Of a DNA stretch of 64,000 nt, positions 1 through 64,000 are shown piece by piece. Origin of the DNA: a virus. The translations under genes and the position numbers were made by a program. How positions within the stretch are numbered: position 1 is the first letter of the stretch; each line of letters opens with the position of its first letter. The DNA is taken from IMG/VR virus record IMGVR_UViG_3300035492_000030, positions 1 through 64,000 of that record; one strand, given 5' to 3'. Below the pieces are notes generated by a model. The model searched no databases, was not told where the DNA came from, and saw only the letters and a program-made list of their open reading frames with translations.

Positions 1-82
1 CTTAGCAATGATTTCAATTGCCTCTACACCATCAAACACAGCGTAGTGGTTTGGGGAATGGACCATATCTCTATTTTCCATA
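1..82 (-). CDS. Partial CDS (N-terminal 27 codons; gene runs off the left edge), DUF3310-like small phage protein
   Basis: ATG at 82 with AAGGAGAAG RBS upstream. MENRDMVHSPNHYAVFDGVEAIEIIAK has the P-x-HY...IE-I pattern I associate with DUF3310 (recalled, not searched). Confidence 0.45.
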
Positions 83-92
83 TTTCTTCTCC

Positions 93-1010
93 TTAAACAA
101 TATTAGAAAGAAGTGAGTCGCGTTTTTCTTTGGAGAGTAAATTTACACGACTACGTTTCTGTTGTCCAGTGATTTTATTGCGGTAACGTTGATACTTACC
201 TAGTTGGGTATAATGGAATCCGTCCTTTTCCCACACACTCATGTCAAGAATTTCATCACAATATACGTCAAAGTTTGGAAGCTTGTTATCCCAACTACTT
301 AGGATATTATAAAGCTCTTCAAGAGAAAGAACATCCATTCGGTTATAATCTTCCATCTCTTGCCACGCTTCAAGATTACCCTTTAGGCATTCAGACCAAA
401 GGTCATGTCCGGCAAATTTCTTGTGCTTGCTTTTCTTGAAAGTGGTACAGAGCTTATCTGTCATGTACTCCAGTCGGTTGGAAGTAAACCCAAACTGCTG
501 CTTTGCAATCTCCATGGTATCAATTTGACGATAGGAAGACGGTTTCGGAAGACCGTTTAGGATAAAACGTGCATTAGCTTTCTTGGTATCAAATCGCTTA
601 CTATTTTGCCCAACGACAACATCGGCCTCATTAAGAAATTCCCAAAGCTTAGAGACAAGTTCAAAGTCATCCTCGATATCTACAGCATTGCGTTGGTCGT
701 AGTAGAACACTTCGTCAGAATGTGCCCATTTACAACAGAACGAGAGCATATACCAATCAGATTCAATTTGGCTAAGGCCAACACCTTGCTGCCACATAGA
801 CCACAGATGAGCACGCAGCGGAGCCGTTTCAATATCAAAAAATAGAATCTTAGGACTTAAATTTTTTAACGCCTCTGCTTGTGGTTGCTTAAACAGTTTG
901 CGAAGATAGTCTGAAACAGTTGACTTACTGACCCCAAGTTCCTGTCCAATCTTACGCCAGCTTTTACCACTTAAAGCCATTTCTTGTGCTTTCTCTTTCC
1001 AGTCACTCAC
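93..1010 (-). CDS. DnaQ/RNase H-fold 3'-5' exonuclease with N-terminal HTH
   Basis: 305-aa ORF. HTH-like GKSWRKIGQELGVSKSTVSDYLRK; Exo I FFDIETAP, Exo II GQNSKRFD, Exo III YNRMDV. Confidence 0.65.
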   Translation of the reverse strand: MSDWKEKAQEMALSGKSWRKIGQELGVSKSTVSDYLRKLFKQPQAEALKNLSPKILFFDIETAPLRAHLWSMWQQGVGLSQIESDWYMLSFCCKWAHSDEVFYYDQRNAVDIEDDFELVSKLWEFLNEADVVVGQNSKRFDTKKANARFILNGLPKPSSYRQIDTMEIAKQQFGFTSNRLEYMTDKLCTTFKKSKHKKFAGHDLWSECLKGNLEAWQEMEDYNRMDVLSLEELYNILSSWDNKLPNFDVYCDEILDMSVWEKDGFHYTQLGKYQRYRNKITGQQKRSRVNLLSKEKRDSLLSNIV

Positions 1011-1224
1011 TAATCTTCTCCTCCAATTCTTTAATTCGTTTCTGCATTTGTTTAGCGTAGAAATATGCCACTCTTACAGCGTCTCTTAGATCCTCAACCC
1101 CGAGGCTGTCAGAAAGATAATACACATCTTGAATTGTAGCTACGTAGTTGTTGATATGAGCATTGGTTAGAACAAACTTCTTCTGTTCTTTTTTAGTCGG
1201 GAATAGTTGGACTATGTTAGTCAA
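1003..1224 (-). CDS. Hypothetical protein
   Basis: 73-aa ORF, co-oriented, overlaps neighbour ends by 8 nt on both sides (operon packing). Confidence 0.55.
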   Translation of the reverse strand: MTNIVQLFPTKKEQKKFVLTNAHINNYVATIQDVYYLSDSLGVEDLRDAVRVAYFYAKQMQKRIKELEEKISE

Positions 1225-1399
1225 GTTCGCTCTCCGAAATCAACTGATCTTCTAGCCAAAGCTGGATGACCTTATATTCAACATTTTGGGAATCACACTT
1301 TGTAGCAATAGAAATTTCAAGATTCTCTTTAATATAATCTTTAATTATGCTTTGAATATCGGATCTATGAGCTTCCCTAACAATTTCATATAGTGACAT
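1217..1399 (-). CDS. Hypothetical protein
   Basis: 60-aa ORF, co-oriented, overlapping stop/start with the downstream gene. Confidence 0.5.
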   Translation of the reverse strand: MSLYEIVREAHRSDIQSIIKDYIKENLEISIATKCDSQNVEYKVIQLWLEDQLISESELD

Positions 1400-1516
1400 A
1401 TCAAACCCCTCCTGCTTGCTGCATCATAATGTGACTATAAACTATAAATTCACATACCCATCCGTAAAACATGTAGTTCCAAAATTTATGTTCTTCTGTA
1501 ACGATTTTAGATTTCA

Positions 1517-1711
1517 TTACTCCTCCACATCAATAATCTTATCAACAGTAATTGGTTCATTCCATTCAGCAAGAACATTATCACATCCTTCAGAAACAGA
1601 GTCAAGAATCTTTTTAACCTCTTTCAGCTCACACTCAAGTCTAGATAGACGGTCGGCAATAGCATTCAACTTCTCAAAGATACGACGAAGGTCATATTCA
1701 TTCATGTACAT
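1517..1711 (-). CDS. Hypothetical protein (coiled-coil)
   Basis: 64-aa ORF, co-oriented, overlaps the upstream gene end by 14 nt. Confidence 0.5.
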   Translation of the reverse strand: MYMNEYDLRRIFEKLNAIADRLSRLECELKEVKKILDSVSEGCDNVLAEWNEPITVDKIIDVEE

Positions 1712-2234
1712 TCTTCATTCCCTCTATAAGTATATCCTCTATCTGTTTCCTGCGTCTTGCTTGCGTTGTGTGTGGAGTATAGCCTCTTTTCTCCAGCCAG
1801 TCAACATCTTTTTTCTCTTTACAAAGACGGATAGCCTCTTTGATACAAAGTGCTTCCTCAAAAGAAATTCCCATACGTTCAGCATAGGACTTTACCTTAT
1901 GAGCAGACTTGCTTACAACTGCCATGTTGTCTTTCCCTGTGCAAAGATGCTGAATGAATGGTAGTACATCATCCCAATCTTTCAAAGACACATGACCCTC
2001 TTTGTGGTCAATTTCAGCTTGAGAAATGGCTACCAGTTCACCCGTGAGTTCGCACTCAACAACACATCTAGCCTTACCCGTATAATCTTCGGGCGGTTTC
2101 ATTCCTTTAGAATTTTTATATTTTAACTTTGGAGGGTAAAATTGCCATACGGCTTTACGAAGCCCTGAACGGAGCCAAGTAAAGAACGCAACTTTATTTC
2201 TCCAGATTTCGGGGAATTCTTGCCACGGCTCCAT
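1698..2234 (-). CDS. Hypothetical protein with possible HNH-type nuclease motif
   Basis: 178-aa ORF. CVVECELTG...EIDHKEGH...DNMAVVSKSAHKVK resembles a C..C / DH / N / H beta-beta-alpha-Me layout. Weak call. Confidence 0.5.
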   Translation of the reverse strand: MEPWQEFPEIWRNKVAFFTWLRSGLRKAVWQFYPPKLKYKNSKGMKPPEDYTGKARCVVECELTGELVAISQAEIDHKEGHVSLKDWDDVLPFIQHLCTGKDNMAVVSKSAHKVKSYAERMGISFEEALCIKEAIRLCKEKKDVDWLEKRGYTPHTTQARRRKQIEDILIEGMKNVHE

Positions 2235-3214
2235 TAGGTTACTCCCATTTTATCAAGAATATCTTTTACAACAATACGATCATCTTTCCACCTACGCATA
2301 TGGGCACAGTCAAAGTACGATTGCATCATATCAATGTGGTTTGAAACTCTACCTTCTCCGGTCCAATCTGTGTACATGAATTCTTCTGGATACCAAGATA
2401 GATATAAGTCATGAATCTTCTGCCAGCATTCTTTGTCAGTCTTGAGGTCAGCAAAATCTTTAAAGAAAGATTTTTCACCGTAAGTTGCTTTGCACAACTG
2501 AGTTGGTTTGTATGAGTCAGATGGATCACCAACAGTTGCTTGATAGTAGAGCCACTTCCTGCCAAACCCATCTAGTTTATTTTTTGAGTTGAGGAACACT
2601 TGGCCAAGCCCTTCAATAAACTTAGGTTCACTCATCTTATCCCAATCATAGAGATAACCAGAACATTGCTTTGCGTCCTTGTCAATTGTACATTGAACGT
2701 AGCGTTTTTTACGCTTATAACCTTCCCAAGCATACATTGAAAGAATGTCATCGCTTTCACAGCCATTGGCTTTTTCAGCCTTATATTTCCTTAGTAAATA
2801 GTCTTTTACTTCACCAAGATGGTGTGGACGAATCATGTCTTGACGGCCAGATTTATACTTTACAGGAAGAGGAATATTGTCCCTGAAATTCCCTTCACCT
2901 TGAACGACTACCTTCAGCTCAGAGCATCCTGTTGCAGCTTGAATGTTCTTCAGCATGGCCTTAACAGTATGAAGGCAGTTGGCTATTGGCTCAACAGCTC
3001 GATCATCTTGAATTTCAAAATCATCTTCTGACCATCTGTCGTTTTGTTTAAGCCACTCTTTAAATTCAGTTCGATTGTTGAACTGCTTGCTTCGTTTAGA
3101 TTGTTTATGTGTGACAATAATAAATCGGGTTTCACAGGCTGCTGCCGCCTTGAACCCAATCAAATCTCCGTCCACGATACAAAGGCTCATATCTTCTCCA
3201 ATAAGAAAGCCCAC
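2234..3214 (-). CDS. 5'-3' exonuclease (T7 gp6-like)
   Basis: 326-aa ORF. LCIVDGDLIGFKAAAA, GCESDDILSMYAW, TIDKDAKQ and ATVGDPSDSYKP line up with the recalled T7 gp6 blocks VMDGDWLVFQAMSAAE, LEGDDVMG, SCDKDFKT, TIKGDITDGYSG. Confidence 0.65.
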   Translation of the reverse strand: MGFLIGEDMSLCIVDGDLIGFKAAAACETRFIIVTHKQSKRSKQFNNRTEFKEWLKQNDRWSEDDFEIQDDRAVEPIANCLHTVKAMLKNIQAATGCSELKVVVQGEGNFRDNIPLPVKYKSGRQDMIRPHHLGEVKDYLLRKYKAEKANGCESDDILSMYAWEGYKRKKRYVQCTIDKDAKQCSGYLYDWDKMSEPKFIEGLGQVFLNSKNKLDGFGRKWLYYQATVGDPSDSYKPTQLCKATYGEKSFFKDFADLKTDKECWQKIHDLYLSWYPEEFMYTDWTGEGRVSNHIDMMQSYFDCAHMRRWKDDRIVVKDILDKMGVT

Positions 3215-3259
3215 TAAAACATATTAAATGCTTTAGCAGGCTTTGTCAATTAAATTATT

Positions 3260-3571
3260 TTACCAACCATGAGCCATGAGATAGGCTTTAGGAACAACAC
3301 CAAACTCTTTCTCAAGATTATCTTTAGCTTCTGCGATCAGTTCATCAAGATTTTCCACCTCTGTGTAGGAATAACTCTCTGTCTTTAAAATCTTGCGACC
3401 ATAGATACAATGCTCGGCATCTGCATCGTAATACGGACTAAAAGAATCTAGACCTTTATCTTCACAAAATTCATAAACACCATGCTCATCATCACTGCAA
3501 TAATTTGGAAGATCTTCAATCTCTTCCAAAGTGTAACCAACACAAATTACTCCACGATATTCAATACCCAT
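3260..3571 (-). CDS. Hypothetical protein
   Basis: 103-aa ORF, co-oriented, RBS-like AGGAAGG upstream of the ATG. Confidence 0.55.
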   Translation of the reverse strand: MGIEYRGVICVGYTLEEIEDLPNYCSDDEHGVYEFCEDKGLDSFSPYYDADAEHCIYGRKILKTESYSYTEVENLDELIAEAKDNLEKEFGVVPKAYLMAHGW

Positions 3572-3586
3572 AATTACCTTCCTCTC

Positions 3587-3847
3587 TTAGTCATCATAAT
3601 TAGTGAGTTCTTTGTACTTTTGAACTACTGCACTTGCTTCACCACTGAACTCTTCAAATTTCTGAGCAACTTCTAGGGCCGCTGCCTTCTGAATTACTTT
3701 GATAGTTTCTTTATCAAACCCTGAGGGATTATGATCTTTGTGGAAAGTGACATCATCTTTAAACTGTTTTAGATCCTGTTTGTTAGTTTCAATTTCAGTC
3801 AGGATGTTTACAAAACGTTCAAACATTTGCTTTTCAGATACATTCAT
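3587..3847 (-). CDS. Hypothetical protein
   Basis: ORF-track 3587..3889. Internal ATG at 3847 has AAGGAG 6 nt upstream, so the shorter 86-aa form is preferred. Confidence 0.5.
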   Translation of the reverse strand: MNVSEKQMFERFVNILTEIETNKQDLKQFKDDVTFHKDHNPSGFDKETIKVIQKAAALEVAQKFEEFSGEASAVVQKYKELTNYDD

Positions 3848-3910
3848 ATTATTCTCCTTGACAAAGCTTTGCATTAGTTTGCGAACCACAAGTGATGATT
3901 GGTTGAAAGG

Positions 3911-4156
3911 TCAATCTAGACGATGAGGGTATTGCCAATAATTCGGATCAACAGGCTTACCAATAACATCTACAGGGCTTTGTTCTGGCTGTCTAACTTT
4001 ATCAAACCAATCTTGTACTTGCTCTTTGACCTTAGTTTCTTTCTTAAAGACAAGCTGAAGATGTTCTTTAATCATCTCCCATTGATCTTCATCTGGGCAC
4101 TTACCTTGAAGTTCAATAAAACCTTGTAACCAATAGCAAAAGGATTGTGCATCCAT
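3911..4156 (-). CDS. Hypothetical protein
   Basis: 81-aa ORF, abuts the next gene (4157). Confidence 0.55.
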   Translation of the reverse strand: MDAQSFCYWLQGFIELQGKCPDEDQWEMIKEHLQLVFKKETKVKEQVQDWFDKVRQPEQSPVDVIGKPVDPNYWQYPHRLD

Positions 4157-4378
4157 TTATACAGCCTCCTCAATTTTAATATACAGATGGAAATCCTTTA
4201 CTTCTTTATCAGAGTCTTCGTAAAAGAATTTCACATCCTTCCAATCACTTTCAACAATCTCTCGATCAAGAGCAAGTTCAACCTTCTTCATGATCGAATT
4301 ACATTCTTGATTACCACCAACATAAGCAAGGAGCTTTCCGATGGTCAGAAGTTCTTTTTCAGTGAAATCAATAAGCAT
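4157..4378 (-). CDS. Hypothetical protein
   Basis: The ORF-track start at 4390 is TTG. The ATG at 4378 is preceded by GGAGGAAACA. Confidence 0.55.
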   Translation of the reverse strand: MLIDFTEKELLTIGKLLAYVGGNQECNSIMKKVELALDREIVESDWKDVKFFYEDSDKEVKDFHLYIKIEEAV

Positions 4379-4433
4379 TGTTTCCTCCAATGAAGCCCTC
4401 CATATTTCAGAAGGGCTTTGAATTTAGTTTAGA

Positions 4434-5273
4434 CTAGAATGGTAGATCTTGGTCGTCAAAGTCTGGCGATGGCTCCTGCTGCTCTACAGGCTTCGGCTGT
4501 GGCTTCGGTTTCTGAGCTGGTTTTGGTTGTTGCTTAGTAGTTCCTTCCTTAGCTTCACCCTTTACATAAGCAGTAACTTCAGGAACAACTTGATCCAGAA
4601 GCATTAGAGCCATTTCCTCAACATCCTCAACATTATCTACTAGTTTACATGCGGTGAGGACAGATTGTCCAGCAGCAGCACCGACATCATATTCACTCAT
4701 GTTTGGATTGGCATCTTTATAAGCTTCCTTCACACGCTCGCTAACATCATGTAGCTGTTTTGCAACTTTAGCAATGTAGTCAAGACTGATATTACTCTCA
4801 CCTTGAATCAGGTTCATAGCAGCATTGATAGCATGACCCACTTGCACGCCAGTCATATCCTTTTTAAAGCCGCCAGAAGCGTTCTGAGAGCCTTGTGGAG
4901 TGCGTTGTTGTGGCTGAGAGGGTTTACCCTCGCCTTTCTTCACAAGCTTAATCTTGCTAGTACCGGAGTTATAATAGATTTTACCATTATACTCGTTCTC
5001 TGTTACAACAAGGCGTACTTCATCACCAACTTCAAGGGTTTGCCAATCTGGTTTTGCGTTGTTACCGTTGTTAAAGCGAATCTGCGGATCATACCCTTCC
5101 TTGGTTTTGATTGAGATGTTACCAACCCAATCACCATCAATCAGAACAGAAGCCCGATGCGTATTACCGAACCGATCATTGACAGCTTCTTTGAACATTA
5201 CACGTTCAACAACACCTTTGATAACAGTGATTTCTTCACCAGTTGCGGGGTTCTCTACCTTTGAAATTGCCAT
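4434..5273 (-). CDS. ssb: Single-stranded DNA-binding protein
   Basis: 279 aa, Gly/Pro/Gln-rich linker, acidic C-terminal tail DFDDQDLPF typical of SSB tips. Sits in the replication module. Confidence 0.7.
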   Translation of the reverse strand: MAISKVENPATGEEITVIKGVVERVMFKEAVNDRFGNTHRASVLIDGDWVGNISIKTKEGYDPQIRFNNGNNAKPDWQTLEVGDEVRLVVTENEYNGKIYYNSGTSKIKLVKKGEGKPSQPQQRTPQGSQNASGGFKKDMTGVQVGHAINAAMNLIQGESNISLDYIAKVAKQLHDVSERVKEAYKDANPNMSEYDVGAAAGQSVLTACKLVDNVEDVEEMALMLLDQVVPEVTAYVKGEAKEGTTKQQPKPAQKPKPQPKPVEQQEPSPDFDDQDLPF

Positions 5274-5275
5274 AA

Positions 5276-5449
5276 TTATTTACTCTCCTTCATTTGACGT
5301 TTGATTTGTTTCTCTAGAGCTTTCTGGCATTCAACAGCTACAATCTGAGCTGGAAGACCACGAGGTGCAATATTCTCATATTCTACGTTGGAAGTCAAGC
5401 CTGCTTCTCTAGCTTGACGACGAATAGCTTTTGCTACTTTAGCTCTCAT
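5276..5449 (-). CDS. Small hypothetical protein (57 aa, basic)
   Basis: Not in the ORF track (<60 aa). ATG at 5449 preceded by GGAGGATAAAT. Ends 3 nt before the SSB start. Confidence 0.45.
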   Translation of the reverse strand: MRAKVAKAIRRQAREAGLTSNVEYENIAPRGLPAQIVAVECQKALEKQIKRQMKESK

Positions 5450-5587
5450 ATTTATCCTCCATCAATTTAATTTGGATATTGAGATTGTCCTCCAAATACT
5501 CTTTAATAAGAGTTTGGATCGTTTCTTTGTCCATATTCTCCTCCGTTTGTTTGTATGCGTATATTTTACGGCATTTCTAAAGGTGTG

Positions 5588-6100
5588 TCAACAAGAAATT
5601 TCATTTGAAACAGCATCAATCAGCTTTCGTGCTTCTTGAATGTAGTAATCATAGTTCACATCACCTTTAAAGTCAAGAATGTTGTTACATGTCGAAACTT
5701 TCCAATCCGTGTCAATACCAAGTCTACGCCATTCTTCACCACCGTTCAAAGGAGGCATGATCTTGATTAGCTTACCACCCCCTTGCTTTACAGGATAGTA
5801 GCGGCAGATGTTTTGTTGCTCAATCACTTCACCATCTTCCATTTCAAGCACTAGACGAGATGACTTTGGTACTTTGGTTCGTAGGAAGAAATCATATTTA
5901 TCATCATGTACACGGATGAAATCCTCAAAGTCACCCATACCGAGCAAATGGTATAGAGCGGACATTGGAATAACCATAGCTGATTGATTTTTATGCCAAC
6001 CAATTTTATCAAATGGCATTACCTCATATCTACCTTTTGTTTTTATTTTACCAGACGATATAAGATTTCTAATGATTTTAACTTCTTCATCGTGCGTCAT
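5588..6100 (-). CDS. DNA polymerase C-terminal fragment (putative thumb part of split polymerase)
   Basis: 170 aa from the ATG at 6100 (GAGAGGA RBS; the ORF-track start at 6115 is TTG). GKIKTKGRYEV fits the K-G-x-E block that follows KxY in family-B polymerases. Lies directly after the HEG that terminates the polymerase ORF. Confidence 0.5.
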   Translation of the reverse strand: MTHDEEVKIIRNLISSGKIKTKGRYEVMPFDKIGWHKNQSAMVIPMSALYHLLGMGDFEDFIRVHDDKYDFFLRTKVPKSSRLVLEMEDGEVIEQQNICRYYPVKQGGGKLIKIMPPLNGGEEWRRLGIDTDWKVSTCNNILDFKGDVNYDYYIQEARKLIDAVSNEISC

Positions 6101-6740
6101 AAGGAATCCTCTCAATCATCCAACCTTTAAATTCTATCTTATTTGTCTTGTATTTAAAAAATTTACTAATACAACCTTTTAATCCGAGTTCAGAAAGCTT
6201 TTTGTAAAGCACAATTTCCTCATAATTATCTTTTCGGATTACATACTTGTATTTAGTTAAAGTCTTACTCATCAATTTGGACTGTTCATCTCTATCTCTA
6301 CGCAACCACGATTCTTTTAACTTTAAACCGTGTGAATCTCTTACACCGTTTTCCCATTCTGTTTTTAATCTTTTTGAGATTTTAATTGATGTATCTGGGT
6401 GTGTAATCATACCACCATCAGAATCATTTCTCAAATTATAACCAAAAGATTTATCGTGCGAATTGAAATAATCCATCCAGAATACTTCTCTTTCCGCAAT
6501 TATATCTTGTTCGCAAATTTCTATTATTCTGAAAATAAAATTTTCATATCCGTACTTCACCATAGATTTTAGCATGTATTCATTTATATGTTTTACAGAT
6601 TTTTTACGGAATCCTGTATTATACTGAGAATTTCTTCTGTAGAAACATTTAGTTCTACCTATATAACATTTACCATTTACGGTATTTGTTATTTTGTAAA
6701 TACCTCCACAATCCTTAAATTTTACATCTATCAATTTCAC
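6087..6740 (-). CDS. GIY-YIG homing endonuclease
   Basis: GIYKITNTVNGKCYIGRTKCFYRRNSQY (GIY...YIG...R) at the N-terminus. The start overlaps the polymerase stop by 4 nt. Confidence 0.8.
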   Translation of the reverse strand: MKLIDVKFKDCGGIYKITNTVNGKCYIGRTKCFYRRNSQYNTGFRKKSVKHINEYMLKSMVKYGYENFIFRIIEICEQDIIAEREVFWMDYFNSHDKSFGYNLRNDSDGGMITHPDTSIKISKRLKTEWENGVRDSHGLKLKESWLRRDRDEQSKLMSKTLTKYKYVIRKDNYEEIVLYKKLSELGLKGCISKFFKYKTNKIEFKGWMIERIPYDAR

Positions 6741-8425
6741 TTCTTGTCCTCTTTTACGGCAACATACGAGTTAACATCAGCAATATACATTACAGAGTAG
6801 GTGTCACCTTCCATAGTAAGACCTGTAATATCTTCCCACCATTTGACCCATTTGTCGGCTTCATCAAAATTATCAACATCACACAGATACTCAAAACCAT
6901 CTGTATTGCACATGATAATTGTTGCACCACAATGGTCAATAAGTTTTTCCATCAACATGCAAAGTGATAGCTGTCCACCAATCGTAATTGACATTGTGTA
7001 AGCAGGATCACACAGAGGGCTAAACTCGTTGTTTGAATCCCCGTACACTCCATTCAAAGCAAGCTTTAGAGCTGCGTTTGCCGCACTTCCTTTAGGGTGA
7101 CTCTTACGTTCTTCATAAAGCTCTTTATACACCTTACAGAAGGTTTCACCTAAGTGTTGAGGATAAATCTTGTTAGCAATAGCCATGTTTGGGTAATACG
7201 ATGCAACGTCAAGCGTCCGAATCTTTCGCTTATCATTGCTACGAACAGTGCCTTGAACTGCACCATGAATACCACCAACACCGTAGTCATAACGGAATCC
7301 GTTGATAACTACATTCATCGTTTCAGCTACATTGTAACACCAATAATAACTCTTTGCTCCTTTTGGGGATTTTAGTTCTTTTTCCTCAATCCAACCAAGA
7401 GGCTGCTCTTTGCGAAGCTGTGCGATTTGTTCTTCAGTTGGAACATATCGCTTATTCTTTTTATCAACTGGATCAGATAGTTTTTTCTTCTTGACCACCA
7501 TTGCTGCATATTTAGCAACTTCACCAAGATCATGTTCAAGCAAATCACTAAATACACCTTTTGTTTCAGTAATGACTTGTTTCTTGAACCAATCATGAAC
7601 GGCTTTGAACTCAGGACGATCAAATTTAATGTAAGGAAACAGACAGTCATTAATCACAATTCGATCACGTTTAGTCTGGTTAATAGTTCTACCAAACTTG
7701 TTTCGAGTGTAACAGCAACCCGGACTAACTTCTTCAAGACGACGAATGAACAGTTCTTTGCCGATCTTAGTATCATTAAAATTGGTGCAGTCAAATCCGA
7801 ATTGCTGAGTCAAATCCTCACGAAGTTTTAGCGCATCATAGGAATACCAATAGAACTTCAAAGTTTCACGAATATCATTCTTGTTATATTTTACAACAAT
7901 ATCCATTTGTTCTGGAGACAATACAGTTCCGACAGGAAACGGAAGTTCTTCAATATTCTGAGAACGCATATTAAATTCAAGCATCTTCAGAGAAGTTGAA
8001 CGAGCGGCGTTATCAAAATGGTGAACTTTAAAAAGATCAACTTGAGGAATAATTACCTCTGACTCTTTAATCTTTTTACCAAAACGGTCATCTTTCATGG
8101 AATTGATGATATCCATAGCAACTTTATACAGTTCTTTTGCTGTAATTTTAAGTTGTTCACCATCTTTCTTAGCTTTGCGTGCTTTCTCCAAAATGTAATG
8201 AATAACAGGATAGTCAAACCCCTCATTGTTAAATCCAACCATCCTATATCCACCAGCTTTTACCTTGCGAAGAAAATCAAGCATTTCTTCAGCTTCGTTT
8301 TTACGAGTGCTGATTTCAAAAACACGCTCACCTTTTCCATTAGCGTAAATTACGCCAAGGCTGAAAAAGTTCGGATAAGTCTCGATGTCGAATACCCAGT
8401 CCGTTTTAAACCACTTCTTTTGCAT
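6737..8425 (-). CDS. DNA polymerase, family-B-like, N-terminal part (exonuclease plus palm motifs A-C)
   Basis: Exo I DIETYPNFF, Exo II NNEGFDYPV, Exo III YNKNDI. Motif A LDVASYYPNM, motif B KLALNGVYG, motif C MCNTDGFEY. The ORF ends about 55 aa after motif C. Confidence 0.8.
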   Translation of the reverse strand: MQKKWFKTDWVFDIETYPNFFSLGVIYANGKGERVFEISTRKNEAEEMLDFLRKVKAGGYRMVGFNNEGFDYPVIHYILEKARKAKKDGEQLKITAKELYKVAMDIINSMKDDRFGKKIKESEVIIPQVDLFKVHHFDNAARSTSLKMLEFNMRSQNIEELPFPVGTVLSPEQMDIVVKYNKNDIRETLKFYWYSYDALKLREDLTQQFGFDCTNFNDTKIGKELFIRRLEEVSPGCCYTRNKFGRTINQTKRDRIVINDCLFPYIKFDRPEFKAVHDWFKKQVITETKGVFSDLLEHDLGEVAKYAAMVVKKKKLSDPVDKKNKRYVPTEEQIAQLRKEQPLGWIEEKELKSPKGAKSYYWCYNVAETMNVVINGFRYDYGVGGIHGAVQGTVRSNDKRKIRTLDVASYYPNMAIANKIYPQHLGETFCKVYKELYEERKSHPKGSAANAALKLALNGVYGDSNNEFSPLCDPAYTMSITIGGQLSLCMLMEKLIDHCGATIIMCNTDGFEYLCDVDNFDEADKWVKWWEDITGLTMEGDTYSVMYIADVNSYVAVKEDKK

Positions 8426-8476
8426 AGATTCCTCGTGTCCTGTGAATGGATTGGAGGGATTCTACACCCTCCTTTC

Positions 8477-9070
8477 TCAGAAGTCAAGTGAATTTTGATT
8501 AAAAGCTAATCCGTGCCTATCTGTATAACCATAACCGCAAGAATTTAACTTTTCAATTTGTTTATTTCTAAATTCAATTGCTAGTTTAAAAGCAGTATCT
8601 TCACCGTATTTATCAATACTGAAATATTTACATTTTTCAATACCGTTTTCCCTCCATCTTGTCATAAAGTATTCATTACCGCAACCGTTATTCATTCTTG
8701 TAACACCTGTCACTCCGGTAGAATTTGTACTCCTTAATTTTTGATTTCTTGAATTAATTTCATTTGTTACAATCCTCAAATTAGACGGGTTATTGTTATT
8801 TTTATTACCATCAATATGGTCAATTTGATAGTTTCCATCTAAATCGTTTTCGGAATTTAAACAGTATATTATTCTATGAACCTTATAAGATTTACCAAAT
8901 AACTTTACATCGTAATAACCTGAATGGTGAAGAAATCCAGCATCGTCACCAGCTTTAAATTTAGTATTATTAGATATTTTTCTTTTCAACCAAGTTTTAG
9001 ATTCACTATCTATATAAAAATATTTTGACATTTCATCAAATGAAATTTTATTGTATTTCATTATTATCAC
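8477..9070 (-). CDS. HNH homing endonuclease with AP2-like DNA-binding domain
   Basis: IDHIDGNKNNNNPSNLRIVTNEINSRN (HNH_3-type), then STGVTGVTR...W...AFKLAIEFR (AP2-like). Free-standing between the primase-helicase and polymerase genes. Confidence 0.8.
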   Translation of the reverse strand: MIIMKYNKISFDEMSKYFYIDSESKTWLKRKISNNTKFKAGDDAGFLHHSGYYDVKLFGKSYKVHRIIYCLNSENDLDGNYQIDHIDGNKNNNNPSNLRIVTNEINSRNQKLRSTNSTGVTGVTRMNNGCGNEYFMTRWRENGIEKCKYFSIDKYGEDTAFKLAIEFRNKQIEKLNSCGYGYTDRHGLAFNQNSLDF

Positions 9071-9077
9071 CTACATT

Positions 9078-10835
9078 TTAAAAATCAACAACCATATCTT
9101 GAGATTGCTCATAATTTTTTTGGTCATGTTCATCAACAGTAGCGTAAGGATTCGCTGTTGCAAACATATGAGTTGTTGCGTGGTCATATTTTAACCATCC
9201 AGCTTCACCTGTGTTACCAGTACGACGACACTTGACAAGCTGCACCTTAGTGGCTGAACGCTTCACGGGATCGCTGTTCATCTTGTCCCGACTAATCAAG
9301 ATCGTGTTAAACGCAATTTGATTAATGCTAGAGCTACCCATAAGGTCATATTCACTGACAGCGTGTGGATCTTCCCCAGAAGGTTTACGCATGTGCGATA
9401 CAGCAATTACACTAGTATCGGTCTGCTTTGCAAACTTCAGCAGAGTGTCCATGAACTCAATAATTGCACCGTTGTCACTGCTATTAACACCCGCTTGAAC
9501 GGGATCAATGATAATTACATCACAACCCTCGGCTTTTGCGAGATAATTTAGCTTATCAAAAATCTCAGCAGTTGAGATACTACCCTGATGGTCAACGTAA
9601 ACGAATTGATCTTTCTTAGCAAGCCCCTCAAAGAATCGACGTTTCAGAGAATCAATATCAACCATGTTTCGATCAGCAGTACGCAGATTCACACCAGCAT
9701 CAAGCGACACAAGGTCACGAACAACCTCACGCTTAGTACCTTCAAGATACATTGCACCAACTTTGAACTTAGTGTTCTCAATTAAGTTATAAACAATGTT
9801 ATTAACAATCGAAGATTTGCCAATCGACGTAAGTGCCCCGATGACCGTGATTTCGCCCTTTTCGATACCCCCGTTCATCATCTCGTTTAGATGACTCCAA
9901 GCAGCAGGGAACGGAATTTTTACATTATCATCTTCATTTTCAAAATCTTCCCACATTTGGGATAGGTGCAGAATATCCACACGACTAAAAGGAACAGCCT
10001 TCCAAAAGATTTGCTTTAGTTCGCTAACACGATTCATCCGAAGAAGATCGCAAGCGTCCTTAACATCTGCTGGGAATTTAGCAATAAATGCTTTACCCGG
10101 AGAAATCAGGCGCGCGGCTTCCTCAATATAACGTTGTCCGCTTTCATCATTGTCAAAGGCAAGAATGACTTTTTCAAAGCTGTTAATGTATTCAAAATTA
10201 GCTTTGAATTGTTTGATAATACTACCGTCGCCACAAGTTACGCTAACACAAGGAGTCCAATATTCAACCTTATTACCATCTTTGTCGGTTTGTTCACTGT
10301 AAAGAACCTGAGAAAAAGCCATCGCATCTTCTTCACCCGTGGTGATTACTAGATACTTTTGACCTTTCTCAAATACAGCTTGACCAAACATTTCATTAGT
10401 AGCTTTTACACTACCAATTGCAGCAAAGTCCTTAGTTGCAATAATTCGTTTCTTATAACCTACAATCTTACCGTCTACAGTGGACGGATAGAATCGAGTA
10501 GTTGCCTCATCTTCACCTTGAATCTCAGTGCGGACACCATACTTGCGAGAAGTAATGCGAGTAATAGCGCGAGCCTTCCAACCTCGGAACTGAATCTTTT
10601 CAATATCAGAGAAGTCTACAACTTGATTTTGTTTACTTACTACTTCCACCATTTTTACTCCTGCTTCCTCTACTTTTTCAGGATTAAAATACTTATTACA
10701 AGAGAAACAAAAGGCATCAATTATATTTCCGTCATCTGTTTCTTTAGAGTATACAGCCATTGCATCAGAGCTATCACACTCGATGCAGCTTGCATGATAC
10801 ATCAGTTCACCATTATTTTCTTCGTATTTACTCAA
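9078..10835 (-). CDS. Bifunctional primase-helicase (T7 gp4-like)
   Basis: Zn finger CIECDS...CFSCNKY. TOPRIM TTGEEDAMAF / AFDNDESG. Walker A GALTSIGKSS. Walker B VIIIDPV. Confidence 0.85.
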   Translation of the reverse strand: MSKYEENNGELMYHASCIECDSSDAMAVYSKETDDGNIIDAFCFSCNKYFNPEKVEEAGVKMVEVVSKQNQVVDFSDIEKIQFRGWKARAITRITSRKYGVRTEIQGEDEATTRFYPSTVDGKIVGYKKRIIATKDFAAIGSVKATNEMFGQAVFEKGQKYLVITTGEEDAMAFSQVLYSEQTDKDGNKVEYWTPCVSVTCGDGSIIKQFKANFEYINSFEKVILAFDNDESGQRYIEEAARLISPGKAFIAKFPADVKDACDLLRMNRVSELKQIFWKAVPFSRVDILHLSQMWEDFENEDDNVKIPFPAAWSHLNEMMNGGIEKGEITVIGALTSIGKSSIVNNIVYNLIENTKFKVGAMYLEGTKREVVRDLVSLDAGVNLRTADRNMVDIDSLKRRFFEGLAKKDQFVYVDHQGSISTAEIFDKLNYLAKAEGCDVIIIDPVQAGVNSSDNGAIIEFMDTLLKFAKQTDTSVIAVSHMRKPSGEDPHAVSEYDLMGSSSINQIAFNTILISRDKMNSDPVKRSATKVQLVKCRRTGNTGEAGWLKYDHATTHMFATANPYATVDEHDQKNYEQSQDMVVDF

Positions 10836-11108
10836 TCAAATATCCTCCAAAATTTTAATAGCTTTCTGGATCTTTTCTAGAACTTCGTCATCAACCCCAC
10901 AGTTCTCCCATTTACCAGCTTCAAAACCATCATCATACCCTTCTTCTCTTGCTTCCTCAATAGCTTTGTCCAGATAACCTTCAAGGAAATATTCCAAAAA
11001 GTCACTGAGATCAAATCCTTTACACTCAAGGACTCCATTGTAAGCCCAGTTCCTAAGCTGTTCCGGGCTATATTGGCGATAATTCTTAGAAATGTCAGTA
11101 GTGCTCAC
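10836..11108 (-). CDS. Hypothetical protein (acidic)
   Basis: 90-aa ORF abutting the primase-helicase start. Confidence 0.55.
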   Translation of the reverse strand: MSTTDISKNYRQYSPEQLRNWAYNGVLECKGFDLSDFLEYFLEGYLDKAIEEAREEGYDDGFEAGKWENCGVDDEVLEKIQKAIKILEDI

Positions 11109-11377
11109 TGCGTTTCCTCCTTGGACAAATCAAACATAATTTTCAATGATTCTGCGAATTTACCCTTTACAGGTACTAGATCAAAACATTCTTCCCTATC
11201 CCACTGCTTAAATTCATCCGTTAGGTAGTGGTAGACAAAAGTTTTTAGTAATTTCCACTCACCGTCACATTGAGCTTCAATTTGCATCTGTCGTCCACCA
11301 AAATCTACACAGACGCGCATTTCAAGGATGTTCCATTTACGACCATCAGTGGTAAAGAAGTGGGGCAAGCAGTCCAT
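11105..11377 (-). CDS. Hypothetical protein, first gene of the leftward replication operon
   Basis: ATG at 11377 preceded by GGAGGAGAAACAAT. The ORF-track start at 11413 would lie at or upstream of the predicted TSS. Confidence 0.55.
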   Translation of the reverse strand: MDCLPHFFTTDGRKWNILEMRVCVDFGGRQMQIEAQCDGEWKLLKTFVYHYLTDEFKQWDREECFDLVPVKGKFAESLKIMFDLSKEETQ

Positions 11378-11413
11378 ATTGTTTCTCCTCCAGTTTTCGT
11401 TTCGATACCACAC

Positions 11414-11441
11414 ATCTTATCAGATCCTCCGGTGGAGTCAA
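11414..11441 (-). promoter_or_regulatory. sigma70-type promoter for the leftward replication operon
   Basis: Minus strand reads TTGACT-16 nt-TAAGAT, preceded by an A/T-rich AAAATTTCTTGAAAA UP-like element. Confidence 0.6.
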
Positions 11442-11475
11442 CCCCTATTTTCAAGAAATTTTCTGTTCCTTACGC

Positions 11476-11504
11476 TTGACAACCTAGGAAACGAAGCGTA
11501 GAAT
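11476..11504 (+). promoter_or_regulatory. sigma70-type promoter, start of the rightward early block
   Basis: TTGACA (11476-11481), 17 nt, TAGAAT (11499-11504). Divergent from the promoter at 11414-11441. Confidence 0.7.
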
Positions 11505-11510
11505 GGACAA

Positions 11511-11931
11511 CGTAATGCAGAAAAAGCATTGCTCGGGGTTGGATGGGGTCAGAAATGCAACGTGCGTCCAATCTTTAAAGCTCACAAGGGAGTTGACACA
11601 AAGCAGAGTCTAGTCGAAAGAATCGGGACTCGTCAACGGGGCTGTAAGGGCCTATAAAAGCGATTCAAGAGGGTAGTCTTACCAAGACCCTCCTTGGCTG
11701 TCAGGCGTACCTGTGCGTATTGGCAGAGCCTAGAAAGGCTGTTGTTCTCGTCTCAAGTTTGGATGGCACATTTGTGCTTGACACAGGAAGAGAGTGAGGA
11801 TAACCTAAGCGTGACCTCAATCTCAGTCTAGGCTAAGAGTGTGCTCTTGGTATGGCTGGGATTAGGGGTAATCTCGCTTGGATTATCCGAACTCAGTTTG
11901 GATGGGTATTACATTTGATACAGGATTAGAA
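11511..11931 (+). ncRNA. Long structured untranslated leader / candidate ncRNA upstream of a small HNH gene
   Basis: About 420 nt with no ORF >=60 aa on either strand, visibly more GC-rich than its flanks, many hairpins (e.g. GAGGGTAGTCTT-acca-AAGACCCTC), and AGTTTGGATGG...ACATTTG repeated at 11756 and 11895. Confidence 0.45.
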
Positions 11932-12306
11932 ATGAGTAAGAAGAAAGATTTAGATGAGATATATGCAGACACTTGGAACAGACGAGACTTGATGTTAAAC
12001 GGCATTACTTACAACGAATACCTAAAGACAGACCATTGGAAATCTACGAAGCTAAAAGCACTGAAAAGACCTAACTACAAGAAATGTGAATTCTGTGATT
12101 GTCAAAAGATAGAATTGCATCACACAAGCTATAAACATTTGTTTGACAAAAGAGAGCTTTGCAATATAATTGCTCTTTGTAGGTTGCATCACCAAGAAGT
12201 ACATGACTACGCAAAACATACCGGATTCTCTGTTAGGGTTGCAACAAATCACTTGAGAAGAAAATACAAACCGGATTATACTAAAAAGAACAGGGTGCAA
12301 AATTAA
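11932..12306 (+). CDS. Small HNH endonuclease
   Basis: 124 aa from the ATG at 11932 (the ORF-track start at 11878 is TTG). CEFCDC...ELHHTSY...CRLHHQEVH is a Cys/His HNH layout. Confidence 0.65.
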   Translation: MSKKKDLDEIYADTWNRRDLMLNGITYNEYLKTDHWKSTKLKALKRPNYKKCEFCDCQKIELHHTSYKHLFDKRELCNIIALCRLHHQEVHDYAKHTGFSVRVATNHLRRKYKPDYTKKNRVQN

Positions 12307-12488
12307 TGAAGATTAAGCTTAGAAAGAATTACAAATTCATTGGTGGCCACTTGTTCAAAAATGTATCACATCTTAAAGAGTATGAAGTAGTTGACAAATG
12401 GTGTGTATCGAAGTACATTATCGATGACTCAGGGCAACGAATCTGTGTGAGTAACTCAGCATTCAAGAAATATTTCAAGGAGGTTTGA
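12306..12488 (+). CDS. Hypothetical protein
   Basis: 60-aa ORF with TAATG stop/start overlap with the upstream gene. Confidence 0.5.
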   Translation: MKIKLRKNYKFIGGHLFKNVSHLKEYEVVDKWCVSKYIIDDSGQRICVSNSAFKKYFKEV

Positions 12489-12489
12489 T

Positions 12490-12660
12490 ATGAAAGTATA
12501 TGAATTAATTGAAGTATTGAAGGAGATGGACCCACAAGCTGTTGTGGAATGTCTAGAAGACAGCTACTATATGTCATTCTCTGAAATAACCAAAGTAAAA
12601 CAAGAAGTTTTTGACATTGATGAAGATGGTAATTCAATTAATAAGGTGTTCATTCTATGA
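12490..12660 (+). CDS. Small hypothetical protein (56 aa), MKxxELIxxLKE family
   Basis: Below the ORF-track cutoff. AAGGAGG RBS. ATGA overlap with the next gene. Paralog-like to 27947..28177 and 37054..37233. Confidence 0.5.
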   Translation: MKVYELIEVLKEMDPQAVVECLEDSYYMSFSEITKVKQEVFDIDEDGNSINKVFIL

Positions 12661-12911
12661 AAATTATCGAAAACAATTGGAATCAAAGTAAAGAAGTGGT
12701 GTATAAAGGTAATACTCTAATTGTTCCGATCTGGACTAATTGGGTTGCAACAGACGCAAATGGTTTGGTAGTAGCATACAAAGGGAAACCTGTGCGAGAA
12801 GAACTTTGGTGGGAAGAAAATAGCTGTTTTGATGATATTCAATATATTGGAAAAGCAGAATTTGAAGCAAATGAAGATTGGAAACAATCCCTTGAATATG
12901 TAGGAGAATGA
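12657..12911 (+). CDS. Hypothetical protein
   Basis: 84-aa ORF, co-oriented and tightly packed. Confidence 0.55.
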   Translation: MKIIENNWNQSKEVVYKGNTLIVPIWTNWVATDANGLVVAYKGKPVREELWWEENSCFDDIQYIGKAEFEANEDWKQSLEYVGE

Positions 12912-12914
12912 ATT

Positions 12915-13016
12915 ATGAGTAAATTTAAAGTTGGTGATAAGGTAATTTGTGTAAATGATAAAGGATGGACAAAAGGTTATGTTGTAAACGGGGAGGATTT
13001 ATACAGTAGTAAATAA
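12915..13016 (+). pseudogene. Truncated or frameshifted small ORF (33 codons) that continues in the +1 frame into 13114..13473
   Basis: ATG at 12915 with TAGGAGAATGAATT upstream. The frame breaks at the G-run 12990-12993. The +1 frame is open from 12988 to 13473. Confidence 0.4.
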
Positions 13017-13113
13017 GTGTTATGAACTATGCCTGCCTGATCAAGTTAGCATCAGTTGTGTAAACGGTCCGTTTAGCAAAGATTTTAAACTTTACAAAGA
13101 GGGGAAAGAACAA

Positions 13114-13473
13114 GTGAAATTTGATATGAAAACTCAACCTTGGTTTATTCGGTTTTCGAGTGTAGAAGAGGCAGCATTGGTAGACGAATGGCTTGAAGAA
13201 AACTTTGGTAGTACCCTTAATCTTTACAGCAATAATATTATTGGTGTAACCAATACTGATAATGACGGTAATGCCTCAAATGACTACTTGTATTGGGTGG
13301 ACGAGAGTGCTTTGACAAAAACTAAACGTCATGAAATTAAACTAAATTTCAAAACTATTATTGATAGTGTAGAGTGGCCTTCTTTCAGATCAGAAAAAGA
13401 CCTAAAGATTGAAGAACTAGAAAAGACTATTGCAGAAGCTCAGAAGAAATTACAAGAACTTAAAGAGATGTGA
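13114..13473 (+). CDS. Hypothetical protein (C-terminal coiled coil)
   Basis: 119-aa ORF, GTG start with AGAGGGG RBS. May be the 3' part of a longer frameshifted gene. Confidence 0.5.
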   Translation: MKFDMKTQPWFIRFSSVEEAALVDEWLEENFGSTLNLYSNNIIGVTNTDNDGNASNDYLYWVDESALTKTKRHEIKLNFKTIIDSVEWPSFRSEKDLKIEELEKTIAEAQKKLQELKEM

Positions 13474-13520
13474 CATTGCAGGCTGTTGAGAAGAATTTCA
13501 GAAAATGTCTAATTTTCCTC

Positions 13521-13549
13521 TTGACAGCCTTTTCTTTTGTGTGTAAGAT
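13521..13549 (+). promoter_or_regulatory. sigma70-type promoter
   Basis: TTGACA-17-TAAGAT, with AGAATTTCAGAAAA UP-like element upstream. Confidence 0.65.
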
Positions 13550-13581
13550 TGCTCGCATCAACCCCTAACCGGAATCACATC

Positions 13582-14082
13582 ATGAATATCTTCTGTGTCT
13601 ATGAATGCCCTATAGAATCTGCAAAAGTACTGCCGGATAATTTGACAAATAAGATGATCTTAGAATCGGCTCAGATGCTTTGCACGGCACACGCTGTTCT
13701 TGATGGCGTGCAGAAGAAATACAAGCCTACCCATAGCAATCATCCGTGTTCGGTTTTTGTACGAAAGAGTAAAGAAAATTACAATTGGCTGTATCGTCAT
13801 TTTCAAGCACTTTGCGAGGAATATTCGTACCGGACAGGGAAGGTTCACGCCACAAGCTCTTTGCTGGAAGAATTAAAAACAGCCCCGAAAAACATTGGTA
13901 ACAACCCGCTTTCGATTGATTTTATGTGCATGGATGACAAGTACAAAAAGACCCTTGACACGCACGAGAATTACCGCATATACTTGGCTCACAAGATCAA
14001 GGATTGGGCGGAGCGTACTGAAAAACGCCCTATCATTGCAAGATGGACTAAACGTAATAAACCGGAATTCTTCAATATTTAA
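13582..14082 (+). CDS. Conserved phage protein of unknown function
   Basis: 166 aa from the ATG at 13582. MNIFCVYECPIESAKVLPDNLTNKMILESAQML resembles a widespread phage/viral N-terminal block (..D.P..AA..L.D.H..KMILE.AQ.L). Function not assigned. Confidence 0.55.
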   Translation: MNIFCVYECPIESAKVLPDNLTNKMILESAQMLCTAHAVLDGVQKKYKPTHSNHPCSVFVRKSKENYNWLYRHFQALCEEYSYRTGKVHATSSLLEELKTAPKNIGNNPLSIDFMCMDDKYKKTLDTHENYRIYLAHKIKDWAERTEKRPIIARWTKRNKPEFFNI

Positions 14083-14094
14083 GGAGATTTAAAT

Positions 14095-14271
14095 ATGTTT
14101 GATAAATCAAAATGGATTGGTCGTAAATTCAAATGTAAAAAGACTGGAGAAATCCTAGAACTAACAGAAGAAAATGTTTCTCCTCGGAGGTTTCTGAAAT
14201 TCGGAGAATGTTTTATTGATCTGGGTGATGGATATTATGCCCGCTTTGGTGGGGAAATAGAGGAGATTTAA
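14095..14271 (+). CDS. Small hypothetical protein (58 aa)
   Basis: Below the ORF-track cutoff. AAGGAG RBS 8 nt upstream of the ATG. Confidence 0.45.
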   Translation: MFDKSKWIGRKFKCKKTGEILELTEENVSPRRFLKFGECFIDLGDGYYARFGGEIEEI

Positions 14272-14273
14272 AA

Positions 14274-14408
14274 ATGACTGTAAATGGCAAATACTACTCT
14301 TGGAAAGAGATTTACAACCTTTGTGGTCTTTGTAACGAAGATTTCACATATGACTATGCAGGATCTTACGCAGACCTTGTAGCAGCAATTAAGGAGATTA
14401 AAGAATGA
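14274..14408 (+). CDS. Small hypothetical protein (44 aa)
   Basis: GAGGAG RBS. ATGA overlap with the next gene. Confidence 0.4.
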   Translation: MTVNGKYYSWKEIYNLCGLCNEDFTYDYAGSYADLVAAIKEIKE

Positions 14409-14698
14409 ACTTTCAATATGAAACAGAAATTGAATTTAATGAAGAATTGTGTTCAGCTATTATCACTCTGGATAATATAGAATATGAGCATGTTCCAGGT
14501 AGCTATTCATATAATGCAGTAAGTGATAGGGATTATTATGGTTACACTAACCTCTACTTCACTGTAAAATCTGTTGAAGTAGAAAAACAGAACGGAAGCA
14601 CATTCTACACAAATTCAAAAAATGTAATCAAGGGGCTTATTTCAGATAAATTGTATGCAAGTATTTATGATTGGCTCTTGGATCAAATGAGGAAATAA
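14405..14698 (+). CDS. Hypothetical protein
   Basis: 97-aa ORF with AAGGAG RBS. Confidence 0.55.
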   Translation: MNFQYETEIEFNEELCSAIITLDNIEYEHVPGSYSYNAVSDRDYYGYTNLYFTVKSVEVEKQNGSTFYTNSKNVIKGLISDKLYASIYDWLLDQMRK

Positions 14699-14700
14699 AA

Positions 14701-14916
14701 ATGCAACTTAAGGATAAATTTCTAGTTAAGATTTATTTCAAGAGTGGTAATTCTTATGAAACATGGTTTGATGAAATTTCTACTAAATATTCAGGGGATG
14801 AACTGAAGAGTTTGGAGTGGAAGTTTCATAAAGTAGAACAAAATATTTTCTGGTCACTGAAAGATGTTGAATTTATTCAAATTGTCAAGAAAAGTAAGTA
14901 CATATCTTTCAAATGA
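14701..14916 (+). CDS. Hypothetical protein
   Basis: ATG at 14701 with GAGGAAATAAAA upstream (the ORF-track start at 14671 is unlikely). Confidence 0.5.
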   Translation: MQLKDKFLVKIYFKSGNSYETWFDEISTKYSGDELKSLEWKFHKVEQNIFWSLKDVEFIQIVKKSKYISFK

Positions 14917-15272
14917 TTTCTAAAGAATTGCAATATTGCCTCGATAAATGTCGAGGCATCCCCTACGAAAAAGGAAAGGCTAGGGTGTTCGCAACGATCC
15001 GGGACAAGAAGGGGAAGATTGTTTCTGAGGCAGCAAACAGCTATACCCGTACCCACCCGACTATGCACAGATGTAGCAGAAAGCTGGGGTTGGTAAAAGA
15101 TTATCTCCATGCCGAGGTGTTGGCTGTGCTGAGAGCAAAAGGGAAAGGTTGTAGGTTGTACGTTGCAAGAGTTGATGCCAAGGGAAACCCTGTTCCTGCT
15201 TTTCCGTGTGTTGTATGCAGAGAGGCTATCAGGCTTGAAGGATCAATAAAATCTATCGAGTGTACAGTGTAG
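14913..15272 (+). CDS. Small cytidine/deoxycytidylate-deaminase-fold protein
   Basis: 119 aa with the zinc motifs HAEVLAV and PCVVCREAI (H-A-E ... P-C-x-x-C). Confidence 0.6.
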   Translation: MISKELQYCLDKCRGIPYEKGKARVFATIRDKKGKIVSEAANSYTRTHPTMHRCSRKLGLVKDYLHAEVLAVLRAKGKGCRLYVARVDAKGNPVPAFPCVVCREAIRLEGSIKSIECTV

Positions 15273-15349
15273 AATAGAAATTTTCAATTTGAAACCGTCT
15301 GTATTGCTTGGTAATCTATCAACAATCGGAAAACAACGAGGAATTTTAA

Positions 15350-15580
15350 ATGGAAATTGACATCCGTAAAGATATAGTGGACGAAGTTAAAATTATTCGC
15401 TTTGATGATAAAAGTGAGGAATACTACAATGCAAGCTATCTTGAGAAGGGAATTTGTATTCGTATTTATCACGATAAAGAAGATAAAGAAAAGTTTCTTT
15501 CTTTGACATCAAAACAACATGCAGAGAATCTAATCAAAGCTTTGCAAAAAGCTATTAAACTTGATTGGTGGAAAGAATGA
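15350..15580 (+). CDS. Hypothetical protein
   Basis: 76-aa ORF with GAGGAATTTTAA upstream of the ATG. Confidence 0.55.
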   Translation: MEIDIRKDIVDEVKIIRFDDKSEEYYNASYLEKGICIRIYHDKEDKEKFLSLTSKQHAENLIKALQKAIKLDWWKE

Positions 15581-15753
15581 ACTACAAAGAAACCTACCAC
15601 CTATTCCATTTCTTCATGTTTTTGATTACTGGGATGTTGTGGAGTCCAATTTGGATTTGGAGAACACTATCAAACAATCAACACAATCGAAAGGTTGAAA
15701 TGCAGATGATGCGAGAAAGCCTAGAAGAAATGAAATGTAATAATAGGAAATGA
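15577..15753 (+). CDS. Small membrane protein (58 aa)
   Basis: ATG at 15577 overlaps the upstream stop. Hydrophobic stretch HLFHFFMFLITGMLWSPIWIW. Confidence 0.45.
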   Translation: MNYKETYHLFHFFMFLITGMLWSPIWIWRTLSNNQHNRKVEMQMMRESLEEMKCNNRK

Positions 15754-15755
15754 TG

Positions 15756-15784
15756 TTGACAAGGACACCATGAGAAGGTAGAAT
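15756..15784 (+). promoter_or_regulatory. sigma70-type promoter
   Basis: TTGACA-17-TAGAAT. Confidence 0.7.
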
Positions 15785-15826
15785 ACCTGCCAGCTTGTGG
15801 TGTTTTCTTCATTTGGAGCTTTTGAA

Positions 15827-16417
15827 ATGAGCAGAGTTTATATCCAACCCTCTTGGGTCGATTCATGTTCCGACCATCTTGAGTGGTCTGGTCAGAGTCC
15901 AGACGACAGGAAGCGTAAATCTCACATGATTGGCAACAAAGCCAATCTATCTGCTTATAACGAACCAGAACAAAAGAAAAAGTCAGCTTCGAAGAAGCGA
16001 TCAGCATTTGAGCGGGCAAATTTAGCAGACGCTCATTACGAAAGACTTGAGCAATTATCAATTGAACTCGATGAAGAATTGGACAGCGGGAAATTATCTT
16101 TTGAAGATTGGTCTTGTGCAAGAAATCAACTAGACAAAAGATTAGACAAGGCTTGGCAGCGCGTCTGCTCTGCTAGAAATTGGAATCCAGCGGAAAAAGA
16201 TGATGAGATTTATTCTCTTTGCCTTGATGAGATGGAAGAAAAACACCAACAAAAAAGAACGCAAAAACCAGTTGACAACCAACAAGAACAAGATTTAAGC
16301 TTTAGTCATGAACTGATCGACAGTCTTAGTGATGGAAATTGCTTCAAGTTACCATTGCAAAAACTATTGACAGCGAAAGAAAAGATGGTTAAGATATTGG
16401 AAATCCTCAGAAACTAG
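15827..16417 (+). CDS. Hypothetical protein
   Basis: 196 aa from the ATG at 15827 (GGAG 10 nt upstream). Charged and coiled-coil rich. Confidence 0.55.
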   Translation: MSRVYIQPSWVDSCSDHLEWSGQSPDDRKRKSHMIGNKANLSAYNEPEQKKKSASKKRSAFERANLADAHYERLEQLSIELDEELDSGKLSFEDWSCARNQLDKRLDKAWQRVCSARNWNPAEKDDEIYSLCLDEMEEKHQQKRTQKPVDNQQEQDLSFSHELIDSLSDGNCFKLPLQKLLTAKEKMVKILEILRN

Positions 16418-16426
16418 GAGAGTAAA

Positions 16427-16633
16427 ATGCAAAATATCTACACTAAAGCAGAACGTACAGTAAAGAAATATACCGTTGGTGAAGCAGTAGAATCTGCAAA
16501 ACGGGCACTAAAAGGTATCCCTATGTGCATGAATACGATTGGGAACCGTGATCTAAAAGAAAAGATCACGCTTGAAGAACTTAATAATATTCGTCAATCC
16601 ATTATTGACGACTCGCATTATTATAACTACTGA
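16427..16633 (+). CDS. Hypothetical protein
   Basis: 68-aa ORF with TAGGAGAG RBS. Confidence 0.55.
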   Translation: MQNIYTKAERTVKKYTVGEAVESAKRALKGIPMCMNTIGNRDLKEKITLEELNNIRQSIIDDSHYYNY

Positions 16634-16646
16634 TTCAGGTGATAAT

Positions 16647-16820
16647 ATGTTTGTTGTAATCTACAAAGATTCTGAAGGAAACGAGGACATTTGTGAGAAT
16701 GAAAAAGGAATTAAGCTTTTCAAAACAATTGCAGAAGCACATGCTTGCATTGATTGGTTGGAAAGTGTAGGATATTGGTCAGAATCCTATCGTATTGCAA
16801 AATTGACTTTCATTGACTAA
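16647..16820 (+). CDS. Small hypothetical protein (57 aa)
   Basis: ATG at 16647 (MFVVIYKDSEGNE...) with CAGGTGA upstream. The ORF-track start at 16572 overlaps the previous gene. Confidence 0.45.
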   Translation: MFVVIYKDSEGNEDICENEKGIKLFKTIAEAHACIDWLESVGYWSESYRIAKLTFID

Positions 16821-16832
16821 GGGTGCTAGCAA

Positions 16833-17021
16833 ATGAGTATTAAATCAGAAATTAAACACTACATTGAAGGTCGGCTCCACTATACTTTGAAGGCAGGAGC
16901 AGAGATCCAAGTTTCAGAGTTTGACGAAGATGAAAACGAGACAATTAAAATTGTAAGATTGAAACAAGATGCTATAATGTATCTTGAAAGCGGCAACTGG
17001 GAAGTAGAGATTAAGGATTAA
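16833..17021 (+). CDS. Hypothetical protein
   Basis: 62-aa ORF, co-oriented. Confidence 0.5.
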   Translation: MSIKSEIKHYIEGRLHYTLKAGAEIQVSEFDEDENETIKIVRLKQDAIMYLESGNWEVEIKD

Positions 17022-17027
17022 TTAAAA

Positions 17028-17249
17028 ATGAAATTATTTGTTGGATATGTGTACACAAATGGAGAGAACCCGTTTCCTAAATTTGGAAACTATATCTTCG
17101 ACACAGAATATGACGAGGATGAAAAAGAATGCGTTGAACTTCTAATTAATGAAGGTTATACTTACAAAATTGAGAATAGAATCCTTAGAAGTATCAAGGA
17201 GGATTGTAAAGAACTAAATATCATCTCCGTTAGTAAAATTGAAGGCTAA
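17028..17249 (+). CDS. Hypothetical protein
   Basis: 73-aa ORF, co-oriented. Confidence 0.5.
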   Translation: MKLFVGYVYTNGENPFPKFGNYIFDTEYDEDEKECVELLINEGYTYKIENRILRSIKEDCKELNIISVSKIEG

Positions 17250-17253
17250 GTAA

Positions 17254-17391
17254 ATGAAACAATCTCAAATTGCAAAAGTGACTATGAGCATGGACGAATA
17301 CAAAGCAGAACAACGGAAAGAACACAAGAAAGAAAAAGAATTTCGTAAGATGCGCCGCAATAGAAAATGGCAATGGAGCGGCGGTGAATAA
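17254..17391 (+). CDS. Small basic hypothetical protein (45 aa)
   Basis: Below cutoff. GAAGG upstream. The stop lies inside the ATAGAAAATTTCAA junction motif. Confidence 0.35.
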   Translation: MKQSQIAKVTMSMDEYKAEQRKEHKKEKEFRKMRRNRKWQWSGGE

Positions 17392-17605
17392 ATAGAAAAT
17401 TTCAATTGGAAGCATAGCTAATCTTTGGTTATGCTTCTCTCAACACAAACAACGCAAGTGGTGAACAAAATGTTAGAAATGATTGCAAAGGAAATTTTGC
17501 AAATGGCAACGTGGCTTGTGTTGAAACAAATCACGGCAAACCATAAAGTAAAAGTGAACGCAAAACGCATTTACGCCTAACATTGACATTTAAGGAATAA
17601 GCCAC

Positions 17606-17986
17606 ATGTTCCACACTAATCCTGAAATCAATGCTCAAATCACTGAAGCTATTGCAATGTTCTGCAAAACTAACAAAGTGAACAAAGCAAAAACCGAGCA
17701 ATTCGTCAGCTCAATTCTTGGTATGCTTCCTAAGGCTGGGAAGCCTGTTAGCCAAGAAAGCATTCGCATCCGCAACGAAATCAAAGCAATGATTGAGGAG
17801 CTGAAGCAATTTGAGGAAGGGTTTACGGCTAAGGAGCTTGCGAAGAAGCTAGAAGCAACCCCAGTTGATACCATCAACAATCTCAAGTGGCTTGCACAGA
17901 ACGAAGGAATTATAACGGAATTCGGAAAGCTTGAGCATCAGCCAGGGCAACGTGGTCGGAGGCAGATGCTTTGGCGTGTGGCTTAA
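17606..17986 (+). CDS. Hypothetical protein, possible winged-helix DNA-binding protein
   Basis: 126-aa ORF. FTAKELAKKLEATPVDTINNLKWLAQNEGII looks like a wHTH. Weak call. Confidence 0.5.
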   Translation: MFHTNPEINAQITEAIAMFCKTNKVNKAKTEQFVSSILGMLPKAGKPVSQESIRIRNEIKAMIEELKQFEEGFTAKELAKKLEATPVDTINNLKWLAQNEGIITEFGKLEHQPGQRGRRQMLWRVA

Positions 17987-18001
17987 TCGGAAGATATCAA
18001 A

Positions 18002-18415
18002 ATGCGAAAAGAAATAACGTCAAAATTGCTTCAAACAGTTAAAGTTGTGGCTTGTGTTGATAGTGTAATATATGGGATTCCATATCTTATGCGAGAAGGG
18101 CAGTCGCCAAAAGACGTTAAAGATAAATATCGAGGAGACTGGATTTACCTTCGTAATATGTCAGGGTTTTACGGGGATAAAACCAAAGAAGAACTAGGAG
18201 TAGTAAAAGCATTTCTAGCATTCACGGGGGTGCCAAGTTATAATGGAGAATGGTTTGAAGTTGATTGGCTTTGCCCTGTATGCGGTGACTCGGATTGGCT
18301 TATTCCGTTTTATGAAGATGGTTTATACATGACAGGTTGTATGGGTTGCAAAGCTGAATTCTCCAATAGCTACCAGTTATCAGCAAATAAAAAGCTGATA
18401 GAAAATAATAATTAG
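18002..18415 (+). CDS. Hypothetical protein with CxxC zinc-ribbon motifs
   Basis: 137-aa ORF with CPVCGDSDW ... CMGCKAEF. Confidence 0.55.
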   Translation: MRKEITSKLLQTVKVVACVDSVIYGIPYLMREGQSPKDVKDKYRGDWIYLRNMSGFYGDKTKEELGVVKAFLAFTGVPSYNGEWFEVDWLCPVCGDSDWLIPFYEDGLYMTGCMGCKAEFSNSYQLSANKKLIENNN

Positions 18416-18477
18416 TCAAAATCTTTTGGTGTTGCTAAGATTTAACCATCAAAAGCAAACAACCAACGGTGACGAAA

Positions 18478-18678
18478 ATGCTTAATCAATTCATCTTCAA
18501 AAGCTGGCACGGTAGCGAAACTACAATCTCCGCTTATGACATTTTTGATGCAGAGAAACAAATACTCCAGATCATGCGTGTTTGTGATTTCAAAGGTGAT
18601 TTTGACAAGGCTTTGAAGTGTTACAAAGTCAGCGGCGGAATTAATGCAATCAAGGAAGTCCAAACAATTTACAGTTAA
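18478..18678 (+). CDS. Hypothetical protein
   Basis: ATG at 18478. C/A-rich leader shared with the gene at 19623. Confidence 0.5.
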   Translation: MLNQFIFKSWHGSETTISAYDIFDAEKQILQIMRVCDFKGDFDKALKCYKVSGGINAIKEVQTIYS

Positions 18679-18787
18679 TAGAAAAGATTTATCAGAAGCG
18701 TCTAAACCAATAGAAACAATAAATTAGACGCTCCATCGTTTCAAGGATAATCTAGCTCTAACGAAACGAACATACAGGTAAATACAA

Positions 18788-18967
18788 ATGACTTTCGAGC
18801 AGGCACAGTCACAAGCCATCCGCACCAAAGACTATTTCCCCTTCCGCATTGTTTGGATTAAGGAAGTAGACAATGGCGCCGATTATGAAGTGTATGCAAA
18901 AACAACCAAACACGGGCTGAATAAAGCAATGCGCGAAGGTTGCAAAGTATGGGTGGTTGGAAAATGA
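18788..18967 (+). CDS. Small hypothetical protein (59 aa)
   Basis: Below cutoff. ATGA overlap with the next ORF. Confidence 0.45.
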   Translation: MTFEQAQSQAIRTKDYFPFRIVWIKEVDNGADYEVYAKTTKHGLNKAMREGCKVWVVGK

Positions 18968-19149
18968 AATCTGTCATGCAATACGAATGCACTACAGTGA
19001 ATTGCGGCGGAAAAGATTATCTAGTTTATTTCTGCTATTTGTGGGATGCTGTTACTAGCTGCTGGGTATGGGATGAGGACAAGCTTTCATACAGTGAAGC
19101 TTTGGAACGATACCCTGTTTCTAAGTACGAATGGGAGTTTATTTATTGA
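18964..19149 (+). CDS. Hypothetical protein
   Basis: ATG at 18964 (MKSVMQYECTTVNCGG...), translationally coupled to the upstream ORF. Confidence 0.5.
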   Translation: MKSVMQYECTTVNCGGKDYLVYFCYLWDAVTSCWVWDEDKLSYSEALERYPVSKYEWEFIY

Positions 19150-19394
19150 TTAATTGGATTGAAATTTCAAAATTTAAAGAACCAAAATACACTGACCCTG
19201 AATATGGAGACATTTATCTTTTGTGTAAAGATTGCGGGGAAGGGACTGTACAATCTGTTTCCGTAGGTTGGTACAATCTGCAAGTAAACGGGTGGTGCTT
19301 TGCTGATTCAGACTCGTCCTATACACTCCGAGCAAGAGGCTACAGGGTGACGCATTTTGCAAAAGTGGAGAACTATCCCAAGGTGGCCAAATGA
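19131..19394 (+). CDS. Hypothetical protein
   Basis: 87-aa ORF. The start overlaps the upstream gene by 19 nt. Confidence 0.45.
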   Translation: MGVYLLINWIEISKFKEPKYTDPEYGDIYLLCKDCGEGTVQSVSVGWYNLQVNGWCFADSDSSYTLRARGYRVTHFAKVENYPKVAK

Positions 19395-19546
19395 ATAAAA
19401 GTAAATTAATATGGGCAATTACTGAACTACTGGACACAGTTAAATTCCAAGGTTTTGCTGATGGCTCTTTTAATATCTCAAAAACCCAAATGGATGGACT
19501 AGAAGAACTGATAGACGAACTCTATATTGCAGAAGATAGTGATTGA
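19391..19546 (+). CDS. Small acidic hypothetical protein (51 aa)
   Basis: ATGA overlap with the upstream stop. Followed by a terminator. Confidence 0.4.
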   Translation: MNKSKLIWAITELLDTVKFQGFADGSFNISKTQMDGLEELIDELYIAEDSD

Positions 19547-19559
19547 GAATATCAATTAG

Positions 19560-19587
19560 ACGCCAGCATTCGCTGGCGTTATTCTTT
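19560..19587 (+). terminator. Rho-independent terminator
   Basis: ACGCCAGC-attc-GCTGGCGT followed by TATTCTTT. Confidence 0.65.
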
Positions 19588-19622
19588 ACACATCAAAAGC
19601 AAACACGCCAGCAGGTACCAAA

Positions 19623-19760
19623 ATGTACAGCAAGTGCAAAGAATGCGAATCTACTCTTTGGAGTATGTGCTCCCAAGGAAAAGGAATCTGCCCGGATTGT
19701 GAAGATCTAGACCATGAGAATAAAGATTTAGAGGATCAGCTAGAGGAACTGTATCAATAG
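19623..19760 (+). CDS. Small zinc-ribbon protein (45 aa)
   Basis: CKEC...CPDC. Leader CATCAAAAGCAAACA is identical to the one upstream of 18478. Confidence 0.4.
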   Translation: MYSKCKECESTLWSMCSQGKGICPDCEDLDHENKDLEDQLEELYQ

Positions 19761-19774
19761 AAAGAATTTATCAA

Positions 19775-19804
19775 AGCTGTCTAGAAAATGTTTTCTAGAC
19801 AGCT
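19775..19804. repeat. 30-bp near-perfect palindrome (14-bp arms) in a gene junction
   Basis: AGCTGTCTAGAAAA-tg-TTTTCTAGACAGCT, immediately after the ATAGAAAGAATTTATCAA motif. Confidence 0.8.
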
Positions 19805-19872
19805 TGAGTGAACAGGCTTAACATAGGCACAACAAAACGGACAAAACGTCCAAACACAAAGGAAGAAAGAAC

Positions 19873-20094
19873 ATGGCGCTTTACTATGTAAAAGCTTTTG
19901 ATACTGTTGTTCACGGTCCTTTTAATAGTGATGAGGAGATGATGAGTTATCATTACTCAAACTTTGAAAGTGGGGATTTGCTTTCAATCCACGAAAGCAA
20001 TGAGAGCGCAGAAAAAGAGGCAAATCATAATCTGAAATGTCTACAAGACGAAGCGTCTCAACTTCTGGAGACAGATCCTGCCTATTCTAAATAG
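19873..20094 (+). CDS. Hypothetical protein
   Basis: 73-aa ORF with AAGGAAGAAAGAAC upstream of the ATG. Confidence 0.55.
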   Translation: MALYYVKAFDTVVHGPFNSDEEMMSYHYSNFESGDLLSIHESNESAEKEANHNLKCLQDEASQLLETDPAYSK

Positions 20095-20211
20095 AAAGAA
20101 TTTATCAAGATGGTTTGATGCGATAGAGATGTTTCATTAGACCATCTGAATAAATCCTTTATACTGACCACATCGAAAGGCAAAAAGCCTTTCAAAACTT
20201 GGAGAAACAAC

Positions 20212-20511
20212 ATGACCATCCAGCACACTACCGAATCCCGCGAACTGGCTCTGTACGCTGTGAACGATCGCACTTGCTACAACCAAGCTTGCGCAATCAT
20301 CGAGAGCCTGCAAAAGAAAGTCAAAGCTGGCAAGTATGACGAAAACAAAGCCCAAAAGGCATGGTATAACCTGGCTGTTTTCGCTGCTAAACGTTATGCT
20401 GTAGAATTTGACAGCGCAATAAATTGGTCTAAGATGTTTTCGGTAGCAGATCGCAAGCTTGCCGCTCTGGATTTTGCCAACCACTACAAAGAGCAAATTT
20501 TTCAAGGTTGA
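20212..20511 (+). CDS. Hypothetical protein
   Basis: 99-aa ORF with GGAGAAACAAC upstream. Codon usage visibly more GC-rich than the bulk of the window. Confidence 0.55.
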   Translation: MTIQHTTESRELALYAVNDRTCYNQACAIIESLQKKVKAGKYDENKAQKAWYNLAVFAAKRYAVEFDSAINWSKMFSVADRKLAALDFANHYKEQIFQG

Positions 20512-20579
20512 GGCTTGGCAAGCGTAAAGCGTGCAGTTATGATGGCGGCACGTTTCAACAAACTATAGGAAATCACAAA

Positions 20580-20699
20580 ATGTCTGGTAAATTCTTCTCC
20601 CAAGAAACAGCTTTCAAAATGGCTTGGACTTTTGCAAAAGCTGGTAAGGTTGTAAGGCTGAGCAAAGAGAATGGACAATGGGTCGTACTTATTAAGTAA
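20580..20699 (+). CDS. Small hypothetical protein (39 aa)
   Basis: ATG at 20580 with AGGAAA upstream. The ORF-track start at 20508 is TTG. Uncertain. Confidence 0.3.
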   Translation: MSGKFFSQETAFKMAWTFAKAGKVVRLSKENGQWVVLIK

Positions 20700-20732
20700 G
20701 TACTCCCGGAAAAAAGAATTTCAAAAAGATGC

Positions 20733-20761
20733 TTGACACACTGAAAACCACCTAGTAGAAT
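20733..20761 (+). promoter_or_regulatory. sigma70-type promoter
   Basis: TTGACA-17-TAGAAT with AAGAATTTCAAAAAG UP-like element. Confidence 0.7.
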
Positions 20762-20821
20762 GTGCAGCAAGAGAAGAGAAATGGTTCTTTCCTCAAATCA
20801 CCAAAGATAGGATTCTAGATA

Positions 20822-21178
20822 ATGGCTACCTTTACCTATAACGGCGCTACCCTCTCCTGTGAAATTAGCAGCAAAGCAAAGGAAATGAACATTGAAGCTT
20901 TCAGCATTAAGGGTGTGCGTTGGTTCCAAAAGTCTTTTGGTAACACTTACCACATTGCCTATATTTCCGCGCTTATTGATGGCACTTGGGTGGAGCTGGG
21001 ATCTACTGAAATGAGTTACGGTTATGGGGATCACTACCTTGTAACTGCTGGCGATTGGTTGATTGAGAATGGTTTCATTAATTGCGCCACTGGTTATGCT
21101 CTGGCTGGTTGTGGAGTTCGTGAAGCTCTAAATATTGAGCACTATTCCGAAGACGTGAAGCGTAAAAAAGACATGTAA
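20822..21178 (+). CDS. Hypothetical protein
   Basis: 118-aa ORF. The initiation region TAGGATTCTAGATAATG is shared with the next cassette. Confidence 0.6.
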   Translation: MATFTYNGATLSCEISSKAKEMNIEAFSIKGVRWFQKSFGNTYHIAYISALIDGTWVELGSTEMSYGYGDHYLVTAGDWLIENGFINCATGYALAGCGVREALNIEHYSEDVKRKKDM

Positions 21179-21184
21179 AAACGC

Positions 21185-21213
21185 TTGACGCATTAAAGCA
21201 GAACCACTAAGAT
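21185..21213 (+). promoter_or_regulatory. sigma70-type promoter
   Basis: TTGACG-17-TAAGAT. Confidence 0.65.
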
Positions 21214-21281
21214 AGGCAACAGAAAGCGAGGAACGGGGTACAAAGGGTGTTCCTCTCGCTTCCACCAAAGGACTCTAGATC

Positions 21282-21635
21282 ATGAAAACTACCGTTAACT
21301 TCTCCGCTTTTGTTGATGCTTTCCGTTCCATGAACCGCATGGATAACTTTTCTTATGAGGATCTGGAAGCCCTGTTCGATTATCTGGAGCAATACGAACA
21401 GGATAGCGGCGAAGAAATGGAACTCGATGTTATTGCTCTGTGCTGCGATTATGACGAAAGTGATGTTATGACTATTACTCAGGATTATCAGATCGACCTG
21501 AGCGAAGCAGATCAAGCAATCGATGAGGAAACAAAACAAGATATTATCCTCGAAACCGTTTGTGAATACTTGAACGACAATACAATAGTAGCTGGTGTTC
21601 TGGATAACGGAAACATTGTTTACGCTAATTTCTAA
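21282..21635 (+). CDS. Highly acidic hypothetical protein
   Basis: 117-aa ORF rich in D/E (YEDLEALFDYLEQYEQDSGEEMELDVIALCCDYDESD). Own promoter and a long 5'-UTR hairpin at 21224-21259. Confidence 0.6.
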   Translation: MKTTVNFSAFVDAFRSMNRMDNFSYEDLEALFDYLEQYEQDSGEEMELDVIALCCDYDESDVMTITQDYQIDLSEADQAIDEETKQDIILETVCEYLNDNTIVAGVLDNGNIVYANF

Positions 21636-21655
21636 CTAGAATTTTATCGAAGCGT

Positions 21656-21684
21656 TTGACAAGCTCAGGCGCTTCCAGTAAGAT
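21656..21684 (+). promoter_or_regulatory. sigma70-type promoter
   Basis: TTGACA-17-TAAGAT with TAGAATTTTATCGAAGCG UP-like element. Confidence 0.7.
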
Positions 21685-21720
21685 TGCTTACATACTCAGA
21701 CAGACAACGGATCAGCAACC

Positions 21721-21891
21721 ATGACAATCTCCGAAGCTTCTAAGCGTATTGCACAAGCATTGCATGACGGGCGTATATCTTTTGAAGATGCTGTTAAGGC
21801 TCAAGCCGCTATCCGTGAGCGGAAGTATTATGGTAACAGCATGACTCCCCGAGCACGTCAGAGCATCATCGAAAATCGGTTTGATATCTGA
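21721..21891 (+). CDS. Small hypothetical protein (56 aa)
   Basis: ATG about 30 nt after the predicted TSS. Co-oriented alternative to the antisense track ORF 21712..21933. No clear SD. Confidence 0.4.
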   Translation: MTISEASKRIAQALHDGRISFEDAVKAQAAIRERKYYGNSMTPRARQSIIENRFDI

Positions 21892-22017
21892 CAATAGATA
21901 AAGCCTATTGACGCGATAGAATCTTTCAATCAATAAAAAGCTTTACATCACACTCTGATTTTGGTTTAATAGCTTCAACAGCAAGGCACAACGCCTAGCA
22001 AAGCCGGAGTAACGGAC

Positions 22018-22368
22018 ATGACCAAGCAAGAAATCCTCTTCCAAGCCAAAGCTCACGAACGCTTCCAACGTGAACTGGCAGAAGCTAACAACGAACTGAT
22101 GCACTGGGACATCTCTGATGTTCTGAACGAAGAATACGAAGTTGAAGTGTTCCACGTGGAACAAACCAAGATTGAAGTAGGCTCCAAAGTGACCATGATC
22201 AATGATCTCCCGGTAGCATGGTTCAAGAACAACCGTTCCAAAACCTACCCGGTTAACCTCACTGGTATAGTGACTAAAGTGTTTAAAAATGGTCGAGTAG
22301 CCCTTCGGGTTAAGGAGCTGGACAACAAGAGCATGAACTACCCGATGACCGAGCTAACCCTCATCTAA
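22018..22368 (+). CDS. Hypothetical protein
   Basis: 116-aa ORF with GGAG RBS. Contains the 16-bp palindrome TGTTCCACGTGGAACA at 22148-22163. Confidence 0.6.
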   Translation: MTKQEILFQAKAHERFQRELAEANNELMHWDISDVLNEEYEVEVFHVEQTKIEVGSKVTMINDLPVAWFKNNRSKTYPVNLTGIVTKVFKNGRVALRVKELDNKSMNYPMTELTLI

Positions 22369-22388
22369 TTCAATTGGAGAGTGTGACA

Positions 22389-22511
22389 ATGAACATCAAA
22401 ACCACTATCAGCATGTACCTCAAACAAGCCAAGAAGTACAAAGCTATGAACCTTCCTGTGCAACGTAAGAATGCTACCGAGTTTGCTTTGTTCTATAGAA
22501 AGATGCGTTAA
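22389..22511 (+). CDS. Small basic hypothetical protein (40 aa)
   Basis: TGGAGAG RBS 7 nt upstream of the ATG. Followed by a terminator. Confidence 0.35.
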   Translation: MNIKTTISMYLKQAKKYKAMNLPVQRKNATEFALFYRKMR

Positions 22512-22529
22512 CACACAAATACATAATAT

Positions 22530-22556
22530 AGCCCCTCTCAGTAGGGGCTTTTTATT
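22530..22556 (+). terminator. Rho-independent terminator ending the rightward early block
   Basis: AGCCCCT-ctcagt-AGGGGCT followed by TTTTATT. Confidence 0.7.
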
Positions 22557-22559
22557 GCC

Positions 22560-23270
22560 TATTATTCAGCCCTCACATGAGGGCTATTACATGCCCATTA
22601 ATAGCGTGCATGGTGCACGCACAATCGCACGCTATGCGTGCTCTGCACATGTTCCACGTGGAACATACACAACGCTTTTATGCCCATTAATAGGCTGTTA
22701 TATGCTGCCCGTAACGTAGATGTGTTTGTTAAGCATATTCCTTTCTCAATATCAACTCTTTCTGTTAACCAACAGTTAACTAATACATAACACATCTTCG
22801 ATGTTATATATGCCCATATAACAACATATATGTAACACATACTCTTATGTTGTTATGGGGTATTACATTGTCTCTTATTACATGTAACACCATACAAGAG
22901 ACAATATATTAGTTCCTATATTATGCCCAGTATTAGCTGTCCATTGGACAGCACATTTAGGCGTACTCACGCCTGAATAGCCCTAATGGGCATAATGCGC
23001 CATAGGCGCTACACACTACGCCAATCCTACCCACTGGGTAGGTATAGGCTAGCGAAAGCAAAGCCCCTGTGGGGCTATCCTGGCCCATATGGGCCTATTA
23101 ATGCCCATGTATTAACCTAATGATATTTTATCATTTGATTTTATAAAATGGGTCGGCACATGGGGTGCCGTTAAACCCATCAGATACCTATCCAAGAATT
23201 ATAGAATATAGGAATATTTCTTATTGATATTATGCCCATGAAAAGCGAATAACACATGTGAATGTGTTGT
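22560..23270. repeat. Non-coding field of >=16 short unrelated palindromes/hairpins plus about 7 copies of ATGCCCAT
   Basis: See findings. Examples: 22604-22620, 22649-22666, 22818-22856, 22867-22905, 22936-22952, 22997-23009, 23026-23042, 23082-23095. ATGCCCAT at 22591, 22680, 22810, 23101, 23232, ATGCCCAG at 22923, inverted copy at 22986. Confidence 0.85.
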
Positions 23271-23401
23271 GAGATTTTTAGGGGGTTGGGTAGAAATATA
23301 AAGACGAAGTCTTATTCTTGTCTATATACTCTACCACGGATCACTACCTCCAGAGTTCATCAGTGTTTCAGACGATCAATTCTCCAAAAAAGGGGACGAA
23401 A

Positions 23402-24094
23402 TTATTTAACTGAAGGAAACAGCTTATCTGGGTGTATTCTGCACTCACTGTTATTGTTATAAGCGAGTACAGATATTTCTTTCATTGCTTTTAGAATGCT
23501 GTCTTTACCTTTCAGGAATGGGTTGTGTTCATCTCTAGTCATTAGGTGTTCAAGGTCATCCCTGATTACAATTGACTGTAGATAGTGTTCTTTAGCAATC
23601 TCCAGTAAAGACATATCACCTCTCCAAGAAAGTAGTGGATTCACTCTGATTACAATATCACCTCTAAATGGGATATTTCTGTATGACACAGACAGGATGG
23701 TTCCTTCTAAAGACTTCAACACTTCTGCAAGGTGTTTGGATTCAATACACTCGGATAGGTGTTTGATATTTCCAATGTAGTAATTCCATGCTGTAATATT
23801 TTCAGCTAGGAATGTGATTAGTTTGATTTGTCTTTTAGTGTAGTGTGATACAGCACAGGCTAGTAGATATTTGCTGTTAATTAGTGGCTTGTTCTTTATG
23901 TAAGGGTCGATGTTCTCTAAGGATTCAATCAGATGGTCTTGTGTCTTACACTCAGAAGGCCATTTGGTTTCTATTCCAATGTATTTCTTGTAGTGTGATT
24001 TCTTTCCTTTTGGTCTCTTTGTTTCTATGATTTCTCCTGTAAGATCATCAATTAGGAGTGGTCTGTGTTTCTCGTCGTGTTCCAATTTTAACAT
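23402..24094 (-). CDS. Hypothetical protein, possible wHTH DNA-binding protein; paralog of 36190..36744
   Basis: 230-aa ORF. Shares TGEII/TGEVV, WPSEC/YPSEC, ITFLAENITAWN/IKFLSLNVVAHN and VNPLLSWRG/MNPVLMYKG blocks with the 36190 ORF. Confidence 0.6.
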   Translation of the reverse strand: MLKLEHDEKHRPLLIDDLTGEIIETKRPKGKKSHYKKYIGIETKWPSECKTQDHLIESLENIDPYIKNKPLINSKYLLACAVSHYTKRQIKLITFLAENITAWNYYIGNIKHLSECIESKHLAEVLKSLEGTILSVSYRNIPFRGDIVIRVNPLLSWRGDMSLLEIAKEHYLQSIVIRDDLEHLMTRDEHNPFLKGKDSILKAMKEISVLAYNNNSECRIHPDKLFPSVK

Positions 24095-24114
24095 TTATGT
24101 TCTCCAAATATAAG

Positions 24115-24136
24115 AAACCCTCAATTAAGAGGGTTT
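24115..24136 (-). terminator. Hairpin terminator (works in both orientations)
   Basis: AAACCCTC-aattaa-GAGGGTTT with T-runs on both sides. Overlaps the stop of the 24121 gene. Confidence 0.5.
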
Positions 24137-24321
24137 TTATTATTTTCTAAATATTCTGAATATCTTTTCTTTATCTCTTTACCAATACGCCCGCCTTGGT
24201 CTAAATGCCAATCCACCTCTTTCCATCCAAACCAATATTTCTTTTGAATAGAATACACAAATTCGTGTGACTTTTCAAATCCCCTATCGTTTACTTGTCT
24301 TACAATGCGATATTTAGTCAT
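24121..24321 (-). CDS. Hypothetical protein
   Basis: 66 aa from the ATG at 24321, which abuts the upstream stop. The ORF-track start at 24405 overlaps the upstream gene. Confidence 0.45.
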   Translation of the reverse strand: MTKYRIVRQVNDRGFEKSHEFVYSIQKKYWFGWKEVDWHLDQGGRIGKEIKKRYSEYLENNKNPLN

Positions 24322-24322
24322 A

Positions 24323-24538
24323 TCAAATCTCTGAATTGTTGTAGATGAGACGCCAACACCCATTACTGAGTTGCCCAAACTGACCACCAGTAATTCTAAA
24401 GGCATGAATGAAATCTGTCAATGCTGAAAGAGATTTAAAATCCATACTACGTTGCTGTGGAGATTGTAGCTCCCCTTCAATTGCAAAGTCATTCAGAATT
24501 TCTTCGTTTTGATTTTGAGACATCTCTGTTTGACTCAT
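24323..24538 (-). CDS. Hypothetical protein
   Basis: ATG at 24538 preceded by GGGAGGTAAAGGA, overlapping the upstream stop. Confidence 0.5.
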   Translation of the reverse strand: MSQTEMSQNQNEEILNDFAIEGELQSPQQRSMDFKSLSALTDFIHAFRITGGQFGQLSNGCWRLIYNNSEI

Positions 24539-24828
24539 TCCTTTACCTCCCACACTTGATTCGCTTCCAACCATACATCCCAGACCCATTCTGAATCCAT
24601 GTGCTGTCCAACAGGACCAATTAGTTTGTAGACTCGCCCAGAAGATGTTTTCACATCTCCACCTTCCATCACTTCTTCAACAGCACTTGATACACGACCA
24701 AACCCATTCACAAGGCCGATAAGATGTTTTGTTTTATATCCACCACCATCTGTCACTGTGCGGAAAGACCAATGAGACATTTCTACAATTGGTTGTTCAC
24801 CAACACTGTTAGGCTTGAATGCAGTCAC
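24535..24828 (-). CDS. Hypothetical protein
   Basis: 97-aa ORF with a 4-nt start/stop overlap. Confidence 0.55.
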   Translation of the reverse strand: MTAFKPNSVGEQPIVEMSHWSFRTVTDGGGYKTKHLIGLVNGFGRVSSAVEEVMEGGDVKTSSGRVYKLIGPVGQHMDSEWVWDVWLEANQVWEVKE

Positions 24829-25085
24829 AGATCATTCACCTCGTCGATCCAGTTTAGAGTAAGATCAACATCTTCAAAAATTCTGTAGTCCCCAGAATTA
24901 TCTTTTCTAACTTTCATAACACGATCTTTATCGTCTACTGGTTGGAAGTGATAATAGGTTTTAGTTTCTTTTACCACCTTACCAGCAATAATCCATCCGG
25001 ATTTAGTCGCCAAAATACTCATCCCCTTTCCTCCGTTCTTGTTGTTCAGTCCAAATGATGAAGCTGATTTGATCAAGCTGTTCAT
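24825..25085 (-). CDS. Hypothetical protein
   Basis: 86-aa ORF. The alternative ATG at 25022 has a much stronger RBS (ACGGAGGAAAGGGG). Confidence 0.5.
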   Translation of the reverse strand: MNSLIKSASSFGLNNKNGGKGMSILATKSGWIIAGKVVKETKTYYHFQPVDDKDRVMKVRKDNSGDYRIFEDVDLTLNWIDEVNDL

Positions 25086-25103
25086 CTTCTATCTTGTGTA
25101 GGT

Positions 25104-25133
25104 ATTTTAGTATTGTGGAGGTAGCTATGTCAA
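25104..25133 (-). promoter_or_regulatory. Candidate sigma70-type promoter
   Basis: Minus strand reads TTGACA-18-TAAAAT. Confidence 0.45.
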
Positions 25134-25144
25134 CCTTTTCTTGT

Positions 25145-25297
25145 TCAGTCTTTTTCATTCAAAATACGCTCATAAGCTTCATCACAATTATCCATGATGC
25201 TACAGACAGATGCATCAATCAGGTCAGGAGATCCTGCGGTAAGTATAATCCACAATGTTATAAATGTAAATAAAATCAGATCATCCCAACTTTTCAT
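25145..25297 (-). CDS. Small membrane/secreted protein (50 aa), lysis-cassette member
   Basis: Below cutoff. N-terminal hydrophobic LILFTFITLWIILTAG. Overlaps the end of the 25281 gene. Confidence 0.35.
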   Translation of the reverse strand: MKSWDDLILFTFITLWIILTAGSPDLIDASVCSIMDNCDEAYERILNEKD

Positions 25298-25505
25298 TAG
25301 TTTTATTCTCCTTTGACATTTCACCTACCAGATGAAGAGCTACAGCAATCATACCAAGAACAGTTAACAGCAGAATCTTCCACCAAGGAACGTGTATAAA
25401 AATCATAATTGTAAAGAATCCAATTGCTAGTGCAACTTCTGCTATGAGAAATCCTAGAATAACCCATACAAGTAAGCCTAGACAAAACTTATAAGACAAT
25501 TTCAT
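25281..25505 (-). CDS. Multi-pass membrane protein, holin candidate
   Basis: 74 aa with 2-3 hydrophobic segments and a charged C-terminus (SKENKTNEKLG). Downstream of the endolysin. Confidence 0.5.
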   Translation of the reverse strand: MKLSYKFCLGLLVWVILGFLIAEVALAIGFFTIMIFIHVPWWKILLLTVLGMIAVALHLVGEMSKENKTNEKLG

Positions 25506-25630
25506 TTCTTTTGAATCTCTTGCAGTTTGATAATTTCTTGTTTAATCGAATGCAAATCCACCCTGTTTTGATAACCGTTAATCATTAATACCATCCAGAG
25601 GGATACCATCCACACAGTGAATGTTACCAT
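25502..25630 (-). CDS. Small membrane protein (42 aa)
   Basis: Below cutoff. MVTFTVWMVSLWMVLMI TM segment. ATGA overlap with the 25281 gene. Confidence 0.35.
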   Translation of the reverse strand: MVTFTVWMVSLWMVLMINGYQNRVDLHSIKQEIIKLQEIQKK

Positions 25631-25634
25631 GCCC

Positions 25635-25907
25635 TTATTCATTATCTTCTCCTTTCCAAATTGATTCCAATAGTTCTTTCTTTTGTTCTGTAGAAAGATA
25701 GTCTGCTCGATTGATAATTGCTGTTACAAATGAAAGAACACTATATTTGATGTTAGCTTGTTCTTTCAAGGCTTGGTTGAGCCTTTCGGTGAGTTCCTTA
25801 CGTTCTGAATTAATCATTAAATTCTCCTGCGATAAAATCGCATCGTTAATTATTTGTGTTTTCTGTTCTTCTGTTAAATTCTCTAAGAATTCTTTAAATG
25901 ATTTCAT
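25635..25907 (-). CDS. Hypothetical protein
   Basis: 90-aa ORF with a 4-nt overlap with the endolysin gene end. Confidence 0.55.
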   Translation of the reverse strand: MKSFKEFLENLTEEQKTQIINDAILSQENLMINSERKELTERLNQALKEQANIKYSVLSFVTAIINRADYLSTEQKKELLESIWKGEDNE

Positions 25908-26473
25908 TTCATAAACCGATGTTCACCAATTGTGACTACATACTCAAGCTTGTCAGACCACTTAGGATTCACCTTGTTAGGGTTGTAGTAGTGCGTAGCT
26001 CCGTTGGACACATCACCTATCTTACCATGAATCGTATCATATGCAACCACTTTAGCAGCATTCCAGTCTGATTCTTTGGGTTGTTTCTGCATATGCATGT
26101 CTTTTAGGTAACTAAATTGCTTAGGTTGATGAATAACAGATGTGATCGTGTTAGGCCATTTCTTTGAGTGTACACGATTCATAACAACGTTGGCTACAGC
26201 GAACATCCCCATAAGGCTTTCCGATCTTTCCTCGTATACAACAGCCTCAAAGAGCTTCTTGCACTGAGAACTTTGAGAGCACCAAAGGATCTTTTCTTTC
26301 AGTGTGATCTGCTTTACTGCCAGTGGAGGTAGCTTTGGAATATAAGCTGAAAAGGTTTTGTATTCAGGAACATCGTAGTCTTTCCAAACAACCCTATCAA
26401 CCAAAAATAAGGATAGTCCGATAGCTCCAGACAAGCATCCAAACTTCACCAATTCGTAAGTATTCTGGTTCAT
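25904..26473 (-). CDS. Endolysin, SleB/CwlJ-type cell-wall hydrolase with N-terminal signal-anchor
   Basis: AVVYEERSESLMGMFAVANVVMNRVHSKKWPNTITSVIHQPKQFSY matches the Hydrolase_2 (SleB) signature. N-terminal hydrophobic FGCLSGAIGLSLFLV. Confidence 0.7.
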   Translation of the reverse strand: MNQNTYELVKFGCLSGAIGLSLFLVDRVVWKDYDVPEYKTFSAYIPKLPPLAVKQITLKEKILWCSQSSQCKKLFEAVVYEERSESLMGMFAVANVVMNRVHSKKWPNTITSVIHQPKQFSYLKDMHMQKQPKESDWNAAKVVAYDTIHGKIGDVSNGATHYYNPNKVNPKWSDKLEYVVTIGEHRFMK

Positions 26474-26475
26474 CT

Positions 26476-26805
26476 TTAGAATCCTACATCCGGTTCATAT
26501 TGACATCCGCAATCCCCTGTACCAAAAGAAAAGCCAATCTTATCACCGCAATAGGGGCATCTGGTAGTATTCTCATACTCCACACTGATAAATAGCTTAG
26601 ATTCTTGCTTTGGTTTTGGCGATAGAATAAAAGCATTAGACAGCAAACCACCGCTATAGTGCTTTTTAGTGTGTTGTACTGATTTATCTTCTACTGATTG
26701 TGTGCCGTGGTTATCACCTTTACGACTGTTTGGACAAGCTAAGAATTCCCCAAACCGCCCACTACGAACAATCATGCCTTCACCGCACTTTTTACACTTG
26801 TCCAT
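26476..26805 (-). CDS. Zinc-finger protein (topoisomerase-type C4 finger)
   Basis: CKKCGEGMIVRSGRFGEFLACPN resembles zf-C4_Topoisom. A second Cys cluster follows: CPYCGD...CGC. Confidence 0.5.
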   Translation of the reverse strand: MDKCKKCGEGMIVRSGRFGEFLACPNSRKGDNHGTQSVEDKSVQHTKKHYSGGLLSNAFILSPKPKQESKLFISVEYENTTRCPYCGDKIGFSFGTGDCGCQYEPDVGF

Positions 26806-26878
26806 TTTAGACCACTCCTTGTTTTGATGTGCTTAGGATAGCAAAAAGCCCCACCGCAGTCAAGCAGCAGGGCTAAAA

Positions 26879-27253
26879 TTATTTCAAGAACATTTGTTCA
26901 TAGTACGGTTTTACGAATTTGACGAGATGTTTGTGGCAGTGGACCGTTTTATTCTTTTTGTTAGCTGTCAGATTTACATGGTGAACAATTTTTGCTGACT
27001 TGGCTTTGTTCCAAGTGTACAAATCAAATCCAAATCGTTCGTATTCTCTGCCGTGATTATCGCAGTTTTCTTGGTTGTGCAACATCACCATTGTTTTGAA
27101 CGACAGTCTGTTCTTTTCTGAACCACAGTCAAAATCAGTGAACAAGTTATCTTCAAAATAACCAAACGGAGTGAGCCAATACCCAAGAACTGATGCAAAT
27201 TCTTGTAGACTGCAAAGTTGCAAATCTTTTGTATCTTTAACTTCAAAGTCCAT
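26879..27253 (-). CDS. Hypothetical protein
   Basis: ATG at 27253 preceded by TTGGAGGAAAAT. Confidence 0.55.
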   Translation of the reverse strand: MDFEVKDTKDLQLCSLQEFASVLGYWLTPFGYFEDNLFTDFDCGSEKNRLSFKTMVMLHNQENCDNHGREYERFGFDLYTWNKAKSAKIVHHVNLTANKKNKTVHCHKHLVKFVKPYYEQMFLK

Positions 27254-27277
27254 ATTTTCCTCCAATTTAAATTTACA

Positions 27278-27589
27278 TTACAGGTAATTAATTGCTTCTT
27301 TTTTGGAAATCTTTTTACCTTTCCATTTTTGATAATAAGGTGCTTGCTCAAGAAGGTCATAAATATATACTGAGTACCACTCAAGATAAGCATTCATACA
27401 TACAACTCCTTGAGGAGAACTGTAGAAAATAACATTGTCTTCAATATTATCCTCATCTTTGATATTCAGCAAATACCACTCGCCTTCTTTTAGAATTCCT
27501 TTCTTTTTCTTCATAAGATGTTCTTCTTTACGAAGATTGTTTTCCAGCTCAATTATTTTATTTTTAAGTTCATTGATAGTATTGTTCAT
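27278..27589 (-). CDS. Hypothetical protein
   Basis: 103-aa ORF, co-oriented. Confidence 0.55.
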   Translation of the reverse strand: MNNTINELKNKIIELENNLRKEEHLMKKKKGILKEGEWYLLNIKDEDNIEDNVIFYSSPQGVVCMNAYLEWYSVYIYDLLEQAPYYQKWKGKKISKKEAINYL

Positions 27590-27611
27590 TTTAGAATTCC
27601 CCTAATCTATT

Positions 27612-27950
27612 TTAACTATGTTTTCCTTCGTACATTCCGCGAATAAATATATCTGCTGTCACTTTTACACGAAGTGGATAATCACTTTCTTTCAGGTTGT
27701 ACCCTGAGCCAGCTTTCAGCATATCTTTTGTGACCAAACTCTTGTGCTCATGTTCTAGTGATTCATAATGATCGTACATCCATTTACTGAGCTTGTCAAA
27801 TGTTTCATCTTTGAAAAGTGATTCATTTTTCAGGTAGTAGCAATAGCTCCCAACCAGCCAGAATGAGATACAGGAATTCTTGTTCTTCTTAAAACACTCC
27901 CTCACCACTTCATCATAATTTCCGTTGATTGGTTTGAATATATCAATCAT
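27612..27950 (-). CDS. Hypothetical protein
   Basis: 112-aa ORF with a 4-nt overlap with the upstream gene. Confidence 0.55.
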   Translation of the reverse strand: MIDIFKPINGNYDEVVRECFKKNKNSCISFWLVGSYCYYLKNESLFKDETFDKLSKWMYDHYESLEHEHKSLVTKDMLKAGSGYNLKESDYPLRVKVTADIFIRGMYEGKHS

Positions 27951-28177
27951 GGGTAAATTACAATTCTTTGAATAAAATCTTCTGGATCAAATTCATCTTC
28001 AATTACATCTTCCTCCGATGAGTAGTTAATTTCTAAATCATCGTCGGTGTAACAAGCCTCCGCCCCTCGAACTTCGTGATAGTAATTACCTTCTTGATCT
28101 GATTGTAAGATTACACTAATATTCCCATGAATTTTGTATAGTTCTTCAAGATGTTTAATTAGACTTTTGATTTTCAT
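27947..28177 (-). CDS. Hypothetical protein, MKxxxLIxxLEE family
   Basis: 76-aa ORF, paralog-like to 12490..12660 and 37054..37233. Confidence 0.55.
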   Translation of the reverse strand: MKIKSLIKHLEELYKIHGNISVILQSDQEGNYYHEVRGAEACYTDDDLEINYSSEEDVIEDEFDPEDFIQRIVIYP

Positions 28178-28449
28178 GATACAATCTCCACTTCAATATT
28201 CAGATTTTTAGCTTCTTCTTTGAGTTGTTCAAGTGGCATGTGCCAAAGAGATTCTTCATATTCGTCTGTAATATTATATCTGCCAATTTCAGTAATGATA
28301 CTTTGAGTGTAGCAATCTTCCATACTAAATGCACTACCAAGTCGTGAATCAGTGTCGCTAGAACTGTACAGTTCCACCCAAGACCCTTCACAACAGTCAC
28401 AAGCTGGCCGTTCATGGTAACTTTCGTCGTAAAAAGTATATAGCTTCAT
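28174..28449 (-). CDS. Hypothetical protein
   Basis: 91-aa ORF with GGAGGACTAGTAA upstream of the ATG. Confidence 0.55.
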   Translation of the reverse strand: MKLYTFYDESYHERPACDCCEGSWVELYSSSDTDSRLGSAFSMEDCYTQSIITEIGRYNITDEYEESLWHMPLEQLKEEAKNLNIEVEIVS

Positions 28450-28452
28450 TTA

Positions 28453-28566
28453 CTAGTCCTCCGAATACTGTTCTACAAATACACCGTGTCTCTTAAGGAA
28501 ATTCACACCATCCATGCTCCGATATTGTTCATCGTAGATTACTCTCTCTACACCTGCTTGGTACAT
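28453..28566 (-). pseudogene. Remnant duplicate of the dCMP deaminase C-terminus
   Basis: MYQAGVERVIYDEQYRSMDGVNFLKRHGVFVEQYSED parallels the C-terminus of the intact gene (IVDAGITEFYYKYDYRCDKGVKYLKDNNVIVYRFEED). Lies just downstream of the HEG. Confidence 0.5.
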
Positions 28567-28573
28567 CTGCTTA

Positions 28574-29296
28574 CTACAATTCAGATACGTCATTCAGTAT
28601 AGCACCTTCTCCATGAATTTCAACAGCTTTCTTATTATAAGCCATGGCTGCTTCCTGTTCGGATGCAAACTGACCTATCCAAATATATCCACCATTTCCG
28701 TCTCCAATTCTAGCAACCCAAGGTTTATTCCTATCTTTACTAAAAGATACCCCTCTATATTTTGAAGTATTCTTTTCTGTCTTTTCTTGTCGACGATTAT
28801 ATGACTGAGTACGCCTGTTTGACCATCTACAATTTTCTTTACAATAACCTCTATCTACATCAATCCTGTCTAAAGAAGTTCCTTCTGGGCGTTCTCCCAT
28901 GTCGTGTAGAAAATTTAAAAATCCATTAGGGCTTTCCTCTAACCAAGATTCTTCTTCTACAATAATCCCCCTACCACCATAATTTTCCCAACCAAGCCTT
29001 TTATCATTATAGCACCTGTGCATCATCGCAATAAAACTTTGATATTCGGGAGTATTTTTACCATCTTGATAACCACCATGCTTTCTATTTGATTCCGAAA
29101 GCATTTGACTTGTTGCGCAACCACAGGATTTTGTACTACCGTTTTTAAGACGCTGATGAGTTGTGTCATGTAAATTACCACAATCGCATTTACAAGTCCA
29201 TTTCTTTGACTTACTATAATCCTGTGCTCGGTATAAAACCGTCAGCATACCGAATTTAATTCCTTCCAGTTTAAGTTTTCGTAAAGCCATTTTCAA
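28574..29296 (-). CDS. Homing endonuclease (degenerate HNH DRID..GY..NCRW plus AP2-like domain)
   Basis: CKCDCGN...SCGC zinc motif, GERPEGTSLDRIDVDRGYCKENCRWS, then SKYRGVSF...WVARI (AP2-like). Paralog of 42612..43526. Confidence 0.65.
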   Translation of the reverse strand: MKMALRKLKLEGIKFGMLTVLYRAQDYSKSKKWTCKCDCGNLHDTTHQRLKNGSTKSCGCATSQMLSESNRKHGGYQDGKNTPEYQSFIAMMHRCYNDKRLGWENYGGRGIIVEEESWLEESPNGFLNFLHDMGERPEGTSLDRIDVDRGYCKENCRWSNRRTQSYNRRQEKTEKNTSKYRGVSFSKDRNKPWVARIGDGNGGYIWIGQFASEQEAAMAYNKKAVEIHGEGAILNDVSEL

Positions 29297-29727
29297 TCCT
29301 CTTCAAATCTATAAACTATTACGTTGTTGTCTTTTAAATATTTCACACCCTTGTCGCACCTATAATCATATTTATAATAAAATTCTGTGATGCCTGCGTC
29401 TACAATATCCACAGCACATATCTCACAGCAGGCGTGCGTACAAATTAGTGTTGCACCTACGGCAGATTCATTAGATTTGATTAGTCCAAGCAACGCATTC
29501 TTTTCACTGTGCCTAACATGTGGTTTCGTATTGCCATCTTCATCTTCCAAGCTACCCTTCATGTGTTCTGGAAGTGCATTATAACCACAAGAAATAATTC
29601 GATTATTTTTTACGATAACACTGCCCACTTTAAGCCGTTTTGAATCTGAGCATTCTGCAAAAGCTTCAGCGCACTTGAAGTATGCCTTTAGATGCTTATT
29701 TTTCACTATTCCTCCAAATAATTTCAA
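29293..29727 (-). CDS. dCMP deaminase
   Basis: 144 aa. HSEKNAL and CTHACCEICA zinc motifs. C-terminal AGITEFYY...VKYLKDNNVIV is typical of dCMP deaminases. Confidence 0.7.
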   Translation of the reverse strand: MKLFGGIVKNKHLKAYFKCAEAFAECSDSKRLKVGSVIVKNNRIISCGYNALPEHMKGSLEDEDGNTKPHVRHSEKNALLGLIKSNESAVGATLICTHACCEICAVDIVDAGITEFYYKYDYRCDKGVKYLKDNNVIVYRFEED

Positions 29728-30023
29728 ACGGTTTTCTTTAAGTGGCTGGCGAAGCCTTTCCTGCTGTTAGAGCCAGAGCATGTGTAGCTGCCACTTCCAG
29801 TATCCATCTTAGCTTGTCGAACAGTGTAGAACCCTTTTCCGTATTCTCGGTCTACTTCCGCTTGTGCTTCAGCTCGTGAACGGACATGGTAAAATTTGTA
29901 ATCACCCAGCGAAGTGACGATGTAGTATTTACTAGGAAACTTTACAATATAAGATTGTGACTCTTCGTCCCATTGTTCCATATCTTCTTGCTTTACAACA
30001 GTGATTTTGATTTCTTTAGTCAT
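29724..30023 (-). CDS. Hypothetical protein
   Basis: ATG at 30023 with AAGGAAAACAAT upstream. Confidence 0.5.
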   Translation of the reverse strand: MTKEIKITVVKQEDMEQWDEESQSYIVKFPSKYYIVTSLGDYKFYHVRSRAEAQAEVDREYGKGFYTVRQAKMDTGSGSYTCSGSNSRKGFASHLKKTV

Positions 30024-30252
30024 ATTGTTTTCCTTCAAATTCATAAGAAAGTTTCAGACAGCATTTTAGATAATTATAAAGAATAGAGTATTCTTCTTCA
30101 TCTTTAACTTTAAACCAAAGAACAGAATCTTCCACTTTAGACTTATCAAGGACAAGTTTGAGATAGATCGTGCCATCTCCATATTCTTTTTGAAATGCTT
30201 GAATGGTATTTTTATTTACCACAAAATCCTGAATTTCAATAAAATCACTCAT
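30016..30252 (-). CDS. Hypothetical protein
   Basis: ATG at 30252 (MSDFIEIQDF...) with TGGAGA upstream. Confidence 0.5.
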   Translation of the reverse strand: MSDFIEIQDFVVNKNTIQAFQKEYGDGTIYLKLVLDKSKVEDSVLWFKVKDEEEYSILYNYLKCCLKLSYEFEGKQYD

Positions 30253-30397
30253 AATAATTCTCCACATATTCTTTAGCTGCGTAGTATGTATTTCCGTATT
30301 CCATCTCACTCTTCCACTGCTGTTGAGAAAGAATAGAAAGATTCTCTACCATGTCTTCTTCGTTGTCAACATCATTTTCGATAATTTCAACAGTCAT
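30245..30397 (-). CDS. Small acidic hypothetical protein (50 aa)
   Basis: Below cutoff. Its ATG directly follows the TGA of the upstream gene. Confidence 0.4.
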   Translation of the reverse strand: MTVEIIENDVDNEEDMVENLSILSQQQWKSEMEYGNTYYAAKEYVENYYE

Positions 30398-30727
30398 TCA
30401 GAAAATCTCCATGCCTTCTACTTCACTTATGTCATTCAGTGCTTGGTACTTTGAACTGTACTTCACAAATGCGATAAAATCAAGAGGTTCTTCATCTACA
30501 CGATACCTGATACAAAAGGTTCGTAGACGGTTTTCTGGTTGAATTTTACAAGCAAACTTCGCATAGACTATATCACCTACTTTAACCGCAGCCAGACTTC
30601 GCTGTGTCACCCACCCTTTAGTTCGATATGCTACACCGGCTTTATCAAGATTACAAGCAAAGATGCGAGCAAATTTAGAAGGTGAGATGACTCGCTTTTC
30701 TTTATGATTACGATTTTTATAACCCAT
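30398..30727 (-). CDS. Hypothetical protein
   Basis: 109-aa ORF. Its start overlaps the upstream stop. Confidence 0.55.
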   Translation of the reverse strand: MGYKNRNHKEKRVISPSKFARIFACNLDKAGVAYRTKGWVTQRSLAAVKVGDIVYAKFACKIQPENRLRTFCIRYRVDEEPLDFIAFVKYSSKYQALNDISEVEGMEIF

Positions 30728-30855
30728 TATTCTTTCTCCTTCAGTTCAATCAGAGTTGTTAGTTTTGAACTAATTTCACCAAGATACAAATTAACAAAAA
30801 CTAGTTGGGTAGTCAAGGTAAAGATAAGCAAACCACTCATAAAATGATCTTTCAT
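30727..30855 (-). CDS. Small membrane protein (42 aa)
   Basis: ATG at 30855 preceded by TTGGAGGAATTTAT. TM segment SGLLIFTLTTQLVFVNLYL. Confidence 0.45.
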   Translation of the reverse strand: MKDHFMSGLLIFTLTTQLVFVNLYLGEISSKLTTLIELKEKE

Positions 30856-30923
30856 ATAAATTCCTCCAAATTTAGGCGTAAAGAAAGACGACCCCGCTAT
30901 AATAGCCAAGCCGTCTTCTTGTG

Positions 30924-31745
30924 TCAAGCGTTTTGTGGTTTTACATCTTTATTAAAATCTGCTTCATTGAACTCTTTATAATTTTCAATTACAACAGGAT
31001 CGATCTTAGGTTGTTTCTTCTGAGCTTTCTGCATTGCTTTCTTTTCCTTAGCTGCTCGTTGGTCTAGAACTTTGTGTAGGGTAGATTCTACTGCATCAGC
31101 GATTAGCTCGTCAAGAGATTTCATTTCTTGAACATTTTCGCCTTTTGCTTTGAGTTCTTCAAGTTGCTCAGAGAATTTATCTTCACGATACATGGAAAGC
31201 ATTTCAAGACGCTCCGCAAGCTGTTCATCGTCAAAGTAAAATGGGGTGCCTTTAATTACATCCTCAATCTCACCTTCGCTAAGATACCCACTGTACACCT
31301 TTTCATACAGCTTACGCAACTGACGACGAGAGAAATTTGCGTGCTCGAAAATATCCGTATCCTTTGCACGACCAAACCCATAAGTAGAGGTGTGGATCAT
31401 GAGACTAGATGTGTCATCAAGAATGAATTCCTCACAGCTAAGTGCAATGATGCTGCCAGCACTCGCACAAGATGGGCCAATCACAGCAACAGTGTGAGCT
31501 GCTGTGTTACGCAGTGCTCGATTGAACAGCATGGCCGTATCCATACATCCACCGTCAGTACATAGATCAAGGACGACGGTGTCTTCTGGTAGAGCGGAGT
31601 TAATCACATCAAATTCTTCGCTGTATTCGTCAGGATAGCCAATATCTTCATGTAGACGAATTACATAAGTATTGATAGTTTGTTGATTGGTTTTAATGCG
31701 AGATTGTTTACCTTGCATTGGAATAATTAGCTGTTGTTCGTTCAT
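30924..31745 (-). CDS. ClpP/S49-like serine protease with C-terminal coiled-coil/basic tail
   Basis: 273 aa from the ATG at 31745 (AAAGGAGGTAAATAAT RBS). CTDGGCMDTAMLFNRAL...VIGPSCASAGSIIAL resembles the ClpP-fold Ser region. Confidence 0.6.
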   Translation of the reverse strand: MNEQQLIIPMQGKQSRIKTNQQTINTYVIRLHEDIGYPDEYSEEFDVINSALPEDTVVLDLCTDGGCMDTAMLFNRALRNTAAHTVAVIGPSCASAGSIIALSCEEFILDDTSSLMIHTSTYGFGRAKDTDIFEHANFSRRQLRKLYEKVYSGYLSEGEIEDVIKGTPFYFDDEQLAERLEMLSMYREDKFSEQLEELKAKGENVQEMKSLDELIADAVESTLHKVLDQRAAKEKKAMQKAQKKQPKIDPVVIENYKEFNEADFNKDVKPQNA

Positions 31746-31746
31746 A

Positions 31747-32538
31747 TTATTTACCTCCTTTAGATTTTTCATACTCTTGGAATGCCATACCCCACATCTT
31801 AGCTTCTTCTGATCGCACACAGTATTCCCAAGAATCAAAGTTAATGAGTGTAATCGGCAGTTTTGCAAATTCCGCAACATCCAACAGAAACTCAAGACCT
31901 GAATTCTTTTTAAGGTCTTGTTGCATAATATCGCCAGTTACAACAAGCTTAGAATTCACACCTTGACGACCAACAAGACTCTTTGCAACCTCCGGCTCAA
32001 GGTCTTCAGCCTCGTCTACTAGAATGAATGCATTGTCCCAAGACCTACCCTTCACATGCTCCAAACTTAAAAGCTCTATCTTACCGTTGTTGATAAACGC
32101 TTCGTAATTACCAAGACCAAGGCGAGTCTTTAGTGTATCCGTAATTGGAGCACACCAAGGTTCTAGTTTATCATTCTTATCCCCTTTAAGGAAGCCGATT
32201 GATTTACCTTTACCTTCTGCCGGACGTGCGATGATGATACGGTCAACTTTCTTATCAAGAAGCATATCAGCAGCAATCATTGAGGGGATAAAGGTTTTCG
32301 AGGAACCCCATACTCCGACACAAATCACAAATGACTCATTCTGTACTGCACTAATATACTGCCGTTGCTTTTCATTCATTGGGCGTAGCGGAGGCCGATT
32401 TTGACGTGTTGCATCAACAGCACGCTCTTTAATATGCTCGGGAAGTCCTCCATTACGAGTGCGACGGGTATTTTTGCGAGGAACTTCAACAATATCACCA
32501 TCTACATCAATTTGTACAGTGCGCTTGCCCATAATCAC
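31747..32538 (-). CDS. phoH: PhoH-like ATPase
   Basis: Walker A GVWGSSKT, Walker B FILVDEAEDL, VVTGDIMQQDL (PhoH GD.xQ.DL block). Confidence 0.75.
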   Translation of the reverse strand: MIMGKRTVQIDVDGDIVEVPRKNTRRTRNGGLPEHIKERAVDATRQNRPPLRPMNEKQRQYISAVQNESFVICVGVWGSSKTFIPSMIAADMLLDKKVDRIIIARPAEGKGKSIGFLKGDKNDKLEPWCAPITDTLKTRLGLGNYEAFINNGKIELLSLEHVKGRSWDNAFILVDEAEDLEPEVAKSLVGRQGVNSKLVVTGDIMQQDLKKNSGLEFLLDVAEFAKLPITLINFDSWEYCVRSEEAKMWGMAFQEYEKSKGGK

Positions 32539-33008
32539 TTACCCTCTTGCTGCTTGAGAATGTTGAAGATACAAATATCTTTATTACGATTAAAGCAATT
32601 ATAACTTCTACCTAACATCTTAAGCTTCTCCCACTCCATATCATACAGTTCTTCTTTCGTGTAATTCTGTACAGCAAGATGTTTTTCTCGCCACACCCTT
32701 ACAGAAGACATTCCTGCCAGATTTGCATTGAGAGTAGAATAGTCTAGTTCCCAGTGCTTGTAAACAAAAAATTGCAGTTTTTCACATAGCTCTGCAAAAG
32801 AAGGAGCTTCGATAACAAGCTCTGTAGCATTAGGCTTGAATTCTACAAGCTGAGGAAGGTCATCTTTCTGTTTTACAAGTGTACACTCTACGAGGGTTGG
32901 TTGCAAGACAAGAGCAAAACGTTTGTTGTCTAGCGTCCACCCATCACGAATAGCGTTGGTAAATTCAGATAGGAATGATACAGGGTTGTTTGCAACAATG
33001 TTTTTCAT
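32535..33008 (-). CDS. Hypothetical protein
   Basis: 157-aa ORF with a 4-nt overlap with phoH. Confidence 0.55.
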   Translation of the reverse strand: MKNIVANNPVSFLSEFTNAIRDGWTLDNKRFALVLQPTLVECTLVKQKDDLPQLVEFKPNATELVIEAPSFAELCEKLQFFVYKHWELDYSTLNANLAGMSSVRVWREKHLAVQNYTKEELYDMEWEKLKMLGRSYNCFNRNKDICIFNILKQQEGK

Positions 33009-33175
33009 TAATAGTCCTCTTCATATTCTACATCATTGAATCCCAGAAGATTGAACATCTGCACAAGCTCAGTTTTATCATCTTCTTGAGAGAACCAAAA
33101 ATGTTTTACTAGCTTATCTTCTTTGTAAACATCAATAGAAAAACCATCACATGCTTCTAATACAACTACTTTCAT
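33005..33175 (-). CDS. Small acidic hypothetical protein (56 aa)
   Basis: Below cutoff. Fills the 33009-33178 gap. Overlapping stop/start with the 32535 gene. Confidence 0.4.
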
Positions 33176-33178
33176 ATC

Positions 33179-33559
33179 TTATTCTCCCTTGTCACTGAAG
33201 ATATCACGAATTTCATTAAAATTAATTTTACGGATTTGGAATTTATCATTCACACGAAGATGTTCAAACCCGTTAGGATTGAATGCAAGACCCTTCCCTT
33301 CTCCTGTAACATAAACCATCTGACCTTTACACTCCTCCAGATTGTTTACGTTAAAGAATAGAAGAAGTTGACGAATCATCTCACAACCATATGCAGTACC
33401 AACACGGGTTTTACGCTCTTTATCGTAATCATCAAGGCAAATACCACCAACACCCTGACTAAAACCATCTTCATAATCAACAAAGACCCAGAAGTTTAGA
33501 ATACCACGTTCTTTAATTTCAAGAGTAGCACTCTTTACTTTGGCAAGTTTCTTTTCCAC
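33179..33559 (-). CDS. Hypothetical protein
   Basis: 126-aa ORF, co-oriented. Confidence 0.55.
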   Translation of the reverse strand: MEKKLAKVKSATLEIKERGILNFWVFVDYEDGFSQGVGGICLDDYDKERKTRVGTAYGCEMIRQLLLFFNVNNLEECKGQMVYVTGEGKGLAFNPNGFEHLRVNDKFQIRKINFNEIRDIFSDKGE

Positions 33560-33563
33560 AATT

Positions 33564-34085
33564 TTATTCCTCCACAGCTTTAGCTTTACGAGAACGACGT
33601 TGTTTCTTTGGTTGTTCTTCTACAAGATTAGTATCTTTGAACAGGTGGCGTGTAAAGTTTTCTTCTGGGATATTACTGGCTGCACTAAGTTTCCTAATCT
33701 GATTCAACTCTTCTTTGGTAAGTGGACCATCGTCTAGTTCATAGACAACATTCTGTTCTTTTTCAACAGCTTCCACAAAAGCATCTTGTTGAACAACTTT
33801 TTCTTTTGGGTCATCCATCTCTCCCTCTGCTACAAAACTCAGCACGTTTCCGTGGGCGGCTTCAACGATTTCTGCAACCTTTTTCAGAACAAGCTCTTTA
33901 GCATTTTCATCTGTCTTAGCAAGAGTGTCTTTATACAGAGTAGTGATTTCTTTTTCATTGCTCAGAGTGCCACAGAAGAATCCAACCTTGTGTTGGAATT
34001 TCACAAGCATAAAGCCTTGCTTTTGTTCTTGACGCAGAGTGTTGATGAAGGTGTTGAATGTGGAAGTTGAAATATTTTTAATCAT
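33564..34085 (-). CDS. Hypothetical protein (basic C-terminal tail)
   Basis: 173-aa ORF ending in KKQRRSRKAKAVEE. Confidence 0.55.
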   Translation of the reverse strand: MIKNISTSTFNTFINTLRQEQKQGFMLVKFQHKVGFFCGTLSNEKEITTLYKDTLAKTDENAKELVLKKVAEIVEAAHGNVLSFVAEGEMDDPKEKVVQQDAFVEAVEKEQNVVYELDDGPLTKEELNQIRKLSAASNIPEENFTRHLFKDTNLVEEQPKKQRRSRKAKAVEE

Positions 34086-34379
34086 TTAGTTAATCTCCTG
34101 TTTATTAGTTGGTTTTGGTAGCTCAACCACTTTAGTAATATCTTCTAAAGAATCTATTAGCTCGTATGTAGCTAATGAGATCGCCTCATTGTACCGTCTA
34201 CATTCTTCACTATGCAAGAACTTATCTACACGTTCAAAATCCTGCGGTGAAATGTGTTCATAAAGAATCTTGTAAAATTCTTTCTCTAGTGCAGTTAAGT
34301 CAAGTTGATGAAGCAATTGTAGCACATCTGGTTTATCAATGTAAAGGCTTTTCAAACTATCAAGAATTATTGTACTCAT
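34086..34379 (-). CDS. Hypothetical protein
   Basis: 97-aa ORF that abuts its neighbours. Confidence 0.55.
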   Translation of the reverse strand: MSTIILDSLKSLYIDKPDVLQLLHQLDLTALEKEFYKILYEHISPQDFERVDKFLHSEECRRYNEAISLATYELIDSLEDITKVVELPKPTNKQEIN

Positions 34380-34555
34380 CTTAGAATAATACTCTTGTCA
34401 ATACAAATATAAGGGTCGCTACCTGCTACACGAACAAGTATACCCCCTTTTTCAGAACAATTTAAAATCTTTCCCTGCTGTTCACTACCTTCCCGAACCA
34501 CAATGAGAAGAAGTATAATTGATGCTGTAACAAATATTGCAGTAAATATGTTCAT
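34376..34555 (-). CDS. Small membrane protein
   Basis: ATG at 34555 preceded by GGAGGAAGAA. TM segment IFTAIFVTASIILLLIVV. Confidence 0.5.
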   Translation of the reverse strand: MNIFTAIFVTASIILLLIVVREGSEQQGKILNCSEKGGILVRVAGSDPYICIDKSIILR

Positions 34556-34764
34556 TTCTTCCTCCAAACTTTAATAATTGCAAAGATAGCAGTAATAGGC
34601 CAAAAAGCAGCTCCAACGAATACACCACAACGAAATAGCTTTTCTCGTTCAATAATATCTTGTGGAGCTGTTCCAAGAAGCTTGTCGTCTTTCCACTCCC
34701 TCATTGTAGCATGATCTACAAGAAAAGCAACAACGCAATACAGAATTACAAGAATAGTTGTCAT
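34552..34764 (-). CDS. Membrane protein
   Basis: 70-aa ORF with two hydrophobic segments. ATGA coupling to the downstream gene. Confidence 0.5.
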   Translation of the reverse strand: MTTILVILYCVVAFLVDHATMREWKDDKLLGTAPQDIIEREKLFRCGVFVGAAFWPITAIFAIIKVWRKK

Positions 34765-34949
34765 TGAAGTTCTCTTTTACTGTAGGAGTTTTTATTTTCT
34801 TCGTCAAACAGTTCTGACAGAACTTCTCGCATAAGAGCCATTTCTGCTTTCCCGTGCACCGGCAGGCCACTTCCTCCGCCGTAATACTCTTCTGCAATTT
34901 CATTCAATTTAATTATAATTTTATTCATAAATTCTTTAGTGGGTTTCAT
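34761..34949 (-). CDS. Hypothetical protein
   Basis: 62-aa ORF with a 4-nt overlap. Confidence 0.5.
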   Translation of the reverse strand: MKPTKEFMNKIIIKLNEIAEEYYGGGSGLPVHGKAEMALMREVLSELFDEENKNSYSKRELQ

Positions 34950-35140
34950 CGAATTTCTTTTCCTCCTTTGATTGTGTCAATACATTTATCTACATGAATT
35001 GGCGCTATATAACAGTCCATAATGTATTTAATATTCTTTAGATACAATTCATTCCCAACCTCTTCTCTTACAAATTGACTGAAAGCATGGAAGCTGTCAG
35101 TCGGTTTTGGTTGTTTCTTGGCAGTCATATTAGTGTCCAC
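34946..35140 (-). CDS. Hypothetical protein
   Basis: 64-aa ORF with a 4-nt overlap. Confidence 0.5.
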   Translation of the reverse strand: MDTNMTAKKQPKPTDSFHAFSQFVREEVGNELYLKNIKYIMDCYIAPIHVDKCIDTIKGGKEIR

Positions 35141-35489
35141 AATTCATCCTCTCGTTATGCCACTCTAGAAGCAAGCCGACTTCAGCATAAGCTGGAAAGC
35201 TTGAATTCAATGCTACCAACTTCTTCAACGTAGTGCAACCACTATCCTCCAAATATTCTTTCAAATCAATATTCAACTTTGTAGCAATTCGTTTCAAATA
35301 TTTCGTCTCTGTGTTCGGGATATGAGAAGCAGGTAGACGCACACCAAGCCGACTACCTAAATTTCTCCAATAATTTTCATCAAGAAAATCCTGCTTGAGA
35401 TGTTCTCCAGCTTTCTTCTTTTCTTCACGAGCAATACGAGCTTTCTCAAGAGCTTCTGCTCTTTGTTCAGGTGTTAGATTTCCAAGCAT
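35130..35489 (-). CDS. Hypothetical protein, possible DNA-binding protein
   Basis: ATG at 35489 preceded by TTGGAGGATAAA. LTPEQRAEALEKARIAREEKKKAG looks like a helix-hairpin-helix-type N-terminus. Weak call. Confidence 0.5.
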   Translation of the reverse strand: MLGNLTPEQRAEALEKARIAREEKKKAGEHLKQDFLDENYWRNLGSRLGVRLPASHIPNTETKYLKRIATKLNIDLKEYLEDSGCTTLKKLVALNSSFPAYAEVGLLLEWHNERMNCGH

Positions 35490-35602
35490 TTTATCCTCCA
35501 ATTAATTTAAATTGTTCTAAGGCATACACAGCGAAGGGTACAATATCGAACGCAATTTTAACATATCATTTTCCTTAGTATCAATGTTTTTCATAGGCAA
35601 TT

Positions 35603-35836
35603 CTACAGCGTTTCTAAAGGCTTTGCAAGCCAATCCATTTCTTCTTCCTCATTATGCAACACCCAGCCATCTTCTTCAAGCTCTTTTGCACAATCAAGGC
35701 AGTAACTTCCGTAGTGAATGCAGTGTTTATAACCATCGTAGTCACATGTGGTTGCGGCTAAAGTAAGGTTAACACAAAGCTCGTTCCCTTCTTCATCCTC
35801 TAACAGTTCGTGTCCACACGACAAGTAGTGTGTCAT
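35603..35836 (-). CDS. Hypothetical Cys-rich protein
   Basis: 77-aa ORF with a 4-nt overlap with the upstream gene. Confidence 0.5.
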   Translation of the reverse strand: MTHYLSCGHELLEDEEGNELCVNLTLAATTCDYDGYKHCIHYGSYCLDCAKELEEDGWVLHNEEEEMDWLAKPLETL

Positions 35837-36033
35837 TTTGGTTCCTCTAGTGGCCCACAGAATTCAATTCCATCTTCTTTGGTGTACGGATCATCCCAAC
35901 ATTCAAACACATCATTATAAGAAGCCCCTTTCTTGAGCTTATCAATCCACACACCCCATTTATCCCTCATCCAATACCACCCATCTTCTGTTGGAATCTC
36001 TTTAGTCCATTGTTGCACGGTAGTGTTCTTCAT
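35833..36033 (-). CDS. Hypothetical protein, first gene of the leftward 36.0-23.4 kb block
   Basis: 66-aa ORF with GAGGAGGACTCATAA upstream of the ATG. Confidence 0.55.
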   Translation of the reverse strand: MKNTTVQQWTKEIPTEDGWYWMRDKWGVWIDKLKKGASYNDVFECWDDPYTKEDGIEFCGPLEEPK

Positions 36034-36189
36034 TTATGAGTCCTCCTCTGATTGAATGTGAAACAAGCATAGCACAACGAAGAAAAGGAATGCAAGCTCT
36101 TTGTTGGAGAAATCTCTATACAAGATGTTGTTGACATTGTACTCGGTGTTGGTGTATCCTTACCTTTCAGATTACACAAAGGAGGTAGT

Positions 36190-36744
36190 ATGAGCTTTGA
36201 AAACGTAAAAGATAAGAACGTAGTTCTTGTAGTCAACACAGAAACAGGAGAGGTTGTTTCAAAAGTCCACACCAAAGAAAAGTTTGCACCACTACCGTTG
36301 GTATTTACAGAGAAGGGTAAATATGTTGGTGTGGATGTAAAATACCCAAGTGAATGTCTGTGTGCTGAACAATATTTTGATGCAGTATGTCAATTGGACG
36401 GACTTGCAACCAACAAAGTGAAGGTGAACACAGAAATGGTTCTTGACAACGTAGCAGAGGGGTTGTGGTCTGTTGGCGATGTTAAGATGATTAAATTCTT
36501 ATCCTTGAATGTAGTAGCGCATAACAGGGTATTCACAACCACTAAGGAGATTGAAGAATCTCTTAACGTTAGGAGTAGTCATCTGTCAAGATGGTTTAAG
36601 AACAACACAGGAATTTGTAAGGTAGTGAAGAAAAGAGGTACATTGATCATTGACATGAATCCTGTGTTGATGTATAAAGGCTCAGAAGAGTGGAGATCCT
36701 ACCATCTCTCTGTATGGTGTTCACAAATCCCTTATATTAAGTAG
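36190..36744 (+). CDS. Hypothetical protein, possible wHTH DNA-binding protein; paralog of 23402..24094
   Basis: 184-aa ORF with AAAGGAGGTAGT RBS. Conserved blocks shared with the 23402 ORF (see that entry). Confidence 0.6.
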   Translation: MSFENVKDKNVVLVVNTETGEVVSKVHTKEKFAPLPLVFTEKGKYVGVDVKYPSECLCAEQYFDAVCQLDGLATNKVKVNTEMVLDNVAEGLWSVGDVKMIKFLSLNVVAHNRVFTTTKEIEESLNVRSSHLSRWFKNNTGICKVVKKRGTLIIDMNPVLMYKGSEEWRSYHLSVWCSQIPYIK

Positions 36745-36862
36745 GTATGGATCACCTTTTCAGTATTGGTGTGGGCTTCAGGGGTTTTGAAGTTACCACG
36801 CATGGTAAGTTTGACAAGTAAGTGGTTAAGATGGTTAAATTTTGAACACTTTTGGGGGTAGT

Positions 36863-37054
36863 ATGAAACGTGATTGTGATGTTTGCACAGGAAGTGGTGT
36901 CGTGGTGTCTGAGGGAGATACCTATGATTGTTACCATTGTGGTGGGAAAGGAGAGGTAGAAGGTTGTATTTGTTTTGCACGAGAACCTTTTGAGTGTTCG
37001 TGTGGTGGATGGGATGATGTAGATATAGACCAATGGTATGGAGATGATTACTGA
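36863..37054 (+). CDS. DnaJ-type CxxCxGxG zinc-finger mini-protein
   Basis: 63 aa from the ATG at 36863, with CDVCTGSG and CYHCGGKG repeats. Confidence 0.5.
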   Translation: MKRDCDVCTGSGVVVSEGDTYDCYHCGGKGEVEGCICFAREPFECSCGGWDDVDIDQWYGDDY

Positions 37055-37233
37055 TGAAGATTAAAGAGCTAATCAAAGAGTTACAGAAATACGATCAAGA
37101 AGCTATTGTATGGGTGTGGCAAAAGTCATTTCTTGGAGAGGAAAGTGGACAGAACAGAATCTATCGCAGTAAGCTGGAGTTTGTAACACAGTCTAAAAAC
37201 AATGTTCTTAAAATCTACTTGGATGGAGAGTGA
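37054..37233 (+). CDS. Small hypothetical protein (59 aa), MKIKELIKELQK family
   Basis: Below cutoff. ATG overlaps the upstream TGA. Paralog-like to 12490 and 27947. Confidence 0.45.
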   Translation: MKIKELIKELQKYDQEAIVWVWQKSFLGEESGQNRIYRSKLEFVTQSKNNVLKIYLDGE

Positions 37234-37235
37234 TA

Positions 37236-37715
37236 ATGAGTGAGCATGAGAAGTGTGTTGGTGAATCTGATGAATGGTATACTCCTAAATCTATTTTTGA
37301 TGCGATTGGCCTTACTTTTGACCTAGACCCGTGTTCACCAAGCAAAGAACATTGGACCCCGGCAAAGAAATTCTATACAAAGGAAGACGACGGACTGTTA
37401 TCGGAGTGGCAAGGTTTGGTGTGGATGAACCCTCCTTTTGGCGGTAGGAACGGACAAGTCCCTTGGCTTAGGAAATTCATTTCTCACGGAAATGGGATTG
37501 CACTTGTTGCAGCAAGAACTTCGTCTGGATGGTTCCATGAAATTGCTCCTCAGATGGATGGAATGCTTTTTCCAAAAGGAAAGACAAAATTTGTAAAACC
37601 AGACGGGACGATTGGAAAGTCACCCGGCACAGGCGTTGTGTTGTTTTCTTTAGGTCAGGTTGCATCAAATGCGCTTAAAAACAGCGGTCTGGGGATTTAT
37701 CTTGATATTAAATAA
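37236..37715 (+). CDS. dam: DNA N6-adenine methyltransferase (phage Dam-type)
   Basis: SDEWYTPKSIFDAIGLTFDLDPCSP and WMNPPFGG (NPPF catalytic motif). Confidence 0.75.
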   Translation: MSEHEKCVGESDEWYTPKSIFDAIGLTFDLDPCSPSKEHWTPAKKFYTKEDDGLLSEWQGLVWMNPPFGGRNGQVPWLRKFISHGNGIALVAARTSSGWFHEIAPQMDGMLFPKGKTKFVKPDGTIGKSPGTGVVLFSLGQVASNALKNSGLGIYLDIK

Positions 37716-37738
37716 TCCCTGAATTTATAAATTAAGTC

Positions 37739-37767
37739 TTGACAAAGAAACTTTAAGTTGATAGACT
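37739..37767 (+). promoter_or_regulatory. sigma70-type promoter
   Basis: TTGACA-17-TAGACT with GAATTTATAAATTAAG UP-like element. Confidence 0.6.
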
Positions 37768-37808
37768 ATAAGAAATCCAAGCAATTAACAAAAATAAAGG
37801 AATTTCTT

Positions 37809-37958
37809 ATGTCTTACACAGAGCTAGATGAACATGATTTGAAATACATTATAGAAGAGGAAGAAGAAACTAAAGAGCCTAAATTTAGATGGGAGTATTC
37901 TCATGAGTCTCTTACTGAATCAAACAGCATCTTTAAAAGAATTCTTCCTGATTATTAA
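37809..37958 (+). CDS. Small acidic hypothetical protein (49 aa)
   Basis: ATG at 37809 with AAGGAA upstream. Confidence 0.4.
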   Translation: MSYTELDEHDLKYIIEEEEETKEPKFRWEYSHESLTESNSIFKRILPDY

Positions 37959-37965
37959 ATATAGC

Positions 37966-37994
37966 TTGACAATATGAAATATTTATGTTATATT
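37966..37994 (+). promoter_or_regulatory. sigma70-type promoter driving a short non-coding transcript
   Basis: TTGACA-17-TATATT. Confidence 0.65.
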
Positions 37995-38000
37995 TGGCAC

Positions 38001-38172
38001 TGAATGACTAATAGCGTCAAGAAAGTAAATTTCATAACGTTTCTCCTCCAAAACGGGAATGTCACGAACACATATTCCTCCTACTGTGTTCATATAATAC
38101 CCGTAAACAAACCGCGCAATGTGGTTTAGCCTTATCCACTTATTCCTCCTAGAGAGGATAAGGCTTTTTCTT
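38001..38172 (+). ncRNA. Candidate sRNA of about 170 nt with three CCUCC (anti-SD-like) motifs
   Basis: Bounded by the 37966 promoter and a strong intrinsic terminator. TTCTCCTCC at 38041, ATTCCTCCTA at 38075 and 38142. No plus-strand ORF. Confidence 0.5.
38128..38172 (+). terminator. Rho-independent terminator
   Basis: AGCCTTATCC-18 nt-GGATAAGGCT followed by TTTTCTT. Confidence 0.75.
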
Positions 38173-38310
38173 ATGTTGTGTAAATGTACAGGCTGATGTA
38201 CGGGCGTCAACCGCTTAAACGATGCCAGAACGCGAAAGCGTCGCGGAACTCGCCGGAGATCGTGGGTAAGGCCGGCATGTCGGAGATCAGTACCGACTAC
38301 ACAACATAAT
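38171..38310 (+). other. GC-rich multi-hairpin element closed by a 12-bp stem
   Basis: TTATGTTGTGTA (38171-38182) pairs with TACACAACATAA (38298-38309). Inside are about 5 hairpins, two with the same CGGAGATC 5' side. Confidence 0.6.
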
Positions 38311-38350
38311 AAAGAGCCTTAGATAATAAATATTAAAAGGACAATGAATT

Positions 38351-38740
38351 ATGAGTGGGAATAAAAACCCAAGTCACAAGTTTCCGAAAAACAATGATTT
38401 TGGAAACAAAAATGGTAGTCCAGCAAAAACAAGGATTACCAAATCAAAGCTTCGTAAGCTGGCAGACAAACTTCGTGAACGTGAAGACATTGCTCTTGCA
38501 ATCGTTGACCGCTCTCTTGCAGAACAAGAAGTAGCTAATGATGTTGTGTCTACTGCCAAGTGGGTGCTAAATAGTATCGTTACCATTGAAAAGGCTGCTT
38601 CAGCAGAAGAAATTTCTAACTTCAATGCAAGGATGAAGGGTAGAGAGTCTGACGAAGAAGAACAGACCCCTGAAGAGATTGCAGCAGAGGCACCTAAGAG
38701 ACTATCCCTCGTCTATCAAGCACCAGACGATGAGGATTAA
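38351..38740 (+). CDS. Hypothetical protein (possible small terminase subunit; weak)
   Basis: 129-aa ORF. Basic N-terminus (KNNDFGNKNGSPAKTRITKSKLRKLADKL) and acidic C-terminus. Function is inferred only from composition and neighbourhood. Confidence 0.55.
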   Translation: MSGNKNPSHKFPKNNDFGNKNGSPAKTRITKSKLRKLADKLREREDIALAIVDRSLAEQEVANDVVSTAKWVLNSIVTIEKAASAEEISNFNARMKGRESDEEEQTPEEIAAEAPKRLSLVYQAPDDED

Positions 38741-39004
38741 AGAATTTACCTGAGAAGATTGGGAGTTCCTAGTCGTTCCAAACAAGATCGTTTGGCAGGT
38801 AAACCAAATCCGGCTCGGCCGGTATCTTCGCAATTATAGCCTAGTTCCGAAGATAGCCCGATAAACCAAAGGCAATTTTATATTGCTACTATCGGGCGAT
38901 TTAATTCGTGCATACTAAATGTTGCACATATGTGGGGAGGGGAATCGCTTATGGATTCTCGGATAGTGAGCAGGTAGCTGTGGCTACACTATCACGATTT
39001 CTAT

Positions 39005-39088
39005 GCGGGAGTAGCCGAGGGGAGCTTCTAACTCCTTATCCGTAAATGGAGCTGAAAATGTGCGTTCGACTCGCACCTTCCCGTGCCA
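39005..39088 (+). other. tRNA-like fragment with canonical T-arm and encoded CCA but aberrant D-arm
   Basis: GTGCG-TTCGACT-CGCAC T-arm, acceptor-like GCGGGAG/TTCCCGT, ...GCCA end, GGGAG-CTTCTAA-CTCCT anticodon-like arm. Cannot be folded into a standard cloverleaf. Confidence 0.3.
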
Positions 39089-39093
39089 AATTT

Positions 39094-39171
39094 GCCGATG
39101 TAGCATAGATGGATATGCACTAACCTTGTAAGTTAGATCAGGTGGGATCGTTACCTTCACCATCGGCACCA
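39094..39171 (+). tRNA. tRNA-like gene, anticodon UGU (Thr), non-canonical T-arm
   Basis: Acceptor GCCGATG/CATCGGC 7/7 bp. D-arm GCAT-AGATGGAT-ATGC. Anticodon arm CTAAC-CTTGTAA-GTTAG. Discriminator A plus encoded CCA. The T-arm GTGGG/TTCAC has two G-U pairs and a 9-nt loop. Confidence 0.45.
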
Positions 39172-39199
39172 ATTCTATCTATCTTAGGAATTTATAATA

Positions 39200-40024
39200 A
39201 TGAAAACATTGAGCCTAGTAGATAGCGATATTTACTACAATATCTATACAGAAAGTGAATATCCACAAGGAACAACTCTTGTTGTTCATAACAGAACATC
39301 AGATGTATTATTCGTAACGCACTCAGCTACTCAACCTGATCCAGATACACTTCTCTGTGAATTTATTGCTGTTGGTCAAACTGTAGTAGTTCATGCCAAC
39401 GGTCTTCCTATCTGGATTAAAGGTAGTAATGGTCCTATTGTTGTCCAAGCAATTACAGAAAAACTTGTTGCTCCTTTTGAAGTGAGTGACCTTCCTCATG
39501 ATGTATTTACATGGGATCAAGAAGGGTATCGTAGACTTAGGGTAGACAGCGGTCAGACAAGCTTCTTCACAGGCCGGCAAGGTAGAAGCTTTAAAGAATT
39601 CAGTATTGCAGCAGCAGGAACATATTTGATTCAGGTAGTTGTTCCAGTGGATACTGTTCTGTGGAATGTTAGTTTGACAGTTGATGCAGGCAGCGTTAGA
39701 TTTGCTACCTATTCTGGTGGTACACCTTCAGTAACACTCACTGATCCAATCCCATCTATTCCTAAAAATACAATGTCGTCAAGACCTACTCCCCTATACA
39801 CCCTACAAAATACTCTTGTGGGAGGTGTAGCTACTTTAACAGGCGGCACTCTGATTGACGTTGCAAGAGTTGTTACAAGTGGGGCTACAGCACAACAAAC
39901 AACAGTAGGTAGTAGCCCATTCAGCGAACGTGGTGTTGGTATCGGCACTTATCATTTTGTGTTGAACAACTTTAGTAATGGTACAGCAACTGGTGTCCTA
40001 AGCCTCTATTGGGAAGAGCGTTGA
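39200..40024 (+). CDS. Putative virion structural protein (tail-fibre-associated / receptor-binding candidate)
   Basis: 274-aa ORF, Thr/Ser/Gly/Val-rich beta-type composition, immediately upstream of the tailspike cassette. Confidence 0.5.
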   Translation: MKTLSLVDSDIYYNIYTESEYPQGTTLVVHNRTSDVLFVTHSATQPDPDTLLCEFIAVGQTVVVHANGLPIWIKGSNGPIVVQAITEKLVAPFEVSDLPHDVFTWDQEGYRRLRVDSGQTSFFTGRQGRSFKEFSIAAAGTYLIQVVVPVDTVLWNVSLTVDAGSVRFATYSGGTPSVTLTDPIPSIPKNTMSSRPTPLYTLQNTLVGGVATLTGGTLIDVARVVTSGATAQQTTVGSSPFSERGVGIGTYHFVLNNFSNGTATGVLSLYWEER

Positions 40025-40045
40025 AAATAAGTAGTATTATAGAAG

Positions 40046-40081
40046 CCTCTTGAAATCAGAAAAATTTCTTGAGGTTTTTAT
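40046..40081 (+). terminator. Rho-independent terminator
   Basis: CCTCTTGAAAT...ATTTCTTGAGG (2 internal mismatches) followed by TTTTTATT. Confidence 0.55.
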
Positions 40082-40105
40082 TAATTCTATTTAAGAGAAT
40101 TCAAT

Positions 40106-40375
40106 ATGAAAATCTCAATAATTATTTTTTCAATATTTCTCATTCTATCTTGTTCTGTTTTTAATCCAGCTACACCAAAGATGGTGAGGAATACATCGAC
40201 GATCACGATTGTTGAGAATCCACATATTAAAACAGATGGTTACGCAAGATGGTATGGTGACGTCTGTTTCATAGAGTTGAAGAGATATCCTGTATGTCTT
40301 GCTCATGAAGTAAGGCATTGCTTAGAAGAACATTTTCATCCTGAAGGAATATACAGTTCTGAGGATTGTAATTAA
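40106..40375 (+). CDS. Small lipoprotein with HExxH motif
   Basis: Signal peptide plus lipobox MKISIIIFSIFLILSC. LAHEVRHCLEEHFH (HExxH...H). Confidence 0.55.
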   Translation: MKISIIIFSIFLILSCSVFNPATPKMVRNTSTITIVENPHIKTDGYARWYGDVCFIELKRYPVCLAHEVRHCLEEHFHPEGIYSSEDCN

Positions 40376-40392
40376 ATATTTTGGAGAAATAA

Positions 40393-42210
40393 GTGACAAA
40401 TCTTACAGAAAATAGCGTATGGGAAAGTGGAATCTATCAACTAGAAACAGATGATCCTACCCTCGGCGGTCCTCCCGGTTTTAATCTTGGTGAGCCAGTA
40501 ACGGGACATGCTAATGCTCAAGCCCAGCAACTAGCTAATAGAACCTCTTATCTAAAAAATACACATGAAGTTTTTGTTTCTGATCTCGCCAACGCAACCG
40601 ACCCGGCGAAGGGGGCGGGGTTAGTTGGGTGGAACCGTGGAACCGTGCATAGTGAGTCCCGCGACTTGGGTGAAAAAGCTAGAACAGAGCAACGATCTGT
40701 TCTCGACTTCATCCCGAAATCGCAGCACTCGGCAATCCTGGGTGGCACTTCTACGTGGGACGCTTCTGCCGCCGTCAACTACGCAATCAGAGAATTGGGC
40801 GGTGGCGAGATCTTAATCCCTAAAGGAGTCAGGCTTGCCATCGCTGCGCCTATAGACATTATCAGGGGCACACTACTGAAAGGTGGTGGTCCTTTCGATG
40901 ACGCGGCCGGAGTCGGTTCCAAGATATACTTGCTACCGGGATCGAACTGCCCCATGCTCCGAACTCCAGCAGCGATCCTTGGAGCATCTGCTGCGACCCA
41001 TTTCATGGGACTGGAGAATCTACTTTTCGACGGCAACAAATCCGGTCAGACGGTTGAAAGTGAAGCTGTCCAGTTCCACGGGGTATGGGTTGGTAGTTGG
41101 TTGCGCAATATAGCAATCCACAATGCGCTTGGGTCCGCGCTCACTCTACAGGCAGGCAGCGACCTAGAGATTGATCACCTATGGATTCTCGGTACTCAGT
41201 CCGAGTCTGGTTATGCGTTTGACACGAACAAGGATATTGCTACAGGTGCGCAAGGTCTACTGAATATCAATCACATGTACGTCGAGAATACCAGCAACAA
41301 GGCTGGTGGCGCACCGCGCACGGTTGAAGCTGATCGGGGGAAAAACATCCGACTGCACCGCCTGGTTACGTGCAATATCAACGAGGTGCACACCGAGGGT
41401 GCTTTGAGGCCGATAGACCTTGAGGCCAACCATTTAGTACGTATCGGCAAGGTTTCTGCGGCTTTCTGCGGAGTCGCTGCTGAAGCGGACAGCGCCATCG
41501 TGCGCAACGTCGGAAACGGGAATAGATCAATATCCATCGGGGCAATGGAGTCTTATCGGCACGCAGATGGAACTAAGTTCGTCGGACTATCGGCAGGAAC
41601 AACGTCGAACAACTTCCAAGAACTCCCTATGGAGAATCCAACCGTCCCATATGTTGGCGGGTATACGGCGGTCAATGCTGATGGCTACGGAACGCAACGC
41701 CAAGCGCCGACGATCTTCTCCCGCTCCGGTGGCGTCCAAGCCGTAGGGGGCGCAGCAACATCTACTTGGCGTTTCTACAATTCCACATTGGGATCAAGTC
41801 ACTATCTCAAGCAGAACGGGCAAACTCTTTCCATTGGATCGAATTGGCTTCAACCAAGCTCCGCTGACAAGAACTTCATCGACATTTTTAGTTCAGGTAA
41901 TGCGGGTGACAGGGTAGACATCAACGTCCCGTTCCGACTTCCAGCAAGATCTTCTGCAAACACAATTGCAGCCACGGCAATGTGGCGTTGCGATACAAAT
42001 GTCGGCTTTGGTGTTGGTCCAGTGTACCAACGATCCGTAGGGTCTAATGCTGACGCAGACACTATAGCGACAGTTAGAAGGGGATCAGGTGCTCCTACTA
42101 TTTCTGCAGATTATATCGGCCAGCAATATGTGGACATCACGAACAGGGCTGGCTACATGGCGGTTAACTTTGGCACAGGCGCGACCGACTGGAAGCAAGT
42201 AACTGCATGA
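40393..42210 (+). CDS. Tail fibre/tailspike with conserved N-terminal anchor and GC-rich beta-helix-like (depolymerase-type) body
   Basis: 605 aa, GTG start with GGAGAAATAA RBS. N-terminus SVWESGIYQLETDDPTLGGP...ANAQAQQLANRTSYLKN is a common tail-fibre N-terminal block. GGGEILIPKGVRLAIAAPIDI fits a pectate-lyase-type start. GC content rises sharply from about 40575. Confidence 0.7.
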   Translation: MTNLTENSVWESGIYQLETDDPTLGGPPGFNLGEPVTGHANAQAQQLANRTSYLKNTHEVFVSDLANATDPAKGAGLVGWNRGTVHSESRDLGEKARTEQRSVLDFIPKSQHSAILGGTSTWDASAAVNYAIRELGGGEILIPKGVRLAIAAPIDIIRGTLLKGGGPFDDAAGVGSKIYLLPGSNCPMLRTPAAILGASAATHFMGLENLLFDGNKSGQTVESEAVQFHGVWVGSWLRNIAIHNALGSALTLQAGSDLEIDHLWILGTQSESGYAFDTNKDIATGAQGLLNINHMYVENTSNKAGGAPRTVEADRGKNIRLHRLVTCNINEVHTEGALRPIDLEANHLVRIGKVSAAFCGVAAEADSAIVRNVGNGNRSISIGAMESYRHADGTKFVGLSAGTTSNNFQELPMENPTVPYVGGYTAVNADGYGTQRQAPTIFSRSGGVQAVGGAATSTWRFYNSTLGSSHYLKQNGQTLSIGSNWLQPSSADKNFIDIFSSGNAGDRVDINVPFRLPARSSANTIAATAMWRCDTNVGFGVGPVYQRSVGSNADADTIATVRRGSGAPTISADYIGQQYVDITNRAGYMAVNFGTGATDWKQVTA

Positions 42211-42252
42211 TGCCGGCACCTGACTTGGAGTCAGGTCTCTCCACCCTCTAAG

Positions 42253-42277
42253 GCCCCGCACTGCGGGGCTTTTTCTT
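42253..42277 (+). terminator. Rho-independent terminator
   Basis: GCCCCGC-act-GCGGGGC followed by TTTTTCTT. Confidence 0.75.
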
Positions 42278-42490
42278 GGGCTGACCAGGCCTCGGGCGCC
42301 CATCGGGCGCATCAGCCACCGGCAATCCGCCATCTGTCGTGACGCCATACTGGCCCGCAACGACCATTGCGGGTTTATTGTTAGAATGTCAGCACAATAC
42401 AACTGGACTCGACCATGCTAGACCTTCGTGGTATCAGGATTGACATAAAAGCTATCAGTGATTCTGTAGGGTATAATTTACACCGAGATA

Positions 42491-42520
42491 TTGACAAATA
42501 GAAGTAATATTTGCTAATAT
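42491..42520 (+). promoter_or_regulatory. sigma70-type promoter upstream of the HEG/terminase genes
   Basis: TTGACA-18-TAATAT. Confidence 0.55.
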
Positions 42521-42611
42521 ATGTTTTATTGACTCGTTGTGAAACGCTCCGCTTTATTTGAAAGACACGTCGAGATGACGCTCAGTTTCTTAGATTTATA
42601 GGAGACTGAAT

Positions 42612-43526
42612 ATGATAGAAGATAGGCCGAAGGGATTTGTTGATTACACAGGGTTTAAAACTGGTAAAGTAACAGTCCTTGAATTCCACTCTTGGCATGT
42701 TCAACCAAGTGGTCAACGAAAGTCTAAATGGCTTTGTCAGTGTGACTGCGGAAACAAGTTTGTTGCTCTTGGATACAACATTAAGAAAGAAGGTCATACT
42801 ACTTCTTGTGGTTGTGAAAAGAAAGTAACAATTAAAAAGTTTTGGGCAAAAGTAAATTCAGGTGAATGGGTTCCAGAGAAACTTATTGGTGAAAGATTTG
42901 GTAGGCTTTTTGTAAATGGATTCAGTCATTGGCATGAAAGCGAATCACAAAGAACATCCGTATGGGATTGCACTTGTGACTGCGGTAATACAGTGAAGAT
43001 GCGACGTCCATATCTAATGAGTAATGAAGTTTCAAGCTGTGGTTGTTATAAATCAGAAATTCTTTCCGCACTGCAAACAAAACACGGGATGCATGGAACA
43101 CCTACTCATAAATCTTGGACGAAGATGAAAGAGCGGTGCCTATCAGAGTACTATAAAGAGAAAGAGTATTATCAAGACAGAGGTATTACAATCTGTCAAG
43201 AATGGATTGACTCTTTTGAAGCGTTTTATGCAGACATGGGCGAACGACCAGAGGGAACTTCTTTAGATAGGATTGACCCTAATAAAGGTTACTATAAAGA
43301 AAATTGTCGATGGTCTGATCTTACTATCCAAGCGTACAATCGCAGGATGAACACCAATAACACATCAGGTAGGACTGGCGTCTATCAACTTAAAAACGGC
43401 AACTGGCAAGCAATTATTGTCCACTATAAAGAAAGAATCACATTAGCATATGATGTTTCCTATGAGGAGGCTTGTAAAGCGAGAGAAGAAGGAGAGTTGA
43501 AATACTATGGCTGGACAAAACAATGA
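42612..43526 (+). CDS. Homing endonuclease (degenerate HNH plus AP2-like), paralog of 28574..29296
   Basis: Two CxCDCGN...SCGC repeats, GERPEGTSLDRIDPNKGYYKENCRWSD, NTSGRTGVY...WQAII (AP2-like). Its 3' end overlaps the terminase start. Confidence 0.65.
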   Translation: MIEDRPKGFVDYTGFKTGKVTVLEFHSWHVQPSGQRKSKWLCQCDCGNKFVALGYNIKKEGHTTSCGCEKKVTIKKFWAKVNSGEWVPEKLIGERFGRLFVNGFSHWHESESQRTSVWDCTCDCGNTVKMRRPYLMSNEVSSCGCYKSEILSALQTKHGMHGTPTHKSWTKMKERCLSEYYKEKEYYQDRGITICQEWIDSFEAFYADMGERPEGTSLDRIDPNKGYYKENCRWSDLTIQAYNRRMNTNNTSGRTGVYQLKNGNWQAIIVHYKERITLAYDVSYEEACKAREEGELKYYGWTKQ

Positions 43527-45030
43527 AAATATAATTGGACCTCAGTCAAAATTTCAGCAGGACTACTTGGCTTCAGATGCTAGGATTCTGGTAGCGGGGG
43601 GTGCAGCCGGCTCATCGAAGAGTCACATAGGCCTTATGAGACATTTGAGATGGATGGATGATCCACTCTATCGCGGTTTCTGTATCCGTAAAAACTCAAC
43701 TGCTATTATGAAAAGCGGCGGTCTTTTTGACGCCGCTGTTCACTTATATTCTCAAGTTGATGATATTAAGATTAAGATGAAGGACCAGCGTATCGTGTTC
43801 TCATCAGGAGCTTCAGTGTCATTTTCGCACTATGAAAATGATAAAGCCGGTCAGCTATATCATGGTCTAGAACTTAGTAATGTGTTCTATGACGAGTGTA
43901 CACACGCATCAGAAAGTCATATTTGGTGGCTTATTTCTCGCCTAAGAACTAAAGCTAACATGGACCCTTCAATCTGGCTTTCATGCAACCCTGATCCTGA
44001 TAGTTTTTTATTCGATTGGGTTAAATGGTGGTTATACCCAGAAGGCCATGAAAAACATGGATTGCCTGACCCAGAAAAGAACGGAAAAGTTCGTTGGATT
44101 CTTCGTAGAGAAGGAGTTATGTTTTGGGGTGACTCTAAGGAAGAAATGATTATCAAATATGGTAATCCAAACCTTCCAATGGATCATCCAAAACAAGTTA
44201 AACCTCTGAGTTTTCAAGTTGTTCTTGGTACAATTTACGATAATCCGTGGCTAATAGAAAATCAACCCGAATACTTGGCTTCACTTGAAGCACTTCCCGA
44301 TGTTGAGAGAAGAAGACTTCTACTTGGTGATTGGACAGCTCGTGAATCTGCTTCAACATTCTTCTCCAGAAGCTGGGTAAAAGAGACAGTCGAAGAGCCT
44401 CCGCAATCTGAAATTGTAAAAACTGTTCGTGTTTATGACTTCGCTGGAACGCTCAAATCAGATTCAAACCCTTCCCCGGATTACTTTGCAACAGTTAAAA
44501 TGAGTAAATTAAAATCTGGCGAATACTTTGTACATGATGTACAGAGAACCAGACTTAGGTTTGGTGACTGGAAAGAATTTATTCTCCGAAATGCTTATTC
44601 TGACGGACCTAAAGTTGATGTTGTGCTTCCTGTTGACCCTAACCCAGCAGCTAAAGCCGCTACAACAATTCTGTCGCGTGAGATTGCTGAAGAGGGGTTT
44701 TATGTGCGCACTGTTAAAAGTAGCACAAGTAAACTCGATAGATTTAGGCCATTCTCATCATTGGCAATGAATGGTAGCGTAGTGTTCCTTAAAAATTGTG
44801 GAACAGACTACGAGAATAAAATCTATAGCGACTTAGGATTTGTATATAAAGAGCTTGAAGGTTTTACTGGCCAGCGCCGTGGAGGAGAATCGGGTCATGA
44901 CGATATTGTCGACTGTCTGTCCGACTGTGTACATATTCTAGCTCAAAAAGTTACAATCCCGAACTTCTTAGGTGGACTTCAGTCAGCAAGCTCATCTCTA
45001 ACAACATCTAACCCATTCGTAAGGAACTGA
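43507..45030 (+). CDS. terL: Terminase large subunit
   Basis: Walker A VAGGAAGSSKSH, Walker B NVFYDECTH, C-terminal nuclease-like VRVYDFAGT...HDDIVD. Upstream of the portal gene. Confidence 0.8.
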   Translation: MAGQNNENIIGPQSKFQQDYLASDARILVAGGAAGSSKSHIGLMRHLRWMDDPLYRGFCIRKNSTAIMKSGGLFDAAVHLYSQVDDIKIKMKDQRIVFSSGASVSFSHYENDKAGQLYHGLELSNVFYDECTHASESHIWWLISRLRTKANMDPSIWLSCNPDPDSFLFDWVKWWLYPEGHEKHGLPDPEKNGKVRWILRREGVMFWGDSKEEMIIKYGNPNLPMDHPKQVKPLSFQVVLGTIYDNPWLIENQPEYLASLEALPDVERRRLLLGDWTARESASTFFSRSWVKETVEEPPQSEIVKTVRVYDFAGTLKSDSNPSPDYFATVKMSKLKSGEYFVHDVQRTRLRFGDWKEFILRNAYSDGPKVDVVLPVDPNPAAKAATTILSREIAEEGFYVRTVKSSTSKLDRFRPFSSLAMNGSVVFLKNCGTDYENKIYSDLGFVYKELEGFTGQRRGGESGHDDIVDCLSDCVHILAQKVTIPNFLGGLQSASSSLTTSNPFVRN

Positions 45031-45098
45031 GGGATGGGGGTTAAATTATTAATTACCCTATTCGTAAGAAATTAAATTTCGCCAAAGGAGCGTAATAC

Positions 45099-46568
45099 AT
45101 GGCAGAAGAAAATACGCTAACCCAAGGCGTAGAAAGCACTATCCCACGATTAAAACTTGGGCAAACTTCTTATAACGGCCTTTGGACACTAGGTGGTAAT
45201 GTCTTTGAAGACTGCCAACAGGAGCTAAGGTGGCCTCACGCAATCCACACATACAAGAAGATGGCAAAGGATGCTACTATTGCTCCCGCTCTAAATCTTG
45301 TAGAAATGGCAATTGCTCGTGTACCTTGGACTGTTAAGATTCCAGAAGGTTATGAAGACCAACTAAAAGATAAAGCTGAATTCCTTCGTCAATGCATGAA
45401 TGATATGGAACATTCTTGGGGTGCTTTCATTCGTCAATGCGTTACATTCAATCGTTACGGATTCTCTGTCCATGAGAAAGTGTATCGGAGGCGACTGAAA
45501 CAGAAAGGAAGTAAATACAATGATGGATTGATTGGCATTCAATCCCTGCCGATCATTGCTCAAGACACCATTGATTCTTGGGACTGGGATGATGAAGGGC
45601 GTAAGCTCACTGGCCTGTATCAGCTTGTTGTTAAGCCAACGGGGAAAGATAAAGTACAATACATTGGTATTTCCGATGATGTATTTATCCCTAGGAAGAA
45701 GTTTCTACATTTCCGTAATCAGCCAATTAAAGATGACCCCTGCGGACAATCGCCATTGGCAAATTGCTGGTGGGCTTGGAAGTTTAAGACTGCGTTGGAA
45801 GAACAAGAGGCTATGGGTATTAGCTCTGATCTTCGTGGTCTGCGTGTTCTTTATATCCCGCCTCGTTACATGGCAGAAGATGCTTCTCCTGAAGACAAGG
45901 CTGTTTATGAAGAATATAAAAAGATCATGCGTAATATTCACATGAATGAGCAGAGTGGTCTTATTCTTCCGCAGGTATTGGATGAGCAAGGTGAACAGTA
46001 TTTTAAGTTTGATGTAATCTCTATTACTGGCCAAAAGGCACATGACGTTCACGCTGTAATCAATCGTTATAAAAATGAGATTATCAGTTCTCTGATGGCT
46101 TCTCAACTTGTTCTTGGTCAAGATGGGGGAGGTTCTTTTAGCCTCGCTGAAAGCCTACAAGGTATTTCAGATATGGCTGTTGAGTCCAAGTTAATTGAGA
46201 TTCAAGAACAGCTTAATCATGACCTTGTACCTCAGCTATTTTCACTAAATGGTTGGAGCACAGAAGTTCTCCCATACTTTGAATTTGGTCGAGTTAAAGA
46301 CACTGATCTCGATGTTCTGTCGAAGTATGTGCAACGTGTTGCAAGCGTTGGCCTCCTTCCGAAGACTCCAGATGTTGTCAACTATCTCACTGAAGAAATG
46401 GGTGTGCCTGCTCAATTCGCCCCAGATGAAGACCAGATGGAAATGGATGCACTGATGACTGGTGCAACTAGCAGGGCTGGTGATGGACTTTCAACACCGG
46501 GAGAGGGTACGTCAACAAGTGTGATTGGTGCAGACGATGCTTCTGCTGGAAATATGGAGAATAGTTGA
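45099..46568 (+). CDS. Portal protein
   Basis: 489-aa ORF between terminase and prohead protease. Acidic/Gly-rich C-terminus. Assigned by position and size. Confidence 0.65.
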   Translation: MAEENTLTQGVESTIPRLKLGQTSYNGLWTLGGNVFEDCQQELRWPHAIHTYKKMAKDATIAPALNLVEMAIARVPWTVKIPEGYEDQLKDKAEFLRQCMNDMEHSWGAFIRQCVTFNRYGFSVHEKVYRRRLKQKGSKYNDGLIGIQSLPIIAQDTIDSWDWDDEGRKLTGLYQLVVKPTGKDKVQYIGISDDVFIPRKKFLHFRNQPIKDDPCGQSPLANCWWAWKFKTALEEQEAMGISSDLRGLRVLYIPPRYMAEDASPEDKAVYEEYKKIMRNIHMNEQSGLILPQVLDEQGEQYFKFDVISITGQKAHDVHAVINRYKNEIISSLMASQLVLGQDGGGSFSLAESLQGISDMAVESKLIEIQEQLNHDLVPQLFSLNGWSTEVLPYFEFGRVKDTDLDVLSKYVQRVASVGLLPKTPDVVNYLTEEMGVPAQFAPDEDQMEMDALMTGATSRAGDGLSTPGEGTSTSVIGADDASAGNMENS

Positions 46569-47581
46569 TGCCTTGGTCAAAAAATGATGTGCCGGCGGCA
46601 GCCAAAAACCTAAAAGGGAAAGCTCTTGAAATCTTTGTAGCGGCTGCTAATGCAGCCCTCAAAGAATATGATGGTGATGAAGGTAGAGCTATTGCCACAG
46701 GGTTGGCTGCTGCTAAGAAAGAAAAAGAGAAAATTAAGAAAGCTGAATACACCAGAAACGAAGATGGTACTATTGAATATCGTGGGGAGAAATACCCCGG
46801 CTTCAATAAGCCAAAGAAAGATTCTGGTGATAAACAAGGTAAAGTTCTTGTAAAGCGTGGTGATAAAATTAAGGTTGTTCGCTTTGGCGATCCATCTCTT
46901 TCCGACAACGGCAGTGTAGAAGCTAACGATGCTTTCTATGCTCGTTTCGGTGGTCAAGATGGTATGGATGATCCTTTCTCCCCTTTGTATTGGTCGGCTC
47001 GTTGGCTTTGGCCTCGGGGTAAGATGAAGGGTAAAGGTCCAAAGGAATTCTTTTCTATAAATAAATCAAAAAGTATTTCAGAAATATTGACAGAAAAAAT
47101 TAATTCTGTTATTATTAAATATTTCGGGAGTACAGAAAAAGAAGAGATTCCTACCGAAGTAATTAAAACATCAGAAGAGATGGTGTCATATGAAGTCGTA
47201 TATGAACCATTCATTAAAGATGCTCATGGTCAATGGATGAGTGATACCACTCTACAGAAAGCTTGTGAGAATTTCAACGAGAATCTGAAGAAAGGTGTTG
47301 TTCAACCAAACCTATTCCACCTAGAAAATACCAAAGCATTCACCATTGAAGATTCTTGGATTCAGAAAGAACTTGATGTAGTTGTTGAAGCTACAGGTGA
47401 AAAGATCAAAGCCGGTACTTGGATTTGTAAACTCAAATATCATGACAATGACCTCTGGACTCTGAAGAAGGCTGGGGTGGTTGGTGGTGTGAGTATTGGT
47501 GCTCGGGGTAATGTTAATCACGAAACAGGTGAAATTACCAATGTAACTTTTGATGGAGACTCTGATGACTCTAGTAATTAA
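46568..47581 (+). CDS. Prohead protease (XkdF-like) with N-terminal ChaB-like domain
   Basis: N-terminus WSKNDVPAAAKNLKGKALEIFVAAANAAL (ChaB-like). C-terminus VYEPFIKDAHGQWMS...FHLEN...GTWICKLKYHDNDLWTLKKAGVVGGVSIGARG resembles the XkdF family. Confidence 0.6.
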   Translation: MPWSKNDVPAAAKNLKGKALEIFVAAANAALKEYDGDEGRAIATGLAAAKKEKEKIKKAEYTRNEDGTIEYRGEKYPGFNKPKKDSGDKQGKVLVKRGDKIKVVRFGDPSLSDNGSVEANDAFYARFGGQDGMDDPFSPLYWSARWLWPRGKMKGKGPKEFFSINKSKSISEILTEKINSVIIKYFGSTEKEEIPTEVIKTSEEMVSYEVVYEPFIKDAHGQWMSDTTLQKACENFNENLKKGVVQPNLFHLENTKAFTIEDSWIQKELDVVVEATGEKIKAGTWICKLKYHDNDLWTLKKAGVVGGVSIGARGNVNHETGEITNVTFDGDSDDSSN

Positions 47582-48518
47582 AACATCTGGAGAACAAGAG
47601 AGTTCTCCACATCTCGCTATCACTCACGCCGCTCAAGGCTTTAGCGCAAACAACCGTCATGTATCTCTGCTAATGAAGTCAGTAGACGAACTGAGTGATG
47701 AAGTAAAACAACAAGTTATTAAAGCTCTTGAAAATCTTGGTATTAAAGATTCTTCTGAGATTAATAAAGCTGCATTCTATAGTCAGATGCGTAATGCTAT
47801 GCAAGAGGCAGTGAAAGAGAAGTTTGGCGATGATAAAGAATGGATTTATGTAGAAGACTTCAACGATGAAGTTGTTGTGTTCTGCAATGAGAAAGGACTC
47901 TACATCGTCAACTACACGTCGAATCCAGATGGTTCTGTTGAACTGGAAGATTTGGCTACTCCAGCTACAAGTAACATTGTCTATGTTCCGCAAGAAGGCA
48001 AGATGCTGCTGTCGGAAGATGCTGAGGACAAGCTGGAAGAGGGTGTCTACTCCCTGATGAAATCGTGCGTAGAGTCTTCTACCACAGTTGAGCATCTGCA
48101 AAAGATGTTTGAACATAAACATAATGAGGAAATTATCTTGCAAGAAGAAATCCAAAAAGCTGTAGCTGAGGTAGAAACTCTGCTGAAAGCACAAGTAGCT
48201 GATCTTACTGAAAAACTAGAGAAGGCTCAAGCTAAAGTTGCTGAATATGAGCAAGCTGAAAAAGAAGCTGTTGAGAAAGCACGCAAAGATGCTATTGCTT
48301 CTGTTGAGAAAGATGAAGCTAAAGCAGAAGAACTTTTCAAATCGCTTGAAGCTCTTTCACAAGACGCATTTGATGTTGTAATTAAGAGTCTGAAAGCTAA
48401 AGAAGAAAAGCTGGAAGATTCCGACCTGTTTGTTCAAAAGAGCAAAAACTCTGACGTTGAACACGAAGAAGTTAATGGCACTGCTGCCATCCTAAAAGCC
48501 AAATACGCACAACAATAA
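47550..48518 (+). CDS. Scaffolding protein
   Basis: 322-aa ORF, E/K/A-rich coiled coil (KLEKAQAKVAEYEQAEKEAVEKARKDA), between protease and capsid genes. Start codon uncertain. Confidence 0.6.
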   Translation: MMETLMTLVIKTSGEQESSPHLAITHAAQGFSANNRHVSLLMKSVDELSDEVKQQVIKALENLGIKDSSEINKAAFYSQMRNAMQEAVKEKFGDDKEWIYVEDFNDEVVVFCNEKGLYIVNYTSNPDGSVELEDLATPATSNIVYVPQEGKMLLSEDAEDKLEEGVYSLMKSCVESSTTVEHLQKMFEHKHNEEIILQEEIQKAVAEVETLLKAQVADLTEKLEKAQAKVAEYEQAEKEAVEKARKDAIASVEKDEAKAEELFKSLEALSQDAFDVVIKSLKAKEEKLEDSDLFVQKSKNSDVEHEEVNGTAAILKAKYAQQ

Positions 48519-48539
48519 TAAAATCTGGAGAATTAAAAT

Positions 48540-48938
48540 ATGACTATCGTTGCTCAAGATACCGCTCGTCTTTCTAATCTTGTCAAGCATGAACTGTGGC
48601 CTGAAACTGGTTACTGCCGTAAAGTTGTCACTGTGAACGAAGCTGCTGAAGCAACCTACGCAGTAGGCACTGTCCTCGGTAAAGTAACTGCCGATGGTAA
48701 GTACAAGATTGCCGTTCAAACCGCTATTGATGGTAGTGAAATTGCTGATGCTGTTGTTCTCGGTGATTATACCATCGCTGCTGCCACTGACACTCAAGTT
48801 CTTGTTCTAGTTAAAGGTCCAGCCGAAGTTAGCCAAGACGCTCTGGTTCTGGATGCCACCTATGACCAAGATGCTGAGAAAGCTGCTGTCTACGCTGCTC
48901 TTGAAGCCAAAGGCATCAACGTCCTCACCACTGTATAA
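48540..48938 (+). CDS. Head decoration protein
   Basis: 132-aa Ala/Val/Thr-rich ORF directly upstream of the E-type major capsid gene. AVGTVLGKVTADGKYKIA fits decoration-protein families. Confidence 0.55.
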   Translation: MTIVAQDTARLSNLVKHELWPETGYCRKVVTVNEAAEATYAVGTVLGKVTADGKYKIAVQTAIDGSEIADAVVLGDYTIAAATDTQVLVLVKGPAEVSQDALVLDATYDQDAEKAAVYAALEAKGINVLTTV

Positions 48939-48975
48939 GATAATTAACAATAATAACTAAAGGAAATATTTGACT

Positions 48976-49995
48976 ATGGCTATCATTCGTTCTCTCAGCA
49001 ATCCTTTTGAAATTCAGGATTGGACTCAAGAGCTACTTGTTGTTCCTAACATCTACGGTAAAGTTCAACAAATGGGTCTGTTCGACGTTGAATCTGTTGC
49101 TACCCACACTGTTACTTTCGAGCAAATCAACCAGTCTCTAGGTCTGATCGGTGACAAAGTTCGTGGTGAGCGTAACAACGTCTCCAAAGATTATACCCGC
49201 CTGCTCCGTGCATACGCAATCCCCCACTTCCCGCTAGACGATGCAATCAAACCTGAAGACATTCAAGGTAAGAGTGCTTATGGTGGTAGCGGTGCTGGTG
49301 TACCAGAAGTTCTAGACCAAGTTCGTGCTCGTAAACTGGAGCGTATTCGTCGTTCCCATGCACAAACTCTGGAAGTTGCTCGTATGAAGGCTCTGACCAC
49401 TGGCGACATCTATGCTCCTAACGGCACTGTCGCTGGTAACTTCTACACCGACTTCAGCGTCTCCCGTAAAGAAGTTGACTTCGACATGGATACCGGCACT
49501 ACTGAAGTGCAGCTGAAGATTGAAGAAGTTGTTGCCCACATTCAAGACAACCTGTTCACTGGTGATGTTGCCACTGAAATCGTTGCTCTGTGTTCTCCGG
49601 GCTTCTTCAACCGTCTAATTACCCATCCGACTGTAAAAACTGCTTATCAGTATTACACCTCCACTCAAGAGCCTCTGCGTAACCGTCTGGGCACTGGTCT
49701 TGATCGTGAGTTCGTGTTTGGTGGTGTTCGCTTCATGGAGTATCGCGCTACTGTTGCTGGCAGCCCTCTGGTTCCTGCTAACGATGCCTACTTCTTCCCG
49801 CTGGGTACTTTCGATGTGTTCAAAACCTACTTTGGCCCAGCCAACCGTTTCGACACTGTGAACACCCTCGGTATGGAAGCCTACATGTTTGAGTTCCGTA
49901 ATCAAACCGACACCGAGATTCAGCTCCAGTCTGAATCCAACTTCATCAACATTATCCGTCGTCCACAAGTTGTTGTACGTGGTTACACTGGTTAA
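48976..49995 (+). CDS. Major capsid protein (lambda gpE-like)
   Basis: 339 aa from the ATG at 48976. High-expression codon usage. Followed by a strong terminator. The N-terminal block IRSLSNPFEIQDWTQEL.VVPN..G.....GLF matches the recalled gpE-family layout. Confidence 0.75.
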   Translation: MAIIRSLSNPFEIQDWTQELLVVPNIYGKVQQMGLFDVESVATHTVTFEQINQSLGLIGDKVRGERNNVSKDYTRLLRAYAIPHFPLDDAIKPEDIQGKSAYGGSGAGVPEVLDQVRARKLERIRRSHAQTLEVARMKALTTGDIYAPNGTVAGNFYTDFSVSRKEVDFDMDTGTTEVQLKIEEVVAHIQDNLFTGDVATEIVALCSPGFFNRLITHPTVKTAYQYYTSTQEPLRNRLGTGLDREFVFGGVRFMEYRATVAGSPLVPANDAYFFPLGTFDVFKTYFGPANRFDTVNTLGMEAYMFEFRNQTDTEIQLQSESNFINIIRRPQVVVRGYTG

Positions 49996-50007
49996 TGATT
50001 GATTCGT

Positions 50008-50047
50008 AGGGAGGGGGAGGGACAATTCCCTCTCCTCCTTATTTTTA
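50008..50047 (+). terminator. Rho-independent terminator after the capsid gene
   Basis: GGGAGGGGGAGGG-acaatt-CCCTCTCCTCC followed by TTATTTTT. Confidence 0.7.
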
Positions 50048-50061
50048 CATAAGGAGTCCCT

Positions 50062-50505
50062 ATGGCTTTAACAGATGTTGATAAGGTTAGGTTGCTAATT
50101 GGTATTGGGCCTAACTCACCATTCAATAGTTTTATGACCGATGAAGAGATTCAATGGTTCTTGGACTATAATGGTGGTAACGTAATTTATGCTGCAAGAA
50201 TGGCAGCAGTTGCTCTTTCATTACAATTATCTGGAGTATCATCACGCGAAAGGGTAGGTGACATAGACGTGTGGAATAATGTCTCCACAGCATATCTCAA
50301 AGCTCTTGATAACTTCATTAAAGATGCTTCAGCTAATACTCTGCCGAATGGTTTGATGCCATATGCTTCAGGGATTAGCTGGTCTGATATGAAAGCTAAT
50401 GACAACAACCCTGATAACGTTCGTAGTCCATTAACTCAAATTCGTCTTTGTGATGAAACAGGAAGCTTCTACAACGATCCATTCTCTGTTCCTTGTAATT
50501 GCTAG
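50062..50505 (+). CDS. Head-tail connector protein (gp6-like)
   Basis: 147-aa ORF in the first position after the capsid gene. LTDVDKVRLLIGI...DEEIQWFLD looks like an adaptor N-terminus. Confidence 0.45.
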   Translation: MALTDVDKVRLLIGIGPNSPFNSFMTDEEIQWFLDYNGGNVIYAARMAAVALSLQLSGVSSRERVGDIDVWNNVSTAYLKALDNFIKDASANTLPNGLMPYASGISWSDMKANDNNPDNVRSPLTQIRLCDETGSFYNDPFSVPCNC

Positions 50506-50513
50506 GAGGAGAG

Positions 50514-50984
50514 ATGAAACTAGAAGTTGATAAATCTGTTTGGAATAAGCTAAAAAAGAACCTTATAAAAGATGATGTTGAGCTGAGGATTGGTTTCTTT
50601 GAGGGAAGCAGGTACGGCCCCGAGAACGACAATCTGCCGGTTGCGCAAGTAGCTAAATGGAACAATGAAGGTACAGAGAAAGCCCCTCCTCGTGCATTTA
50701 TGAAAGATTGGGCTGACACGCTTAAAACAAATATGTACAAATCTTATTTAAATGATGCTGTTAAAAGTATCTATGAGGGTTCGAGTACATATTCAGCTCA
50801 GTATCAAATTCTTGGACCTGTTTTTAGAGAAGACCTCCAAGAGACTATTGAAAGATGGACAACCCCACCTAACGCACCGCTTACAATTGAACTCAAAGGG
50901 TTTAACAACCCACTTATTGATACAGAGACGATGTTGAATTCGGTAAGCTGGATGGTTGCTAAATCTGGAAGTAAGGAGGATTAA
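50514..50984 (+). CDS. HK97 gp10-like head-tail joining protein
   Basis: TAGGAGGAGAG RBS. RIGFFEGSRY...LPVAQVAKWNNEGTEKAPPRAFM matches the gp10-family signature (..NE.GT...P.RPF). Confidence 0.55.
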   Translation: MKLEVDKSVWNKLKKNLIKDDVELRIGFFEGSRYGPENDNLPVAQVAKWNNEGTEKAPPRAFMKDWADTLKTNMYKSYLNDAVKSIYEGSSTYSAQYQILGPVFREDLQETIERWTTPPNAPLTIELKGFNNPLIDTETMLNSVSWMVAKSGSKED

Positions 50985-51352
50985 TGCTAGTACCAAACTT
51001 CCTCCTGACTAAAACAGTTCCAATCACCATCTATCGCAAAACACAAGGTTCTTATGTTGATGGTATTTATGTTCCCGGCACAGAAACTCAAGTCACTAGG
51101 AATGTGAACATTCAACCACTAAAACCTTCTGAAATTATGCTAATGCCAGAATCAGAACGTACTAAGGAATGGTATAAACTCTATTGTGCTGAAGATCTGC
51201 TCACTCTACAAGAAGGAGCTTCTGGTCACGACGCAGATGAATTTGTCTGGCAGGGTTATCGCTATCGTATTATGAAAGTGAAAAACTATGCGATGGGGAT
51301 TCTGAACCATCACTGCGCATATGCCAGTCGTATAAGTGTTACACCAAACTAA
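50984..51352 (+). CDS. Neck/tail-completion protein (unassigned)
   Basis: 122-aa ORF with ATG/TAA overlap, in the connector module. Confidence 0.45.
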   Translation: MLVPNFLLTKTVPITIYRKTQGSYVDGIYVPGTETQVTRNVNIQPLKPSEIMLMPESERTKEWYKLYCAEDLLTLQEGASGHDADEFVWQGYRYRIMKVKNYAMGILNHHCAYASRISVTPN

Positions 51353-51361
51353 GGAGAGAAA

Positions 51362-52009
51362 ATGAATCTATACTCCACTCTCCGAACAGGTATTAGGAAT
51401 GTTGTTCTGAAAGCATTGTCTGTTGACTTTCCAACAATGCCTTGCATTTTCACCCATCAAAGTGGCCCTGAACCAGCAGAAAGCTATTCAGCAATATACG
51501 TTCTATCCACAAGGCAAGTTGGGCATAGTCAAAACTCCACGCTAACCAGCACCACAGAAGAACTATCTTTTGGTGTTGTATATGAAGCTGATATTCAAAT
51601 TAGTTTCTTTGGTAGTTTGTCTGGTGATGCTATTCATAGTTTTGTACAGAATATAAATAATAATCCAGTTGTTCTTGAAGAAATTAAAAAGAATAATCTC
51701 GGGTTTATGCGTAAAACACAGATTAGAAGTAATCCACAAAAAAGAGATACACAGTGGGTTGATTCTTTCAATATTACGCTGACAGTCAACTATATTGTTG
51801 GTACTACTCAGTTGGTTGATGTTGTTGAGAATGTGATTATTGAGTCTCAATACAATGATGTTATTCCTCCTTTTGGTACGAATGCTCAACTGGTAAGTGC
51901 AACCAATAGTCAACTAGATATTATTTGGGAACCATCTTTTGATGGCGAACAAACATTTAATGGTACTGTTAGCTATGACTCTGACGGTGCTTATACAGTT
52001 ATTCCTTAA
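51362..52009 (+). CDS. Neck/tail terminator candidate
   Basis: 215-aa ORF with AAGGAGAG RBS, last connector-module gene before the sheath region. Confidence 0.45.
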   Translation: MNLYSTLRTGIRNVVLKALSVDFPTMPCIFTHQSGPEPAESYSAIYVLSTRQVGHSQNSTLTSTTEELSFGVVYEADIQISFFGSLSGDAIHSFVQNINNNPVVLEEIKKNNLGFMRKTQIRSNPQKRDTQWVDSFNITLTVNYIVGTTQLVDVVENVIIESQYNDVIPPFGTNAQLVSATNSQLDIIWEPSFDGEQTFNGTVSYDSDGAYTVIP

Positions 52010-52026
52010 AATTATAAGAGGTATAA

Positions 52027-52830
52027 ATGCAAGATAAAGAAGCTACATTTTATCTCTATAAAATAACAAATAAAGTGAATAATAAAGTTTATATTGGGGT
52101 TACTAAAAATCCAAAACTCCGGCATAGACAACATATGACAAAACTCTCTGTTAAAAATCTTGTTGCTAAGGCAGTTAAAAAGTACGGGAAAGAGAATTTT
52201 GAATTTGAAGTTTTATGTATTGGCACTAAAGAGTATATATGCTCGTTGGAACAAAAGGCCATTGAAGTCTATAACTCAAATGCCGTCACAGGCCACGGTT
52301 ACAACATTGCCTCTGGTGGTTATGGCGGAAGCCTTCCACGACGAGGAAAGGTCAGTTCAAGAAAAGATGATAAGTCAGTGTATGTTTCTGGGTTTTGGTT
52401 TCCTAATAAGAGAACTGCTTTACTTACGTTGAACTGGACTAACTCAAAATTTCGATACAGACGCGACATGGGGTTTCTTGGTGAAACTTTTATTCAAACC
52501 AGAGTAGAGCTACCTAACAGAAATACAATAACCTCTGTACCGATTTATTATAAAGGATTTTGGTTTTCTGGTATAAACAAAGCATGTGAAGTGTACAACA
52601 TGAACTCAGAGGCAATAAAGAAAGATATAAGAAATCGTCGTTTTGAACAATCCGATGAAATTCAAAATTTTAATATTGCAAGAAAATATCTGGTGCATGG
52701 TAAACCTTACACAACACTGAAAGATGCTTCACAGGATCTTGATATTCCTATCACGACCCTAAAAGGGAGATATGATAGAAAGAAAGATACTATTAATTAT
52801 TCATATACATACATTAAAGAGGATGTATAA
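52027..52830 (+). CDS. GIY-YIG homing endonuclease
   Basis: FYLYKITNKVNNKVYIGVTKNPKLRHRQH. Paralog of 54190..55047 (shared VSGFWFPNKRTA block). Confidence 0.8.
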   Translation: MQDKEATFYLYKITNKVNNKVYIGVTKNPKLRHRQHMTKLSVKNLVAKAVKKYGKENFEFEVLCIGTKEYICSLEQKAIEVYNSNAVTGHGYNIASGGYGGSLPRRGKVSSRKDDKSVYVSGFWFPNKRTALLTLNWTNSKFRYRRDMGFLGETFIQTRVELPNRNTITSVPIYYKGFWFSGINKACEVYNMNSEAIKKDIRNRRFEQSDEIQNFNIARKYLVHGKPYTTLKDASQDLDIPITTLKGRYDRKKDTINYSYTYIKEDV

Positions 52831-54123
52831 ATGTCAGAACTTGACTCAATTATTTCTATTCAAATCACCCGAGAGACAACTCCAGTTTCAGTTGCATCTT
52901 TCCAAATCCCCCTAATTCTTTCACAGCACACTAATTTCTCTGAGCGTTATCGTGTATACACCGATATTGATGCCGTTGCTGATGATTTCGATTCTACCGA
53001 CAAAGCATATGTTATTGCTCAGAAGATTTTTGGTCAATCAGGTGCTCGCGTTCCATCCATTGTAATTGGTCGTCGCCAAGTAGATGAAGTTGATGGCAGC
53101 ATTGCAACTGTTTCTAACAACACTGCATACGCTGTAACAATCAACGACACCGCTTTCAGTTTTACTTCTGACGGTACTGCACTTGCTACTGAAATCGTCG
53201 CTGGCCTGAAAGCTGCATTCGATGCTGCACCTATCGCTGGAATCACTTTTACTGACAACCTTGATGGTACTTTCTCTGTTGCTGTGACTACCCCAGGCAC
53301 TGCTTGGAGTATTACCAGCTCCGCTAACGTCACCCTTGCTCATGTTGCTCCAACTGAAACTTGGGTTGAAGCTCTTGATGCTGTAACCAATGTAAATGAC
53401 ACTTGGTATGCTCTTGTTGCCGAAACTCATGTACAAGCTGATGTAGAAGCTCTTGCTGCTGCGATTCAATCTCGTCGTAAGATCTATGGTACATCCACTC
53501 AAGACGCAACTGTGCCTACTTCTGGTACTACTGATATTGCATATGTTCTTGATGCTCAGAACTACGGTCGTACATTCGTTGTATATCTGCCTACCGCAGA
53601 TACTCAGTATCCTGAAGCAGCTTGGATTGGTAGCCAACTTGCCTACACTCCGGGCAGCAACGATTGGGACTTCAAACGTGGCACTGGTGTTACGGTGAGT
53701 GGTCTTACTGACTCTCAGCGTGCCTTCCTGCGCGGTAAAAACTGCAATATGTTCACCACTGTTGCTGGCGTCGATATCTTCCAAGATGGTAATATGGCAG
53801 ATGGTCGCCCAATTGACGAGCAAATTATTGTAGACTGGACTTATGCTCGTCTACAAGAATCTATTTTCTTCCGTCTAATCAATAGCCTGAAGATCCCGAT
53901 GACTCAGGCAGGGCTTGTCATTGTAGAAAATGAGATTCGTTCTGTTCTGGCACAAGGTGAAGCCAACGGTGCATTTGATCGTGGTTGGTCAGTACAAACT
54001 CCGAATGTTCTAGACATTCCAGCTAACCTTCGCGCTCAGCGTACAGCAGGTACTTTCGTATTCCGTGCTCGTCTTGCCGGTTCGATCCGTCGCATTGTAA
54101 TCGAAGGGTTTTTGTCGGTATAA
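52831..54123 (+). CDS. Tail sheath protein (DUF3383-type)
   Basis: 430-aa ORF upstream of the tube genes, high-expression codon usage. Assigned by position, size and recalled family resemblance. Confidence 0.6.
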   Translation: MSELDSIISIQITRETTPVSVASFQIPLILSQHTNFSERYRVYTDIDAVADDFDSTDKAYVIAQKIFGQSGARVPSIVIGRRQVDEVDGSIATVSNNTAYAVTINDTAFSFTSDGTALATEIVAGLKAAFDAAPIAGITFTDNLDGTFSVAVTTPGTAWSITSSANVTLAHVAPTETWVEALDAVTNVNDTWYALVAETHVQADVEALAAAIQSRRKIYGTSTQDATVPTSGTTDIAYVLDAQNYGRTFVVYLPTADTQYPEAAWIGSQLAYTPGSNDWDFKRGTGVTVSGLTDSQRAFLRGKNCNMFTTVAGVDIFQDGNMADGRPIDEQIIVDWTYARLQESIFFRLINSLKIPMTQAGLVIVENEIRSVLAQGEANGAFDRGWSVQTPNVLDIPANLRAQRTAGTFVFRARLAGSIRRIVIEGFLSV

Positions 54124-54128
54124 ATCTA

Positions 54129-54158
54129 TTGACTTTCTCCTCCTTGTAATGGTAAGAT
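54129..54158 (+). promoter_or_regulatory. sigma70-type promoter for the HEG
   Basis: TTGACT-18-TAAGAT. Confidence 0.55.
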
Positions 54159-54189
54159 ATAGTTTCTTATTTATTACTTGGAGGAGTAA

Positions 54190-55047
54190 ATGTCAGAGAT
54201 CAAGGAAACACCCTACTACTTGTATAAGATTACCAATAATGTGAATGGTAAGTTGTATATTGGAATAACTAAAAATCCAAAAGCCAGAAAGCGCCAGCAT
54301 TGGAACTTTGAAAGAAAGTTTAATGGTAAAACTATCAATATTTTATACCAAGCCATGCGAAAATATGGTTTGGAGAATTTTGATTTTGAAGTAATCTGTA
54401 TTGGAAATAAAGACTATATTCTTGACCTAGAAGTGAAAGCTATCTCTGCTTACCGAACTACAGAAAAGAAATTTGTATATAACATTAAACCGGGTGGTGA
54501 GAGTGGTCGTGGTTACACTGTAACTGATACTCCGAGAGATGTTCCTGTTTTTGTTTCTGGGTTTTGGTTTCCTAATAGAAGGACGGCAGTTAAAAAGCTA
54601 AACATAACTGTTGCAGTCTATAAGAATAGGCAAAGATCTGGCACTCTTGGAGATGTTTGCAGGAAAGTAGAAAGAAACAATATTAGATGTAAAGTTCTCA
54701 ATGCTAACAAATATAAGTCATGTTATGTTGGAGGATTTTGGTTCCCTGATCTAGAAACGGCCATTGAGAAACTAAATAGGCCAGAATCTACACTCAGAGC
54801 CAGAATTAGGAAGGGTTTAGTGAATGCTGAGCCTAATAAAAGAATTCCTCATAATAAAGGAAAGAAATCACCCATACATGATAGTAACCATCCAAGTGCA
54901 AAACCTGTTTATGTAGAAGGTGTAGTTTATGGTTGCATAAAAGAAGCAACATCTGCTACTGGTTATTCAAAATATATTATTACAAATAGAATTAAAGAAT
55001 GTCATCCAGACTTCAAATTTATTAAAGAGGAATTAAATAGTGGCTAG
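54190..55047 (+). CDS. GIY-YIG homing endonuclease
   Basis: YYLYKITNNVNGKLYIGITKNPKARKRQH, with GFWFP repeats. Confidence 0.8.
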   Translation: MSEIKETPYYLYKITNNVNGKLYIGITKNPKARKRQHWNFERKFNGKTINILYQAMRKYGLENFDFEVICIGNKDYILDLEVKAISAYRTTEKKFVYNIKPGGESGRGYTVTDTPRDVPVFVSGFWFPNRRTAVKKLNITVAVYKNRQRSGTLGDVCRKVERNNIRCKVLNANKYKSCYVGGFWFPDLETAIEKLNRPESTLRARIRKGLVNAEPNKRIPHNKGKKSPIHDSNHPSAKPVYVEGVVYGCIKEATSATGYSKYIITNRIKECHPDFKFIKEELNSG

Positions 55048-55567
55048 TTCTAGTTTTATTGGCAACTACAGCCCCGAGTCAGTGGTTGTAACAATTGCAA
55101 AAGGTAATTTCGTACACCAAGTCACAGGCTTTGCGGACGGGACTTTCCTATCTGCCGAGAGACTTGTACCTTCGTCAACTCCGTACATTGGAAGCGACCT
55201 AACGGGGGGTAGGGTGAAGCGTCGTAACCATTCTATGAATGTCACCCTGACTCTGCACAGTCTTGCATCGTCGAATCTTGTACTGCAAAGTCTACAACAG
55301 GCCGATGCTGATGCTGACAGTAATCAGTGGATTTTCAGTATGACCATTAAGGATCTTTCTGGTCAAACACTAATCTTTTCTGACCAGTGCTGTATCCAAG
55401 CTCCACCAACAAAATCATTCTCCACCGAAGTTGATAGTCTTGATTGGGCAATCTTCATGTTCAATGGTGAAGCTCGGATCGGCGGTAATACCGTACTTGG
55501 TGAAGCAGAAATTCAAGCAATTGAAGCTACCGGCGCAATTACTATTGAAGATTCTTGGCGCGCGTAA
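55040..55567 (+). CDS. Tail tube protein (paralog 1 of 3)
   Basis: 175 aa, GTG start with AGAGGA RBS. NYSPESVVVTIAKG N-terminus shared with the next two ORFs. Confidence 0.55.
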   Translation: MASSSFIGNYSPESVVVTIAKGNFVHQVTGFADGTFLSAERLVPSSTPYIGSDLTGGRVKRRNHSMNVTLTLHSLASSNLVLQSLQQADADADSNQWIFSMTIKDLSGQTLIFSDQCCIQAPPTKSFSTEVDSLDWAIFMFNGEARIGGNTVLGEAEIQAIEATGAITIEDSWRA

Positions 55568-55624
55568 TGTTTAAGGGAAAGAGGGGTGTACAAAATACCC
55601 CTCCTCTCTTTAAGGAGGATTCCC

Positions 55625-56125
55625 TTGAGTTTATTTACATATAATCCCGAATCTGTAAACGTCCTTATCGCAGGGCTTGTAAACGTAACAGGGTTTGTTG
55701 ATGGCACGTTCGTTGATGTTACTAAAGATGTTGTCCCTTTCTCTGCTGCAAGAACAGCAGATGGAACTGTAGCAAGAATGTACAACAACGATCAAACCTA
55801 TACAATCACCCTCACACTCCATTGTGGTAGTAATTCAAATGATGTACTAACTAAGCTTTGGCAACTTGATGAAATCACCCAAAGGGGTAAATTCCATCTA
55901 CTAATTAAAGATTTCAGTGGAAGTGATTTATTCTTTTCCACAACAACTTGGATTGAAGGTATACCAACCATCTCCAAGAGCAATGGAATTGATAGCAGAA
56001 TTTGGGTACTAAGAAGCAGCCAAGCAACAACCAATGTTGGCGGTAACATGGAGCCGAGTAAGCTCCTAGAAGATATTACCAATCTAGCAATTTCATCTCT
56101 GCCAGCAATTGAAGGGATTTTGTAA
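55625..56125 (+). CDS. Tail tube-like protein (paralog 2 of 3)
   Basis: TTG start 6 nt after AAGGAGGA, giving (M)SLFTYNPESVNVLIAGL, homologous to the other two N-termini. Confidence 0.5.
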   Translation: MSLFTYNPESVNVLIAGLVNVTGFVDGTFVDVTKDVVPFSAARTADGTVARMYNNDQTYTITLTLHCGSNSNDVLTKLWQLDEITQRGKFHLLIKDFSGSDLFFSTTTWIEGIPTISKSNGIDSRIWVLRSSQATTNVGGNMEPSKLLEDITNLAISSLPAIEGIL

Positions 56126-56126
56126 A

Positions 56127-56612
56127 ATGGCTAATTCTTTCACGGTAAATACCTATAGTCCAAAGGATGTATCTTTGTCATTCGGTGGTTATCAAATTGC
56201 TGGTTGGGATAGTATCACTATCACTAGAACATCCCCAAGTTTCATCACTGTCAAGGGTATTCGTGGTAAACATACTCGTGTTCCTTCAGGTGACACTTCA
56301 GCTACCATCACTGTAAATATCCTGCAAACTTCCCCAAGTAACGATGTGCTCTCTGAAGTGCACAGGCAAGATATTGAAACTGACACTGGTCGACTTGATA
56401 TTATGCTCAAGGATAATAGTGGTAATAGTGTGTTCTCATCAGATGAAGCATACATCACTTCCTATCCTGAGACAACTTATTCTGGTAACTTTGAATACCG
56501 CACTTGGACAATTTATTGTCAAACCACTAAATCATATGTTGTTGGCGGTAATAGTTATCCAGAAACGAATCTTTTTAATGCGGCACTAAATGTTGTAAGA
56601 AACATCTTTTAA
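56127..56612 (+). CDS. Tail tube-like protein (paralog 3 of 3)
   Basis: ATG at 56127. MANSFTVNTYSPKDVSLSFGG. Confidence 0.5.
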   Translation: MANSFTVNTYSPKDVSLSFGGYQIAGWDSITITRTSPSFITVKGIRGKHTRVPSGDTSATITVNILQTSPSNDVLSEVHRQDIETDTGRLDIMLKDNSGNSVFSSDEAYITSYPETTYSGNFEYRTWTIYCQTTKSYVVGGNSYPETNLFNAALNVVRNIF

Positions 56613-56645
56613 TTTTCTTCTTTTCTTTCCGAGGTATAAATAATT

Positions 56646-56978
56646 ATGGCTACTAAGCTAAATCTAGCAGAGATTGCTCTGCCACAAACCACTGTTGAAC
56701 TGAACGGTGAAGAATATATGATTGAGGCTCTACCTGCAACTTACGCTCTTGAGTTTATGGAGAAATACCAAGTTGCTATTGAGAGCGGCAAGCCTGATTT
56801 GAAGATTATGAAAGAAGTAATCTGCAAGTCAGTATATAAAGATAACAAGCTGATTGATGGTAAGCGATTCGATATTGTCTTTGCTCGTAAATTCCGTCTT
56901 ATTTCTGAACTTTATCAGGAAATTCTAAAGTTCAACTTTGAAGACCTTTTTACTCAAGGCGAAGATTCCGAGGAGTAA
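56646..56978 (+). CDS. Tail assembly chaperone (G-like, short form)
   Basis: 110-aa acidic ORF between the tube and tape-measure genes. Confidence 0.6.
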   Translation: MATKLNLAEIALPQTTVELNGEEYMIEALPATYALEFMEKYQVAIESGKPDLKIMKEVICKSVYKDNKLIDGKRFDIVFARKFRLISELYQEILKFNFEDLFTQGEDSEE

Positions 56979-57214
56979 GTTCTTCAGGGTCTTCGCAACT
57001 CTCACCGCTTGAAAGAAAACTTCAAGAAGAATTCTCCCAAAGATGGGAAGTGTATCGTGTAGCCACACATGAACTCGGTTCAATTTCTTTTGTTAAAGAT
57101 GTTGACAGGTGTTCATTGAAACAGCTTTACGATATGTTAGAAGTATTGGATGTATATGATGCATTAAAGAAAGCAGCTCACGATAAAATGCTTGCTGAAT
57201 CAAAACAAAAATAA
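56646..57214 (+). CDS. Tail assembly chaperone, -1 frameshift extension (GT-like long form)
   Basis: The -1 frame is open from 56942 to the stop at 57212-57214, with no start codon of its own. T5 run CCTTTTTAC at 56945-56953. Confidence 0.5.
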
Positions 57215-57226
57215 AGAGGTATATTT

Positions 57227-59245
57227 ATGGCAGCAGGTGGAGCCGTCACGCGCTATTTTGCTACGTTAGGGTTCAAAGTAGATAAGAGTGAACTTGCTAA
57301 TATTGACCGCACGTTATCTAATATCGAAAAGAAGCTAAGAGCTTTTGGTAAGAATATTGATAAACACCTTAACATCACTTTGAAAGTTGATAAGGTGGAT
57401 ATTGATAAGAATAAAATGAGAGCTGCTGTAGGCAACACTCTCGACTGGATTAGCAAGAATACAGTATTTGAAGTAAGCAGATTCGCAGTAAATGACAGAG
57501 CACTACAGGCTGCACTAACCAGAGCTAACAGATTGGCAAATGGTAGGATGCGTCAAACCACTCCTGCCACGCAACCAACTGTTAATCCACAAGTTGCCCC
57601 TGCTCAACAAACAAGACCAACAAGAGCTGAAGCAAGTTACTCTAGGGCCAACTACCTTCACGCTGGTGGAGCAGCAGGAGCTTTTGCTCGTTATGGTGCA
57701 GCAAGCCTCCCTTTCGTTGGTGGTGTGTATGGTCTTACCACGTTAAACCAGAATATTCAAGAGCTACAATCAACTGAGATTGCAGCAGGTAGTATCTTTG
57801 GAGACAGAGCACAAGAAGCTCAAAAATGGCTAGAACAACAGGCAGACTATGTAGGTTTTAACTACATGGAAACAATGCCAATCTTCAGTTCATTCATGGC
57901 TTCCGGTATGCCTTTGATGGGCTATGACCAATCTAAAGGTGTATTCCAGTCATTAACAGAATTTGGCCGTACTCGTGGTGCTGATGCCGTTAGTATGAAG
58001 CGTGCCATGTATGCAATTCAGCAGATGGCAGCTAAAGGTCAAGTGATGACCGAGGAATTGAAAAACCAGCTGTCAGAGGCAAAAGGTTTTGGTGAATCTC
58101 GTCAAATCTTCGCTGAAGCGTATCAAATTCAAACAGGTGGTAGTCTCACTGGTCAAGAAGCCTCTGCTGCACTTATTGACGCCATGCAAAAAGGCCAAGT
58201 TAAGTCGGCAGACATTCTACCAATTGTTGCTAGACTTATGTCAGAAAGGGCTGCCGGTGGTTTGGAGGCTGCTAGAACTAGCCTCACAGCAGAGCAGATG
58301 CGTTTCCAGAATGAACAGACAAGACAGCTCAGAGCTTTCACTGAAGCTGGTGGTAGTAGTGGTTTTGCTAGACTATTCAGATCAATGACTGTTGCATTGA
58401 AAGAAGGTCAGCCTCTTATTGAAGGTATGGCTCGTGCTTTTGATGAAATGAGTAAGTATGCTGCATTTGTATTCCAACTTCCACAATCCTTTAAAAGAGC
58501 TTTTGAAGGGAGAGATAGTTGGGTTGCAGATATGATGGGTGAGGCTAACGTTCAAATTGCTAAAGATTTCTATGAAGGATTAAAAGAACTTGCTGGCGCC
58601 ATTAAAGAGACTCTAGGCATTGCGTTGGATGGATGGAAGCTCATTTTTGAAACATTTGGGGATGATTTCTTAGGTTTTATCGTAACAATTAAAGATGTCC
58701 TTCTCTATTCATTTAAGATTATCAATTCTGCGATTAAAGGTGATTTAGACGCAGCTAGCAGATTTAGTGATGCTATGTTTGCCAGTATGATGGGTGCTGA
58801 TGCTGAAACAGTAAAAGCGATTGCAGAAGGCAAACCAACCCCTGCAATGCAGAATGCTGGCAATGTTAATCCTATGCAAATGGCAGTCGGTGCGCTTACT
58901 GGCCTACAAAATCTTCCAAGGGCTGAAGGGCTAATGGAAGTCTTTACTAGGGCTGGTGCTGGTTTTGATTATCAGAGGCAATATGACAAGGCTCGCAACA
59001 TTGCTGTAAATGATCCCACATCTGTCTATTACATGAACCCAAAAGGTTTTGATCTAGATGCACAACATTCTTTCAGAGCTGCAATGGATTCTAATTACAC
59101 CCCAGACCAAGGAACAGGTCTTGCCCCTACTGAGATTAATGTTACTGTACAGGCTGTTCCGGGTAGGGAGGTTGATGCAGAAGCTACTGGTAATGTCATC
59201 GCAACCAAGATTAAAGAAGCTCTACAATTCTTCACAGAAAAATAA
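57227..59245 (+). CDS. Tape measure protein
   Basis: 672 aa. MKRAMYAIQQMAAKGQVMTEELKNQLSEA matches the tape-measure N-terminal domain signature. Position after the chaperone. Confidence 0.75.
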   Translation: MAAGGAVTRYFATLGFKVDKSELANIDRTLSNIEKKLRAFGKNIDKHLNITLKVDKVDIDKNKMRAAVGNTLDWISKNTVFEVSRFAVNDRALQAALTRANRLANGRMRQTTPATQPTVNPQVAPAQQTRPTRAEASYSRANYLHAGGAAGAFARYGAASLPFVGGVYGLTTLNQNIQELQSTEIAAGSIFGDRAQEAQKWLEQQADYVGFNYMETMPIFSSFMASGMPLMGYDQSKGVFQSLTEFGRTRGADAVSMKRAMYAIQQMAAKGQVMTEELKNQLSEAKGFGESRQIFAEAYQIQTGGSLTGQEASAALIDAMQKGQVKSADILPIVARLMSERAAGGLEAARTSLTAEQMRFQNEQTRQLRAFTEAGGSSGFARLFRSMTVALKEGQPLIEGMARAFDEMSKYAAFVFQLPQSFKRAFEGRDSWVADMMGEANVQIAKDFYEGLKELAGAIKETLGIALDGWKLIFETFGDDFLGFIVTIKDVLLYSFKIINSAIKGDLDAASRFSDAMFASMMGADAETVKAIAEGKPTPAMQNAGNVNPMQMAVGALTGLQNLPRAEGLMEVFTRAGAGFDYQRQYDKARNIAVNDPTSVYYMNPKGFDLDAQHSFRAAMDSNYTPDQGTGLAPTEINVTVQAVPGREVDAEATGNVIATKIKEALQFFTEK

Positions 59246-59254
59246 GGAGGCTCA

Positions 59255-60112
59255 ATGTCTTTCAGTTTGAAATGGGGTGACGAGTCTCCCGAGAATGCTG
59301 GATTCATCTACTTCGATGCTGTTACCAACTGGCAACAAAACTACTCTGGCAAAGTCACAAGTCACCCTGTAGATGGCGGTGGGAATATCTCTGACCACTT
59401 CATCAGGGATAACCCTAAGTTCACGCTGTCAGGTGTAATTTCTAGTATTGATTTGTCAGTTAATTCTTGGCTAATTGCTGATCCCGTAGATCAATCTACA
59501 CCCCTAAACGTCAGAGTTGCGCCTGCTAGTGTGAATGTACAGTCCACGGATTTGAGTGTTCTGAACAGGTTTATTCCTAACAGTCTTGGTCAATTCATTC
59601 CAGATAATCTCCCGTCCGTAGAAAGTGATTCAAGTAGAGATGCTGGGCAACAGATTGTTGAATCTGTAAAAGACGCACTGATTCGACTCATCTACAGCGG
59701 TAAGACTTACAACGAAACAACTAAGCAGTTTGACAGCATTGTAAACACTGTAACTATATACGAATATGGCGGTCAGAACGGAACTTCTATTGTCAGAGCA
59801 TGGCCTGAATTCCCCACCGAAAAGCTAGTTGTAACTAACGTAGTTTTTAGGGAAGATGTAAACACAGGTCAAGGTCTTTACTGTGATATTACTTTCGAAC
59901 AAGTTGAATTTGTTTCTTTACAGAAAGTTGAGATTCCTAAACGGGTTGTTTCTTCTTTGAATAAGAAAGCCGCTGGAAAGAAGAATGTCTGCAAGTGTGA
60001 CAGCTCTGTTAAAGACACAACAGATCCCAATAACGCAGATCCTCAAGCAAAGAAGAATACAATCCAAGATCTAGACCCCCAGAGAACTACTGTACAGGAG
60101 ATTAATCAATGA
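59255..60112 (+). CDS. Baseplate/tail-tip protein (unassigned)
   Basis: 285-aa ORF with AAGGAGG RBS. VTSHPVDGGGNISDHFIRDNPKFTLSGVIS is a recurrent motif in post-tape-measure proteins. Confidence 0.5.
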   Translation: MSFSLKWGDESPENAGFIYFDAVTNWQQNYSGKVTSHPVDGGGNISDHFIRDNPKFTLSGVISSIDLSVNSWLIADPVDQSTPLNVRVAPASVNVQSTDLSVLNRFIPNSLGQFIPDNLPSVESDSSRDAGQQIVESVKDALIRLIYSGKTYNETTKQFDSIVNTVTIYEYGGQNGTSIVRAWPEFPTEKLVVTNVVFREDVNTGQGLYCDITFEQVEFVSLQKVEIPKRVVSSLNKKAAGKKNVCKCDSSVKDTTDPNNADPQAKKNTIQDLDPQRTTVQEINQ

Positions 60113-60435
60113 CACAATACGTTGATATTCCATTGTCTCCTGATCCGTTCTACGAGCTGTCAATCTCTCTGGAAGGTAACTCATATATCATTGAGTTTGT
60201 TTATAATGAACGTGCTCAGTTATATTTCATAAGTCTTTACAATTCAGACAGAGAACCTATTGTTTTGGGGCAAGCTCTTATTCCTGAGTATCCAATCTTT
60301 CTTGATTACAATCTTCCAAATCTTTCTGGATACTTCTGGTTGTTGAAGAAAGCAACTCTTGTAAGCGAACCTTATAAAACTTACCCAGACAGCATTCACC
60401 AATACTATGATCTTGTTTATATTTTAGGAGAGTGA
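60109..60435 (+). CDS. Baseplate-module hypothetical protein
   Basis: 108-aa ORF with a 4-nt overlap. Confidence 0.5.
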   Translation: MTQYVDIPLSPDPFYELSISLEGNSYIIEFVYNERAQLYFISLYNSDREPIVLGQALIPEYPIFLDYNLPNLSGYFWLLKKATLVSEPYKTYPDSIHQYYDLVYILGE

Positions 60436-60439
60436 TTTA

Positions 60440-60783
60440 ATGGTAGACTTAGTACAAAAGGATAGAATTTACGAACTGAAGGTTGGTGACACGTCTACAG
60501 GGAACGGTCTGCTCATTACGAACAATCTTCAAATCAGTTTTGATGTTAGTAAATCTAGCAGTAACAAAGACCGCACCAATTCAGCCACAATCGAAATCGT
60601 GAATCTCAGTGATGAAAGCTTAAAGCTGATTGACGTAGATTATCCCTTTGCTTCTTTGAGCGCGGGTTATCGTGCTATTGGATTGAAGCAACTTATTTCT
60701 GGGCAAGTAACTGATGTTTCTACCAGAAAGAACGGCACGGACAGAATCACGCAGTTGACTATCGGAAGTGCTTATACAAAGCT
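60440..60783 (+). CDS. Baseplate hub-like protein, exon 1
   Basis: The ORF reads to a stop at 60791, but a td-like intron begins after T60783. See the intron entry. Confidence 0.6.
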
Positions 60784-60853
60784 TAAAATTTAGGCTCTTT
60801 TAACAGTAATGTTAATCGAAAATTCTCTAATTGCCGGAAACTCCTGCTAGGTG

Positions 60854-60883
60854 TTGACTACCGAGATATTATAGTGATATAAT
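60854..60883 (+). promoter_or_regulatory. sigma70-type promoter inside the intron, upstream of the HNH ORF
   Basis: TTGACT-18-TATAAT. Confidence 0.55.
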
Positions 60884-60984
60884 ATACTCACGTAATGTAA
60901 TGGTTACGGTGTGGTAAAAACGTCAACAATAGGGACAATCGGCAGCTAAAAATCTTGTCCTTGAATACCAGTAGAGGAAATCTT

Positions 60985-61704
60985 ATGTCTGAATCTGAAG
61001 TAATAAAATTTGAAAAACTATACAAAATTTTACCGGACTTTCCAAACTACGCTGTAACGGAAGATGGTGAAGTTTTAAATGTGAAAACGGGGAAAATTAT
61101 TTCTCAATTTCTTTGTGGAATTCCTCCATATTATTCAGTAAATTTTACTATAAATGGAAAGAGCAAGCAACAGAGGGTGCATCGAGTGGTTGCGATGGCT
61201 TGGTTAGTCAACGATGACCCTGAAAATAAAATTCAGGTAAACCATAAAGACGGAAACAAGCTAAACAACCATGTAGATAATCTTGAATGGTGCACTCCAT
61301 CTCAAAATCAACAACATGCCATTTCCACAGAGCTAAAGAATTCAAGTTACAAAATGCAAAATGCCTCATTGACCGAGGCCCAAGCCCATAGTATTTGTCA
61401 GTTACTTATGGATGGTTGGACAACTAAAGATGTTGCTGTTAAATTTGAAATTCCTAGATCAACAGTTTTAAAAATTAGGTGTGGTGATGTTTATAAGGAT
61501 ATTAGAAGTCTATATGACATACCAACCAATAAAAAATATAATCTATCTGAACAAACAGTAAGATGGGTTTGTGAACAAATTATTAACGGGTTTAGTGATA
61601 GTGCCATTGCCGATATGGCTAATAATAAAGCAATTACTACAATCATGGTTAAGAAGATTAGATATAAGATTAGGTTTAAAAGTATATCTTCTGAGTACTT
61701 TTAA
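60985..61704 (+). CDS. Intron-encoded HNH homing endonuclease
   Basis: 239 aa from the ATG at 60985 (AGAGGA RBS). VNHKDGNKLNNHVDNLEWCTPSQNQQHA. N-terminal NUMOD4-like YAVTEDGEVLN. Confidence 0.8.
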   Translation: MSESEVIKFEKLYKILPDFPNYAVTEDGEVLNVKTGKIISQFLCGIPPYYSVNFTINGKSKQQRVHRVVAMAWLVNDDPENKIQVNHKDGNKLNNHVDNLEWCTPSQNQQHAISTELKNSSYKMQNASLTEAQAHSICQLLMDGWTTKDVAVKFEIPRSTVLKIRCGDVYKDIRSLYDIPTNKKYNLSEQTVRWVCEQIINGFSDSAIADMANNKAITTIMVKKIRYKIRFKSISSEYF

Positions 61705-61866
61705 CCAAGATATAAGTTCAACGACTAGTCGAAAGACGTACACCCAAGTGGGTGGAAATGGGAATCTCCTCGAACTGAGGATGAAGATATAGTCTGATCT
61801 GCATGGAGACATGCAGCAGCTTGAATAAAGCGGGGGAGGCGTAACGACCCTCCCTGAACACTAATG

Positions 61867-62413
61867 TAATCACGAGCTAATTTCAAAGACACTTCCTCCG
61901 GGTAAAGCTAGAGATGCTTTTGAAGAGCTGGCTAAACAGATTGGTGTTAGTAGAACTGTTTTTAATAGTGTAAATCTTGAAAGTCCGATCATCAATGGTT
62001 ATCCCCTGTCTGGAACAAAGCGTGAAATGCTTGACGAATTGTCAGAGAAGTATAGCGTTGACTGGCAGATTGATGACGATACACTGTATGTTCATGACTC
62101 TGACCGTGGTAACTCTGAAAAGTTTGAATTAGCTTATGTAGTGTCAAAGTATACAGGGTTGGTTGACAACGCTTACAGAACTTCAGGTGATGTCAGGCGA
62201 TCTGAAAAAGATAAAGTCAAGAAACCCAGTATCCAATTCAAAATGATGTTGAATCCGGATATTGTTGCCGGATCTATTATCAAACTGGACGACACCTTAA
62301 TTAAAGGTTGGATTAAAGTTGATTCACTCAGGCATTGGGGTGGTTGGAGAGATACACCGTGGTATACGGAAGTACAAGGGTCAATGATTGAGAAGGTGGT
62401 GAATAATGGCTAG
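61867..62413 (+). CDS. Baseplate hub-like protein, exon 2
   Basis: The frame is open from 61865 with no start codon until 62027. It continues exon 1 in phase (junction codon CT|T). Confidence 0.6.
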
Positions 62414-63143
62414 GGAAGCATCCTTACAAGAATTACTTGGTGCATCTTTTCAATCCCAAATTAACAACGTTTACACTAGCATCCCATGCATTGTTGTTGG
62501 TGTAAATCTAACCACATCTACAGTGGATATTCAACCATCAATCAATCAGAAATTAAAAGATGGTAGTGTTCTAGAACGTCCAGTTATCCTCGGTGTTCCA
62601 ATCTCATTCCCTGTGTCTAAAACAGCAGGTATTACATTCCCAATTGAAGTTGGTGATACAGGCATGGCTGTATTCTCAATGAGGGATATGGGTGCGTGGA
62701 AAGCTGGTAATGGTAGGCCGGCAAGTCCTTTGAACAATGCCAAGATGGATAAGAGTGACGCTATCTTTATTCCCGGTATTCAACCTCTATCTGTAGCTGT
62801 AAATGATCCAGCAAAGAGGGTGTTGGCTCATAGTACAACTGACACCGTGGTTGTCAATAACATTGGCTCTGGCAATGAAGTTGAAATTCGCCTGACGGCT
62901 AATGGTGACATTGAGATAAATGCCCCTACTAAAGATGTTACTGTAAATTGTCAAACATCCAATATTAATGCCAATGAAAGTGTTTCTGTTGATGCCCCAG
63001 ATATTTATTTCTTTGGGAATATCACACACCAAGGGAGCTACACCGCCGTAGGCACTATGACATTTAACGGTATTGATTTTGGAACACACAAGCATGTTGG
63101 CGTTGATCCGGGAGCTGGTACTTCTGGTGGACCTACTAATTAA
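62406..63143 (+). CDS. Baseplate central spike (OB-fold N-domain plus beta-helix)
   Basis: 245 aa. IPCIVVGV...VDIQPSINQKL.DGSV.ERPVILGVPISFP...GDTGMAVFSMRD resembles the gp138-N/gpV-type spike N-domain. Confidence 0.55.
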   Translation: MAREASLQELLGASFQSQINNVYTSIPCIVVGVNLTTSTVDIQPSINQKLKDGSVLERPVILGVPISFPVSKTAGITFPIEVGDTGMAVFSMRDMGAWKAGNGRPASPLNNAKMDKSDAIFIPGIQPLSVAVNDPAKRVLAHSTTDTVVVNNIGSGNEVEIRLTANGDIEINAPTKDVTVNCQTSNINANESVSVDAPDIYFFGNITHQGSYTAVGTMTFNGIDFGTHKHVGVDPGAGTSGGPTN

Positions 63144-63154
63144 AAGGAGTCATT

Positions 63155-63520
63155 GTGGACTTACTGATGGATTCAAGTGGAGACTTAGTTTTCCACAACG
63201 GCACTTTAACTCAAGAATACACAACTCAACCATTCACCCAAGTGGTGGCTCAGAGACTAGTTATTAGACTGAGAACATGGGAGACAGAATGGTTCCTTGA
63301 TACTGAATACGGTGTTCCATATTTCGATATTATCGGTAGAAAGGTTCCAAAAAGTAGAGTTGATAGTATTCTTCAACAAGAAATTCTAGCAGAGCGTGGT
63401 GTGAAGGAAATTGTATCTTTCACTTCCACTCTACAAAACAGACAATATTCAGCTTCATTTCGTGTCAAAGTGAGCACAGGTGAAACTACAGATGTAATTA
63501 CAATTACTCCAACAAGTTAA
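63155..63520 (+). CDS. Baseplate wedge protein (gp25/W- or XkdS-like)
   Basis: 121 aa, GTG start with AAAGGAG RBS. LVIRLRTWETEWFLDTEYGVPYF motif. Sits between the spike and baseplate-J genes. Confidence 0.5.
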   Translation: MDLLMDSSGDLVFHNGTLTQEYTTQPFTQVVAQRLVIRLRTWETEWFLDTEYGVPYFDIIGRKVPKSRVDSILQQEILAERGVKEIVSFTSTLQNRQYSASFRVKVSTGETTDVITITPTS

Positions 63521-63532
63521 GAGAGGTTGTGG

Positions 63533-64000
63533 ATGGCGAATTTCGGCCTCAGTAACGAGGGCTTTACCCTCAAACGTTTACAAGACATTTTAAACGAACA
63601 AAGACAAAAAGCTGTAGAGCTTTTTCAAGACCTTGTGCAGCCGGGTGATGTCGTAGACACATCAGATAGCTCAGCTCTTGGTAGGATTATTGCTCTAGAT
63701 GCTGCTGGTGATGCTGATCTTTGGGAAGTGGCTCAAATGCTTTATAGTGCATTTGATCCAAACTCCGCAACAGGTATTGCCCTTGATAACATTGTTGCTT
63801 ACGGCGGTATATCACGTTTTGGTGAATCATTCACTACAGCAGTGGCACTATTTGCTGGTGACAACGGCATTCTGATTCCTTCAGGTAACACTGTTAAAGC
63901 ATCTATTAGCAATAATCAATTTACAACAGTGGATAGCGTAGCTCTTTCTCCATCTGCTGCTTCTGGTGTTACAGTTACTATCCTTTCTGTTACAAACAAC
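63533..64000 (+). CDS. Baseplate J-like protein (partial; runs off the right edge)
   Basis: MANFGLSNEGFTLKRLQDILNEQRQKA...SSALGRIIALDAAGDADLWEVAQMLYSAFDPNSATGIALDNI is typical of the gpJ/gp47 N-terminus. Confidence 0.6.
   Translation, partial: MANFGLSNEGFTLKRLQDILNEQRQKAVELFQDLVQPGDVVDTSDSSALGRIIALDAAGDADLWEVAQMLYSAFDPNSATGIALDNIVAYGGISRFGESFTTAVALFAGDNGILIPSGNTVKASISNNQFTTVDSVALSPSAASGVTVTILSVTNN

Follow-up and report, generated by a model that had tools for sequence, protein, structure and literature searches.

Few essential genes that are split by a free-standing endonuclease gene, with neither an intron nor an intein involved, have been studied. In Aeromonas phage 25, the polymerase gene 43 is divided into 43A and 43B, with a GIY-YIG-type endonuclease gene, seg43(25), in the gap, and, as related in PMC2988022 (which cites Petrov et al. 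2006, 2010), the gp43A and gp43B proteins copurify and are active. In Aeromonas phage Aeh1, the nrdA gene is interrupted by mobE, a gene for an HNH endonuclease (Friedrich 2007; Crona et al. 2011, PMC3045599); the tails that derive from this insertion are essential, and the split NrdA enzyme is functional (PMC3045599). The Aeh1 nrdA gene is the only split gene of this kind cited in a 2023 survey (Barth et al. 2023, PMC10448857), in which genes for HNH-AP2 (IPA-HNH) and other endonucleases were found to adjoin polymerase genes at recombination boundaries. Two other arrangements bring endonuclease genes into essential or polymerase genes: the fractured genes, which combine split inteins with an intervening endonuclease gene (Dassa et al. 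2009, PMC2677866), and the group I introns with endonuclease genes that are mentioned for the DNA polymerase genes of SPO1 relatives, Bastille, and Pf-WMP3 (PMC3428280 and references in PMC10580990).

The window analyzed here is a 64,000-nucleotide stretch of viral DNA (positions 1 to 64,000 of the IMG/VR record IMGVR_UViG_3300035492_000030). A preliminary description of it, made from the sequence alone, reported a family-B-type DNA polymerase gene split by a free-standing GIY-YIG homing endonuclease gene (HEG) and pointed to HEG-split genes in T4-related phages. The precedent is real, as represented by the phage 25 and Aeh1 genes described above (PMC2988022), and the split itself is confirmed by the open reading frames (ORFs), profile matches, and intact relatives presented below.

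Polymerase fragments and their assignment to family B

All three reported ORFs are present on the minus strand, with successive ORFs overlapping end to end (Table 1). The GTG start codon of the HEG, preceded by AAAGAGGA, overlaps the TGA stop codon of the N-terminal fragment (polN) in the sequence GTGA. The ATG codon of the C-terminal fragment (polC) has its own ribosome-binding site, GAGAGGA, and the overlap of this ORF with the end of the HEG is 14 nt; both overlaps had been noted previously. Of the 663 positions of PHROG 1252 (DNA polymerase), polN covers positions 52 to 510 (E value of 2e-150) and polC covers positions 510 to 653 (E value of 3e-23). Judged from these matches and from that of the HEG to the GIY-YIG family, the split is real, far beyond what could be expected by chance.

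Table 1. Features of the split polymerase locus (positions in the window)
Feature	Positions	Strand	Remarks
polN, N-terminal polymerase fragment	6737..8425	minus	562-aa ORF, ATG start; exonuclease domain, palm motifs A and C, fingers motif B, KxY-equivalent strand
Exo I, DIETYPN	8369..8389	minus	aa 13-19; D and E invariant in alignments A2 and A3
Exo II, GFNNEGFDY	8210..8236	minus	aa 64-72; aligned to NGDNFDF of KOD polymerase
Exo III, YNKNDIRET	7862..7888	minus	aa 180-188; Y, N, and D invariant in alignment A2
Motif A, LDVASYYPNM	7184..7213	minus	aa 405-414; aligned to LDFRSLYPS of Thermococcus PolB
Motif B, KLALNGVYG	7040..7066	minus	aa 454-462; aligned to KILANSVYG of Thermococcus PolB and KVTCNSLYG of PDB chain 3kd1_E
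Motif C, NTDGFEY	6887..6907	minus	aa 507-513; aligned to DTDGF of Thermococcus PolB
Upstream diverged flank	6750..6847	minus	identity to L095 drops from 0.89-1.00 to 0.71-0.81 over gene nt 1579-1676
KxY-equivalent strand, DVNSYVAV	6755..6778	minus	first strand of the broken hairpin; aligned to KKKYAVI of KOD polymerase
polN tail, KEDKK	6740..6754	minus	new compared with intact alleles
Inserted cassette	6057..6749	minus	693 nt; absent from intact alleles L094 and L095 (DNA alignment)
GIY-YIG homing endonuclease gene (HEG)	6087..6740	minus	217-aa ORF, GTG start
polC Shine-Dalgarno sequence, GAGAGGA	6107..6113	minus	inside the codons for the conserved C-terminal IERI of the HEG
polC, C-terminal polymerase fragment	5588..6100	minus	170-aa ORF, ATG start
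polC leader, MTHDEEVKIIRNLISSG	6050..6100	minus	first ~15 aa without counterpart in intact alleles
Second hairpin strand in polC, KIKTKGRYEV	6020..6049	minus	
Downstream diverged flank	5929..6056	minus	identity to L095 of 0.60-0.71; 0.93-0.98 further downstream

The polN protein shares 55 to 58% identity with the polymerases of two Pseudomonas phages, SYP and phiPMW. It contains the three exonuclease motifs and the polymerase motifs A, B, and C at the places given in the preliminary description and ends 52 aa past the NTDG sequence of motif C. The Exo I (DxE), Exo II (Nx2-3F/YD), and Exo III (Yx3D) patterns are all present, with their key residues invariant in alignments A2 and A3, and motifs A and B show the spacing typical of family B (DxxSLYPS and KxxxNSxYG), with Gly replacing the Ser of the latter consensus. 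The Asn found in place of the first Asp of the usual DTD, which had also been noticed before, is real and, judging by the alignments, represents a departure from the motif C consensus DTDS. It is invariant in all 34 and in all 58 aligned relatives (alignments A2 and A3, respectively), including those with intact polymerases, and is therefore a trait of the family rather than a sign of decay. The second Asp of this motif, which is a metal ligand in the RB69 and phi29 polymerases, is present.

A profile built from 34 intact relatives matched Thermococcus family-B polymerases among the PDB sequences with an E value of 1.6e-8, aligning motifs A, B, and C. An intact relative with 83% identity (P0129) was modeled with AlphaFold (pLDDT of 89.9 and pTM of 0.83), and in a Foldseek search of PDB with this model, the top 50 matches were all family-B polymerases, with E values from 4.5e-13 to 3e-10, probability of 1.0, and TM scores of 0.31 to 0.48, in keeping with the family-B order of N-terminal, exonuclease, palm, fingers, and thumb parts. 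The Pfam family DNA_pol_B produced no match at E values up to 0.1; weak Pfam matches were to RNase_H_2 and DNA_pol_B_exo2, and the PHROG families that were matched bear only the name “DNA polymerase.” Direct sequence similarity of the window polymerase to PDB chain 3kd1_E (“DNA polymerase”), which we take to be an RB69-type enzyme, was weak (E value of 0.038). The profile and the structural model assign the window polymerase to a divergent clade of family B, bearing out the type originally proposed for it.

Alignment with intact homologues locates the break between the Glu and Ser residues of the loop ..NNYISVTE/SGKVK.KG... In the model of the intact relative, this loop (residues 558 to 561) joins strand E552-557, the equivalent of DVNSYVAV, to strand 562-565, and the same region aligns with the hairpin of KOD polymerase in the comparison of the profile with PDB (E value of 1.6e-8). 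On the evidence of these alignments and the model, the polymerase is broken in the loop of a predicted β-hairpin right after the KxY-equivalent strand, at the junction of the palm and the thumb. The GKIKTKGRYEV segment of polC, suggested earlier to be the thumb-proximal K-G-x-E block, fits that role and aligns with the strand of archaeal PolB that directly follows the KxY strand.

The polC protein, which also matches PHROG 15833, aligns to the C termini of full-length homologues, such as those from SYP (728 aa), Ab3-TPeters, and BS46. It thus represents the missing C terminus of the polymerase, and the outcome named in advance as fatal to the proposed split, an ORF that would not align with polymerase C termini, was not what was found. 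The C-terminal domain of polC (pLDDT of 87.2 for the AlphaFold model of the protein) is in the thumb position; on its own, it had no significant structural match in PDB. Residues 3 to 15 of the leader are predicted to form an amphipathic helix (pLDDT of 82 to 85 in the monomer prediction). Across diverged split alleles, the leader is kept as M.H.EEV..IR.LISSG despite many synonymous differences and, by analogy with the tails of the split NrdA, might possibly aid the assembly of the two fragments. It is not strictly required, since the split alleles of phiAB441, fEV-1, KpTRp1, and L059 are leaderless.

The inserted cassette and its distribution

The product of the middle ORF contains the GIY-YIG domain (Pfam accession number PF01541; E value of 7.6e-10, 39.4 bits versus the cutoff of 22.6), with motifs GIYKITN (aa 13 to 19) and YIGRT (aa 26 to 30), and matches PHROG families 314, 7168, and 5123, all annotated as “homing endonuclease.” It is 44 to 63% identical to the products of same-site ORFs in other phages. 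This HEG is free-standing, with translation signals of its own and no intron or intein to embed it.

Comparison with HEG-free relatives, which had been recommended as a check, showed that L094 and L095 encode intact 713-aa polymerases and lack exactly the 693 nt of the cassette at the same nucleotide position; L095 is 85 to 93% identical to the window in DNA sequence over this neighborhood. The polN tail codons and stop codon fall within the cassette, as do the HEG with its ribosome-binding site and the beginning of polC, with its ribosome-binding site, start codon, and leader. Its GC content is 0.29, compared to 0.38 in polN and polC, so that a foreign composition accompanies presence or absence at a single site, as is characteristic of HEGs. 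The tail codons AAA GAG GA (6747..6754) double as the Shine-Dalgarno sequence of the HEG, and AAGGAG or AAAGAG directly ahead of the stop codon is common to cassettes with GIY-YIG and HNH endonucleases. A point beyond the preliminary description is that the ribosome-binding sites of the HEG and polC, and with them the conserved helical leader of 15 aa on the C-terminal fragment, all come from the cassette.

The insert is flanked by tracts of increased divergence from L095, ∼100 nt upstream and ∼130 nt downstream. The protein sequence encoded by the downstream flank is 72 to 82% identical to those of split alleles (apart from L035, L045, and L027) and 57 to 68% identical to those of intact ones. 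These diverged flanks resemble the coconversion tracts left by homing, and the signature is consistent with coconversion; selection on the new termini could be behind part of the divergence.

The same three ORFs were found in L096, which comes from an independent sample and encodes a 97%-identical polN. The dN/dS values calculated against L096 were 0.061 for polN, 0.099 for the HEG, and 0.064 for polC, indicating that all three genes are under purifying selection. Most of the best 120 polC matches are stand-alone proteins, each representing a separate 90%-identity cluster, and about 29 of the best 120 clusters contain proteins of polN length (559 to 571 aa). In IMG/VR, 9 of the 83 loci are split, and four cultured phages, phiPMW, phiAB441, Yersinia phage fEV-1, and Klebsiella phage KpTRp1, carry a split at the same loop. 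As a further point not covered by the preliminary description, this loop is occupied, depending on the relative, by endonuclease genes of either the GIY-YIG (the window, L008, L016, and L045) or the HNH (L006, L010, L017, L018, and L038) family. In L027 the endonuclease gene is decayed, and phiPMW retains the split and the leader, its gap being occupied by two small ORFs other than endonuclease genes. The loop of the palm/thumb hairpin is a recurrent insertion hot spot in a polymerase lineage other than the T4-like one.

This locus offers a well-populated natural series that includes intact alleles, GIY-YIG- and HNH-split alleles, a decayed HEG, an allele that is split yet HEG-less, and both leader-containing and leaderless forms. 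Since some members of the series come from cultured phages, three questions become directly testable: how a replicative polymerase tolerates a break between palm and thumb, whether insertion-derived peptides take part in assembly, and how endonucleases replace each other at a single site. On the practical side, annotation pipelines either leave the C-terminal fragment as a “hypothetical protein” or report two “DNA polymerases,” and coconverted flanks can be expected to distort polymerase-based phage phylogenies.

Origin of the split and alternative explanations

The organization of the locus is very probably the result of an HEG cassette having been copied into a family-B polymerase gene, turning its product into a two-polypeptide enzyme. 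The preliminary description left a choice between two working polypeptides and an inactive polymerase. The former is the best reading, given the lack of an intron or intein, dN/dS values of 0.06 to 0.10, and the presence of the same split in cultured phages. The activity of the two-piece enzyme can be inferred by analogy, and the other option is made unlikely by the dN/dS values and the cultured phages. In the mechanism that we propose, a mobile cassette with a free-standing GIY-YIG HEG would have been copied into the hairpin loop between the KxY-equivalent and K-x-K-G strands, converting one gene into three ORFs translated from one transcript. The cassette would supply the stop codon of polN together with the HEG Shine-Dalgarno sequence, encoded by the new K-E tail codons, as well as the polC Shine-Dalgarno sequence in the last codons of the HEG, the polC start codon, and the helical leader of ∼15 aa. 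The polymerase would then be made as polypeptides of 562 and 170 aa that likely reassemble noncovalently, through re-pairing of the hairpin strands and docking of the C-terminal domain, possibly with help from the leader. The endonuclease presumably cuts intact alleles of coinfecting relatives near the insertion site, after which repair would copy the cassette and roughly 100 to 130 nt of flanking sequence into the cut allele.

The alternative that fares best, which we nevertheless consider unlikely, is that the split predates the GIY-YIG gene. According to this explanation, a first insertion created the two genes and the leader, and GIY-YIG and HNH HEGs later colonized the gap, replacing one another, so that the present GIY-YIG gene is a tenant. 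Indeed, the K-E-stop tail and the leader-coding sequence are common to cassettes with the unrelated GIY-YIG and HNH endonucleases, the split and leader of phiPMW persist with no endonuclease gene in the gap, and the same doubt, tenant or agent, has been raised for gene 43 of phage 25 (PMC2988022). Split alleles are scattered in the neighbor-joining tree, which lacks support values and in which recombination is a confounder; in this tree, polymerases with GIY-YIG and HNH inserts are sisters (L017 with L008 and L016 with L018). On the other hand, all of the 693 nt, with the tail and the leader, are missing from the 85 to 93%-identical genome of L095, and diverged tracts flank the insert of the window, which means that in the lineage of the window the cassette arrived as one unit with the HEG. 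Besides, splits without a leader, in the same loop but a residue or so further on, are associated with the same GIY-YIG family in the very distant phages phiAB441, fEV-1, and KpTRp1, which argues that this family is able to create the split itself.

Insertion by the HEG cassette remains the preferred explanation, and it can be extended, tentatively and with doubt prevailing, to a view of the hairpin loop as a general landing pad and of the moving unit as a self-contained gene-splitting module, in which GIY-YIG and HNH endonucleases are exchangeable and the leader is selected as an assembly element, similarly to the tails of the split NrdA. If true, this would mean that mobile endonuclease cassettes, in breaking essential genes, bring along a “repair kit” of their own for them and that endonuclease families are swapped within the kit.

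It is very unlikely that the insertion inactivated the polymerase, leaving the ORFs as decaying remnants while another polymerase, of the phage or its host, replicates the phage. The unusual Asn in motif C and the missing Pfam DNA_pol_B match could be taken as signs of such decay. Scanning 20 ORFs of the window against family libraries revealed no other polymerase; this window covers 64 kb of the ∼81-kb genome, and the remaining ∼17 kb could hold one. However, all catalytic motifs are intact, with NTDG being just as invariant in the intact relatives, and the dN/dS of 0.06 with which both fragments have evolved since their separation from L096, the multitude of separate clusters of stand-alone polC proteins, and the split in four cultured phages all speak against inactivation.

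A single full-length polymerase would result if the insert were spliced out of the RNA, as a group I intron, or out of the protein, by an intein or split inteins, or if it were skipped by translational bypass; this appears even less probable. Such a mechanism would be in line with the shared frame of polN and polC in the window, where excision of exactly 693 nt restores the in-frame sequence ..VAVKE/SGKIKTKG.., and with the HEG-bearing introns that are common in phage polymerase genes, according to references in PMC10580990. The frame relation, however, is not conserved in other split alleles, and polC has a conserved Shine-Dalgarno sequence and a start codon of its own, along with the leader that is conserved as protein. 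The preliminary description saw no room for intron RNA structure here; in agreement with that, Rfam detected no intron in the 5300..9300 region at E values up to 10, the endonuclease ORF takes up all but 39 nt of the insert, and the RNA folds at the junctions were no better than those of shuffled sequences (z about 0). Nor did Pfam detect a Hint/intein domain, and the tail of 5 aa and the leader of ∼15 aa are too short for the halves of a split intein. The locus is neither a group I intron nor a split-intein fractured gene. Finally, the chance that a chimeric contig, a false stop codon, or some other error of assembly or sequencing explains the locus is practically nil: the window, probably a metagenome-derived contig, has no close match among the deposited phage genomes, but the same architecture recurs at 97% protein identity in the independent sample of L096, in many other contigs, and in the genomes of cultured phages.

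Comparison with known systems

Similarly to the group I intron cases, the window has an HEG within a phage polymerase gene, at a site that is conserved; those genes are spliced at the RNA level, whereas here there is neither intron RNA nor room for it. Fractured genes share with the window the separation of essential-gene halves by a free-standing endonuclease gene, also in phage or metagenomic DNA, but their halves end in split inteins and are ligated by trans-splicing, in contrast to the short tail and leader found here. As in the cases described by Barth et al. (2023), endonuclease genes cluster at polymerase genes and sequence identity shifts sharply at the endonuclease gene; the genes in that survey are mostly intergenic, and gene splitting is mentioned only for a ribonucleotide reductase. 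Barbaviruses, which are among those cases (PMC10448857), carry the polymerase family of the window.

The closest parallels differ in other respects. Kelman, Pietrokovski and Hurwitz are said to have described, in 1999 (JBC 274:28751), a split family-B polymerase of Methanothermobacter thermautotrophicus; like the window polymerase, it consists of a large N-terminal and a small C-terminal polypeptide, but it is cellular and has no endonuclease gene between the halves. In Aeh1 nrdA, as in the window, a free-standing HEG sits in an essential gene, the halves are translated separately, and new tails appear at the C and N termini. The gene and the endonuclease family are different, the tails have been shown to be essential there while the role of the leader is inferred here, and mobE has a hairpin that sequesters the ribosome-binding site, which the junction RNA folds did not reveal in the window. 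Gene 43 of phage 25, like the window locus, divides a family-B replicative polymerase over two cistrons, between which lies a free-standing endonuclease gene of the seg type. Its product is a T4-type gp43, whereas the polymerase of the window belongs to PHROG 1252, and the site in the window is the palm/thumb hairpin, used by two endonuclease families across many lineages and associated with a conserved leader. This kind of event is already known from T4-like phages, and the window adds to it a different lineage of family-B polymerases.

Organization of the split locus and identity of the polymerase

The three ORFs that encode polN and polC (the N- and C-terminal polymerase fragments) and the GIY-YIG homing endonuclease between them overlap end to end on the minus strand. 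The polN gene ends in ..GTA AAA GAG GAC AAG AAG TGA, with its TGA overlapped by the GTG of the endonuclease gene, and AAAGAGGA is found 6 nt upstream of that GTG. The polC gene shares its first 14 nt with the end of the endonuclease ORF; its GAGAGGA, taken for a ribosome-binding site in the preliminary description, is indeed present, 6 nt 5' of the ATG. The polymerase motifs listed in that description were all found in polN, which stops 52 aa after NTDG, close to the ~55 aa estimated from motif C. The alignments of the two fragments to PHROG 1252 (DNA polymerase, 663 positions) meet at position 510, covering positions 52-510 for polN (E 2e-150) and 510-653 for polC (E 3e-23). The middle ORF scores above the Pfam GIY-YIG threshold, also matches three PHROG "homing endonuclease" families, and has a GC content of ~0.30 versus 0.38-0.41 in its surroundings. 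A megablast search with 5400..8600 yielded no match among the deposited phages, so this phage has no close cultured relative there. At least four endonuclease-type genes are present in the window.

Features of the window and of related loci (L-numbers; L001, phiPMW; L002, phiAB441)
Feature	Location	Strand	Remarks
polN	6737..8425	-	562 aa
GIY-YIG ORF	6087..6740	-	217 aa, GTG start
polC	5588..6100	-	170 aa from ATG; ORF listing extends to TTG at 6115
polC residues ~70-170	within 5588..6049	-	Mostly beta strands and a final helix in the model, pLDDT >90; fold unrecognised
Insert	6057..6749		693 nt
HNH_3 + AP2 gene	8477..9070	-	Free-standing; 197 aa, GC 0.28; between primase/helicase gene and polN
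HNH endonuclease ORF	1698..2234	-	PHROG 1985
HNH endonuclease ORF	28574..29296	-	PHROG 374
305-aa ORF	93..1010	-	N-terminal helix-turn-helix, RNase_H_2-type exonuclease domain; PHROG 403 "DNA polymerase exonuclease subunit"; listed as neighbour of the next ORF
5'-3' exonuclease-like ORF	2234..3214
279-aa ORF	4434..5273	-	Ends in ..DFDDQDLPF; weak matches to single-strand DNA-binding protein families; probably the SSB of the phage, with the acidic tail typical of such proteins
GIY-YIG genes, one family, at the loop	window, phiAB441, fEV-1, KpTRp1, L008/9, L016, L035, L045
Frameshifted GIY-YIG copy at the loop	L027:4346-5011		IMG/VR 3300024051_000005; broken into 61-aa and 157-aa ORFs; polN and polC intact
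GIY-YIG variant at the loop	L065:4069-4992		307 aa; insert ~1 kb; C-terminal half unlike the ~217-aa family
HNH_3 genes at the loop	L006/7, L010, L017/18, L038, L059
Two 69-aa ORFs at the loop	L001:4194-4609		phiPMW gp197 and gp198; no Pfam match; GC 0.48, host-like
Gap between two CDS of the N-terminal part	L002:3565-3688		359 + 183 aa; 122-nt gap

The Pfam DNA_pol_B model did not match this polymerase, and a single-sequence phmmer search against PDB gave only a marginal hit (E 0.038). A profile built from 34 intact relatives retrieved Thermococcus and Pyrococcus family-B polymerases (E 1.6e-8), with DvaSyYPn aligned to the archaeal DFRSLYPS (motif A), KLaLNgvYG to KILANSVYG (motif B), and NTDGv to DTDGF (motif C); the hairpin segment rdvnnYiavyedgkvkskGaYe also aligned to archaeal family-B sequence. 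Similarly, all 50 of the 50 best PDB matches found by Foldseek for the AlphaFold model of P0129, an intact 713-aa relative 83% identical to polN (pLDDT 89.9, pTM 0.83), were family-B polymerases, with E values of 4.5e-13 and up and a probability of 1.0. The Asn noted earlier in place of the first Asp of motif C is real; it should be regarded as a trait of the clade and not as damage, because NTDG is invariant among all relatives aligned.

The P0129 model contains a hairpin, made of strands 552-557 (NYISVT) and 562-565 (VKTK) and connected by the loop ESGK (558-561); the split maps to this loop, at the end of the palm and the start of the C-terminal domain. The polC protein, for which a confident model was obtained in isolation (pLDDT 87.2), had no significant Foldseek match in PDB (best E 0.22). 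Its C-terminal domain is predicted to occupy the place of the thumb, although it could not be shown to be a thumb of the canonical type.

Content and boundaries of the insert

Uninterrupted polymerases were detected by tblastn in the deposited phages, namely, in Pseudomonas phage SYP (728 aa) and Acinetobacter phages Ab3-TPeters and BS46. In each of them, a single ORF contains the polN match and, directly adjoining it, the polC match, as expected from the earlier assignment of polC to the polymerase C terminus. The closest polN relative in the metagenome protein collection (L096, 97% identity) is a split allele flanked by the same genes as in the window; the next closest ones (82-85%) are intact and consist of 713-715 aa. 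Alignment with the intact alleles showed that they lack exactly the 693 nt of the insert. Joining the two sides in the window without it gives ..VAVKE|SGKIKTKG.., the counterpart of ..SVTE|SGKVKTKG.. in the intact protein. In the intact locus L095, whose DNA is 85-93% identical to that of the window over the neighbourhood, identity reaches 0.89-1.00 at gene nt 589-1579 and 0.93-0.98 at nt 2497-2838 but is 0.60-0.81 next to the insert, over ~100 nt on its upstream side and ~130 nt on its downstream side. The 43 residues that follow the insert are 72-82% identical to those of the split alleles (except L035, L045, and L027) versus 57-68% for the intact ones, a difference not seen in the rest of the protein. 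Such flank divergence would be expected from entry of the cassette through repair of a double-strand break accompanied by co-conversion of flanking sequence.

The first ~540 nt of polN (~7885..8425) show 0.53-0.72 identity to L095, compared with ≥0.9 further in, which looks like a second boundary of co-conversion or exchange. The HNH_3 + AP2 gene is missing in another intact locus, L094, and an unrelated 210-aa ORF takes its place in L095.

Comparison of the junctions in 15 split alleles showed that the polN tail ends in K-E-stop, with the codons AAG GAG or AAA GAG doubling as a Shine-Dalgarno sequence for the endonuclease gene; the start codon of the latter, in many cases GTG or TTG, follows after 0-8 nt. 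For polC, in turn, the Shine-Dalgarno role falls to the last conserved endonuclease codons, which read ATT GAG AGG AT (I-E-R-I) in GIY-YIG genes and GGAGAAAGAGA in HNH genes. They are followed by a polC leader of ~15 aa (M.H.EEV..IR.LISSG) that has no equivalent in the intact alleles and is conserved at the protein level despite many synonymous differences; its residues 3-15 are predicted to form a helix (pLDDT 82-85). A terminator scan between the three ORFs found none, and the best promoter-like site of the region lies just past the polC stop, so that polN, the endonuclease gene, and polC are probably co-transcribed.

Occupancy of the loop in other phages

The same loop is split in four cultured phages: phiPMW (gp196 and gp199), phiAB441, Yersinia phage fEV-1 (junction ..NNYIAVYE* / MKIKRKGAYEY), and Klebsiella phage KpTRp1 (..NSYLQISK* / MKIKRKGAYEY). 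The deposited annotations of phiPMW and phiAB441 each include two "DNA polymerase" CDS; no paper discussing these was found, and the phiPMW paper does not discuss a split polymerase. In phiAB441, the N-terminal part is itself annotated as two CDS, and the gap between them, distinct from the endonuclease split, reflects a further break in the gene or else a frameshift introduced by sequencing.

The GIY-YIG proteins of the family found at the loop share 41-67% identity (99-100% for the near-duplicate loci L008 and L009). The broken copy in L027 looks like a decaying endonuclease gene inside a persisting split; the split site of phiPMW combines a leader-type polC with no endonuclease gene. Both junction types, with and without the leader, occur with GIY-YIG as well as with HNH genes. 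In a neighbour-joining tree, which lacks support values and is confounded by recombination, split alleles are scattered among the intact ones, with GIY-YIG and HNH alleles being sisters in places. These patterns argue for several independent invasions of the loop and for exchange of endonuclease genes within an existing split. As to the leader-type split as a whole, its first break may be due to either endonuclease family or to another element.

Probable function of the two-part polymerase and comparison with known systems

By far the most likely reading of the sequence comparisons and of the analogous systems is that the polymerase works as two polypeptides. That two-part enzymes of this kind can function is shown by published examples: Aeromonas phage 25 gp43A and gp43B co-purify and polymerise (PMC2988022), and in Aeh1 the split NrdA has an activity that depends on the tails created by the insertion (PMC3045599).

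Pseudogenisation of the polymerase is disfavoured by the low dN/dS values between the window and L096 (polN, 0.061; endonuclease gene, 0.099; polC, 0.064; dS was saturated in every other comparison except that of the L008 and L016 endonuclease genes) and by how widely the split is retained. Of the 120 best polC matches, nearly all are stand-alone C-terminal fragments with lengths of 117-298 aa, in a search whose word-based prefilter is biased toward close relatives. N-fragment length is seen in ~29 of the 120 best polN clusters, with a total of 4795 polN matches in the metagenome collections at E ≤1e-20. Among the IMG/VR loci, 9 of 83 are split, as found with an alignment query that replaced a single polC protein query retrieving only 5 loci. 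The 20 window ORFs scanned against family libraries include no other polymerase; ~17 kb of the genome lies outside the window.

Production of one full-length polymerase by splicing, an intein, or bypass is likewise disfavoured. The insert comprises exactly 231 codons, and polN and polC share a frame in the window. As a sign of read-through or an intein this was rejected: the frame relation differs in other split alleles, and the shared frame is probably a coincidence. Rfam searches in E-value mode returned only chance-level snoRNA and miRNA matches, and RNA folds at both junctions were no better than those of shuffled sequences, which argues against an intron as well as an RBS-hiding hairpin of the mobE or I-TevI kind. 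The absence of an intron at the split, proposed earlier for want of space, is supported by that shortage of room and by the lack of any intron signature; no intein signature was found either, and the polC translation signals and leader are conserved. An assembly or sequencing artefact is excluded by the same split in independent samples and cultured genomes.

The locus is neither a fractured gene with split inteins nor an intron. With good support, it can be placed beside gene 43, which is split in Aeromonas phages 25 and 44RR, and Aeh1 nrdA, split by mobE: a free-standing homing endonuclease gene lies within an essential gene whose enzyme would consist of two polypeptides. In contrast to those systems, the polymerase belongs to a different lineage, the documented site is the palm/thumb hairpin, this site is occupied by two endonuclease families, and the C-terminal fragment has a conserved leader.

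Follow-up and report, generated by a model that had tools for sequence, protein, structure and literature searches.

The locus at 11505-11931

The window, that is, the whole 64,000-nt stretch of viral DNA analyzed here, contains at 11505-11931 a region without sizeable ORFs, located between a divergent promoter region and a small HNH endonuclease gene. The locus comprises the following features.

11414..11441, minus strand: divergent promoter-like site TTGACT-16-TAAGAT with TG, for the leftward operon (small genes, primase/helicase, further replication genes)
11476..11504, plus strand: promoter P1, sigma-70-type, TTGACA-17-TAGAAT, matching 11 of 12 consensus positions; the same promoter type precedes every family member read
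11511..11931, plus strand: whole structured RNA, the 5'-most part of the rightward early transcript, with a predicted 5' end
11932..12306, plus strand: 124-aa HNH endonuclease gene with weak PHROG HNH hits, CxxC...HH...CxxHH motifs and 55 homologs

Transcription from P1 probably starts near 11511. On the left, the minus strand carries a replication module formed by the primase/helicase gene (9078-10835), an HNH-AP2 gene, a GIY-YIG gene, and ORFs weakly matching the RNase_H superfamily and 5'-3' exonuclease. On the right of the RNA, the HNH gene is followed by a string of small genes. The primase of the window is at most 34% identical to the primases of Pseudomonas phages, and the phage itself, as judged by sequence, is only distant kin of cultured phages.

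The original prediction described this region as a GC-enriched structured leader or noncoding RNA behind a consensus promoter, and most of the individual observations can be reproduced. The promoter is present, and there is no ORF of at least 60 aa on either strand within 11505-11931, the longest being 45, 42 and 39 aa. The GC content is 0.485-0.505 over 11500-11899 versus approximately 0.33-0.43 in the flanks. The repeat at 11756 and 11895 is an exact 11-mer with an additional partial copy, and TTGACA boxes are readable at 11593 and 11778. The plus strand folds with a minimum free energy of -151.2 kcal/mol against a shuffle mean of -126.1 (z -3.95; none of 100 shuffles was equal), and the fold of the minus strand is weaker (z -2.36). 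The claim of many stems stands as far as dense structure overall is concerned, but several of the listed stems, e.g., GAGGGTAGTCTT-acca-AAGACCCTC, are unsupported by comparison.

Several smaller features of this neighborhood can be mentioned. The phage has many homing-endonuclease-type genes; two of them, GIY-YIG (6087-6740, minus strand) and HNH_3+AP2 (8477-9070, minus strand), belong to the replication module and both adjoin an ORF (6737-8425, minus strand) that weakly matches the RNase_H superfamily. Inside the HNH coding sequence, at 12143-12170 on the plus strand, there is a sigma-70 promoter with perfect consensus, TTGACA-16-TATAAT (12/12), which could drive the genes located 3' of the inserted nuclease. 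A mechanically called 142-aa ORF (11878-12306) is a mere upstream extension of the HNH frame, caused by an ATG within the second repeat copy that is in frame with the HNH gene.

Members and distribution of the RNA family

The RNA encoded at 11511-11931 belongs to a family that has no entry in Rfam 15: scanning the whole window at gathering thresholds and 11300-12100 at E<=10 gave no hit in either case, and the family was not described in the papers accessible to our literature searches. Homologs were sought first with the HNH protein, which has 55 of them, and then with conserved RNA words. Approximately 20 distinct versions of the RNA, 330-430 nt long, were collected; they come from nine metagenomic phage contigs and MAGs, from Otagovirus phages in culture, and from 123 records of Pakpunavirus. 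This is apparently a large pseudoknotted RNA family of many Pseudomonas-type phages that has been undescribed until now.

The layout of a promoter followed by the RNA is the same in IMG/VR contigs L001, L024, L033, L085 and L110, Logan contigs L020, L021 and L329, the JGI contig L270, and the MAG contig L332; in all members read, a sigma-70-type promoter is situated directly 5' of the RNA in a divergent intergenic region. Synteny with the window was observed in L001, L020 and L021, whose HNH genes are 68-72% identical. A blastn search with the HNH gene produced one match, in the Otagovirus Pseudomonas phage phiPsa397, where a 410-nt unannotated gap holds the same element, and a search with the phiPsa397 RNA matched 179 phage records. 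In Pakpunavirus, the RNA (PaP1 19955-20303) recurs with at least 95% identity in 123 records, JG004, PAK_P4, PAK_P2, K8 and PaoP5 among them; its locus there either has no annotation or is overlaid with short "hypothetical protein" calls. The tRNA cluster of PaP1 begins approximately 0.7 kb downstream of the RNA. The RNA is present in a single copy in VCM (one genome, 50 kb checked); a second candidate place in the same phage was rejected as a 19-nt chance match.

The window copy has few relatives of its own. In blastn against phage records, the window RNA matched in the HNH coding part only. A first loose DNA pattern on viral contigs gave mostly chance among the matches listed, and an nhmmer screen of them yielded L085 and L110; a second loose pattern gave nothing new among the matches listed. 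The scan with a window-like pattern for the 3' hairpin H10 retrieved only chance matches in coding sequence. Neither the H10-like pattern scan nor the neighborhoods of 42 related primases provided a close RNA relative of the window copy: 42 IMG/VR contigs (L285-L326) from uncultured phages of 77-91 kb, with primases 72-82% identical, lack the RNA within 2.5 kb of the primase gene. Hence the gene order at the window hub is unusual within its own group.

Two small RNAs of phage PAK_P3, sRNA1 and sRNA2 (PMC4933390 supplement), have sequences unrelated to the family, and H10 was not found in PAK_P3 at 50-88 kb.

The gene calls at these loci deserve a comment. Spurious proteins have been called over the RNA: PaP1_gp160 (L277 1481-1594) and up to three "hypothetical proteins" per Pakpunavirus record fall inside it, and the 212-aa product P0010 of L329 (1501-2139) joins H10 to the HNH frame. 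Some members have genes of the RNA-repair type in the vicinity. In VCM (L278 40769-41914), an RNA ligase is encoded in the divergent unit near the RNA, and in L021 (3458-5477), a Thg1-family protein and an HD-domain protein are encoded 3' of it.

Structure of the RNA and the paired word

The common architecture of the family is a 5' multi-helix domain with a pseudoknot, followed by the 3' hairpin H10. In the window, the helices and repeats are assigned as follows.

11514..11530, plus strand: H1, hairpin AATGC-agaaaaa-GCATT, from the fold
11537..11580, plus strand: H2, stem GGTTGGATG / CGTCCAATC with a 19-nt loop, then a TTTAAAG junction; from the fold, assigned in the window by eye
11592..11666, plus strand: putative pseudoknot domain, read by eye in the window; covariation in two other clades backs the H3/H5/H6 order
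11592-11597 / 11632-11637, plus strand: window-specific outer helix GTTGAC / GTCAAC, by eye
11606-11610 / 11627-11631, plus strand: H3, GAGTC / GACTC, by eye
11620-11625 / 11661-11666, plus strand: H5, GAATCG / CGATTC, by eye
11640-11643 / 11649-11652, plus strand: H6, GGCT / GGCC, by eye
11670..11740, plus strand: hairpins H7 (AGGGT/ACCCT), H8 (GCGTAC/GCGTAT) and H9 (AGCC-tagaaa-GGCT), from the fold and hand-curated stems
11756..11766, plus strand: DR1, first copy of AGTTTGGATGG, exact repeat
11794..11896, plus strand: H10, three-stem hairpin with the core TAGGC...GTATGG...TTAGGGG; model R1, 27.8 bits, E 3.3e-4
11895..11905, plus strand: DR2, second copy of AGTTTGGATGG, exact, preceded by CCGAACTC, a prefix that also precedes repeats in the Pseudomonas-phage clade

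H10 is the most conserved part of the family, with the core motifs TAGGC, GTATGG and (C)TWRGGGA. The covariance model R1 was built from eight cultured-phage H10 sequences only, with the window left out; it recovers every metagenomic member as well as the window hairpin (E 3.3e-4 in 227 kb), and has no match in the HNH-only loci scanned with it (L008, L009, L017-L019, L022, L330, L331). Among 17 sequences, 92.7% of the alignment cells are paired and two-sided changes occur in 16 of 22 pairs, in an alignment fitted to the model and thus favoring the structure; none of 500 shuffles reached any of these measures, and slid controls pair at 30-47%.

The 5' domain was analyzed separately in two clades, each represented by eight sequences in a plain MAFFT alignment. 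In the metagenomic clade, helices H2, H4, H5, H6 and the pseudoknot helix H3 are 93.1% paired, with two-sided changes in 17 of 24 pairs (0/500 shuffles as high); the 3' strand of H3 sits between the 5' strand of H5 and H6. H2 followed by TTAAAG, assigned in the window by eye, is shared by the window with this clade. The Pseudomonas-phage clade gives 95.8% pairing and again two-sided changes in 17 of 24 pairs (0/500 shuffles), its pseudoknot helix being 100% paired with two-sided changes in four of five pairs. The order of strands is common to both clades despite different sequence. For hand-curated H1-H9 in nine members, whose stems were picked by eye, cognate pairing is 96-100% and non-cognate pairing 40-66%; H1 in this set is represented by nine different stems in nine members, all fully paired.

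Models of the 5' domain from the metagenomic clade (R2) and from the Pseudomonas-phage clade (R3) detect neither each other's clade nor the 5' half of the window RNA (3 bits). These models miss the window and no close RNA relative of it was found, so that its putative 5' structure comes from folding a single sequence and from analogy; by that analogy, the 5' half can be drawn with the putative family helices H1, H2-TTTAAAG, H3/H5/H6 and H7-H9. The 3' half is a clear family member by the H10 model match, the repeat pair, and CCGAACTC before DR2. Overall, the predicted structured RNA behind the consensus promoter is supported by its conservation in relatives and by covariation, strong in the 5' domain (in the other clades) and in H10, with transcription predicted from the promoter; the empty Rfam scans are consistent with no known family. 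H9 was additionally flagged as a weak terminator-like site.

On either side of H10 stands one copy of a 7-12-nt word, whose sequence differs between phages. In the window, the 11-mer AGTTTGGATGG occurs as an exact pair 139 bp apart, a repeat equaled in only one of 100 shuffles, and a partial third copy, CTCGGGGTTGGATGG at 11532-11546, is an 80% copy located 220 bp upstream. In 15 of 17 members, H10 lies between the copies of the best direct repeat, which are 94-139 nt apart, and for most members few or no shuffles match. Lineage-specific words include GAGAGGATGTAA, CCAAAGGACAG, GCGAATAGAG, ATCTGCATG and ATCCCCATGAGA. The two copies change in concert when close relatives are compared: the word is ATTCTGGATAG at both sites of PPSC2 versus ATTTTGGATAG at both sites of Pyxpy01, and AGCAGCACA at both sites of phiPsa397 versus AACAGCACA at both sites of XD2. 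In the Pseudomonas-phage clade, the two sites carry different conserved prefixes, GAACTC and GAATCT, which indicates that the duplication in this clade is old. All members have DR2 25-45 nt ahead of the start codon.

In the window, the similarity of the repeats exceeds the 11-mer (11752-11800 and 11891-11931): CTCA.GTTTGGATGG, ACATTTG and ACAGGA recur in order. In the other members the similar stretch is shorter, a hint that this lineage underwent duplication or conversion more recently.

A three-strand switch, initially favored because of complements to the word situated nearby in some members, was dropped as a general feature, since cis complements over the 17 members are no better than those of shuffled words, with p ranging from 0.04 to 0.79. 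Similarly, the 64-kb window contains only one-mismatch matches to the complement of its word, at chance level.

The downstream genes and the proposed RNA module

The genes directly 3' of the RNA are diverse. HNH family A occupies this place in the window, L001, L020, L021, phiPsa397, L329 and L332; a 270-aa HNH protein is encoded there in L033, an HNH-AP2 protein in L110, a Zn-ribbon protein in PaP1 and UAVern, and a 103-aa family in Kremar, VCM and PPSC2 (one gene further in XD2). In L024, L085 and L270, the RNA is followed by unrelated small genes. No conserved protein partner downstream of the RNA was found across the members compared. Conversely, the same HNH family occurs without the RNA in unrelated places of approximately eight loci (L008, L009, L017-L019, L022, L330 and L331). 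This variety of downstream genes, together with the HNH genes lacking the RNA, suggests free-standing homing endonucleases that settle by a conserved target, and not an RNA-protein system. The HNH gene of the window would be one of them, a selfish insertion lodged 3' of the RNA rather than its partner.

In L331, the HNH-family-A homolog is situated approximately 0.7 kb 3' of a tRNA-Leu-like gene (732-820), its other neighbors being MazG-like and DUF6016; the presence of this homolog without the RNA family shows the mobility of the nuclease family.

Considering all these observations, which show a conserved and structured promoter-proximal RNA gene independent of its neighbor, we favor, with a probability of roughly 0.6, the picture of an autonomous early RNA module with the HNH gene as a hitch-hiker. 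Starting at the near-consensus early promoter, the host RNA polymerase would transcribe the RNA ahead of all other elements of the rightward early transcript. The RNA would be a self-contained module whose action is independent of the gene that follows; most likely, it would be released early as a stable RNA or ribonucleoprotein, or would act on the transcribing polymerase. A lineage-specific partner would recognize the two identical single-stranded words around H10 or use them for processing. The HNH gene, inserted just 3' of the conserved RNA gene, would ride on the transcription of the RNA, which would neither guide nor need the nuclease. The ends of the window transcript and its stability are in this scheme predictions from sequence.

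A further step, which we consider an unlikely speculation, is that the repeat-hairpin-repeat unit is a programmable recognition device of a hitherto undescribed kind, in which selection keeps fast-evolving "address" words identical for one sequence-reading partner that acts on both sides of H10. If so, the H10 RNA could be excised precisely and the ends re-joined, or it could be released, or alternatively there could be a copy-choice jump between the two words, and a lineage-specific word would stop cross-talk among co-infecting relatives.

Most of the probability outside the favored picture goes to a purely cis-regulatory leader, the origin, operator, guide-RNA and intron readings being minor. 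Such a leader, a riboswitch-like sensor, an attenuator or a translational operator, would set the downstream early operon and use the repeats as the alternative pairing partners of its switch. No terminator was found between the RNA and the HNH start, and the RNA is contiguous with the next gene, so that it may act purely as a leader; the position of DR2 before the start codon in all members fits this as well. A complement to the word is indeed found nearby in some members, in the window as TTATCCGAAC at 11883-11892 (-11.7 kcal/mol, p 0.04), but the shuffle comparison over all 17 members speaks against pairing of this kind. Moreover, the first downstream gene is not conserved and has repeatedly been displaced by inserted nuclease genes while the RNA was kept, a length of 330-430 nt with a pseudoknot is far above the size of known expression platforms, and no riboswitch or leader family of Rfam matches. 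We regard regulation purely in cis as rather doubtful, albeit worth serious consideration. A replication origin, suggested in the original prediction as an alternative, would have the transcript prime or activate replication in the style of ColE1 RNA II or T4 ori, with the repeats as initiator iterons. The window RNA is situated at a divergent promoter hub, 0.7 kb from the primase/helicase gene, the GC skew changes its sign here, and the repeats are lineage-specific like iterons. However, the skew changes sign where the genes switch orientation, the primase of VCM is approximately 4 kb away from the RNA, the 3 kb around the element in PaP1 contain small genes and tRNA genes instead of replication genes, and the RNA is missing from the 2.5-kb primase neighborhoods of the 42 close relatives. 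Among family members, there are only two full copies, 94-139 bp apart, around a helix with RNA-type compensatory changes including G-U pairs. The window has two exact copies 139 bp apart and one 80% copy where at least three closely spaced iterons are expected, and a GC-enriched region where an AT-rich unwinding region is expected. The origin is left without specific support, and we find it improbable.

The same low probability can be assigned to the repeats being a DNA-level operator pair, at which a phage-specific regulator would loop the DNA around an internal promoter in H10, the RNA structure being a separate matter. Classical repression loops span a range that covers the spacing of 94-139 bp, and candidate promoters can be read in the 5' strand of H10, TTGAC(A/G)-17-TAnnnT in the window (11778-11806), L024, L110 and L270, and TTGATC-18-TATGAT in Otagovirus. 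Their hexamers overlap conserved RNA motifs and may thus be by-products; in addition, the internal promoter is not conserved in PaP1, L001, L021 and L033, the words are direct repeats rather than palindromes, and the spacing is not in phase with the DNA helix. A HEARO/omega-RNA-like pairing of nuclease and RNA, raised in the original prediction, with the RNA as partner or guide of the HNH protein, or else a mobile RNA-plus-nuclease cassette, is favored by the adjacency seen in the window and six other members (L001, L020, L021, phiPsa397, L329, L332). By distribution, this reading is largely refuted, and only a slender chance remains for it: the RNA precedes at least three unrelated nuclease families as well as non-nuclease genes, and the HNH family dispenses with the RNA at the loci listed above. 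Neither HEARO nor group I models of Rfam match here, and the 124-aa protein has no Pfam hit of any kind and no detected RuvC domain. The tempting image of a small HNH protein working with a guide RNA is thereby removed. As for an intron with its homing endonuclease, or a degenerate remnant of a group I intron, the original prediction pointed to a sequence shared with the intron at 61.7 kb; this 12-nt match (CTAGTCGAAAGA, 61725-61736) does exist, but at chance level (blastn E 3.6). The group I model RF00028, which scores 49 bits at 61640-61816, has no hit here at E<=10, and instead of an upstream exon the RNA is flanked by the divergent promoter and opposite-strand genes. Hidden small conserved ORFs, considered because the word contains AUG in a few members and because an ORF of PaP1 runs from DR1 through DR2, disagree with the substitutions, which are compensatory in helices and not codon-like, and with the repeat spacing, a multiple of three in only three of 17 members, which argues against a peptide. 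Both the intron remnant and the hidden ORFs are very unlikely, with hardly any probability left to them.

Comparison with known systems places the family between several of them. GOLLD (RF01998) and ROOL (RF03087) are large "ornate" structured RNAs of phages and prophages with no assigned function. Like them, the present RNA is phage-borne, several hundred nucleotides long, and has many helices, a pseudoknot and conserved loops, and its Pakpunavirus version is located just upstream of a tRNA cluster. Unlike them, it is smaller, matches no Rfam model, and always directly follows a sigma-70 early promoter, contiguous with the mRNA; we know of no repeat-hairpin-repeat unit in GOLLD or ROOL. With the HEARO/omega-RNA of IscB (RF02033), it shares the arrangement of a large structured RNA beside an HNH-containing ORF. 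IscB-type proteins, however, combine RuvC with HNH in about 400-500 aa, compared to 124 aa without a detected RuvC here; the IS200/605 context and a covariance-model match are absent in our case, and co-occurrence of the RNA with HNH is not obligate in either direction.

The putL and putR sites of HK022 are cis-acting antitermination RNAs of approximately 70 nt just downstream of phage early promoters, and the lambdoid nut sites are approximately 30 nt long, nutL and nutR being a duplicated phage-specific RNA word whose copies evolve in concert. The family RNA resembles put in following an early promoter for the host RNA polymerase, and by this analogy its action would ignore the identity of the downstream gene; it resembles nut in its paired lineage-specific words that change together. 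The nut copies, in contrast, are in two operons, whereas the family words surround one hairpin, and the family RNA is far longer than put or nut and has no similarity to them in sequence or structure. Finally, free-standing homing endonuclease genes of the T4 seg/mob type are inserted between conserved phage genes. The HNH gene is similarly small and patchy, and its spot is taken by other nuclease families in other members; the window has several more HNH and GIY-YIG genes. In contrast to seg/mob, its conserved neighbor is an RNA gene and not a protein gene.

Phages of Pakpunavirus and Otagovirus rank among those most often applied in therapy and biocontrol against Pseudomonas aeruginosa and P. 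syringae, and it seems that all of them have a conserved 330-430-nt RNA under a strong promoter. This RNA is probably among the first products of infection, yet it is unannotated or mis-called as small proteins. A new class of large pseudoknotted RNAs can be tested directly in these phages, which are amenable to genetics and have published transcriptomes (PAK_P4), and the co-evolving word pair around a conserved hairpin is an unusual signature asking for a mechanism.

A separate observation concerns the far end of the window. The segment 61640-61816 on the plus strand is a group I intron by RF00028 (E 5.8e-11); its score of 49 bits is one bit below the gathering score of 50, hence it was missed by the gathering-threshold scan. 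The ORFs 60955-61704 and 62027-62413 around it may be two exons of one gene, and a second, weaker RF00028 match is located at 60832-60988.

Follow-up and report, generated by a model that had tools for sequence, protein, structure and literature searches.

The window, by which we mean the whole stretch of 64,000 nucleotides analysed here, is part of a tailed-phage genome whose genes are arranged in four transcription blocks (Table 1), with a cell-wall hydrolase gene at 25904, a ClpP-like gene at 30924, a divergent point at 36 kb and TerL at 43507. The TerL protein is 82% identical to that of Pseudomonas phage vB_PsaM_M1 (M1), about 63% identical to those of phiPMW and vB_PpS_SYP (SYP), and shares about 40% identity, along 99% of the protein, with the TerL of the PaP1/PAK_P1 group; the window phage is most likely a lytic Pseudomonas-type phage. 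Its only close relative, L007, is 88% identical and ends at the equivalent of position 22970, and two independent public contigs, L008 and L009, are identical over 22000-24200. Scanning IMG/VR with the nearby cell-wall hydrolase for closer relatives gave only matches of at most 35% identity, and a metagenome scan with TTTTTAGGGGGTTGGGTAG gave five unrelated chance matches. More than 119 DNA stretches came up when IMG/VR was scanned for TGTTCCACRTGGAACA, none related to the window phage, in which the distances to contig ends are unreliable because the loci are cut.

Blocks 2 and 3 converge on a gap that the original prediction had described as non-coding, crowded with unrelated palindromes and sprinkled with copies of one octamer. 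Its borders, a plus-strand terminator at 22530-22556 and the stop codon of a minus-strand ORF at 23402, lie where that prediction had put them, and gene calls on L008 and L009 (22000-24200) place no gene between them. Checking the sequence, together with a mechanical scan for perfect inverted repeats (stem of at least 6 bp, loop of at most 6 nt), recovered every palindrome of the earlier list at its coordinates; two of them are weaker than had been implied, with stems of 4 bp (22980-22991) and 5 bp (22997-23009). Eighteen perfect hairpins lie in 22512-23401, that is 20.2 per kb versus 1.96 per kb in the remaining window, and no other 750-bp bin of the window is as dense. The single-stranded DNA fold of 22560-23270 has an energy of -133 kcal/mol, compared with -78 ± 5.4 kcal/mol for dinucleotide shuffles (z = -10.2). 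The palindrome field is real and far beyond chance.

Table 1. Features of the window in and around the palindrome field.
Feature	Position	Strand	Remarks
Block 1	1-11 kb	minus	replication genes
Block 2	11-22.5 kb	plus	small early ORFs
Second perfect parS	22148..22163		inside ORF 22018-22368; about 500 bp from the copy in the field
Intrinsic terminator ending the plus-strand early block	22530..22556	+	hairpin and T-run; stem also scores on the minus strand
Left cluster of three G+C-rich perfect palindromes	22568-22585, 22604-22620, 22627-22641		no T-run in any
ATGCCCAT repeats	22591, 22680, 22810, 23101, 23232	+	dispersed
ATGCCCAT repeat	22986	-	dispersed
parS copy in the field	22650..22665		exact; core of palindrome 22649-22666
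A+T-rich core	22690..22930		29-34% G+C; longer A+T-rich inverted repeats inside
A+T-rich inverted repeats	22818-22828/22846-22856; 22861-22876/22896-22911		the first 11 bp, perfect
Right G+C-rich palindrome cluster	22936..23095		pitch 15-25 bp; palindromes at 22936, 22959, 22980, 22997, 23026, 23062, 23082
Three more palindromes	23119-23135, 23138-23149, 23154-23170		two A+T-rich; lost in L007
Conserved block	23225..23401		about 97% identity with L007, versus an 88% average of the flanking gene and region
G-rich motif TAGGGGGTTGGGTAG	23279..23293	+	counterpart near the minus-block side in M1, phiPMW and SYP
Block 3	23.4-36 kb	minus	small ORFs, cell-wall hydrolase, dCMP deaminase, PhoH, ClpP-like protease
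Block 4	from 36 kb	plus	terminase, portal, tail genes

Two palindromes of the left cluster, 22604-22620 and 22627-22641, have the 6-mer GCGTGC in common, once inverted and once everted, and the conserved block at the right contains palindrome 23251-23268 as well as a sigma-70-like minus-strand promoter match (23324-23295). Every palindrome has its own sequence and there is no family of copies; REP/MITE-type elements were rejected on this ground. In L007, four of the five alignable G+C-rich hairpins persist, the changes being one compensatory A:T to T:A exchange, one change restricted to the loop, one bulge and one G:T.

The octamer ATGCCCAT occurs in six exact copies in the window, all of them within 22591-23239, while chance predicts about 1.6 for all 64 kb and none of 100 shuffles reached six. 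The variant ATGCCCAG at 22923 and the 14-mer ATGCCCATTAATAG, duplicated at 22591 and 22680, are likewise present as originally described, and the repeats together approximate the consensus ATTATGCCCAT. Octamers and variant follow one another at spacings of 89, 130, 113, 63, 115 and 131 bp, in both orientations and not in tandem, and L007 keeps two of three copies exactly, with altered flanks. The ATGCCCAT repeats are candidate binding sites for a phage protein.

Hairpins between converging genes invite the reading that they terminate transcription, which the original prediction had held to be insufficient. We agree, as a T-run accompanies only 2 of about 20 hairpins, the terminator at 22530-22556 and, weakly, a minus-strand one at 23076-23062; an array of intrinsic terminators was rejected because about 18 hairpins are without a T-run. 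Comparison of the whole window with Rfam gave nothing at gathering thresholds, and when matches were admitted up to E = 10 the best sub-threshold score was about 20 bits against thresholds of 35-95; ARAGORN found no tRNA.

A search of 50,697 phage records with the field, by megablast and by blastn, gave no match. A field of this kind nevertheless recurs at the equivalent junction in relatives. In M1, phiPMW and SYP the equivalent two blocks converge on a gene-poor gap of 0.9-1.5 kb, and in each of the three this gap is the palindrome-densest region in the sequence examined, with 16.0 palindromes per kb in the field and 1.9 per kb elsewhere for SYP, 11.1 and 2.3 for phiPMW, and 6.9 and 1.8 for M1. 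Many of the palindromes, whose sequences change from phage to phage, are built of a 6-bp stem and a 3-nt centre; one, TGTTCCAC(G/A)TGGAACA, recurs among the fields of the window, M1, phiPMW and SYP. Each phage also has a short word of its own that is confined to the field: six copies of ATGCCCAT in the window, four of AGAATGATT in SYP, three of AATACCCC in phiPMW and three of TTATTCTTT in M1.

A further comparison is with PaP1, whose ends were mapped by run-off sequencing, revealing a terminal redundancy of 1,190 bp (PMC3652863); in EM, C11 and K8 the homologous stretch carries a terminal-repeat annotation. From its left end, PaP1 runs through a minus block (cell-wall hydrolase, ligase, dCMP deaminase, ClpP), a divergent point and TerL, and on the right side a plus block of small ORFs extends up to the right end. 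The window shows the matching order of field, minus block, divergent point and TerL; given this synteny and the mapped ends of PaP1, the field is the positional counterpart of a direct terminal repeat (DTR). The PaP1 DTR is moreover the palindrome-densest 1,190-bp segment of the 91.7-kb genome, with 13.4 palindromes per kb versus 2.2 per kb (Poisson p = 2e-8), and it likewise has a short word confined to the region. The terminal region, mapped or predicted, is the part of the genome richest in palindromes in two groups, one represented by PaP1 and the other by the window phage with SYP, phiPMW and M1.

How the palindromes evolve was followed in an alignment of the non-coding part of the terminal region from 12 Pakpunavirus genomes. 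Among the columns that form palindrome arms 96.9% are invariant, versus 65.6% of the other non-coding columns (Fisher p = 8e-16), and for loop columns the proportion is 73.5% (p = 1e-4). Eight of the ten hairpins are perfect in 12/12 genomes while their centres vary (GACA/GGA, TG/TA/CA, GGA/GAA, TGCC/TCCC/TTCC). These results show strong purifying selection on the arms in Pakpunavirus, the sole family with enough genomes to test, and since the arms are almost invariant while loops and flanks drift, they are selected for both sequence and symmetry. Such a pattern is better matched by palindromes that bind protein, or by DNA hairpins of a specific sequence, than by generic RNA stems.

Related G-rich motifs occur in the two groups. 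Five Pakpunavirus records, those of PaP1, PaoP5, C11, MAG1 and PT07, stop at the physical terminus, and in them 11-18 nt separate the motif GGGTTAGGGTAG from the right end; the window copy, TAGGGGGTTGGGTAG, matches the PaP1 form, TAAGGGTTAGGGTAG, at 12 of 15 positions. By analogy with the distance from motif to end in these records, the right boundary of the window terminal repeat is predicted at about 23305-23325.

One palindrome of the field could be assigned to a known host site. The 16-bp sequence TGTTCCACGTGGAACA, a perfect chromosomal parS of Pseudomonas aeruginosa identical to parS2/parS3, is present in two exact copies in the window, one in the field and one in the plus block beside it; the original prediction had listed the first as a palindrome but not recognised it as parS, and had overlooked the second. 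By our own estimate the chance expectation is about 3e-5 in 64 kb, and a shuffle control allowing up to three mismatches gave a mean of 0.26 matches. According to Jecz et al. 2015 (PMC4368675), ParB has its highest affinity for the parS2/parS3 sequence, one copy of which is enough, if parAB is supplied, to stabilise a plasmid. Whereas the P. aeruginosa sites lie near oriC, those of the window are in a virulent-type phage genome. phiPMW has three copies with one mismatch, two of them within the field, and the SYP field holds one perfect copy and one with a single mismatch; a search of M1 and PaP1 found none, from which it follows that parS is not essential to the region. A Pfam scan of 22 window proteins brought up no ParA or ParB of phage origin.

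Taking these observations together, we consider it probable, from position and sequence, that the field is the terminal-repeat or concatemer-junction region of a DTR-packaging phage, in which the palindromes and the ATGCCCAT repeats would act as DNA-level cis-elements and which also carries host parS. Among the roles proposed at the outset, that of a packaging or terminus region finds the best support, from the synteny with the repeats of PaP1, EM, C11 and K8, the palindrome enrichment in PaP1 and the end-proximal motif. A binding platform for several proteins, also proposed, is compatible with it, since one palindrome is the host parS and the arms are conserved in Pakpunavirus. We infer that the window phage has fixed ends: it would be a myovirus packaging unit-length DNA with short DTRs, as PaP1-like and Felix O1-like phages do, the Felix O1-like UAB_Phi87 having a DTR of 608 bp (PMC4837284). 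The terminase would be expected to cut some tens of bases past the G-rich motif, on its right side. The palindromes would work on DNA and not on RNA, either by offering symmetric sites for binding or by forming hairpins or cruciforms that become exposed once the ends turn single-stranded or undergo processing. The ATGCCCAT repeats may be a phage-specific array recognised by a protein that acts in packaging or binds the ends, with the hexamers of P1 pac or the R sites of lambda cosB as counterparts; palindromes and repeats together may serve end recognition, processing or protection. The parS sites, for their part, may load host ParB on incoming or replicating phage DNA, which could position, condense or partition that DNA or titrate ParB off the host chromosome.

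The likeness to the PaP1 DTR extends over the syntenic position at the convergence of two early blocks, the largely non-coding and palindrome-densest character, the confined short word, a G-rich motif near the right boundary (a predicted one in the window) and a homologous TerL. The two regions differ in that they have no nucleotide similarity and their palindromes are all unlike, that the PaP1 repeat carries an HNH gene whereas the window field is gene-free, that parS occurs in the window only, and that terminal redundancy was mapped in PaP1 and is predicted for the window phage. More distant parallels can also be drawn. In the T7-type concatemer junction the terminal repeat is flanked by short repeat arrays and a hairpin intermediate takes part in end formation, and P1 pac and lambda cosB consist of repeated terminase-binding sites. 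With these the field would share a place in non-coding DNA at the genome ends, and it has a phage-specific repeated word and hairpin-capable inverted repeats, but its palindrome density and diversity are far higher than described for T7, P1 or lambda.

Several observations weigh against a terminal repeat. Between the window phage and the phage with mapped ends, TerL identity is only about 40%; the records of M1 and phiPMW were opened elsewhere than at the junction, and that of M1 has no end overlap. The SYP record was opened inside the junction region and has the same 351 bp at both ends, which as a pointer to the terminus is suggestive only: the overlap lies about 95 nt from the G-rich motif and does not abut it, and could be an assembly overlap and not a true DTR. 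In L007 the stems, taken together, show no higher conservation than the remaining positions (0.71 versus 0.715), and parS is missing from M1 and PaP1. L008 and L009 are continuous through the field, which is as expected for a collapsed DTR and is no positive evidence for one.

We consider it unlikely that the field is instead a replication origin, in which the A+T-rich core, flanked by G+C-rich palindromes, would be served by the ATGCCCAT repeats as initiator sites and the initiator might be the 230-aa protein encoded at 23402 or its paralog at 36190. The field has in common with iteron-type origins an A+T-rich segment (22690-22930, 29-34% G+C), a repeated short motif restricted to it and a nearby gene for a possible DNA-binding protein; the paralogy of the 230-aa and 36190 proteins was borne out (E = 9e-17), the 36190 paralog has a faint RepL-like match (E = 0.17, below any threshold), and the authors of PaP1 placed a putative origin at the genome end, on GC skew only. 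However, the window repeats are 8-mers (a 14-mer at most) lying 63-131 bp apart in both orientations, with one copy inverted, and not tandem iterons of 17-22 bp, a DnaA box with at most one mismatch was not found in the field, and forks leaving a convergent junction would run head-on into both flanking transcription units. The neighbouring gene speaks against it too, since relatives that have the field (M1, phiPMW and SYP) have no counterpart at that position. Its 230-aa product belongs to no PHROG or Pfam family, gave no tblastn match in any phage record and has a single homolog, 97% identical, among 5.8 billion proteins, and its single-sequence AlphaFold (AF2) model, with a pLDDT of 35, is unusable for the wHTH label it had been given. 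The iteron origin of the original prediction is weakly supported, given the dispersed repeats, the lack of a DnaA box and an unconserved neighbour, while the A+T-rich core is in keeping with some origin function. The origin reading is also compatible with a terminal repeat, because an origin could sit within or beside the repeat.

There is, in our estimate, only a slight chance that the field is a transcriptional buffer zone, where hairpins in the read-through RNA of both converging blocks prevent antisense read-through by stopping RNA polymerase, blocking 3' exonucleases or providing processing sites. Its location between the converging blocks would suit this role, as would the bona fide terminator at 22530-22556 and the weak minus-strand one at 23076-23062, the C-rich, G-poor and hence rut-like RNA arriving from both sides, and the one stem change in L007 that is a G:U-compatible transition; the T-runs at only 2 of about 20 hairpins do not, and neither do perfect Watson-Crick stems with centres of 0-3 nt, too tight for RNA loops, and no strand asymmetry. 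RNA-seq of PAK_P3 detected transcripts of every predicted gene except one at the predicted genome terminus (PMC4933390), and an untranscribed terminus argues against a transcribed hairpin array; together with the strand-symmetric palindromes and the empty Rfam search, this disfavours the hairpin array of the original prediction. A buffer zone would moreover leave unexplained the parS sites, the ATGCCCAT repeats and the Pakpunavirus arms, which are invariant and do not covary. It is similarly improbable that the field acts, independently of packaging, as a landing pad or sponge for host factors, with each palindrome taken by a different dimeric DNA-binding protein of the host. The perfect parS sites offer a recognisable ParB example, the Pakpunavirus arms, invariant around variable centres, are as expected of dimer sites, and AGAATGATT, present four times in the SYP field, has a longer form, GAGAATGATTATC, that resembles the Fur-box consensus, agreeing with it at 11 of 13 positions. 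On the other side, no further palindrome matched a known operator, the palindromes are wholly different between related phages of related hosts, and M1 and PaP1 have the field without parS; beyond parS, a host-factor sponge is speculative.

Returning to the terminal repeat, a bolder form of it, which we regard as possible though doubtful, is that a virulent Pseudomonas-type myovirus lineage carries a telomere-like end, a terminal repeat made up as a mosaic of individually selected palindromes and phage-specific repeats, whose perfect parS sites would load the host ParB-CTP clamp and thereby engage ParA or SMC. If so, loading ParB on the phage end could partition the genome while the phage is in a carrier or pseudolysogenic state, could organise the DNA during replication, or could deprive the host chromosome of ParB. 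That DTRs occur at the genome ends of PaP1-like phages is already known; the palindrome-rich nature of the terminal repeats and the presence of host parS in them appear to be undescribed, as a literature search returned nothing relevant on palindrome-rich terminal repeats and no report of host-type parS in virulent phages. Short phage terminal repeats are usually regarded as featureless bookkeeping, and the present pattern, in a phage group widely used in Pseudomonas therapy, would point to an unstudied set of cis-elements by which ends are recognised or protected or concatemers are processed. Perfect host parS sites in virulent phages would offer a simple and testable instance in which a virus makes use of the host machinery for chromosome segregation. 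On the practical side, palindrome density and the G-rich motif, used together, could aid in placing the termini when genomes of such phages are assembled.

Some other resemblances of the palindromes were considered and set aside. CRISPR-repeat mimicry was dropped, its sole hint being a 19-bit match to CRISPR-DR28 against a threshold of 35; N4-type hairpin promoters, whose stem of 5-7 bp and 3-nt loop would fit, were dropped as no virion RNA polymerase gene is evident, and LexA boxes in M1 because their spacing is wrong. On the plus strand the GC skew is negative over 22350-23150 and positive over 23200-23350.

The GenBank record of SYP (OQ183418), a Pseudomonas-type relative with a palindrome field at the same junction as the window, has ends that are identical over 351 bp, and this identity lies within the SYP field (stretches 106823-107173 and 1-980 of the record, L005/L006). 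The same field holds four copies of AGAATGATT, whose longer form, GAGAATGATTATC, resembles a Fur box. In the genome of PaP1 (HQ832595), a syntenic relative with a mapped direct terminal repeat (DTR), the 10-mer AGCGACAGCT has three copies only (90136, 90536 and 91640), each within the terminal region. Of these, one is approximately 10 nt inside the left DTR boundary and an inverted one approximately 75 nt inside the right boundary; the PaP1 DTR is therefore bracketed by inverted copies of AGCGACAGCT.

Besides the parS site (the host-chromosome ParB centromere site of Pseudomonas aeruginosa) within the field of the window, a second perfect copy, which codes for ..VFHVEQ.. in its ORF, lies 502 bp from the in-field copy, on the upstream side. 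The parS-like pattern is found in more than 119 IMG/VR stretches of DNA and is a perfect palindrome in most of the matches listed. A parS-like site, TGTTCCACATGGAACA, also borders a palindrome-rich non-coding stretch in a 59.5-kb viral contig that is unrelated to the window phage (IMGVR_UViG_3300028026_000006, 1-900).

Features located in the window
Feature	Position	Strand	Remark
Second perfect parS, TGTTCCACGTGGAACA	22148-22163		within 116-aa ORF 22018-22368
230-aa protein gene	23402-24094	minus	first gene at block boundary
Paralog gene	36190-36744	plus	first gene at block boundary
Sigma-70-like promoter match, TAGACA-18-TATATT	23324-23295	minus	within block 23225-23401
Homing-endonuclease-type genes (GIY-YIG, HNH plus AP2)	6087-6740, 8477-9070, 28574-29296, 42612-43526		
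DNA polymerase	6737-8425		
Primase-helicase	9078-10835		

Downstream of the 230-aa gene, the non-coding block 23225-23401 shows approximately 97% identity to L007, an 88%-identical relative of the window phage, which is above the identity of the gene. The predicted promoter in this block would transcribe toward a C-rich stretch and the hairpin 23251-23268, and a small RNA from the block is possible. The 230-aa gene and the gene at 36190 encode paralogous proteins with 26% identity (E = 9e-17), neither of which matched a family in Pfam or PHROG; the former protein has a single homolog, 97% identical, among 5.8 billion proteins, and the RepL match of the latter is faint (E = 0.17).

Elsewhere in the window, the homing-endonuclease-type genes sit among or beside core genes (DNA polymerase, primase-helicase, TerL), and they may split the polymerase region. 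In the 605-aa tail-fibre-like ORF 40393-42210, matches to tail-fibre families are limited to the first ~70 residues, and the G+C content of 41001-42000 reaches 52%, against ~40% for the window; a receptor-binding part may have been gained here by horizontal transfer.
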